Origin: an uncultured archaeon
GTDB taxonomy: Archaea; Asgardarchaeota; Jordiarchaeia; Jordiarchaeales; Jordiarchaeaceae
Direction: 5' to 3'
Assembly: GCA_964510585.1 (NCBI GenBank)
Contig: CAZECW010000004.1
Span: forward strand, 30,001-62,000
DNA length: 32,000 bases
Of this stretch, positions 1-32,000 are shown in pieces. A model generated the notes under the pieces. That model searched no databases, was not told the origin of the DNA, and saw nothing but the letters and a program-made list of their open reading frames with translations. The position numbers and the translations under genes are program-made. Every line of letters starts with the position of its first letter. The first letter of the stretch is position 1.

Positions 1-7
1 TTTTTAA

Positions 8-895
8 TCACTCTTTTAACGCCTCAGCGATAATAGGAGCTACGGACACTAAGCTAACATCGCTAGGAACTGTGTCGGTTGCAATTATTTCAGTTACTCC
101 TGCATTAAGAATCCTAAACCGGGAGTCCCCCACCAAGATGGCGTGAGTGCATGCGGCATAAATTTTAGCGGCGCCTTGATTTTTGGCAATTTCGATGGCT
201 TTAACCATGGTTCCGCCAGTACTGATAATGTCATCCACTACGACCACATCGCGGTTGATGACATCAATTTCTCTACTCTTGGTTTCGATTTCACCTGTGT
301 GTTTATCTCTAAACTTGCTGAGAACCACATATTCAGCGCCTAAAAATTCTGCAAGACTTTTAGCCCTATTCATAGCTCCTTCGTCTGGGGAGATAATGAC
401 AGGTTTCGTCAGTTTATACTTGTTTAAGTATTCGCCCAGAAGGGGAATAGCGCTTAAGTCTCTTACGGGAATACTGAGATAATCAAAAAGTCTCTTGTTA
501 TGAATATCGACTGTTAGTATTTCGTCGGCTCCCGCATTCTGAATTATTTTACAAATTATTTTTCCACTCACCGCTTCGCCGGGAAGAAATCTTTTGTCTT
601 GGCGGGCGTAAGCAAAATAGGGAATAACTGCGGTAACCTTTGATACACCCAATTCTTTTAGAGTTTCAATTATGAAACAGAGCTCAACTATACCTTGATC
701 AGGGTTCGGGGGTATCGTGGATTGAACCACAATAGCGTGGCGGTTTTTTGGCTCCTCTTTAATTCTAATGTATTTCTCGCCGTCTGGGAAGGTCTTAAAC
801 TCAATGGGAATAGCTCCACATTTTAAACATCTAGAGATACGCAGACCCAAGAGTTGCGAACTAGGACCAGGCACTACTACTTTTTCGAGCAACAT
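8..895 (-). CDS. prs: Ribose-phosphate pyrophosphokinase (PRPP synthetase), copy 1
   Basis: Motifs FPDGEKYIRI, PYFAYARQD, ISPDEGA and VVVVDDIISTGGT; 295 aa. Confidence 0.95.
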   Translation of the reverse strand: MLLEKVVVPGPSSQLLGLRISRCLKCGAIPIEFKTFPDGEKYIRIKEEPKNRHAIVVQSTIPPNPDQGIVELCFIIETLKELGVSKVTAVIPYFAYARQDKRFLPGEAVSGKIICKIIQNAGADEILTVDIHNKRLFDYLSIPVRDLSAIPLLGEYLNKYKLTKPVIISPDEGAMNRAKSLAEFLGAEYVVLSKFRDKHTGEIETKSREIDVINRDVVVVDDIISTGGTMVKAIEIAKNQGAAKIYAACTHAILVGDSRFRILNAGVTEIIATDTVPSDVSLVSVAPIIAEALKE

Positions 896-1100
896 TCATC
901 AACTCTTCTCTAAACACATCTACTCAATTTTCTAAAAAGCTCCGTTTAACAGGGGATAACTCACAAATATTTAAAGGCTGTTTATCTTTATTCCAGAGAT
1001 ATTAAAAATATTTTAGGTCAAATAAGCTCAGAAAAATATGTATATAATATCAAATTTTGAACGGCGGCAAATCTGGTTCCAATATCTTAAAAGTTAGAAA

Positions 1101-2159
1101 GTGTATATGTATCTAGAAAAAGTTCCAATTTTGGTGAAACTTTTGCTAAAGGAAACAATGATTTACGAGAAGCTTGATAATAACATGGTAAAATGTGGGA
1201 TTTGCCCCCACCGCTGTCTAATTAAACCCGGAAAGAGGGGAAAATGTAAAACAAGAGAAAACATAGATGGAGTTCTCTACTCCCTTGTTTATTCCTCAAT
1301 ATCTGCTATGGCTAATGACCCTATTGAGAAAAAACCTCTGTTCCACTTTTATCCAGGAAGCACCGCATTTTCTATATCAACGGTGGGATGTACTTTTCAT
1401 TGCCACCACTGCCAAAACTGGAGCATCTCTCAGGCAGAGCCCGAATCTGGCTTAACTAGAGAGTTTTCACCAGAAGAAATTGTCTCAGCAGCTAAGAAAA
1501 GTGGTAGCCGTTCTATCGCATACACCTATAATGAGCCCTTCGTTTTCTACGAATTCGTCTACGATACTGCAAAGATTGCACATAAAAACAACATAAAAAA
1601 TATTCTAGTTACAAACGGGTATGCTACACCTGAGGCCATAGAAAAAATAGCTCCCCTAATAGATGCAGCAAACATTGATGTGAAAGCGATGAGCGAGGAA
1701 TTTTACAGAGAGATATGTGGGGCGCGGCTTCAACCAGTATTGGACGCCGTCCTTCTTATGAAGGAGAAGGGCATTCATATAGAAATTACTTATCTTATAA
1801 TCCCTCAGAAAAATGATAGCGTAGATGAGATAAAGAAATTTGTAGAATGGGTGAAGGGCAATTTAGGACTGGATGTACCTATCCATTTCTCCAGGTTTTA
1901 TCCCCATTACAAAATGAAAAATCTTAGCCCCACCCCAGTTCAAACAGTTATCAAAGCTAGAGAAATTGGGCAAAAAGCAGGACTGCACTACGTCTACTGT
2001 GGAAATATACCGGGAGAGGGAGAGAACACGTATTGCTATAATTGTAACCAATTAATAGTTGGACGATGGGGATACGTAATAGAGGAGTACAAACTTGCCA
2101 AAGGCAATACGTGTCCAAACTGCGGAGCGAAGATAAACATAATTGGAGAATGGGAATAG
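1101..2159 (+). CDS. AmmeMemoRadiSam-system radical SAM enzyme (PflA-like activating-enzyme family)
   Basis: N-terminal CGICPHRC, DPIEKKPLFHFYPG, radical SAM motif CTFHCHHCQNW, YTYNEP, VTNGY, HFSRFYP and a C-terminal CxxC...CxxC. True start probably GTG 1134 or ATG 1158 rather than 1101. Confidence 0.9.
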   Translation: MYMYLEKVPILVKLLLKETMIYEKLDNNMVKCGICPHRCLIKPGKRGKCKTRENIDGVLYSLVYSSISAMANDPIEKKPLFHFYPGSTAFSISTVGCTFHCHHCQNWSISQAEPESGLTREFSPEEIVSAAKKSGSRSIAYTYNEPFVFYEFVYDTAKIAHKNNIKNILVTNGYATPEAIEKIAPLIDAANIDVKAMSEEFYREICGARLQPVLDAVLLMKEKGIHIEITYLIIPQKNDSVDEIKKFVEWVKGNLGLDVPIHFSRFYPHYKMKNLSPTPVQTVIKAREIGQKAGLHYVYCGNIPGEGENTYCYNCNQLIVGRWGYVIEEYKLAKGNTCPNCGAKINIIGEWE

Positions 2160-2173
2160 TTCCCCCCAAATGT

Positions 2174-3323
2174 TTAGGATACTGGGCGCCAGATAATTCC
2201 TAGTTCATCCGCAGTTTTATATGCTTCCTCCATTTCATCGCTAGTCACTCTTCTACATATATCTGCATATTCCTTCCTTCTTGGTACCTCGTGTGTTGGG
2301 TGATACTGTTCCATTATGTTAACTAAAGCTTTAGGACAATTTTTAGCCACCCATTCAAGCACTGGTTTGGTGCAACATTCAACGTGTCCCGGTAAAACTA
2401 GGTGCCTTATTATCATACCAGATGTTCCAGGTTCCACGGTCTCATCATAGGCCATCTTGTGATTTCTTGAAACGACTTCCCAGTAGTTAGAAACTTTACT
2501 CAACCTCTCCGCGCATTGATTATTTCCATATTTAAAGTCGGGGAGCCAGAAATCCATAACGTCCAGTAAAAGCTTCATACATTCTTTGGAACAGTACATG
2601 TTAGAATTCCATAGTTGCACAATGTTTGTTTTAGTTTCCCTGATGCCTTTTAAAATGTTGTAGGTGTTTGGAGTTGGATCTCCACCCACATAATTTATGT
2701 TTCTTGCACCTTCCCTCTTTAGATCTCTTGAGATTCGTGCAAGGCTCTCACCCGAAGTTTCTATACCGTTTTTTGGATTTGTGGAAATGTCATAGTTCTG
2801 ACAAAACACGCATTTAAAAGTGCAACTGGAGAAGAAGAATGCACCGCAAGAGCCTTAACTCTTAAGCGTTTGTGCCTGAAGGAACTAGAGGGGCCTCTTC
2901 CCCTGTATGTATGAATGCTGAGGATACGTAAGACTCGCTACCCAGTTTACAAAATCCTTTTTCACCCTCCAGTCTATTAGCTCCACACCGTCTTTCACAG
3001 AAATGACACTGTGATAGAATCCTTCTTGCTAGTTCCACCTTAACATCCAAATAAGAAATCTTTGGCGAATCCATGTTTCCCAGTTCCAGTTCACCTGCAT
3101 CAATCCGCCTCAAGACACTTCTAAAAACACCACTTATTCTATCATGTTCATCCCAAAGCTTGCCCAGCTCCGCATCTAGCTCCACATCTACACCTACTTT
3201 TAAAGCTATCATAAACTTAGCATAAAGCCTATCATTGAATACCTCATAGTACCTCCAAAGCCTCTCACGAACTATACCGTTATCCCAAACACGGTAAGCA
3301 TCTGGGCGAATTAGTTTCCACAT
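2174..3323 (-). CDS. PflX-like radical SAM protein interrupted by a 31-nt BHB intron (exons 3323-2870 and 2838-2174; spliced product 372 aa)
   Basis: The ORFs 2862..3323 and 2174..2809 are two halves of one family member: CHFCERRCGANR, HTGEEAPLVPSGT | IFFSSCTFKCVFCQNYDIS, NINYVGGDPTP, WNSNMY, PDFKYGN, IIRHLVLPGH, NIMEQYHP. Removing 2839-2869 joins them in frame (454+665 = 1119 nt). Confidence 0.88.
2839..2869 (-). other. Candidate archaeal bulge-helix-bulge intron in mRNA (31 nt)
   Basis: RNA reads AG-GCAC-AA^A-CGC-UU-AAGAG-UUAAGG-CUCUU-GCG-GUGC-AU^U-CU. This gives a 4-bp central helix GCAC/GUGC, two 3-nt bulges, an intron stem and a 2-bp exon helix. The in-frame UAA lies inside the insert. 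Confidence 0.85.
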
Positions 3324-3668
3324 ATTTTAACACTCCAACTCTTTAAGTTCTTAATAAAACAGACACAACAAGTAAATATAATTTTTACACAAAACCCCAA
3401 ATATTTGCGGTTGTAATGAGGGAGTGCAGACTTATTCGGCTCCATTTCCCCTCAAACAGACTCTATAATAGCTTACTAGAAGCCAATTTTTGAAGCTTAA
3501 ATGAACTATTCTACATCACCATTAGAATGTGGGAAAATACTTAAATGTATATTAAAGCATCAGAAATGAGGATTATAATTTAAAAAGTTATGGATGGCAG
3601 ATATTCACGCTGTTCAATTTGAGAACCGAATAGGGTCATTTCTAAAAAGAGTATTGGAGGCTAATTTT

Positions 3669-4676
3669 TTGACCTGTCACGTCTTGGTGGGCGGCTTCTT
3701 CGGAGACGAAGGAAAAGGGAAAATTATTTCCTACCTAGCTATAAAGGATAATGCTTCAATATGTGTAAGGGCAGGTGTTGGTACAAACGCGGGACACACA
3801 GTCGAATACAAAGGTAAAACCTACAAGTTGAGACAGATATCAAGCGGATTCGTCCAAGAAAAGGCCAAAATACTAATCGGACCCGGCGTACTAATTAACC
3901 CTGACATTCTAAAAAAGGAGATAGAGGAAACAGGAGTGGGGAACAGAATAAAAATTGATGGGCAGTGCGCAATAATCGAAGCAAAACACATCGAAGAAGA
4001 CAGAGGGTCCTCGTTCCTCAAAGAGAAGATTGGGAGTACCGGAAGCGGATGCGGACCTTGTAATGTGGAGAGAGTAATGAGGCGGGCTAAACTGGCAAAG
4101 GACATCCCAAATCTTTCTCAGTATATCACAGATGTCCCATTGGAGGTTAACACCGCCATCGATGAGGGTAAACATGTTTTAGTGGAGGGAACTCAAGGCA
4201 CGTTCCTCTCACTATACCACGGTACTTATCCCTTCGTGACTAGTAAGGATACCACCGCATCTCAAGCTTGTGCAGATGTGGGTGTGGGGCCAACCAAGGT
4301 AGACGAAGTTTTCGTTGTTTTCAAGTCGTATACTACTAGAGTTGGAGCAGGACCTCTCAGTGAAGAATTGTCTGAGGAAGAAGCTAAAAAGAGGGGGTGG
4401 TTTGAAACTGCAACAGTGACTGGAAGGAAAAGAAGAGCGGCGCCCTTCAACTTTGAATTGGCAAAAAGAGCCGTCATGCTAAATGGCGCCACACAGGCCG
4501 CCTTGACGAAACTTGACGTAATCTATCCAGAATGCGCTGGAGCTAGGTCTATAGAAGACCTGTCCAAAGAGGCCCTCTCCTTCATAAGAAAAATTGAGGA
4601 AACAATAAAAATTCCCGTAAGCCTCATAGGAACAGGGCCTAACACCATGGATATAATAGACCTCAGAGAAGCATAA
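3669..4676 (+). CDS. purA: Adenylosuccinate synthetase (short archaeal type)
   Basis: GGFFGDEGKGK, NAGHTV, IGSTGSGCGP, EGTQG, YPFVTS, TVTGRKRR, TKLD. Start taken as TTG 3669 with GGAGG at 3656-3660; the ORF track starts at 3594. Confidence 0.96.
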   Translation: MTCHVLVGGFFGDEGKGKIISYLAIKDNASICVRAGVGTNAGHTVEYKGKTYKLRQISSGFVQEKAKILIGPGVLINPDILKKEIEETGVGNRIKIDGQCAIIEAKHIEEDRGSSFLKEKIGSTGSGCGPCNVERVMRRAKLAKDIPNLSQYITDVPLEVNTAIDEGKHVLVEGTQGTFLSLYHGTYPFVTSKDTTASQACADVGVGPTKVDEVFVVFKSYTTRVGAGPLSEELSEEEAKKRGWFETATVTGRKRRAAPFNFELAKRAVMLNGATQAALTKLDVIYPECAGARSIEDLSKEALSFIRKIEETIKIPVSLIGTGPNTMDIIDLREA

Positions 4677-4708
4677 TTCTTGATAAAAACGTAAGGGGTA
4701 TTATGAAA

Positions 4709-5488
4709 TTAGAGCTTCTCTTTAGAAGTGGTGAGCTGTGGGACTTCTTTTGACATGAAGTTTCTTAAGGCTCTTATTAGTGCATCGACCCCCTCTATCA
4801 TTGATATTGCTACAGGAATGCGCTCCACTTCTGCTATTTTTACAGCAAGGGGGTCTAGTTTCTTTGGTCCATGAATTATAAGTAGGGATGGCTTCAATGA
4901 GCGGGTGGTTCCCATCTGGCTAGTTTTAATAGCCACCATAGAAGCTCTTCCACTAATCACATTTGTGAATATGGCGGCACGCTGGGGCGTAGCTCCATAG
5001 AGTTTGAGAAGCTGTTCGGAGGAAAGATTGACTATGGCGTTGATGACGTCAATAGCGGTGTATCCATATATCGGTTGGCTTATCAGATCCTTGTTTACAA
5101 GTACTTCGCATTCCAAGTATTCGCATAAAACCTCAGATTTGATGGCGTATGGAAACTCTCTAATATCTAGAATGATGTCTGAAGGAATTTCCTTGGTTAT
5201 AATTCTAGTCAAACCATTAACTACTTGGCCGCCCTTCAGGTCGTCTAGATAGACTAAGGCCTCAACAAATTTTTTAATGGTGTCTATCCTGGGGGAAACC
5301 CTTCTACCACTCTCATAGTCACTAATCACTGAGGGGGAGAGTCCAAGGATATCCGCTAGGTCCTTTTGAGGAATCTGAAACTTTTCTCTCCACTTTCTCA
5401 TCACTTTGCCTGGATCATCAGATAATGTTATTTCTCCGGCAATGCTCTGGCATAAACTTTTTTTACCTTCATCGATGGAGCTACGCAT
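4709..5488 (-). CDS. XRE/Cro-type HTH transcriptional regulator (COG1709-like archaeal family)
   Basis: IAGEITLSDDPG..MRKWREKFQIPQKDLADILGLSPSVISDYESGRRVSP HTH, then GYTAIDVINAI, RAAIFTNVISGRASMVAIK and LAVKIAEVERIP. Confidence 0.85.
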   Translation of the reverse strand: MRSSIDEGKKSLCQSIAGEITLSDDPGKVMRKWREKFQIPQKDLADILGLSPSVISDYESGRRVSPRIDTIKKFVEALVYLDDLKGGQVVNGLTRIITKEIPSDIILDIREFPYAIKSEVLCEYLECEVLVNKDLISQPIYGYTAIDVINAIVNLSSEQLLKLYGATPQRAAIFTNVISGRASMVAIKTSQMGTTRSLKPSLLIIHGPKKLDPLAVKIAEVERIPVAISMIEGVDALIRALRNFMSKEVPQLTTSKEKL

Positions 5489-5756
5489 AGACTATGAACA
5501 CTCCTTTGAAAAATAGTTTAATGGTTTAAAGCATTTATGGGATAGAATATAAGTCTTTCGACGAATGTTGAAAAAAATTCTAATATTGTCGAATAGACCC
5601 TCTATAAAACGGCAATATTATTTGGGAAATTTATAGGTCAAACTTTTTTATAAATAAAATCTGTTTTAAATTGTTTAAAATTTTTATGCTGATTTTTTCA
5701 AAATTTTTAAATAGTATTAGAAAATTTTATCAGTTTTGTGTTATTCTTCTTTGTAT

Positions 5757-6302
5757 TTATTGGAGCTTTTTTATTATGTTATCGAGATTATCGATATCAG
5801 ATTTGAGCACGTTTTGAAGATGCTTCAAAGCGAAATTGTGATCTTCATCTGTTAGTGCGGCCACACAGTCCCTTGGAACTATTACTTTGTATCCGAGTAG
5901 GGTGGCGCTGCTACCCGTGTGTAGAATGCAGATATCGGTACACACTCCCGTTAATACCACCGTGTCTATTTTCTTACTTTTTAGAATTTTTTCTAGGTTC
6001 GTTCTAAAGAAACCGTCATAGGTTTTTTTCTTAACTATTATGTCCCCCTTCTGGGGCTTTAGCTCATCTATAACTTCAGAACCTTTAGTTTTTTCTACAG
6101 CGTGTGGTGGCCATATTTGGAATTCTCGATCATCAGGGTCATGGCTATCCGCTATGAATATTACGGGGATTTTTTTGTTCCTTGCATGTTCTATGAGTTT
6201 CTTTATAGGGGTTATTATTTTCCTTCCAGCAGAACATTCTAGGGGTGCTCCTTCCAGAATAAAATCATTTAGCATATCTATGACCAAGATTGCAGGCTTC
6301 AT
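5757..6302 (-). CDS. Isochorismatase-family cysteine hydrolase (nicotinamidase-like)
   Basis: ILVIDMLNDF, DSHDPDD, WPPHAV, KKTYDGF, GVCTDICILHT. Confidence 0.9.
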   Translation of the reverse strand: MKPAILVIDMLNDFILEGAPLECSAGRKIITPIKKLIEHARNKKIPVIFIADSHDPDDREFQIWPPHAVEKTKGSEVIDELKPQKGDIIVKKKTYDGFFRTNLEKILKSKKIDTVVLTGVCTDICILHTGSSATLLGYKVIVPRDCVAALTDEDHNFALKHLQNVLKSDIDNLDNIIKKLQ

Positions 6303-6305
6303 TTC

Positions 6306-7997
6306 TCAGCCTCCTCCAAATTTTTTAATTTTTTCTACGAATAACTCGAGACTGCACTCAAAAGCTCCTACAGGATACTCCAAATCAAAATTATTTAACA
6401 CTTCTGGGTGAATTTCACCAACGTGTCCTATGATTTTTCCATCAGCTTCGATTGAAGCCACCCGTCCCTCCATGAAACTTGGGTGGGAGATTGGGCGGAA
6501 TTTCCACTGTTTACATCCTAATTCTCTTAGGAGGGCCTCTGCGATAGCCTTTATGTCAGTGAATCCCACCTCAGTGTCGGTAATGGCTGCTGCGACGTTT
6601 AGTTGGCGTCGAGCACTAGTTTCAGCTTCGGGATCATAAAATACAATGTCGCCCACCTCAAATATTTTTTGAGGAAGGGCCTCGTGCTTGTTAATTTTTA
6701 GAATCTTAATTAGTCCTGGAAGTAGGGCATCTCTAACCATGTTAAATTCCACACTCACAGGGTTAAGCAGCTCTACTGGTTTACCTTTCGTTCGCATGTA
6801 ATCATAGTGTTCTCTAAAATTTGTTAACGTGAAGCTAATAACTTCATTAAGCCCCAGCCCCACCAGCACGCTTTTTACAATGTTTGATAATTTCTGGTAG
6901 GGATGAGCTTCAGCAATAGTCAAGGTTTTGGGAAAAGTTGGTTTCAAATTATAAAGGCCATAACCTATAGCTACCTCTTCCACAAAGTCTACTTCGTGCA
7001 TAATATCGTGGCGATATGCTGGAACACGCACATTTATCTTGCCACCATTGTACTCTGCTTCCATACGAACTTTTTCTAGGGATTTAATAATTTCTTGTAT
7101 GGAAAGTTCTAGTCCCAGTAAGCGGTTTACATAATCAGGATGTATCGACCAAGTTTTGGGTGTGAGGTCAGGTGTTGTGATAACTTTGTCAGAGTATTCT
7201 ACTTTCACACTCTCTATTTTAGCGCCCCCCTCTGCTAACGAAGTTACGAGAATGTTTAGTGTACTGGTAACATCTTTCATTGTAGTCCCAGTTACATCTA
7301 TGAAAAGATTTCTAGTTTCCTCTGTGAGTTGGGTCAAAATGCCATTAATTATGGGGGGGAAGGATAAGACGTTGTTGTTAACATCGGTGATGATGGGATA
7401 CTTGGGTTTTCCCTCCATTATGTGGGCGTAGTCCCTACCCTTTGGATGTTTCATCAAAATTTCTCTAGGAGTAAGTTCCACCGCCCAGTTAAGAGGAATA
7501 AATTTTATTCCCTCAGGATCCACAGCTCGATACTCGAAGGGGGGTTTAACCTTGTCAAAATCATGAATCCCTATAGAAGATTTTACCCTATCTCTACCTA
7601 TAGCCCAATGCAGGTCTTCTTGCATTCCTATAAGTTCAACTATGTTTTCATTGTTAAGTGAAACATTCCTAACTATTGCACAGACTATGTATGGTCTAAT
7701 CTCTGCTAATGCTGGATCCACCCTCACTACTACGCCGCTCTCGGTAATCTTGTATTTTGGAAGCCCAGTCTCTATTTCCATAAATCCTCGGAGAGCCCGA
7801 GCAATTCCTTCCTGGCTTGAAAAGTCTGGACGATTAGGATTATATTCGACCTTAAGATAATCTTGTGCCTTCTCTTCAATGTCCAGTCCCAGCCAGGGAA
7901 CATTCTTTTCAAGTTCATCGGAATCAATTTTTCTTCCCAATAATTCACTCATTCGATTGCAAGTTAGGGTTATTACTGGAATTTTAACCTCCTCCAA
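6306..7997 (-). CDS. pheT: Phenylalanine--tRNA ligase beta subunit (archaeal type)
   Basis: PVITL, NRPDFSSQEGIARAL, IGMQEDLH, SFPPIIN, YRHDIMHEVDFVEEVAIGYG, GEIHPEVL. Start uncertain (TTG 7997 or ATT 7982). Confidence 0.96.
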   Translation of the reverse strand: MEEVKIPVITLTCNRMSELLGRKIDSDELEKNVPWLGLDIEEKAQDYLKVEYNPNRPDFSSQEGIARALRGFMEIETGLPKYKITESGVVVRVDPALAEIRPYIVCAIVRNVSLNNENIVELIGMQEDLHWAIGRDRVKSSIGIHDFDKVKPPFEYRAVDPEGIKFIPLNWAVELTPREILMKHPKGRDYAHIMEGKPKYPIITDVNNNVLSFPPIINGILTQLTEETRNLFIDVTGTTMKDVTSTLNILVTSLAEGGAKIESVKVEYSDKVITTPDLTPKTWSIHPDYVNRLLGLELSIQEIIKSLEKVRMEAEYNGGKINVRVPAYRHDIMHEVDFVEEVAIGYGLYNLKPTFPKTLTIAEAHPYQKLSNIVKSVLVGLGLNEVISFTLTNFREHYDYMRTKGKPVELLNPVSVEFNMVRDALLPGLIKILKINKHEALPQKIFEVGDIVFYDPEAETSARRQLNVAAAITDTEVGFTDIKAIAEALLRELGCKQWKFRPISHPSFMEGRVASIEADGKIIGHVGEIHPEVLNNFDLEYPVGAFECSLELFVEKIKKFGGG

Positions 7998-8003
7998 TAA
8001 GTT

Positions 8004-9527
8004 CTATAAGAGAATGGGGGTTCTTCTAATCCACCCTAAATCGTTTTTGTAGAGATCTCTTATGTCCTCTAAACCTAGGCGAAGCATAGCGAGCCTTTCA
8101 AAACCTCCGCCCCAAGCTAGAACAGGAACTTTTACGCCTAGTGGAATCGTTACTTCGGGGCGAAAGATACCCATCCCGCAGAGTTCTATCCAACCAAACT
8201 CTTCTACGTAAACAGTGGATTGCAGTGATGGCTCTGTGTATGGGAAATAGCTGGGCCAGAACTGTACCTTCTCGAAACCTAAACGTTTATAAAACTCGGT
8301 TAAGGTTCCCATTAGGTCTCTAAGTGTCACATTTTCGTCCACAATGATACCCTCTATTTGAAAGAATTCTGCTAAATGTTTGTAGTCCAGTTTTTCGTTT
8401 CTGTAGACTCTGTCAACGGAAAAAACCTTTACTGGAGGTTCGGGGTGCTCCGCCAAGTAGCGAATTGTTGTTGCAGTAGTGTGAGTTCTCAGAATAGTTT
8501 GGCGAGCTACATTGGCATCCCATTTGTAGCCCCACCCAATTGAACCAGTTTTCCACCCATTTTCGTGGGTTTTTGACACCCTTTGAACTATTTGTTTATC
8601 CGGAAGCTTGGCGGTTTTGGGAAACTTTAGATAGAATGTATCATGCATTTCGCGTGCTGGATGATCCTGTGGTTGGAACAAGGCGTCAAAATTCCAAAAA
8701 GCGGACTCTACAAAAGGTCCCCTTATTTCGGTAAACCCCAAATTCAAAAAGATCTCTCTAATTTCGTTAATCAATTCTGCTACAGGGTGAATTTTTCCCG
8801 GGTGAATCGTTACTACTGGGGCTTCAACATCATACTTCCTAAATTTGGTACTTCGCCATTTTCCCGACTTTATGAGATCCGAAGTGAGGATGCTGACTTC
8901 CTCAACAACACTAACCCCTGATTGAGCAAGTCTTCTCCCCTCCTCAGTTATAATCAGAGAACGAACCTTTTCTTGGCGTATTTTAATTAAATTTCTTTTT
9001 TGAAGGGAATCAAGCATTTTCTTCATTTTGTTTGGAAGCTGAGATTCCTCTACCACACCTCTATCATTCAACAATTTTAATAGGTTCTCATCGTCCCCTA
9101 GAGGGGGCATCTCCTTAACACTTATGAGAGTTTCACTATCTTGTTTCTTAAATTCTGCCCAATTTTTTCTCCGAAGCCACCCCAGAGCTATTTTTAAATC
9201 CTCCTCGGAGAAACTGGCTTCTTTAGAAAGTTGGGATAAAGTGGCGTTGCCCCCCAACTTTAATACAATATTTAAAAGCCTCCGCTCCGGAAGCCCTTCT
9301 TCCACGTATTTGGAGCCCTCTTTGAGTATTTCCACGTAGAGTTTTTGTGTTTCTCTCTGCTCCACTAAACCCTTTTCGCCCAGCCATGCTGAGGCTCTAG
9401 CCACCGCAACATGGTCTAGCCCCGTTTCTTTCTCTAAATCGCTGATTGTGGTTTCACCTTTGCTCTTGTTTAAGGCTTTTAGAATTTTAAGCTCTATTTC
9501 TCGTAACTTTACCTGTTCCTTTACCAT
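8004..9527 (-). CDS. pheS: Phenylalanine--tRNA ligase alpha subunit (archaeal/eukaryotic long form)
   Basis: FWNFDALFQPQDHPAREMHDTF, LRTHTT, HLAEFFQIEG, YFPYTEPS, GMGIFRPEV, WGGGFERLAM. GGAGG precedes the ATG. Confidence 0.97.
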   Translation of the reverse strand: MVKEQVKLREIELKILKALNKSKGETTISDLEKETGLDHVAVARASAWLGEKGLVEQRETQKLYVEILKEGSKYVEEGLPERRLLNIVLKLGGNATLSQLSKEASFSEEDLKIALGWLRRKNWAEFKKQDSETLISVKEMPPLGDDENLLKLLNDRGVVEESQLPNKMKKMLDSLQKRNLIKIRQEKVRSLIITEEGRRLAQSGVSVVEEVSILTSDLIKSGKWRSTKFRKYDVEAPVVTIHPGKIHPVAELINEIREIFLNLGFTEIRGPFVESAFWNFDALFQPQDHPAREMHDTFYLKFPKTAKLPDKQIVQRVSKTHENGWKTGSIGWGYKWDANVARQTILRTHTTATTIRYLAEHPEPPVKVFSVDRVYRNEKLDYKHLAEFFQIEGIIVDENVTLRDLMGTLTEFYKRLGFEKVQFWPSYFPYTEPSLQSTVYVEEFGWIELCGMGIFRPEVTIPLGVKVPVLAWGGGFERLAMLRLGLEDIRDLYKNDLGWIRRTPILL

Positions 9528-9760
9528 GTCTTTTCCTCCAGAGAGTAAACAACAGAGGCTGGCAACTAATTACTGGCTCAGCGTTAACCAAACGTTGAGA
9601 AATCTTAAAAAAATTTGGGTTATCCTTCTTAAGAACTCTCATAAATATTTTTGGTAACATTATAGAAAATGTTGTGAGGGGCATTTGTCAGAAGCATAGT
9701 CAAAAACAATGTATTAATAATATTTGTTTCGCATAATATTTTTGTAACTTAAAAATTGGT

Positions 9761-10234
9761 TTATTTCAATAAGTTTCCCTGTTCATTGATTTTTCCTTCG
9801 CGAATTCTTGTACTTGAAATGCGTTGTCCATCTTGGGCTAGAATAAGGGGTACTAGAACAATTTCTAGAGGGGGTAATCCTTTTTCTTCACGTATTATGT
9901 TAATTTTTTTAACTCCGGGCAGGGTTTCTTCGGTTGCAACCAAGGCTTCTAAACCCGCATCCATTATAGCTGGACCATAAGGATCGTCCAGGCTTATTAT
10001 TTCAGCCCTATCAAGGTAACCTTCTTCTTTGAGAAAGTTCTCCAATTTTTTCTTTCTCACCTCGTAGGGTTCTATCTTGTTTGCCAGAGTCTTGTGCTGC
10101 GCCATTCTGCTTGTGGTCAGCCCAATCATTACGCGTTCGCTGACCTCGAAGGCCTTACGTATCAGAGCTTTGTGCCCAATATGAAGCCTGTCAAAAGTCC
10201 CCGAAACTCCAACTAATCTAAAACGGTAAAGCAT
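9761..10234 (-). CDS. coaD: Phosphopantetheine adenylyltransferase (archaeal type)
   Basis: GTFDRLHIGH nucleotidyltransferase motif, DPYGPA, ISSTRIREG. Confidence 0.92.
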   Translation of the reverse strand: MLYRFRLVGVSGTFDRLHIGHKALIRKAFEVSERVMIGLTTSRMAQHKTLANKIEPYEVRKKKLENFLKEEGYLDRAEIISLDDPYGPAIMDAGLEALVATEETLPGVKKINIIREEKGLPPLEIVLVPLILAQDGQRISSTRIREGKINEQGNLLK

Positions 10235-10333
10235 AGTACCTTCTCCAACATTACTATTATACTGGTAACAATTATATATACATCTTCACAGAACACTTAA
10301 CGAATTAAAACTATTATAGAGAGGATATAAATA

Positions 10334-11215
10334 ATGCTTGAAGCTAATATTTTAGAGTCTTATAGAGCGGCCGGCGATATAGCGGCGAAGATTAGAGAAG
10401 AAGCCGGAAAAATCGTAAAGGAGGGGACGCCACTAATAAAAATCTGTGATGCACTCGAGAAGAGAATAATAAAGGAGGGAGGAAAGCCTGCTTTCCCACT
10501 AAACATTTCACTAAACGATGTAGCCGCCCATTACACCTCACCTCCTGATGATAAAACGACTATCCCCCCCAAGGCCCTAGTTAAAGTGGATATTGGAGTT
10601 CAGGTTGAAGGCTACATCGCCGATACAGCCGTTACAATCAGTGTAGGTAAGGTGGGAATGGAACTAATCAAGGCATCAGAACTAGCTCTCGAAAACGCAC
10701 TGAAAACAATAAAACACGGAGTAAAATCTAGCAGTATAGGAGAAATTATTGAAAAAACCATAAAAGAATTCGGCTTTAAACCCATCTCCAACCTAACCGG
10801 CCATCTACTAGAAAAGTATAATCTACACGCGGGAAAATCCATTCCAAATGTGAAGACAAAGATAGGATTTGTTCTAAAGGAGGGAGAAGTTTACGCCATG
10901 GAGCCCTTCGCCACCACAGGGGAGGGAATAGTGGAAGACTCCAAGTACGCCTACATTTACCGCCTGCCCAGCCCCAAAACATCAACACAATTTTTATCAT
11001 ACATTGCTCGAGAGTTTAAAACATTGCCTTTCGCAGCCCGATGGCTAATCTACAAGTTTCCAAGAAACAAAATAGAGGAACTCATCAGAAAGTTTGTGTC
11101 GGCACAAATAATTCAAGCCTACCCAGTTTTAGTGGAAAGAGGGAAGGGAACGGTTTCCCAAGCTGAACACACATTTATCGTTAAAAGGAATGGGTGCGAA
11201 ATAATCTCTGCTTAG
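10334..11215 (+). CDS. map: Methionine aminopeptidase type II
   Basis: AFPLNISLNDVAAHYT, KVDIGVQVEGYIADTA, NLTGH, EPFAT, SQAEHT. Confidence 0.96.
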   Translation: MLEANILESYRAAGDIAAKIREEAGKIVKEGTPLIKICDALEKRIIKEGGKPAFPLNISLNDVAAHYTSPPDDKTTIPPKALVKVDIGVQVEGYIADTAVTISVGKVGMELIKASELALENALKTIKHGVKSSSIGEIIEKTIKEFGFKPISNLTGHLLEKYNLHAGKSIPNVKTKIGFVLKEGEVYAMEPFATTGEGIVEDSKYAYIYRLPSPKTSTQFLSYIAREFKTLPFAARWLIYKFPRNKIEELIRKFVSAQIIQAYPVLVERGKGTVSQAEHTFIVKRNGCEIISA

Positions 11216-11634
11216 TACTCCTCCTCCTTCTCCTCGATCTTAGACATGGGAACAGAGTAGATGGCACTTATGTATATTTCAGCATTACAAGCTTTGCAAG
11301 CCCCAATTTTTTTGAAAACGTAGTCACCCTTATGGAAATCTCTAACCTCCCTATAATCACAACCATAACATTTCAAAACTGTCACAGTCTTATATTCCAC
11401 GGCAGGCTTGGAGCGGGAAAACAATATCATAGGATAAACCGCAATAAGAAACGCGAAAAAAGCGTATAGCAATCTCTGATTCCTAACACCCGTAAACAAG
11501 TCCCAAAAAAGATCACTCAGCGAAGGATTAAAGTAAAGATATAGTATGTACACACCAACGGCTGCGACTCCCGCCGAGAACGCAAATAAAGCCAAATTGA
11601 ATATCCTTCTCCTTCTCTGCGACACAACAATCAC
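11212..11634 (-). CDS. Conserved hypothetical membrane protein with C-terminal zinc ribbon
   Basis: Two hydrophobic segments followed by CYGC...CKAC. Lies directly behind the DUF1512 gene; its stop overlaps the map stop by 4 nt. Likely start GTG 11625. Confidence 0.75.
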   Translation of the reverse strand: MIVVSQRRRRIFNLALFAFSAGVAAVGVYILYLYFNPSLSDLFWDLFTGVRNQRLLYAFFAFLIAVYPMILFSRSKPAVEYKTVTVLKCYGCDYREVRDFHKGDYVFKKIGACKACNAEIYISAIYSVPMSKIEEKEEEY

Positions 11635-11640
11635 CCAATT

Positions 11641-12792
11641 TTAACCTATACCTATACAGTTACCTATTCCCGCAACAATAACCGTGTCACCGGGCTTGGT
11701 GCGTTCAAGAATCATGTTTTTTACACGCTCAGCAGCTTTATAGGCCCCATCATAAATTTCTTTTTTCATAGGCGTCAAAGCTTCCTCAATAGACATTTTA
11801 ATTATAACTGCATCCACAGGAACCTTCTGACTCGTTACCTCCTGCTCTATCTTAAACTTGTCAACACCCGGCCCACCAATAGCAGCCCCGACGCCCTCCA
11901 CCACTTTACCAGTCTTCTCACCTTCAAATTTCAACCCGGCGTCAATCATAATAACTCTAGCAATTTTTCCGTTAGCTTCCTTAATAAGGTTAACAATAGC
12001 GTCACCTGGCTTTCCAACTCGCCCTCCCGGGCCGATGGCTCTCACAATTAATACATTTCTACCCTCGAAAGTTATGGGAGTTAAGGAAATGTCTTCAGCA
12101 ATTTCACTGGACTCAGCGTTCCCATCCTTCACAAATTCATTTTTGAAAATAGAAGCAACAAGAGCGCCAGCACCGTCACCTATAGGCTGACCCTCATTAA
12201 AAGCCTTCAAAGCATTGTAATAGGCCTTAGCATACTTCATAATAAATGACAACGCAACCTGAATACTCACAATCATGGCATAATTATTAGTCTCCTTACC
12301 CATATAGTAGAAGTGCCTAATAACCAGAAACATCTGACGCAAAGCCATAGCAGCCTCAAAAGTCATATCAATATTAGCCCTCTGATCACGATCAGCCGCA
12401 GGCGCCAACTTAGCAATAAGATCATCAAACCTAGACTTCCTCACATCAAGCAGATGTTCAAGCCTCTTAAAAACACCTGAAGGATCACGCTCCACAGGCT
12501 CAATCAAAACAAACTCCATATAATCCTCCACAATAGGTGTAGGATCCTTCTCCGGCTTACCCAACTCCCTAATCATCCTAATAGTAGTCTTTTTAGCCTC
12601 CTCAGACCACTTCTCAAGCTGAGTTATAACCTCTCGAATCTGTGCCAAATACTGCATACTCTGAACTTTCAAAATTAGACCACTGAAAATCATAAATATA
12701 AAGAAGACAAATATCAGAATATTCATGATGAGAATGTATGGATCAGAATAGCCAAACGGCAACTGCAGTGAGGGAAACAACATAACCATCAC
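11641..12792 (-). CDS. DUF1512 family protein (archaeal, N-terminal membrane anchor)
   Basis: About 380 aa; IEPVERDPSG, HFYYMGK, QPIGDGAGALVA, GPGGRVGKPG, MIDAGLKFEGE, GAAIGGPG, AGIGNCIGIG. Family assignment is from recall of these motifs. Confidence 0.8.
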   Translation of the reverse strand: MMVMLFPSLQLPFGYSDPYILIMNILIFVFFIFMIFSGLILKVQSMQYLAQIREVITQLEKWSEEAKKTTIRMIRELGKPEKDPTPIVEDYMEFVLIEPVERDPSGVFKRLEHLLDVRKSRFDDLIAKLAPAADRDQRANIDMTFEAAMALRQMFLVIRHFYYMGKETNNYAMIVSIQVALSFIMKYAKAYYNALKAFNEGQPIGDGAGALVASIFKNEFVKDGNAESSEIAEDISLTPITFEGRNVLIVRAIGPGGRVGKPGDAIVNLIKEANGKIARVIMIDAGLKFEGEKTGKVVEGVGAAIGGPGVDKFKIEQEVTSQKVPVDAVIIKMSIEEALTPMKKEIYDGAYKAAERVKNMILERTKPGDTVIVAGIGNCIGIG

Positions 12793-12977
12793 ACAACACT
12801 AAACCTTCACATTCGCAAAACTACTAAAACACACACATAAAAGATTTATAAGCATTCCCAGAAAAACCGCCCTAATACACCCCTAAAAAATAGAAGACAC
12901 CAAAGAGAAAAAGACATCAGAGTTAGTAAAAGACAAAGTAGAAGGTGAAAATAGAGGGATTGGTCCCGCAGGCCGGA

Positions 12978-13009
12978 CTTCCAAATATAGTGTATGGCAC
13001 ACTATAAAC
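12978..13009 (-). other. tRNA-Tyr intron 3, T-loop position 59/60 (32 nt)
   Basis: Central helix UUCA/UGGA, bulges AA^G and AG^U, T-stem as outer helix, perfect 8-bp hairpin UAUAGUGU-GCCAU-ACACUAUA. Removal gives T-loop UUCAAAU. Confidence 0.85.
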
Positions 13010-13023
13010 TTTGAACCAGCGAC

Positions 13024-13053
13024 GTTGGGGCTGAGTACTATATGCACCCAGTT
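13024..13053 (-). other. tRNA-Tyr intron 2, variable loop, about position 45/46 (30 nt)
   Basis: 8-bp hairpin CUGGGUGC-AUAUA-GUACUCAG and central GGG/CCC. Removal gives a 5-nt variable loop AUGUC. Exact register is uncertain by 1 nt. Confidence 0.7.
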
Positions 13054-13061
13054 ATCCCGGT

Positions 13062-13105
13062 GTCTGAGTGCCTACTGGGGTAAGCCACACTTAACGAGTG
13101 CAGCT
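13062..13105 (-). other. tRNA-Tyr intron 1, canonical position 37/38 (44 nt)
   Basis: Relaxed BHB: CUGU/UCAG with one U.U mismatch, bulges AG^A and AC^A, anticodon stem as outer helix. Confidence 0.8.
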
Positions 13106-13132
13106 CTACAGCCGGGCACTCTAGCCAGTCTG

Positions 13133-13159
13133 AGTTACTGCGGGTAAAGTTACTGCGGG
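13133..13159. repeat. Tandem duplication of the first 12 nt of tRNA-Tyr (15-nt period)
   Basis: AGTTACTGCGGG occurs at 13133-13144 and 13148-13159, separated by TAA. Confidence 0.95.
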
Positions 13160-13205
13160 ACCTTTGAAGCGGCTTTTTCAGGTATGATTCCTAGATGTTT
13201 ATTGT

Positions 13206-13220
13206 TAGATAAATTTTTCG
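13206..13220 (-). promoter_or_regulatory. Putative BRE/TATA promoter of the tRNA-Tyr gene
   Basis: Minus strand reads CGAAAAA-TTTATCTA, about 60 nt upstream of the tRNA; predicted start near 13182. Confidence 0.4.
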
Positions 13221-13270
13221 TATTCGCTGATTTGAGTGTATATTTTTTTAAGTGGTTGGGGGATATGTTT

Positions 13271-14155
13271 TTAGGTTAAAGCTTTGGCTAGGGTTCCTGC
13301 TATTTCTACGACGGATATCGGTGAGGGAATGGTGGTTGTTCCAATAACGGTGTAGGCTCCGGCGGTGTATATTTTTTTGAGGGCATTGTCTACAAGTAAG
13401 GGGTGGGTGCACGCGGCGACTATTTTTTTTGCGCCTTTCTTTTTGAGGGTTTCGATGGTTTTTGCTATTGTTCCTCCTGTGGAGATGATGTCATCTATTA
13501 TTACTACGTCCCTGTTTTTTACTTCTAGTTCTCTGGTTGTTATTTCGACTTCTGTGGAGCTAATTCTCTTTTTTTCCAGAACGTCGTATTCTGTTCCTAG
13601 TTGTTCTGCGGCGAGTTTGGCCCATTGTTCGGCTTCTTCATCGGGTCCTATGATTAGTGGTTTTTGTAGGGAAAGGTTTGCTCCTATGTAGTGTGCTATA
13701 TCTGGAACCGCTGTGAGGTTTTTTGCGGGAATTTTGAATATTTTTCTCATATCGTCTACTCTGTGAAGGTGCATGTCGACTGTGAATATTTGGTCTGTTC
13801 CCACTGTTTCTATGAGTTTTGAAACGGTTTTGAGGCTTATTGCTTCTCCGGGGTTGAATCTTTTGTCTTGTCGTGCGTAGGCGAAGTATGGGATTACGCC
13901 TGTTACCTTTTTTGCTCCTGAGTCTTTGAGTGCTTCAACCATTAGGAAGTATTCCATTAGGTATTCGTCGGGATTTAGATACATTGATTGCACTACTACG
14001 GCCTCGACGCCGTTGAGATCTCCTTCTATGCGGATATACTTTTCTCCGTCTGGAAATCTTTTGATTTCTGTCCCGAGGAGAGTAGCATCCAGTTCTCTTG
14101 CTATTTTTATCGCTAAAACATATGAGGAGGATCCGCCTATTATTACTTTATTCAT
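13271..14155 (-). CDS. prs: Ribose-phosphate pyrophosphokinase (PRPP synthetase), copy 2
   Basis: FPDGEKYIRI, PYFAYARQD, IIGPDEEA, VVIIDDIISTGGT. Confidence 0.95.
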   Translation of the reverse strand: MNKVIIGGSSSYVLAIKIARELDATLLGTEIKRFPDGEKYIRIEGDLNGVEAVVVQSMYLNPDEYLMEYFLMVEALKDSGAKKVTGVIPYFAYARQDKRFNPGEAISLKTVSKLIETVGTDQIFTVDMHLHRVDDMRKIFKIPAKNLTAVPDIAHYIGANLSLQKPLIIGPDEEAEQWAKLAAEQLGTEYDVLEKKRISSTEVEITTRELEVKNRDVVIIDDIISTGGTIAKTIETLKKKGAKKIVAACTHPLLVDNALKKIYTAGAYTVIGTTTIPSPISVVEIAGTLAKALT

Positions 14156-14332
14156 TATTATTCCCTCAAGGGTTGTTAATGGTTTAGATAAAATTTTTTA
14201 TGGTTTAGTGGTGACCGTTTCCCTTGATAACTCAACGGTGGCAAAATAATTTTTCGGTTAATAAAGCTTTTGAAGAATTATGGTATAACTTAGAGAAATA
14301 AGGATAACGTTTTTGGCTGGGAGGTTTACCTA

Positions 14333-14884
14333 TTGGCTTGGACGGTATGGATTTGTGGGCGTCCGGGTTCGGGTAAATCCACCATAGCCCGGGTGCTTGA
14401 GTCTCTTTTGGAAGAGAAGGGTATTCGCGCCCAAATCTTAAGTACCGATGTCCTCAGGAAGGTAGTTACGCCTGAGCCAACTTATAGTGAGGAGGAACGC
14501 AGAATAGTTTATGCGACCTTGGTTTTCATTGCAAAGATTCTCAATCAAAATGGTGTTAATGTGATATTGGACGCGACGGCAAATCTTAAGGCTTACCGTG
14601 AGGTTGGAAGGAGGGAAATTGAGAACCTCATAATTGCCTATGTGGATTGCCCCTTAGAGATTTGTATGAAGAGGGAGGCAGAGAGGAAAGAAACTTATGG
14701 GGCCCCACGAGACATATATAAAAGGGGGTTGGCAGGAGAGAGCGCCACTGTTCCCGGCATAGGTGTGCCCTACGAGGTGCCTGAGAACCCGGACATTGTA
14801 CTGGACTCGGTAAAGTTTACAGCCCAGGAAAACGCTGAAAAAATTCTAAAGGTTATTCTTCAAAAATACTCTCAGAATATTTAA
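14333..14884 (+). CDS. Adenylyl-sulfate kinase-like P-loop kinase
   Basis: Walker A CGRPGSGKST, AYVDCPLEICMKRE and VPGIGVPYEVPENPDIVLDS resemble CysC, but LSTD replaces LDGD. TTG start after GGGAGG. Confidence 0.75.
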   Translation: MAWTVWICGRPGSGKSTIARVLESLLEEKGIRAQILSTDVLRKVVTPEPTYSEEERRIVYATLVFIAKILNQNGVNVILDATANLKAYREVGRREIENLIIAYVDCPLEICMKREAERKETYGAPRDIYKRGLAGESATVPGIGVPYEVPENPDIVLDSVKFTAQENAEKILKVILQKYSQNI

Positions 14885-14987
14885 CTCACACCCACTGTTT
14901 AAAAATTATTAACTTCTGGGAGGATACCTACGACTCCTTTTTTGGAGTATAAAGTAGATAGGGGGGTGTGTTTATTGAATGTTGGGT

Positions 14988-15992
14988 TTATTCTAGAATC
15001 TGGTTGTCTAGTTTTCCATAATTTTTCTGGTATCTTGCCTTAAATTCTTCGATTGTGAATTTGTGATTTTGGGTTCCCTCATGTTCTACGGCGTATCCTC
15101 CACACACGGCTCCCATTTGGCATGCTATTTTTAGTTCTTCTATAGATAAATCTTCTAATCGGGGGTTAATTTTTGAAAGTCCAGAAAGTAGTCCGCCTCT
15201 GAAGGCGTCGCCTGCGCCTGTGGGGTCAACTAGTTTGGAAATTTTTACTGCTGGTATGTTGATTTGTTCATTGTTTAAGTAGATGGAGCAGCCGCGTTCA
15301 CCGCGAGTAATGATTGTGGCATCTATAATGTCATCTAATTTCTTTTGCAGCTTGTTTTCAACCAGCCCTGCTTCGTAATCGTTAACTATGAGTATTGATG
15401 CCCCGCTAATAAATTTGTAGAGGTCCTCTGGCGCGAAATTGTAAATCATTTGACCTGGATCTGCGATGAATGGGACGCCTAGTTCTTTGAATTCTTTGGC
15501 GTGGCGGCACATTGTTCCTATGGGGTTGGGTGAAACTATGCCCAGTTCAACGTTTTTGTTTTTCACTATCTCTCTTATTTTTATGTTGCAAGTGTCTTGA
15601 AGGGCGCCTGTGTGAAAAATGGACATTTGGTCTCCTATTTTGCTCGTTACAATGTAGGCTTCAGCGGTGTCTTCCTCTTCGCACACCACTAATCCGCTTA
15701 AATCTATTCCACATTTTTCCAAGTGTTTTTTGTAATCGCGACTAACGAAATCTTTCCCAACACAAGATATTGGAAGAGGATTACCATTGGTTAGTTTCAT
15801 ATTGTACGCTATGTTTAGAGCGGTTCCGCCAAATGATACCTTCTTATTTACTAAGAAGGAAAAGCTGATTCGGGTGTCCCTGCCCCTTTTTTCAATGGCG
15901 TTTCTAAAAATTTCATCAAGAGTTTCTTCAGTAAACGCTATCACATCAAACGCCGCAGATCCCGAAATAGCAACCTTCTCCTTTTTCGGCAA
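14988..15992 (-). CDS. PfkB-family carbohydrate/nucleoside kinase (adenosine/nucleoside kinase-like)
   Basis: GSAAFDVI, GGTALNIAYNM, DPGQ, NDYEA, ITRGERG, VDPTGAGDAFRGG. Likely start TTG 15992; the ORF extends to 16046. Confidence 0.88.
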   Translation of the reverse strand: MPKKEKVAISGSAAFDVIAFTEETLDEIFRNAIEKRGRDTRISFSFLVNKKVSFGGTALNIAYNMKLTNGNPLPISCVGKDFVSRDYKKHLEKCGIDLSGLVVCEEEDTAEAYIVTSKIGDQMSIFHTGALQDTCNIKIREIVKNKNVELGIVSPNPIGTMCRHAKEFKELGVPFIADPGQMIYNFAPEDLYKFISGASILIVNDYEAGLVENKLQKKLDDIIDATIITRGERGCSIYLNNEQINIPAVKISKLVDPTGAGDAFRGGLLSGLSKINPRLEDLSIEELKIACQMGAVCGGYAVEHEGTQNHKFTIEEFKARYQKNYGKLDNQILE

Positions 15993-16447
15993 GGTGGTCA
16001 GGCCTTCACTTCGTATTTCTTGAAAAACATTAAATTCTCTAAACAAATTAAATAAGTAAATTTTATGGCATTTAGAATAAAAATATTTTCACACATTTAT
16101 TGAAAAAAAGCAGTGGAAACCCTTGAATTTTTCAAAAGTTTTCATCACGCAAAACAATTCCGACAAGATAAGGACATAATTATTTACTTTCCATCATCCT
16201 CAATGAATATTTTCGTGTTTTGGCTTTTACATACATGAAAAACTTCTCGTACTTAGAGGGGAAGAGGGCACTGGAAACTCTGTAAAATCGTTGACGAGGA
16301 AAAACAAGTTTAACGGAGAGCGCCAGCAATTACTGTATACTTCTTTTTTATGGTTTCAGGATTTCCCAAACAAATATTCTAAAATTGGAAAGTTTCTTTG
16401 GCTTACTGAAATTGAGTAGAGAAATGAACTAAGGGGGGAAGTGGGGT

Positions 16448-17533
16448 TTAGGTTTTAAGGTACGAGTTTACTTCCTTGGGATCGAATATTTCGGTGTTTA
16501 AAACGTTATTTATGAAGTTGAATAGTTTAAGGCGTGTATCTTTACTTAAATCTGGATACCAGATGGGATTCGCTATTACGAGGCATCTCCAGGCGTAAAA
16601 GGGTTGGAGTACTTTGAGAATCTCTTCATCTTCCGTTTTTTCTAAGTAGTTATTGAAGAACAGATGGTAGAGTTTTTCGAATGGCCCTTCGAGTTTTCCG
16701 TATTTCAGTAAGCTGAAGAAGATGTAGTTTATGGTTAGAGCGGTGACATCGTCTGCTGCTTCTCCCCATTCTCCTCGGCTTCTGTCAAATACTGTTAAAT
16801 CTGTTCCTTCCCTGAAAAAGATGTTCCAAGGGTGATAATCGCCGTGCTCCTGACACAATCTGTGAGTGTACTTCTTAAGCTTCCACCTCCAATCTATGCA
16901 TTTCTTCTCTATTTCGCTGAGCTTCACTTGGTGGACGAGCTCAAAATCTGGGGGGTAAGAATCGGTTAATCCGAAAATGCATTCACCGTGGCCTATTAAT
17001 TCTCTAATCCTTTTCACGTAGAGGTGGGGCTCATTCCTCTTTACAGAATGAATTTCCACTAGGTAATCGGATAACTTCTCTGCACGCTTCTCATCCAAGA
17101 TTGTTAGGCTGCCTCTTTCAGAAATTTTTTCTAAATCAACCTTGTAAAGGGTTCCCTCAACGAACTCCACATTCATGAAAAACTCTTCAGCATCGCCAAC
17201 CGAAACAATACGGCCGTCACTCATAAAGGCTCCACAGTCAAGGGAGCGGACATGGAGAGGCAAACGATTATAGGTGGTGTGCGCTGTGAGAACCACGTGT
17301 GCCCTGTCGGGCATATATTCGTGTCCGAACTGTGAAGGCGCCACGGTTTCAATCAAGTACTTTTTTCTTGTGCCATTATACTCCACTTCTATCACGCGGT
17401 GAATGCCATATCCTGCCTTTTTCAACTTCGCCTTTTCTTCGCCGCCTAAACCACTAACGCTCACAATCTTTACTTTGGTGCCAAGTATTTGGCTGTAATA
17501 TCTTTGGAGTTCGTCTTCCCTATAATAACTCAT
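16448..17533 (-). CDS. Aminoglycoside phosphotransferase/choline kinase-fold phosphotransferase
   Basis: Brenner-type motif HGDYHPWNI, then VFDRSRG and EAADDV. Confidence 0.75.
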   Translation of the reverse strand: MSYYREDELQRYYSQILGTKVKIVSVSGLGGEEKAKLKKAGYGIHRVIEVEYNGTRKKYLIETVAPSQFGHEYMPDRAHVVLTAHTTYNRLPLHVRSLDCGAFMSDGRIVSVGDAEEFFMNVEFVEGTLYKVDLEKISERGSLTILDEKRAEKLSDYLVEIHSVKRNEPHLYVKRIRELIGHGECIFGLTDSYPPDFELVHQVKLSEIEKKCIDWRWKLKKYTHRLCQEHGDYHPWNIFFREGTDLTVFDRSRGEWGEAADDVTALTINYIFFSLLKYGKLEGPFEKLYHLFFNNYLEKTEDEEILKVLQPFYAWRCLVIANPIWYPDLSKDTRLKLFNFINNVLNTEIFDPKEVNSYLKT

Positions 17534-17749
17534 TGAAGTTTAACCCCTCTTAGTAGGTTATGAAGTTCTTTCAATTAAATTGACAAAATTTATAGTTAAA
17601 AAAACTTACTACTTTAATTGTCTTCCTAAAAAGGATTCCTTACTTCGAAAAATAAGGAAACACTCTGCATGTTTAAAACATAGATTTCTCAGAAACACAT
17701 CGCACATTTTAATTCCTAAACCAGTTATTATTGTTGGAGAGGTTGTAAG

Positions 17750-19345
17750 TTGGATATTGTTATCAAGAACGCAAGAATTATTGATGGAACTGGAACCCCC
17801 CGGTTTAAAGGAGAGATTGGCATTACAGGAGAAAGAATAGTGGAGATAGACAAAGGCATATCTACCAGAGGGGATAGAATCATCGATGCTAAGGGTCTTA
17901 TTGTAACTCCTGGCTTTATTGATGCGCACACGCACTCAGATGCGACTTTATTAATGGAAAGAAGTGCGCTGAATTATATTAGTCAGGGTGTGACCACAAA
18001 TGTTATTGGAAACTGTGGCTTATCTGCAGCCCCATTAAATAAGAGAACTGTAAAAGACCTGCTTACACTTGTAGCGCCAGATTTTAAAGGGGATCCTACC
18101 GAGATGTGGACCAGTTTTGGGGGATATCTTGACTTTTTGACATTTGTGAGTACAGCCATTAATGTTGTTCCACTTGTGGGGCATAACACCATCCGAATTG
18201 CTGTGATGGGCATAGAGGAGAGAGATCCATCTGAAGATGAACTTGAAGAGATGAGGAGATTGACGGAACAGAGTATGAGGGAGGGGGCGTTTGGTCTATC
18301 AGCAGGTTTAATCTATGTACCCGGTATTTTCACCAGAAAAGAGGAGTTAATAGAGCTCTGTAAAGTAGTTTCCAGGTATGGGGGAATATTCACTATTCAT
18401 ATAAGAGGAGAGGGGGATACAGGAGTACAAGCCATAAAGGAAGCCATAGAAATAGCAAGAAGGGCGCAAGTGCCCTTAGAGATTTCTCACTTTAAATCAG
18501 AAGGGAAAAGAAACTGGGGGAAGGCTCAAGAGAGATTGAGGCTGATTGAGAGTGCCAGGAAAGAAGGTATCGATGTGACTGCTGATTTTTATCCTTATAC
18601 TTTCGCTTTGACATTTTTGCATTCCCTTTTTCCGACTTGGATTTTCAGAGATGGTTTGGAAGCTGTACCTGAAAAATTGAAGAATCCAACTATTCGTGAA
18701 CAATTGAGAGAGTATTTTAGGCTTGCTGGTGATGTTGTGGGAATCTCTGATGTGGAGGATTGGCGCACCGTTGTTCTATCTAATCCCAGTAACCCAAAGT
18801 ATAAAGGTAAATCAGTATTGGAAATTGCGGGAGAACAGCGTAAGGATATAGTTGATACCGTTTGTGAACTAGTGCAGTCAGAGGGCTTATCGCTGGGAAT
18901 TCTTCTGCTCTGGATGAGTGAGGAGGATGTTGATGTAATAGCAAAGCACCCGCTAATTATGGTGGGCTCCGATGGGGCTGTTGTTACTTCACCAAAAGAA
19001 ATGATTCACCCCCGATACTACGGCACTTTCACAAGAGTTTTAGGATACTATGTTCGGGAGAAAAAGCTTATGGGCCTTGAGGAAGCTGTACGAAAGATGA
19101 CATCGTTACCAGCTCAGAGATTCGGACTAAAAGATAGAGGTGTCTTGAGGGAGGGAAACTATGCGGATTGTGTCATCTTTGACCCAGAAAGAGTGAAAGA
19201 CTGTGCCACTATAGATGAGCCGAACAAGTTGTCTGAGGGAATAGAATATGTTATTGTTAATGGAACCGTGGTATTTGAACATGGAAAATTTGCGGGGAAG
19301 TATCCTGGCAAGATTCTGAGGAAAAAGGTAAAGGAGAATTGTTAA
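17750..19345 (+). CDS. N-acyl-D-amino-acid deacylase (D-aminoacylase) family amidohydrolase
   Basis: PGFIDAHTHSD, GNCGLS, VGHNTIR, HIRGE, SHFK, GSDG, HPRYYGTF, EAVRKMTSLPA. Confidence 0.9.
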   Translation: MDIVIKNARIIDGTGTPRFKGEIGITGERIVEIDKGISTRGDRIIDAKGLIVTPGFIDAHTHSDATLLMERSALNYISQGVTTNVIGNCGLSAAPLNKRTVKDLLTLVAPDFKGDPTEMWTSFGGYLDFLTFVSTAINVVPLVGHNTIRIAVMGIEERDPSEDELEEMRRLTEQSMREGAFGLSAGLIYVPGIFTRKEELIELCKVVSRYGGIFTIHIRGEGDTGVQAIKEAIEIARRAQVPLEISHFKSEGKRNWGKAQERLRLIESARKEGIDVTADFYPYTFALTFLHSLFPTWIFRDGLEAVPEKLKNPTIREQLREYFRLAGDVVGISDVEDWRTVVLSNPSNPKYKGKSVLEIAGEQRKDIVDTVCELVQSEGLSLGILLLWMSEEDVDVIAKHPLIMVGSDGAVVTSPKEMIHPRYYGTFTRVLGYYVREKKLMGLEEAVRKMTSLPAQRFGLKDRGVLREGNYADCVIFDPERVKDCATIDEPNKLSEGIEYVIVNGTVVFEHGKFAGKYPGKILRKKVKENC

Positions 19346-19389
19346 AGGACAAATAGTGTAGAGGCAGCATTTATTTTTGGGGTGTTAGC

Positions 19390-20469
19390 ATGAAGGTTAA
19401 GATAAATGGAAAAGTTATGGAGTACCGCAATGTCTGGATGGAAAACGGCGTTGTTAACATGATTGACCAAACAAGGTTACCTTTCGAGTTTAGAATACAA
19501 AAAACAAAAAATTACAGGGAAACTGCCGAAGCAATACGAAAAATGCAAATAAGGGGAGCCCCAGCAATCGGTGTAGCGGCATCATACGGATTAGTACAAG
19601 CTGCCCTAGAATTCAAAAATTTAGAGCCGAAGGAGTTCTGGAGAAAAATGGAAGAGGTTGCCCAAGAGTTTCTCAACACCCGCCCCACAGCCGTAGATCT
19701 ACATAACATGATGGAAAGGATGATGACGAGGATAAAAAAGGCGGGGAGCCCCCAACAATGCCTGCAAATTGCACTTAGTGAATCTCAGCTGATAGCGGAA
19801 GAAAACGCTGAAGCATGTAAGAAGATTGGGCTCCTGGGCAGAGACTTAATTAAGGATGGGGACGGGGTGCTAACACACTGTAATACTGGCGCCCTAGGCA
19901 CGGTCGATTATGGCACAGCTATAAGCATAATAAAGTTCGCTCACTATCAGGGTAAGAAATTCATTGTACTGGCAACTGAAACCAGGCCTTGGCTGCAGGG
20001 ACGCCTAACTGATTGGGAGCTAACACAGGAAGACATTGAGCACTACATTATAGCGGATTCGGCTGCGGGGTACTATATGGATAAGGGGGATGTCCAAATT
20101 GTGTTGGTTGGCGCTGACAGAATACTGCCAAACGGCGACGTTATAAACAAGATTGGTACACGCACACTGGCAGTACTGGCACATGAAAACAATATTCCCT
20201 TCGTAGTGGCTGCACCAACAACCTCAATAGATCTTTTTCCAAAGGCTGAAAACATTAAGATAGAAGAGAGAGACACCAAGGAAATAACCCACATAAAGGG
20301 GTATAATGAGGAAACAAAGGAGTTACAAACATTAAGACTCTACTTAACAGACTGGGTAAAGAACCCCGTATTTGATATAACTCCTGCAAAATATATTTCC
20401 AAAATAGTTACCGAAAACCAGATCATTGAACCACCATACGATCTTAAAACGCAGCTCAAAAATGAATAA
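19390..20469 (+). CDS. mtnA: S-methyl-5-thioribose-1-phosphate isomerase (eIF2B-alpha-like), copy 1
   Basis: IDQTRLP, IRGAPAIG, TRPTAVDL, THCNTGALGT, ETRPWLQG, GADRI, NKIGT, NPVFDITP. Confidence 0.9.
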   Translation: MKVKINGKVMEYRNVWMENGVVNMIDQTRLPFEFRIQKTKNYRETAEAIRKMQIRGAPAIGVAASYGLVQAALEFKNLEPKEFWRKMEEVAQEFLNTRPTAVDLHNMMERMMTRIKKAGSPQQCLQIALSESQLIAEENAEACKKIGLLGRDLIKDGDGVLTHCNTGALGTVDYGTAISIIKFAHYQGKKFIVLATETRPWLQGRLTDWELTQEDIEHYIIADSAAGYYMDKGDVQIVLVGADRILPNGDVINKIGTRTLAVLAHENNIPFVVAAPTTSIDLFPKAENIKIEERDTKEITHIKGYNEETKELQTLRLYLTDWVKNPVFDITPAKYISKIVTENQIIEPPYDLKTQLKNE

Positions 20470-21032
20470 TCACTAACAAGAATTAGTTCCAATTAAGATT
20501 AGTATTGATAGAAGAAGCGGGAGTAAAATTACTCAGAAGGCTCCTCCCATTATTTTTTTCTGCTACATTTAGAGGCTGTGGCAGGTTTCAACTTAAACAT
20601 ACACTTTTTAAAGCAATAGCCTGAAAAATGAAAATTATAAGCGGTGCCCCTACCAAGAAAAAGGGGAATGGTGAGCTAGTAAGGTTGAGTAAAAGATAAC
20701 ATTTTTTCATGGTGGAAACGTGGCAATTTTTGAAGAATACGAGAGTTGAGATGGGGACTTACAAAGGACAATTAAAAGAAGCTAGAATTTGTATAAGAAA
20801 AAATTAAAACCAGAAGGAGGCAGAGTAATTAAGCTAAAGCCAAATATTCCCAGGAGTAAAGTAAACTAGTCTTGATAGAAAAAAGATTGTAAAACTAATC
20901 TTCCAATTCGGAAAGTCTATTGCTTGAGTTTTAAAAAATAATTAATATTATAAATGTGTAAATCCCAAAGAATTAAAACAAAAATAGAAAAAGTTGCCTG
21001 AAAACAAGCAATAATAATAGGAGGATATCCAG

Positions 21033-21887
21033 ATGACAAGGAAAGAAGCCGTGTTTGTACCTATAGGCGTTTCCAAAGAAGAAGTTGAGGAGTTCTTACC
21101 GGTAGAAATAGGTATCCTTGGTGGAACAGGAAACTATGACCCCGCAATATTTGAGAAACCCAAAGAAATTAAGGTGTACACGCCTTACGGAGCTCCATCA
21201 GACAATGTCATTATTGGATTGGTGAAGGGGCGTAAAGTGGCTTTCCTAGCAAGACATGGTAGGCACCACTCAATACCGCCCCACCAGATTAACTACAGGG
21301 CTAATATCTGGGCATTCAAAAGCCTCGGAGTTACAAGAATCTTTTCCCCTGCTGCCTGTGGAAGCTTGCAACCAGAAACAATTAAGCCGGGAGAGTTCGT
21401 GATTGCCACGCAGATTTTTGATAGAACCTTTGGACAGAGGAAGGACACCTTCTTTGAGGGGGGAGTTGTGGGCCATGTGGAGTTCGCAGACCCCTTCTGC
21501 CCTGAGCTAAGGAAAATAGTCATTGACACTGCCCACGAGTTAGGTCTCAAAATACATGAGGAGGGTACCTATGTTTGCATAAATGGTCCAAGGTTCAGCA
21601 CTAGAGCGGAAAGTCTCTTCTACAAGAGCCAGGGATTTTCAGTGGTGGGGATGACCTGTTACCCAGAATGTGCTCTGGCGAAAGAGGCGGAAATTTGTAT
21701 GGTTAACATTTCGATGCCCACCGATGTAGACGTTTATGGCATAGTGCCTGTTAACGCAGCAGCGGTGGCGAAGAGTATGAGAGAGAACATAGCCAATGTA
21801 AGAAAATTATTATATACGGCTATAGAGCGAGTGCCAAAGGAACGAAAGTGTAAATGTAGCAGAGTTCTAGATCTTGCATTGTACTAA
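21033..21887 (+). CDS. mtnP: 5'-methylthioadenosine phosphorylase (MtnP/MTAP family)
   Basis: IGILGGTG, TPYGAPS, FLARHG, INYRANIWA, GTYVCINGPRFSTRAE, VVGMT, EAEIC. About 20-aa N-terminal extension; GGAGG RBS. Confidence 0.92.
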   Translation: MTRKEAVFVPIGVSKEEVEEFLPVEIGILGGTGNYDPAIFEKPKEIKVYTPYGAPSDNVIIGLVKGRKVAFLARHGRHHSIPPHQINYRANIWAFKSLGVTRIFSPAACGSLQPETIKPGEFVIATQIFDRTFGQRKDTFFEGGVVGHVEFADPFCPELRKIVIDTAHELGLKIHEEGTYVCINGPRFSTRAESLFYKSQGFSVVGMTCYPECALAKEAEICMVNISMPTDVDVYGIVPVNAAAVAKSMRENIANVRKLLYTAIERVPKERKCKCSRVLDLALY

Positions 21888-22081
21888 TAAGATAAATATT
21901 GTAAAGAGCTCCTTTCCCCAAATTACTTAGATTTATTTTTAAAACATACACCTTTTTAGAAAACGGCTGTTTTAAATATGGTTCAGCAATTAAGCCAATG
22001 GTTTACAGAATCGTTGGCGAGATAGGTCCCCGATTTTTGGGAGGACGCCAAAATTTGATGATTCTCTAGTTTCCCGGTTAA

Positions 22082-22137
22082 CGACTAATTCTTGACCTTA
22101 CAAGAATGTTGAATAGAAAGGCTCTCAACTTTAGTCG
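22082..22137. ncRNA. Candidate structured element: three-way junction with complementary loops
   Basis: Stems CGACTAA/TTAGTCG, TTCTTG/CAAGAA and GTTGA/TCAAC (18 Watson-Crick pairs in 56 nt). The loops contain CCTT and AAGG. Expression and strand are unknown. Confidence 0.3.
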
Positions 22138-22361
22138 CAGTGGGTGTCAACTTTTTCAAGATGTAATTTTCGGCGCTCATCTGCTTACATAGGACTTAAT
22201 CATTTTAATATTATTTTTGTATATTTGTTATGGTTTTATTATATTTATTTTTTATAATACATATTGTTATTGTCTTTTTCCTTTTATAATTTTTTGACAA
22301 AGGTTTAAAGCTATGGATGGCTAATAGGTAACTACACATAATATCTGAGAGGTGTATCTTT

Positions 22362-23417
22362 TTGTCGATAAAAAGCCCTACCGCAGATGATGTTTTCAAA
22401 AAGTGGCTGGAGCGCGCGGACTTGGGTAAACTTGAGAAGGCGTTTTCAGTCAAGCACGTCAAGTTTGAAAGATCAAATGTTTCTGCCTCGGAGTCTGTTA
22501 AAAACGTGGAGAAACATGCGGTATTTTTCTTCTACTCTAAAATAGAACCCTCTATTGGTAAGGAAGCTGAAAAAAAGTTAGTAGACATTGATGAGCTGAG
22601 AAAAGTGACCTTTTATGACTTTGGAAACAAACAAGTAGACTTGACCGAGTGGAAGGACAAGAAGCTCGTTCCTTTATACTCCTCCATCAAGGAGATTAGT
22701 TGCAGTGAGTGTAATGGTAAGGGATTCATCGCCTGTGACAAGTGTAAAGGTTCAGGGACATTGGAATGCAAGAAGTGCAAAGGAACGGGAAGCCTCACCT
22801 GCAACGCTTGTAAAGGAGAAAAGAAACTTTACCTAAATTTAAAGGTTATAACAGCAGAGGGTAAGAAGACAGATATAGAAATGCCTTATAACTGCGATTT
22901 ATGCGGGGGAGTTGGAACAATATATTGTGACAATTGCGCTGGCACTGGTAAAATCGACTGCGACAAGTGTCATGGAGGAACCAAAAACCCCTGCAAGAAG
23001 TGCAAAGCCACAGGTACACTATTTGAGTATACCATCGGTCCTGTGCCATTCAAGCCCGCGGTTATCCCTAAACTATTCTTCAGACCAGAATTTGAAAAGT
23101 ACTTGGGAAAATTGATAGATAAAGAATTTGCCAACATTGAGGGGATAGTCATTAGGAACTATGAAAACCTATCAGAAAAGGAACTCACGCCACAGTTGGG
23201 ATTCTTCAACAAAGAGGTCGAAGACAAAATGAAAAAGGCTAGGGACACTTTTAAAGAGTTAGAGAAAAAGGCGGCTAAGGGCGGCGAAAAACCAGAATAC
23301 CCAATATATGTTTATCCACTGCTTAAACTCGACGTGGAATCACCTAGAGGTAAGAAATTCACCATTTTCAGTATAGGAACTGAACGCGGCTACATCGTAA
23401 CTGATTATGGATTTTAA
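22362..23417 (+). CDS. DnaJ-type zinc-finger repeat protein without J domain (SSUH2-like)
   Basis: Eight CxxC(xGxG) motifs and no HPD motif. TTG start after GAGGTG. Confidence 0.75.
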   Translation: MSIKSPTADDVFKKWLERADLGKLEKAFSVKHVKFERSNVSASESVKNVEKHAVFFFYSKIEPSIGKEAEKKLVDIDELRKVTFYDFGNKQVDLTEWKDKKLVPLYSSIKEISCSECNGKGFIACDKCKGSGTLECKKCKGTGSLTCNACKGEKKLYLNLKVITAEGKKTDIEMPYNCDLCGGVGTIYCDNCAGTGKIDCDKCHGGTKNPCKKCKATGTLFEYTIGPVPFKPAVIPKLFFRPEFEKYLGKLIDKEFANIEGIVIRNYENLSEKELTPQLGFFNKEVEDKMKKARDTFKELEKKAAKGGEKPEYPIYVYPLLKLDVESPRGKKFTIFSIGTERGYIVTDYGF

Positions 23418-23432
23418 AAAGGCAATCTCACT

Positions 23433-23450
23433 CCCCTAGCAGGGGCTTTT
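23433..23450 (+). terminator. Possible terminator hairpin between convergent genes
   Basis: CCCCT-AGC-AGGGG followed by CTTTT. Confidence 0.3.
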
Positions 23451-25065
23451 ACTTTTTGGAGTATACAATCTCTCCGCCCACTATGGTCATTTCCACCTTT
23501 ATTTCACTTATTCTGTTGGCTGGTACATTTAAGGGGTCGTCTGAAAGTACCACTAAATCTGCAAGTTTACCTGTCTCAATTGAACCCTTTATTTTTTCTT
23601 CAAAAGAAGCATAGGCTGCACCCAAAGTATACATTCTAATCGCCTGCTCCACTGATACCCTCTGCTCAGGAATGAAGGTGTAGTTGGAGGCTACCTGTCT
23701 TAAAACTGCAGCCTGTATTCCCAGCAATGGATCCATAAGCTCTACTGGGCAATCAGACCCTGCTGCTAGTATGATTCCCTCCTCCAACAACTTCTTGAAG
23801 GGATAGACGTATTTGGCTCTCTTTTCTCCTACACGGTCAAGCATCCACCGTCCGTCAGAGACAATAAATGGAGGCTGAACAGAGACAACCACTCCTAATC
23901 TTTTCATTCGCTGTATTAAATCTTCATTTAAAACTGATGCGTGCTCAATGCGGTGGCGATGGTCTTTTTTTGGTTTCTCCCTTAAGGCTTCCTCTAAAGC
24001 GTCTAAAGCTACTGTAACCGCTCTATCACCTATGCAGTGTATTGCCAACTGGAAACCTGCCAGATGAGCCTTCTTGACTATTTCACGGAGCTTCGCTTCA
24101 TCGTAAATCAGGATTCCTCGATTTCCAGGGTCGTCGCTAAAAGGTTCGAGCATTGCTGCGGTGTGTCCTCCAAGACTACCATCCAGAATAATCTTTATCG
24201 CTCCAATTTTTAATTGGTGGTTTCCGAACCCCGTGTAAAAGCCAAGGCTCATTATACTAGACATATAAGCTTCAGGAATTTGGAGATACACTCTTAGCGG
24301 AAGTTCTTCCCGCATCAGCAATGTTTGGAAAGCTCTTCCCTGGAAATCTTGAGCTTGATCCAGCAGGGGCATACAGTGTATTGAGGTTATTCCTTTGGTT
24401 ACAGCCTCTTTGCAGGCAAGTTTCAAAGCTGATACGTAGTCTTCGTCTCCTAAGGATACAAGGTTGAGTATCATAAACCCTGCAGATTCACGCATTATAC
24501 CTGTGGGCTCATTGGTTTCCGGATCTTTATCGATTTTTCCTCCGGGAGGAGATTCTGTTTCCGCAGTTATTTTTGCCAGTTCTAAGGCCTTGCTATTGAC
24601 ACAACTGATATGGCCGCAAATACGCATAAGAGTAACTGGATTATTGGGAGCCGCTTGATCCAGATCCCATCTTGTGGGGAGCCGTTTCTCGGCTAGAATT
24701 GAGTCATCCCAACCATGCCCCACTATCCACGCTCCCCTAGATTTTCTTTGAGCTTCTTTTCTTACCTTTTCCTTAATCTCTTTGATCGATTTCGCTCCTC
24801 TCAAATCCAACATGTTTAGCATAGCTCCGAAACCCAAGATGTGTATGTGGCAGTCTGTAAATCCGGGGAGAACCGTCTTACCCTTAAGATTAACAATTTT
24901 AACCTTGTTACCAAGAAGGGATTTCATCTCCTCACTGGTGCCGACGCCAATAATTTTCCCGTCGCGGATAGCAACCGCCTCAGCCCTGGGTTTATTCGGA
25001 TCCAAAGTTATAATATTACCATTCACCAAACAAAGACCTGAACGCTCAAAATTTTTAGGATCCAT
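23449..25065 (-). CDS. Amidohydrolase family 3 protein (YtcJ-like)
   Basis: PGFTDCHIH, CGHISCVNS, KIILDGSLGGHTAAM, HCIGD, RHRIEHAS, GSDCPV, GSIETGKLADLVVL. Start ATG 25065 after GGAGG; the ORF extends to 25098. Confidence 0.9.
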   Translation of the reverse strand: MDPKNFERSGLCLVNGNIITLDPNKPRAEAVAIRDGKIIGVGTSEEMKSLLGNKVKIVNLKGKTVLPGFTDCHIHILGFGAMLNMLDLRGAKSIKEIKEKVRKEAQRKSRGAWIVGHGWDDSILAEKRLPTRWDLDQAAPNNPVTLMRICGHISCVNSKALELAKITAETESPPGGKIDKDPETNEPTGIMRESAGFMILNLVSLGDEDYVSALKLACKEAVTKGITSIHCMPLLDQAQDFQGRAFQTLLMREELPLRVYLQIPEAYMSSIMSLGFYTGFGNHQLKIGAIKIILDGSLGGHTAAMLEPFSDDPGNRGILIYDEAKLREIVKKAHLAGFQLAIHCIGDRAVTVALDALEEALREKPKKDHRHRIEHASVLNEDLIQRMKRLGVVVSVQPPFIVSDGRWMLDRVGEKRAKYVYPFKKLLEEGIILAAGSDCPVELMDPLLGIQAAVLRQVASNYTFIPEQRVSVEQAIRMYTLGAAYASFEEKIKGSIETGKLADLVVLSDDPLNVPANRISEIKVEMTIVGGEIVYSKK

Positions 25066-25137
25066 ATAATTAAACCTCCTTTCATATACCGCCAACAATT
25101 ATTCGATAAAACGATTATTCTATTTGGAATAAATTTT

Positions 25138-26502
25138 TCAGATTTCTGCATAGTTATAGAGAAAAGAGGCCACGTATTTTTCGAAGTCTTTTATTCCATC
25201 AACCATGAGATACTCATTAGGTGCATGTGCTCTACCGCCGTGCCCTGGACCGCTCATTATGAATTTCATGTTAAACGGTGGTTTGGTGAAAAGGTAGAAG
25301 GGGGCGCTTCCAGGTAACATTGGCATCACAACCGGTTCGTAGTTGAGATCCTTGAATGTTTTTATTGCTGCTTGGCTGATTTTGTCTTTGACTGAAACTT
25401 TCACCCATTCGTAGGCACCTAGAACTCGCACCTCAATGTCCTCGAAGCCTCGCTTCTTCAAGTGAGTCTTAACTCTATCAATGACCTCGCCGGTAGTCAT
25501 GTTTGGAACCAGTCTAATATCAATCTTAACGGTTGCCTTAGCAGGAGTAATGGTCTTTGTTCCAGGCCCCGTCCACCCACTAATTATTCCGTCAATGTTG
25601 ATGGGTGACGGCTTAAAGATCAAGTTTCTAGCCATCGCCTTAGGATTCTCACCGCGATAATTCTCAACCTGGTAGCTTGCGGTCATAGCCTTAACCAGCA
25701 GTTCGGAATACTTGTCTACCAGCTCCAAATCCTCAGGAGAAGGGGGCTCAACATTATCATAGAATCCCTCAATCAAAACCTCATCTTGTCCACGCATACT
25801 GTTCAAAGCCCAAATCAGGCGCCAAACAGGGTTAGGGAGAATATTAGCTTGGCTTGAATGAACATCTAAAGGATTTGTTTTACACTCCAGTTCCATGTAT
25901 ACGATGCCCTTAAGGCCAAGAAGCAGAGCTGGAGGGGCTCCCGGAACCGCTTGGCTTGGAATCCACATACCCATAGCTTCGCATTGCTTCAACTCGCTCT
26001 CCCTCTTTTTAGCCCATTCTGGCAGGTGAATACTGGCTTGCTCTTCCTCACCCTCCACTCCAAAAATTAAATTGAATGGTAAATCTCCAGCGACTTCCAG
26101 AATAGATTGCAGAGCGTTAAGAGTAGCCATAAATGGGCCCTTACTGTTTATGGCGCCCCTCGCTATTATGCGGTTATCAATAATTTTGGCTTCAAATGGT
26201 GGTGACGCCCATTCGTTCAGAGGTTCCACGGGCTGAGTATCATACATTCCATATATGAACATCCAGCGATTGCTAGTTTTGGATTTGAGTTTCCCAAAGA
26301 CTACAGGATAGCCCGAGGTGCTATCGATTGTGGATTCTGCGCCCAGCATCTCTTTTAGGTAGTCACGTGTCATTTCTGCGGTTTCCTGCATGCCTTCCCC
26401 TGTTTGGGAAATGCTTGGTTGCCTCAAGTATTCCTGTATTCTTTTAATGTGGTCGTCAAAGTGTTCATCTATGTGCTTGTGAATCTTTTCGATTTCAGGC
26501 AT
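25138..26502 (-). CDS. M20/M25/M40 family metallohydrolase (dipeptidase-like)
   Basis: LRQPSIS, YGMYDTQP, RGAINSKG, EGEEE, DIRLVP, AHAPNE. Confidence 0.85.
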   Translation of the reverse strand: MPEIEKIHKHIDEHFDDHIKRIQEYLRQPSISQTGEGMQETAEMTRDYLKEMLGAESTIDSTSGYPVVFGKLKSKTSNRWMFIYGMYDTQPVEPLNEWASPPFEAKIIDNRIIARGAINSKGPFMATLNALQSILEVAGDLPFNLIFGVEGEEEQASIHLPEWAKKRESELKQCEAMGMWIPSQAVPGAPPALLLGLKGIVYMELECKTNPLDVHSSQANILPNPVWRLIWALNSMRGQDEVLIEGFYDNVEPPSPEDLELVDKYSELLVKAMTASYQVENYRGENPKAMARNLIFKPSPINIDGIISGWTGPGTKTITPAKATVKIDIRLVPNMTTGEVIDRVKTHLKKRGFEDIEVRVLGAYEWVKVSVKDKISQAAIKTFKDLNYEPVVMPMLPGSAPFYLFTKPPFNMKFIMSGPGHGGRAHAPNEYLMVDGIKDFEKYVASFLYNYAEI

Positions 26503-26563
26503 TCAATTCTCCTCCACATAAATAAAAACCTAAACCAGTTGGGATTTATCTTTTTTCTAATTT

Positions 26564-26899
26564 TTATTTTACATTTCTTATGTATGCTACGCCAAGAGGG
26601 GTCAAGTCCACCACATTTCCTTTTACAGTGATGAACAAGATATCTTTGAGGAATTGTATATGGAAACTTAATGTTTTTTCATCCATTTTTAGGAGGGTTG
26701 CTATTTCTTGTACGGTTAGCGCTTTTTCTTTGAGCATTGTTAGAATTTCTCTTCTGATTGGATTTTGCATGGCTCGGAGGGCTCTTCTATGTGCCTCAGT
26801 TGGGTCTTTTACCGAGCCGCTTTCATCTAATTTTCGTTTCCAAGCTTTAAGTTCTTCGTCACTCATTTCTCTACAATTTTTCGTTTCCAAACTGTTCAC
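26564..26899 (-). CDS. ArsR-like winged-helix protein, paralog B
   Basis: HRRALRAMQNPIRREIL...LTVQEIATLLKMDEKTLSFHIQFL...VVDLTPLG. Likely start TTG 26890. Confidence 0.8.
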   Translation of the reverse strand: MNSLETKNCREMSDEELKAWKRKLDESGSVKDPTEAHRRALRAMQNPIRREILTMLKEKALTVQEIATLLKMDEKTLSFHIQFLKDILFITVKGNVVDLTPLGVAYIRNVK

Positions 26900-26970
26900 C
26901 CTGCTTCATCATACTTATCTCAAGAAGCATCAAGTGGTCTTGGTCTCCTCCTCCATTTGTTTGGTGCTTT

Positions 26971-27312
26971 TCATCTTATTACGTTTTTTAGGTATACAAC
27001 TCCGAAAGGTGTCAGATCCACCATGTTCCCTTCTATGGTTATGTAATATGTTAGCATGAGATATTGAAGATGGAACTGCACAATTTTTTCATCCAGTTTC
27101 AAACTCTCAGATATCTCCTGTATGGACAAAGCCTTATCTTTAAGAAGCATCAAGATTTCTCTCCTGGCGGGGTTTTGCATAGCTAGAAGAGCTCTCCTAT
27201 GCCACTCTGTCGAATTTCCCTCTATGTTCCTCTCTAACACGTTCATTCTCCAATCTTCGATTTCCTCATCGCTCATTTCTCTACAATCCTTGTTCTGCAA
27301 AACCAGCACCAC
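26971..27312 (-). CDS. ArsR-like winged-helix protein, paralog A
   Basis: HRRALLAMQNPARREIL...LSIQEISESLKLDEKIVQFHLQYL...MVDLTPFG. Likely start TTG 27300. Confidence 0.8.
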   Translation of the reverse strand: MVLVLQNKDCREMSDEEIEDWRMNVLERNIEGNSTEWHRRALLAMQNPARREILMLLKDKALSIQEISESLKLDEKIVQFHLQYLMLTYYITIEGNMVDLTPFGVVYLKNVIR

Positions 27313-27541
27313 TTATGGAATTTACATAGTACAACAGTGAACTAACATTAAATTGTTTCGCATCCAAATCATGTTTTCCTCACCAACCAAAATACTCAAA
27401 ATCCAATGTGGGAATATCACCTAGCTAAAGTAGGTTTTAAGTTTGAAAAAAGATTTATAGCCCCTAGAAAACATTGGGAACTCTGATATTCTACTTGGCG
27501 ATTCGATTCATCAAAATCCTAAAAATATAGTTGGTGTCTTT

Positions 27542-28849
27542 ATGGAGCTGGATTTGTCCAGAGAAGAATTGTTAAACCTGCAAGAAAAGAAATTCAAGCG
27601 CACAATGGAACTGGCATTTAAAACACCACTATACAGCCAAAAATTCAAAGAAGCAGGACTAAGCCTGGCAGACATCACAAGCTTAAAAGATTTAGAAAAG
27701 TTACCATTCTCCAGCAAACAAGACATCGTCAAGGACTATAGAGCAGCAATCGCAGACCACAGTAATTTAGCAGTGTTCCACACCACCTCAGGAACATCAG
27801 GAATCCCCACAGTTGTAGGCTACACCAACAATGATGTCGAAACACAAACCATCAATGAAGCCCGAAACCTGCTAACAGCAGGATTCAAAAAGGGAGACAT
27901 AATAATTAATACTACACCCTATGGCATGTTTTTTGCGGGCGTTTGTATTCATGACGCTATAAGGAGAATTGGGGCTGTTGTGGTTCCTTCTGGTAAATTG
28001 GCGAGCAGTAGGCAGCAGGTGGATATGATTCATTTTTATCGCCCCACCGGAGTTATTGGCATTGCCCAGTTTATTTTGAAGTGGGCTTCCCTGTATGAGG
28101 ATATGTTTGGAGAGGATCCTCGGGAAAGTTCTCTTAATAGAGGGTATGCTCTTGGGGAGCCGGTTCCAGAGGGTAAAAGAAAACGCATAGAGGATGTTTG
28201 GGATATTGACCTTAGAATTGGGTATGGTTTGACGGAGGTAGGCAGTGGGGGAGAGTGCGAAGAGAAAAATGGTGTGCATTGGCAAGAGGATCTCTCCTTG
28301 GTGGAGGTTATCGATCCAGACAATAATGAGAGGGTTGCGGATGGGGAAAGAGGGGAGCTAGTTTATACTACTATTTCTAGGACTGGCACTTTGGCCATTA
28401 GGTTTTGTTCAAGGGATAGTTCCTTTATAGTGAGTGGTGACTGCTCCTGCGGTCGTATAACGCGGAGAGTTATGCCTCCAGAGTTTCGTTTGGATAGTTT
28501 GATTAAGATTAAGGGAACCCTTACCAGTCCTTTCGCCATTGATTCAGCGATTTTCAGTTACGAGGGTGTTAGAGATTACCTGGTGGTGGTGAGCGAAGAT
28601 TCATCGGGTCTTGATCGCGTGGATGTTTATATTGATTCAGACTCCTTCACGCCTAAACAAATTGAGAGTTTATATGATCGATTTGGTGGTAAGGTTTGGT
28701 TTAACCCCTCATCAGTAAAAATAGTGGAGAAGGATAGTATTCCAGTAATTGGTAGGAAGGGGAAGAAAATTATTGACCTTAGAACCGAAGCGGACTATGG
28801 GGATGAACTTAAAACCTTTCTGGAAAAGTATGGGGAATCCAACCAATAA
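27542..28849 (+). CDS. Phenylacetate--CoA ligase family (PaaK-like ANL enzyme)
   Basis: LEKLPF, HTTSGTSGIPT, YGMFFAG, YGLTE, EVIDP, GELVYTT, LIKIKG. Confidence 0.88.
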   Translation: MELDLSREELLNLQEKKFKRTMELAFKTPLYSQKFKEAGLSLADITSLKDLEKLPFSSKQDIVKDYRAAIADHSNLAVFHTTSGTSGIPTVVGYTNNDVETQTINEARNLLTAGFKKGDIIINTTPYGMFFAGVCIHDAIRRIGAVVVPSGKLASSRQQVDMIHFYRPTGVIGIAQFILKWASLYEDMFGEDPRESSLNRGYALGEPVPEGKRKRIEDVWDIDLRIGYGLTEVGSGGECEEKNGVHWQEDLSLVEVIDPDNNERVADGERGELVYTTISRTGTLAIRFCSRDSSFIVSGDCSCGRITRRVMPPEFRLDSLIKIKGTLTSPFAIDSAIFSYEGVRDYLVVVSEDSSGLDRVDVYIDSDSFTPKQIESLYDRFGGKVWFNPSSVKIVEKDSIPVIGRKGKKIIDLRTEADYGDELKTFLEKYGESNQ

Positions 28850-28890
28850 TTCTCTGACATGTTTTCAGGAGACTTTGGTCATTTCTTCTG

Positions 28891-30177
28891 TTACTCCCTT
28901 ACGATTTCTGGGACTCTGATTCCCTGTTTTTCCAGTCTTTCGTTTACAATCTGTTTCATTTTCTCGTTGGTCAGGGTTTTAATTTGGTGGGGAGCATAGA
29001 CCCCGATGTCGGTTATTATTAGGTCGATTAGCTTGGGCGGAGTGACGTCAAAGGCGGGATTGTATATTACTATTTCTCCTTTTCCCGGAATTCTTTTGTT
29101 AGTGATAATGTTTCTTGGGGGCCACTCTTTTAGGCTTTTTTCGCTGATTATCTTGTTTTTCCGCTTGTCTTCTGCCTCCAGTTTGTATAGGTATGTTACT
29201 TCATCAATACTGCGTTCCTCTATGGGTATTTCGCTTCCCTTCTTGGTTTCCAGGTCAATGGTGCTGTACGAGGTAGCGTAGTAAAAGTCCACATTTCCGT
29301 AAAGGGCTGCTATTCTCGCGATGTCGGCGGATCCAATTTTGTTTGCTACTGATCCATCCCTGGCTACTCTATCTACTCCAAGGAGAACCTTGTTCACCCC
29401 GAAGCGTTCGAAGGAGGATGATATCATATTGTCTGTCACAATTATTATGGGCACTTGGGCCCTGTTTAGCTCCCATACTGTGAGTTTGTATCCTTGGCTA
29501 CGGGGGCGTGTTTCTTTTGAAACCATAACTATGTCTTTTCCCTCAACGTATGCTTCTTCAAGCATACCCAAAGCATGGCCGCCGTAACTTGAGGACATGC
29601 TTCCACCATTGCAGTGAGTCATAATCACATCTCCGTCCTCTATGTACTGTTTTCCGTCCTGCCTCAGGTACCAGCTCAGTATAAGGTCCGCGGCCAAAAA
29701 GTAGTCTGCAGCTTCCCTTACTCCCTCAACAGCCTCTTCAACCTTCCCACTTTTGTTGAGAGATTTCTCCGCAGTCTTAAGACATAAATCCGTTGCCCAC
29801 TTTAGGGGAGAAGCGGTTGGCCTAGTACTATTTAAGAAATCGGCAGCTTCCCTCAACTTTTTCATGAAAACATCTTTTTTCTCTTTTTTAAACTCTAAAG
29901 CCGCCAGCAACATCCCATAGCCTGCAGCGCATCCTATTGCCTGACTGCCTCTAACAATCATTCCCTTTATGCCCGGAATGCCCGCCTCGCGGTAATCCCT
30001 AGTTTTCCACACTGTAAACTCATAGGGAAGCTTTGTCTGGTCCAGCAGAACCAGCGTTTCCTCCTCCGATTCATAGTGGACTGTAAGAGGAATATTTGTT
30101 TTATTATGAACATAAGCTCCACTCTCAGCGTCGAATTCCAGTCCTATCTTTTTGAAGACCTTTTGAATATCAACCAT
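28891..30177 (-). CDS. mtnA: MtnA-family sugar-1-phosphate isomerase (eIF2B-alpha-like), divergent copy 2
   Basis: LLDQTKLP, IVRGSQAIG, TRPTASPL, THCNGGSMS, ETRPRSQG, GVDRV, NKIGS, YNPAFDVTP. 428 aa with an N-terminal extension and an insertion before NPAFD. Confidence 0.82.
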   Translation of the reverse strand: MVDIQKVFKKIGLEFDAESGAYVHNKTNIPLTVHYESEEETLVLLDQTKLPYEFTVWKTRDYREAGIPGIKGMIVRGSQAIGCAAGYGMLLAALEFKKEKKDVFMKKLREAADFLNSTRPTASPLKWATDLCLKTAEKSLNKSGKVEEAVEGVREAADYFLAADLILSWYLRQDGKQYIEDGDVIMTHCNGGSMSSSYGGHALGMLEEAYVEGKDIVMVSKETRPRSQGYKLTVWELNRAQVPIIIVTDNMISSSFERFGVNKVLLGVDRVARDGSVANKIGSADIARIAALYGNVDFYYATSYSTIDLETKKGSEIPIEERSIDEVTYLYKLEAEDKRKNKIISEKSLKEWPPRNIITNKRIPGKGEIVIYNPAFDVTPPKLIDLIITDIGVYAPHQIKTLTNEKMKQIVNERLEKQGIRVPEIVRE

Positions 30178-30333
30178 ATGCTTGCAACTCCGTAAAATTT
30201 GATAACGTTCATAATTTAGGTAACTATTTGAATTTTATGTGTTCAGATACAGAAAAATCCGAAGCTTAAATAAATTTAGTGCCACGCAGCTGAAACGAAA
30301 CTAAAATCGGGAAATAGTTACAGAATTAAGTTT

Positions 30334-31284
30334 CTAGCCCTTCACTTTTTTATGGAATTCCTCTAGTTCTTTTTTGTTTGGGCTTCCTCTTGTTTCACTT
30401 CTAGTTGCTTTAAAAGCCCCCGCCAGGTTTGCCCTTTGCAAGGACTCAATGAGAGAATATCCTTGAGCCAGAGACGCCGCCAAAACTCCATGGAACGCGT
30501 CTCCACACCCCACCGTATTAACCACCTTGAAGCCATACTTCTGAAGTGGAATGCCCCTAATTATTATGCTTTGCTCATCTCTTGGGTCAATCAACTGGGA
30601 TCCCTCAGCCCCCATTTTTTTAATCACCTTTAAATTCTTGTTAATGGGAGAAAGACGTTTCTTCACTTCTTCCGGTTCACTGGCGCCAGTTAGGTTTTCC
30701 ACCTCCACAGCGTTCATCAAAAGAATATCCACAAATTTTAAAATGTCTTTTAGTGACTCGTATCCCTTCACACAGTGTATCCCTGGATCCCAAATGGTGA
30801 TAGCCCCAAATTTTTTTCCAAGCTCCACAACCTTCAAAACCACGGGAAGCGGTGGATCAACTACCGCCAACACCTTGGCTTGACGTATCAACGCTAACCT
30901 TTTCACTTCCTCCACATCCTCTGGCTTAATTTCGTGATTCGCCCCAAAAAGAGTGTTAATAAAGTTCTCACCCTTAGAATCTATCACAATATAGGCTTGA
31001 CCAGACTCCACACCCCTAACTGTAATAATTCCACTTATATCGACCCCCTCACCCTCCAAAACCTTTTTCTGCATCTCAGCTATCTGGTCATCACCCAAAC
31101 CGCCAATGAACGCCACCTCACCCGGATCCATCAATCTTGCAGCCGCCACAGCCACATTGGCGCCCTTCCCCCCAGGAATGCGTGTTATCCTTTTCACCGG
31201 CACCTCCTCACCTATCTTGGGAAATCTTTCCACAAAGAGATTAATATCATAGTTTATAGCCCCAAAACTCACCACTTTGGCCAT
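30334..31284 (-). CDS. PfkB-family kinase (ribokinase-like)
   Basis: FGAINYD, PGGKGANVAVAAARL, SGQAYIVID, NAVE, KMGAEG, NTVGCGDAFHG. Likely start ATG 31284; the ORF extends to 31350. Confidence 0.88.
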   Translation of the reverse strand: MAKVVSFGAINYDINLFVERFPKIGEEVPVKRITRIPGGKGANVAVAAARLMDPGEVAFIGGLGDDQIAEMQKKVLEGEGVDISGIITVRGVESGQAYIVIDSKGENFINTLFGANHEIKPEDVEEVKRLALIRQAKVLAVVDPPLPVVLKVVELGKKFGAITIWDPGIHCVKGYESLKDILKFVDILLMNAVEVENLTGASEPEEVKKRLSPINKNLKVIKKMGAEGSQLIDPRDEQSIIIRGIPLQKYGFKVVNTVGCGDAFHGVLAASLAQGYSLIESLQRANLAGAFKATRSETRGSPNKKELEEFHKKVKG

Positions 31285-31421
31285 AGGAACCACTTCAAAC
31301 CCTTTATATGTTTTACCAAAAAATTTCAAGGTTTTTATTGGTAATTTCACATTCCTTCATAAAAGCATTACCCCAAAATCAAATGAAAAACAAAATAATC
31401 CCAAAAAAGGCTACAAACTCT

Positions 31422-32000
31422 TTAAATTATATCCAAAATTTCTGAAATATTATTCACCGTATAGTCCGGCTTCTCATCATCACAAGTTGGCTCCCTCTCA
31501 GCGTGTAAATCCTTCCTCACACGTATAGTAATCGCCCCAATGGATTTCGCCCAAGCAAAATCATTCCTGGGATCATCACCAACAACGAAAATTCTCTTAC
31601 CAGTAACGGGTTGACCCAAATCCTCCTCCAAACACTGAATAAGCCTCTCAAGAAACTCGGGAGCTGGCTTACATACACCTAAACGCTCCGAAGAAAACAA
31701 GAAGCGATAGTGCTTCCCGGGCTCCAGCCCGAAAAGTTTCATCTTCAACTCAGTTTCCTCGTCCTCATTATTGGTGGCAATCACAACAATCGACTTCCTA
31801 TTCAGCATCTCAAGCGTTTTATGAGTATCCGGATACGGCCTTGCACGAGCAACAAAATGCTTCCAATAAAAATCGTGAATCTTGTCAAGAAACTCTGAAG
31901 CAAACCTAATCCCATTATTCTGCTGCACCTTCTCAAGAAATAACCTCAACCTAATCCTCTTATTATGCCTCCTCGGCTTAAGAGGATACAATTCATAATG
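31422..32000 (-). CDS. HAD-superfamily hydrolase (5' end outside the window)
   Basis: PYPD, VIATN (motif II), KP (motif III), VGDDPRND (motif IV). The frame stays open to the window edge. Confidence 0.82.
   Translation of the reverse strand, partial: HYELYPLKPRRHNKRIRLRLFLEKVQQNNGIRFASEFLDKIHDFYWKHFVARARPYPDTHKTLEMLNRKSIVVIATNNEDEETELKMKLFGLEPGKHYRFLFSSERLGVCKPAPEFLERLIQCLEEDLGQPVTGKRIFVVGDDPRNDFAWAKSIGAITIRVRKDLHAEREPTCDDEKPDYTVNNISEILDII

What the first reader, a model, noticed from the sequence alone, without database searches (positions are those of the whole stretch)
2174..3323. Candidate tRNA-type (BHB) intron inside a radical SAM protein-coding gene
Seen: the gene appears as two out-of-frame ORFs. 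The junction on the mRNA reads ...CCU UCA G-GCAC-AA^A-CGC UU AAGAG UUAAGG CUCUU GCG-GUGC-AU^U-CUUCUUC.... GCAC/GUGC is a perfect 4-bp central helix with a 3-nt bulge on the 3' side of each strand (AAA, AUU), plus an intron stem (CGC/GCG, AAGAG/CUCUU) and a 2-bp exon helix (AG/CU). Established: archaeal splicing endonuclease (EndA) cuts BHB motifs after the second nucleotide of each bulge. Applying that rule removes exactly 2839-2869 (31 nt) and gives GGC ACA AUC UUC UUC UCC AGU UGC ACU UUU AAA UGC GUG UUU UGU = G-T-I-F-F-S-S-C-T-F-K-C-V-F-C. That restores the frame, the family's GTIFF segment and the CxxxCxxC cluster motif (372 aa). The cut sites predicted from RNA structure and those needed to restore the protein agree to the nucleotide. 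The well-documented archaeal mRNA intron is in crenarchaeal cbf5; I do not recall one in this family, but that needs a literature check. Inference: unspliced mRNA stops at a UAA inside the intron, giving a 153-aa fragment lacking the SAM cluster, so enzyme output would depend on tRNA-splicing capacity. Pipelines would call this a pseudogene.
Basis: partly seen in the sequence, partly recalled or inferred. Interest (0 to 1): 0.93.

Follow-up and report, generated by a model that had tools for sequence, protein, structure and literature searches.

The report
tRNA-type intron in archaeal protein gene
A 31-base intron of the kind archaea normally carry in tRNA genes splits a conserved radical SAM enzyme gene of an Asgard archaeon, and comparison with relatives shows it must be cut out of the messenger RNA; only one archaeal protein gene (cbf5) is documented to be spliced this way.

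Summary
The minus-strand gene 2174-3323 is split by a 31-nt insert (2839-2869). [quoted passage not shown]

- **Orthologues.** All 10 genomes of the class (Jordarchaeia/Freyarchaeia, 3 genera) in which the gene was found carry an insert at the same codon. Lengths are 27, 28, 31 or 32 nt. One cut rule (after the second bulge base) restores an intact 372-374 aa ORF reading PSGTIFF..CxxxCxxC in all 13 loci.
- **Selection.** The central helix is paired in every sequence, and the inner stem shows compensatory changes. Exon synonymous sites inside the helix are frozen. Both exons are under purifying selection.
- **DNA.** Independent DNA runs contain the insert.
- **Machinery.** The genome encodes two EndA paralogues and RtcB.
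- **Missing evidence.** No RNA data were available, so splicing itself is inferred.
- **Not unique to this gene.** I confirmed similar 30-31 nt introns in tyrS, ahcY, rtcB and cbf5 of this genome. Odinarchaeia carry one at a second site in this same gene.
- **Earlier scan notes.** The scan has noted this intron before, in this genome and in the same gene of another genome.
- **Literature.** No paper in the searchable library reports it.

The parts
2870..3323 (-). Exon 1 (454 nt; ATG at 3323). Encodes residues 1-151 plus the first base of the Ile152 codon. It is the N-terminal domain with a CxxCxxxC...C cysteine cluster.
   Evidence: ORF list; alignment to full-length homologues; splice reconstruction; dN/dS 0.11 against the closest orthologue.
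2839..2869 (-). 31-nt BHB intron. It starts with the third base of the 5' bulge and ends with the second base of the 3' bulge. It contains the in-frame UAA (2864-2862) that ends the unspliced reading frame.
   Evidence: Same-site inserts of 27-32 nt in 13 orthologous loci.
2174..2838 (-). Exon 2 (665 nt including the stop codon). Encodes residues 152-372: the radical SAM core with CxxxCxxC directly after the junction.
   Evidence: Pfam PF04055, 37.3 bits, above the cut-off; alignment; dN/dS 0.04 against the closest orthologue.
2872..2875 (-). Central helix H, 5' strand (GCAC). This is exon sequence (Gly/Thr codons GGC ACA).
   Evidence: Paired in 11 of 11 distinct orthologue sequences. The codon pair GGC+ACA is fixed in intron-bearing genes but occurs in only 1 of 71 intron-less orthologues.
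2841..2844 (-). Central helix H, 3' strand (GUGC). This is intron sequence.
2869..2871 (-). 5' bulge AAA. The predicted cut lies between 2870 and 2869.
   Evidence: The cut rule (between the second and third bulge residues) is stated in PMC2738675.
2838..2840 (-). 3' bulge AUU. The predicted cut lies between 2839 and 2838.
   Evidence: Orthologues have AUU or AAU, and both give the junction codon AUC.
2845..2868 (-). Intron helix h' and loop: CGC/GCG (2868-2866 with 2847-2845), a UU bulge, AAGAGU/GCUCUU (2863-2858 with 2853-2848), and loop UAAG.
   Evidence: MFE fold. 85% of cells are paired across orthologues, and two pairs change on both sides (CG/UA/UG and AU/GC/UA).
2836..2837 (-). 3' half (CU) of the marginal exon helix h. 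It pairs with AG at 2877-2876. This helix is not conserved in orthologues.

Best explanation
The gene is one functional, roughly 372-aa radical SAM enzyme gene (PFL-activase-like, PflX-type). It is interrupted by a 31-nt archaeal bulge-helix-bulge intron.

**Proposed mechanism.**
1. In the pre-mRNA, exon bases GCAC pair with intron bases GUGC to form the 4-bp central helix.
2. The intron stem (CGC/GCG plus AAGAGU/GCUCUU) closes the 5' bulge AAA.
3. The splicing endonuclease cuts after the second base of each bulge. It is probably an (alpha-beta)2 enzyme built from the two EndA paralogues of this genome.
4. RtcB joins ...GGC ACA A to UC UUC UUC....
5. The join recreates Thr-Ile-Phe-Phe immediately upstream of the CxxxCxxC iron-sulfur motif.

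Unspliced mRNA yields only a 153-aa N-terminal fragment.

**Shown here:**
- the insert, its exact boundaries and the motif;
- conservation of the insert and motif in every genome of the class in which the gene was found;
- in-silico repair of every orthologue by one cut rule;
- purifying selection on both exons;
- presence of EndA and RtcB genes.

**Inferred:** cleavage and ligation in vivo, and the subunit composition of EndA.

The intron most likely dates to the common ancestor of the class. It is one of many mRNA mini-introns in this lineage, not a device specific to this gene.
For: 1. **Exact insert.** The insert is exactly 31 nt relative to about 100 full-length homologues.
2. **Same site throughout the class.** All 10 genomes of the class that have the gene (3 genera) carry an insert at the same codon, as do 5 further assemblies or runs.
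3. **One cut rule repairs all.** Intron lengths are 27, 28, 31 and 32 nt, covering all three phases; the 27-nt one is in frame with a TGA. The single cut rule restores 372-374 aa ORFs reading PSGTIFF in 13 of 13 loci.
4. **Structure conserved.** The central helix is paired in 11 of 11 distinct sequences. 90% of cells are paired overall, against 28-53% when partners are slid. Two stem pairs change on both sides.
5. **Frozen exon synonymous sites.** Gly/Thr codons are GGC+ACA in 10 of 11 intron-bearing sequences and GGU+ACA, still compatible with pairing, in 1 of 11. The GGC+ACA pair occurs in 1 of 71 intron-less orthologues, although synonymous sites are saturated within the class.
6. **Both exons still coding.** dN/dS is about 0.04-0.11.
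7. **Insert present in DNA.** Independent runs carry it.
8. **Machinery present.** Two EndA paralogues are found; one is closest to the crenarchaeal A. pernix and P. aerophilum EndA chains. RtcB is also present.
9. **Lineage context.** 92-95% of tRNA genes in this lineage carry BHB introns (PMC11291895).
10. **Other genes of this genome.** tyrS, ahcY, rtcB and cbf5 show the same motif and the same cut rule.
11. **A second site in this gene.** Odinarchaeia carry a BHB intron at a different site in the same gene.
Against: - No transcript evidence. No RNA run that I could lay holds the locus. Two libraries labelled metatranscriptomic hold the unspliced form, but in contigs of up to 85 kb, so they look like DNA.
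- The outer exon helix is only 1-2 bp and is not conserved. The 3' bulge is therefore poorly closed and needs an endonuclease with relaxed specificity.
- The folding energy of the region is not better than that of shuffled sequence (z = -0.59).
- The covariation rests on few independent lineages.
Confidence: 0.88

Rival explanations
1. Translational bypass (ribosome hopping, as in phage T4 gene 60). The ribosome takes off at Gly GGC (2876-2874), skips the hairpin and lands at Gly GGU (2845-2843), giving ...PSG-AFFFSSC... without any RNA processing.
For: Two Gly codons flank a hairpin that contains a stop. The downstream frame read from GGU has the same length as the family consensus.
Against: - The product would replace the conserved Thr-Ile (SGTIFF in homologues) with Ala-Phe or Ala-Ile. 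Splicing recreates TI exactly in 13 of 13 loci.
- The take-off and landing codons are not identical.
- Bypass does not explain the 4-bp helix plus 3-nt bulge geometry.
- It does not transfer to the Odinarchaeia second-site insert or to the tyrS, ahcY, rtcB and cbf5 inserts, all of which obey the BHB cut rule.
Confidence: 0.03
2. A genuinely split gene. The 153-aa N-terminal domain and a separately initiated C-terminal radical SAM domain are made as two polypeptides that assemble.
For: Gene callers report two ORFs in every assembly.
Against: - In the window, the first start codon in the C-terminal frame is a GTG at 2809. It lies after two of the three cluster cysteines.
- The starts called in orthologues are inconsistent.
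- In G005 the insert is in frame, with a single TGA.
- This model gives no reason for the conserved BHB or for the frozen exon synonymous sites.
Confidence: 0.04
3. A pseudogene, a programmed +/-1 frameshift, or a sequencing/assembly artefact.
For: Taken on its own, the locus looks like a frameshifted gene.
Against: - Both exons are under strong purifying selection across saturated synonymous divergence.
- The frame offsets of orthologues are 0, +1 and +2, which no single frameshift rule fits.
- The insert is identical in independent DNA runs and present in a long-read-validated closed genome.
Confidence: 0.02

Closest known systems
cbf5 pre-mRNA intron of Crenarchaeota (Desulfurococcales, Sulfolobales; Watanabe 2002, Yoshinari 2006, Yokobori 2009 = PMC2738675)
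   Same: - A short BHB-type intron inside a protein-coding gene.
- Cut between the second and third bulge residues.
- A relaxed motif, linked to a hetero-oligomeric EndA.
- It splits the ORF at a catalytic-site motif, so annotators miscall the gene.
   Different: - A different gene (radical SAM) in a different phylum (Asgard, Jordarchaeia/Freyarchaeia).
- Splicing is not yet shown experimentally.
- It is one of several mRNA introns in this genome, whereas cbf5 is the only archaeal gene with confirmed pre-mRNA splicing.
Non-canonical BHB introns of tRNA genes in Freyarchaeia/Jordarchaeia and Atabeyarchaeia (PMC11291895; bioRxiv 10.64898/2026.10.13.758758)
   Same: Same lineage, same size range, same motif and presumably the same EndA/RtcB machinery.
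   Different: The host is an mRNA, so the exon half of the motif must also encode protein. Neither paper mentions protein-coding introns ('mRNA' 0 occurrences in the preprint; the Nat Commun intron passages concern tRNA).
Unconventional HAC1/XBP1 mRNA splicing in eukaryotes (from my own knowledge, not tested here)
   Same: Spliceosome-independent excision of a short mRNA intron from stem-loop sites. An RtcB-type ligase does the joining in metazoa, and excision shifts the reading frame.
   Different: The nuclease is IRE1, not the tRNA splicing endonuclease. That system is a regulated stress switch; no regulation is shown here.
Translational bypass in phage T4 gene 60 (from my own knowledge)
   Same: A short stop-containing hairpin insert between two Gly codons in an otherwise intact gene.
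   Different: Bypass leaves the RNA intact and needs matched codons. It predicts a different peptide and none of the BHB geometry seen here.

Membership tests
Archaeal BHB (EndA/RtcB-spliced) intron | 4-bp central helix between the two cut sites | tested here: met
   GCAC/GUGC. Paired in 11 of 11 distinct orthologue sequences; the only change is C to U, giving a G-U pair.
Archaeal BHB (EndA/RtcB-spliced) intron | Two 3-nt bulges on opposite strands directly flanking the central helix | tested here: met
   AAA (AAU in G005) on the 5' strand and AUU/AAU on the 3' strand, with identical spacing in all orthologues.
Archaeal BHB (EndA/RtcB-spliced) intron | Inner (intron) helix h' of at least 2 bp | tested here: met
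   CGC/GCG plus a 5-6 bp extension. The helix is 7-8 bp in other genera, and two pairs show compensatory changes.
Archaeal BHB (EndA/RtcB-spliced) intron | Outer (exon) helix h of at least 2 bp (strict hBHBh') | tested here: inconclusive
   The window has 2 bp (AG/CU). Orthologues have 1-2 bp with no conservation. The motif fits the relaxed HBh' class, which is also scored as canonical in the preprint's scheme.
Archaeal BHB (EndA/RtcB-spliced) intron | Cutting between bulge residues 2 and 3 yields the functional product | tested here: met
   13 of 13 loci give intact 372-374 aa ORFs with PSGTIFF and CxxxCxxC, across intron lengths of 27, 28, 31 and 32 nt. The cut rule is quoted from PMC2738675.
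Archaeal BHB (EndA/RtcB-spliced) intron | Splicing endonuclease and RNA ligase encoded by the organism | tested here: met
   Two PF01974 loci, on contigs C157 and C126, both above the cut-off. PDB matches are to crenarchaeal and M. jannaschii EndA. RtcB scores 578 bits.
Archaeal BHB (EndA/RtcB-spliced) intron | Spliced RNA junction or excised (circular) intron observed | not testable with these tools
   No RNA holder was listed for the locus, and the laid runs are DNA-like contigs.
Radical SAM superfamily (PF04055) | Pfam match above the gathering score, and a CxxxCxxC cluster motif | tested here: met
   PF04055 scores 37.3 bits against a cut-off of 29.5 on exon 2. CTFKCVFC follows the junction.
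PFL-activating enzyme / NrdG equivalogs (NCBIfam TIGR02493, TIGR02495) | Score above the curated equivalog cut-off | tested here: not met
   The best scores are 31-36 bits against cut-offs of 131-232 bits for the full-length homologue P0006. No solved structure matches by sequence. The enzyme's substrate is unknown.
Programmed +/-1 ribosomal frameshift | The same frame offset in all orthologues | tested here: not met
   Insert lengths modulo 3 are 0, 1 and 2 in different orthologues.

The most novel reading that the evidence does not exclude
Splicing of messenger RNAs by the tRNA-splicing machinery may be a routine and obligatory step of gene expression in Jordarchaeia/Freyarchaeia. It may also occur, at other sites, in Odinarchaeia and a further Asgard family.

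It would affect many conserved genes, including the ligase RtcB itself and Cbf5. [quoted passage not shown] This radical SAM gene has acquired BHB introns at two sites 27 nt apart in different classes.

That would make an Asgard lineage a prokaryote that depends on mRNA splicing. It would also point to recurrent, site-biased intron gain in coding sequence.
Probability: 0.45. Interest if true: 0.9.

Novelty: new member of a known kind. Interest (0 to 1): 0.78.

Why it matters
- **A rare phenomenon extended.** Confirmed archaeal pre-mRNA splicing is limited to one gene, cbf5, in Crenarchaeota (PMC2738675). A class-wide, selection-maintained BHB intron in a second, unrelated protein gene extends it to Asgard archaea, the closest prokaryotic relatives of eukaryotes. 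Sibling introns in tyrS, ahcY, rtcB and cbf5 of the same genome add to this.
- **Annotation.** Annotation pipelines systematically break these genes. This inflates pseudogene counts and removes enzymes from metabolic reconstructions.
- **A testable system.** The locus offers the same gene with two independent intron sites and clean covariation, which could be used to ask how BHB introns enter coding sequence.
- **Expression coupling.** Expression of an Fe-S enzyme, and even of the RNA ligase itself, would require EndA/RtcB activity.

Tried and rejected
- **Homology-free genome-wide BHB scan.** I required a 4-bp helix, a 4-bp inner stem and merging of two ORFs. It gave 974 hits against 1278 in a mirror-repeat control, and it missed the target intron because of its UU bulge. 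It is uninformative, so I give no census.
- **Looser regional scan.** The hits are mostly gene boundaries. Pfam showed the adjacent ORF pairs in the window to be separate genes (PheRS alpha/beta, and DUF1512 plus an unknown ORF), and the complete Prs gene at 8-895 to be unbroken.
- **RNA evidence.** No RNA holder was listed. Runs X11/X12, labelled metatranscriptomic, hold the unspliced locus in contigs of up to 85 kb and are probably DNA. No joints were seen.
- **Rfam and ARAGORN on the window.** Nothing found.
- **Folding energy as a significance test.** z = -0.59, not informative.
- **NCBIfam and PDB sequence searches.** They gave no specific name or structure for the enzyme.
- **Orthologue in G029 (family f17).** It changes frame at VNW|VGG without an insert. 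This is an ordinary frameshift or an assembly error, not an intron.
- **Literature.** I found no report of mRNA BHB introns in Asgard archaea. The library lacks most subscription journals, so this is not proof that none exists.

Full report
**1. What is in the sequence**

The gene lies on the minus strand. ORF 2862-3323 (153 aa) ends ...GEEAPLVPSGTNA at a TAA. A second frame is open from 2854 to 2174 and reads GSCGAFFFSSCTFKCVFCQNYD.... Exon 2 matches Pfam Radical_SAM above the gathering score.

The mRNA around the break reads UCAG GCAC AAA CGC UU AAGAGU UAAG GCUCUU GCG GUGC AUU CUUC. Its energy is no better than that of shuffled sequence (z = -0.59), so energy alone proves nothing.

**2. The insert is exactly 31 nt**

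A search with the C-terminal frame found thousands of archaeal homologues of about 370 aa. Aligned full-length homologues read PSGTIFFxSCTFKCVFCQ with no gap at the break. Removing 2839-2869 gives a 372-aa ORF with ...PSGTIFFSSCTFKCVFCQ....

At a pre-specified boundary, a 4-bp Watson-Crick helix plus at least 3 bp of inner stem in the correct register is found at about 2.6e-4 of random positions in this genome.

**3. Orthologues**

The nearest database proteins are truncated at this point too. Their contigs show two abutting ORFs.

The window's genome (3.78 Mb, 217 contigs) belongs to a class with 11 species genomes. Ten of these have the gene, and all ten are interrupted at the same codon. 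Record titles name the group Candidatus Jordarchaeia / Freyarchaeota. It includes the closed genome SRVP19_Freyarchaeia-1, CP147778.1.

Intron lengths across 13 loci:

| Length | Where | Phase |
|---|---|---|
| 31 nt | own genus | +1 |
| 28 nt | a close relative and the second genus | +1 |
| 32 nt | GCA_052745115 | +2 |
| 27 nt | third genus | in frame, with a TGA |

I applied one rule to all 13 loci: cut after the second base of each bulge. The rule is the one stated for cbf5 in PMC2738675. Every locus then gives an intact 372-374 aa ORF reading PSGTIFF. No frameshift rule can do this, because the offsets differ.

**4. Selection on the RNA structure**

- On the 11 distinct junction sequences, the central helix is paired in every sequence.
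- Over all 12 pairs, 90% of cells are paired, against 28-53% when the 3' partners are slid by 1-3 columns.
- Two inner-stem pairs change on both sides (CG/UA/UG and AU/GC/UA).
- The loop and stem length vary freely, while GCAC, the bulges and GUGC do not.
- The exon half of the helix uses the synonymous sites of the Gly and Thr codons. The 11 intron-bearing sequences have GGC ACA (10) or GGU ACA (1, G-U compatible). Seventy-one intron-less orthologues use all four Gly and all four Thr codons, and combine GGC+ACA only once.
- This constancy is not explained by recent ancestry, because synonymous sites are saturated within the class (pS 0.66-0.78).

**5. The gene is alive**

dN/dS against the closest orthologue is 0.11 for exon 1 and 0.04 for exon 2. 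In more distant pairs, amino-acid divergence stays at 6-12% while synonymous sites are saturated. Exon 2, downstream of the apparent frameshift, is therefore still decoded.

**6. The insert is real DNA**

Contigs of two independent hot-spring runs from different studies cover 2424-3228 with no differences and no gaps. A strain about 95% identical has no change between 2723 and 2888. No joints were seen, but no true RNA run was available. Splicing itself therefore remains an inference.

**7. Machinery and lineage context**

The genome has two EndA homologues.
- The first is closest to the Aeropyrum and Pyrobaculum EndA chains (3p1z_B, 3ajv_B, 2zyz_B) and keeps a His in the Y...H region.
- The second is more divergent and lacks that His.

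This fits a two-subunit (alpha-beta)2 enzyme, which with the epsilon2 type is one of the two known to cut relaxed motifs (abstract of PMC5829648). The subunit assignment is my inference. RtcB is present.

Published work shows that 92-95% of tRNA genes in Freyarchaeia and Atabeyarchaeia contain introns, often several and at non-canonical positions (PMC11291895; bioRxiv 10.64898/2026.10.13.758758). Neither paper mentions protein-coding introns.

**8. Not unique to this gene**

Earlier notes of this scan pointed to other split genes in this genome. I checked four of them by reading the sequence.

| Gene | Location | Length | Central helix | Bulges | Restored motif |
|---|---|---|---|---|---|
| tyrS | G000 C4:22120-22149 | 30 nt | CUGG/CCAG | AU^A, AA^U | EPSGLFHLG |
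| ahcY | C4:20568-20597 | 30 nt | UGGG/CCCA | AA^A, AA^U | KWEFDN |
| rtcB | C58:3762-3791 | 30 nt, in-frame TGA | CCCG/CGGG | AC^A, AA^G | D-AHQGYGFP |
| cbf5 | C18:27688-27718, minus | 31 nt | CACU/AGUG | AG^A, AA^A | GTL-D-PKVTG |

[quoted passage not shown] PMC2738675 assigns the crenarchaeal cbf5 exon-intron boundaries to that same place.

Within my 32-kb window, the other abutting ORF pairs are separate genes.

**9. A second intron site in the same gene**

Among 201 genomes sampled from the phylum, 174 have the gene. In most genomes outside the class it is uninterrupted. There are exceptions:
- Four Odinarchaeia loci carry a 29-nt insert between CxxxCxx and the third Cys. It has helix GCGU/ACGC, bulges AU^A and AA^U or AC^U, and a contiguous 7-bp stem.
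- One genome of another family (G058) carries a 30-nt insert with an in-frame TAA at the same place.
- Excision restores C-T-F-R-C-A-Y-C-Q-N.

This site is 27 nt downstream of the Jordarchaeia site.

**10. Rivals**

- **Translational bypass** from GGC to GGU would give a protein of the same length, but with the conserved Thr-Ile replaced. It explains neither the BHB geometry nor the other introns.
- **A two-polypeptide split gene** lacks a usable, conserved start. In the window the first start lies after two of the three cluster cysteines.
- **Pseudogene, frameshift and artefact** are contradicted.

**11.

Nothing supports a regulatory role. The presence of similar introns in unrelated housekeeping genes argues for a general intron load tolerated by a permissive endonuclease. 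Dependence of the enzyme on EndA/RtcB activity is nonetheless a direct consequence of the gene structure.

**12. Novelty**

In the searchable library, cbf5 is the only archaeal gene with confirmed pre-mRNA splicing; introns in other genes were only predicted. Searches for Asgard, Freyarchaeia or Jordarchaeia mRNA introns found nothing.

The scan itself has flagged this intron before. A first-stage note covers it in this genome, and a follow-up on the same gene in another genome reached the same reading.

I class the finding as a new member of a known kind. The wider possibility is that mRNA splicing is routine in this Asgard lineage.

Noticed in passing
L047:2130-2163 region (G011); L136, L137 and L138 near 1170-1200; L051 near 110-150 (G058): The same radical SAM gene carries a BHB intron at a different site in Odinarchaeia (29 nt) and in one genome of another Asgard family (30 nt, with an in-frame TAA). 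That site lies between CxxxCxx and the third cluster Cys, 27 nt downstream of the Jordarchaeia site. Excision restores CTFRCAYCQN or CNFKCAHCQN.
   Followed up: partly
G000 C18:27688-27718, minus strand (L216:1797-1827): cbf5 of this Asgard genome has a 31-nt canonical BHB intron (CACU/AGUG helix, 7-bp stem). [quoted passage not shown] PMC2738675 places the crenarchaeal cbf5 exon-intron boundaries at that same place. This means either ancient inheritance or repeated gain at one site.
   Followed up: partly
G000 C58:3762-3791 (L034): rtcB, the gene for the ligase expected to join the exons, is itself interrupted by a 30-nt BHB intron with an in-frame TGA (CCCG/CGGG helix). Making the ligase would therefore need pre-existing ligase.
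   Followed up: partly
G000 C4:20568-20597 and C4:22120-22149 (9.4 kb and 7.9 kb upstream of the window start): ahcY and tyrS each carry a 30-nt BHB intron at a conserved motif (KWEFDN and EPSGLFHLG after excision). Their bulges are A-rich (AA^A or AU^A, and AA^U), like those of the intron studied here.
   Followed up: partly
L048/L052 (G029, family f17): The orthologue changes frame at VNW|VGG with overlapping alignments and no insert. It is probably an ordinary frameshift or an assembly error.
   Followed up: no
L050/L053 (G024) and L049/L054 (G110): Orthologues in two other Asgard families lie in one open frame of 424-469 aa. An in-frame insertion sits between residues about 222 and 226 of the query.
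   Followed up: no
window 1101-2159 (+): The convergent neighbour is an AmmeMemoRadiSam-system radical SAM enzyme (TIGR04337, 368 bits). The pairing of the two radical SAM genes, next to Prs and a THUMP methyltransferase, is conserved across the class.
   Followed up: no
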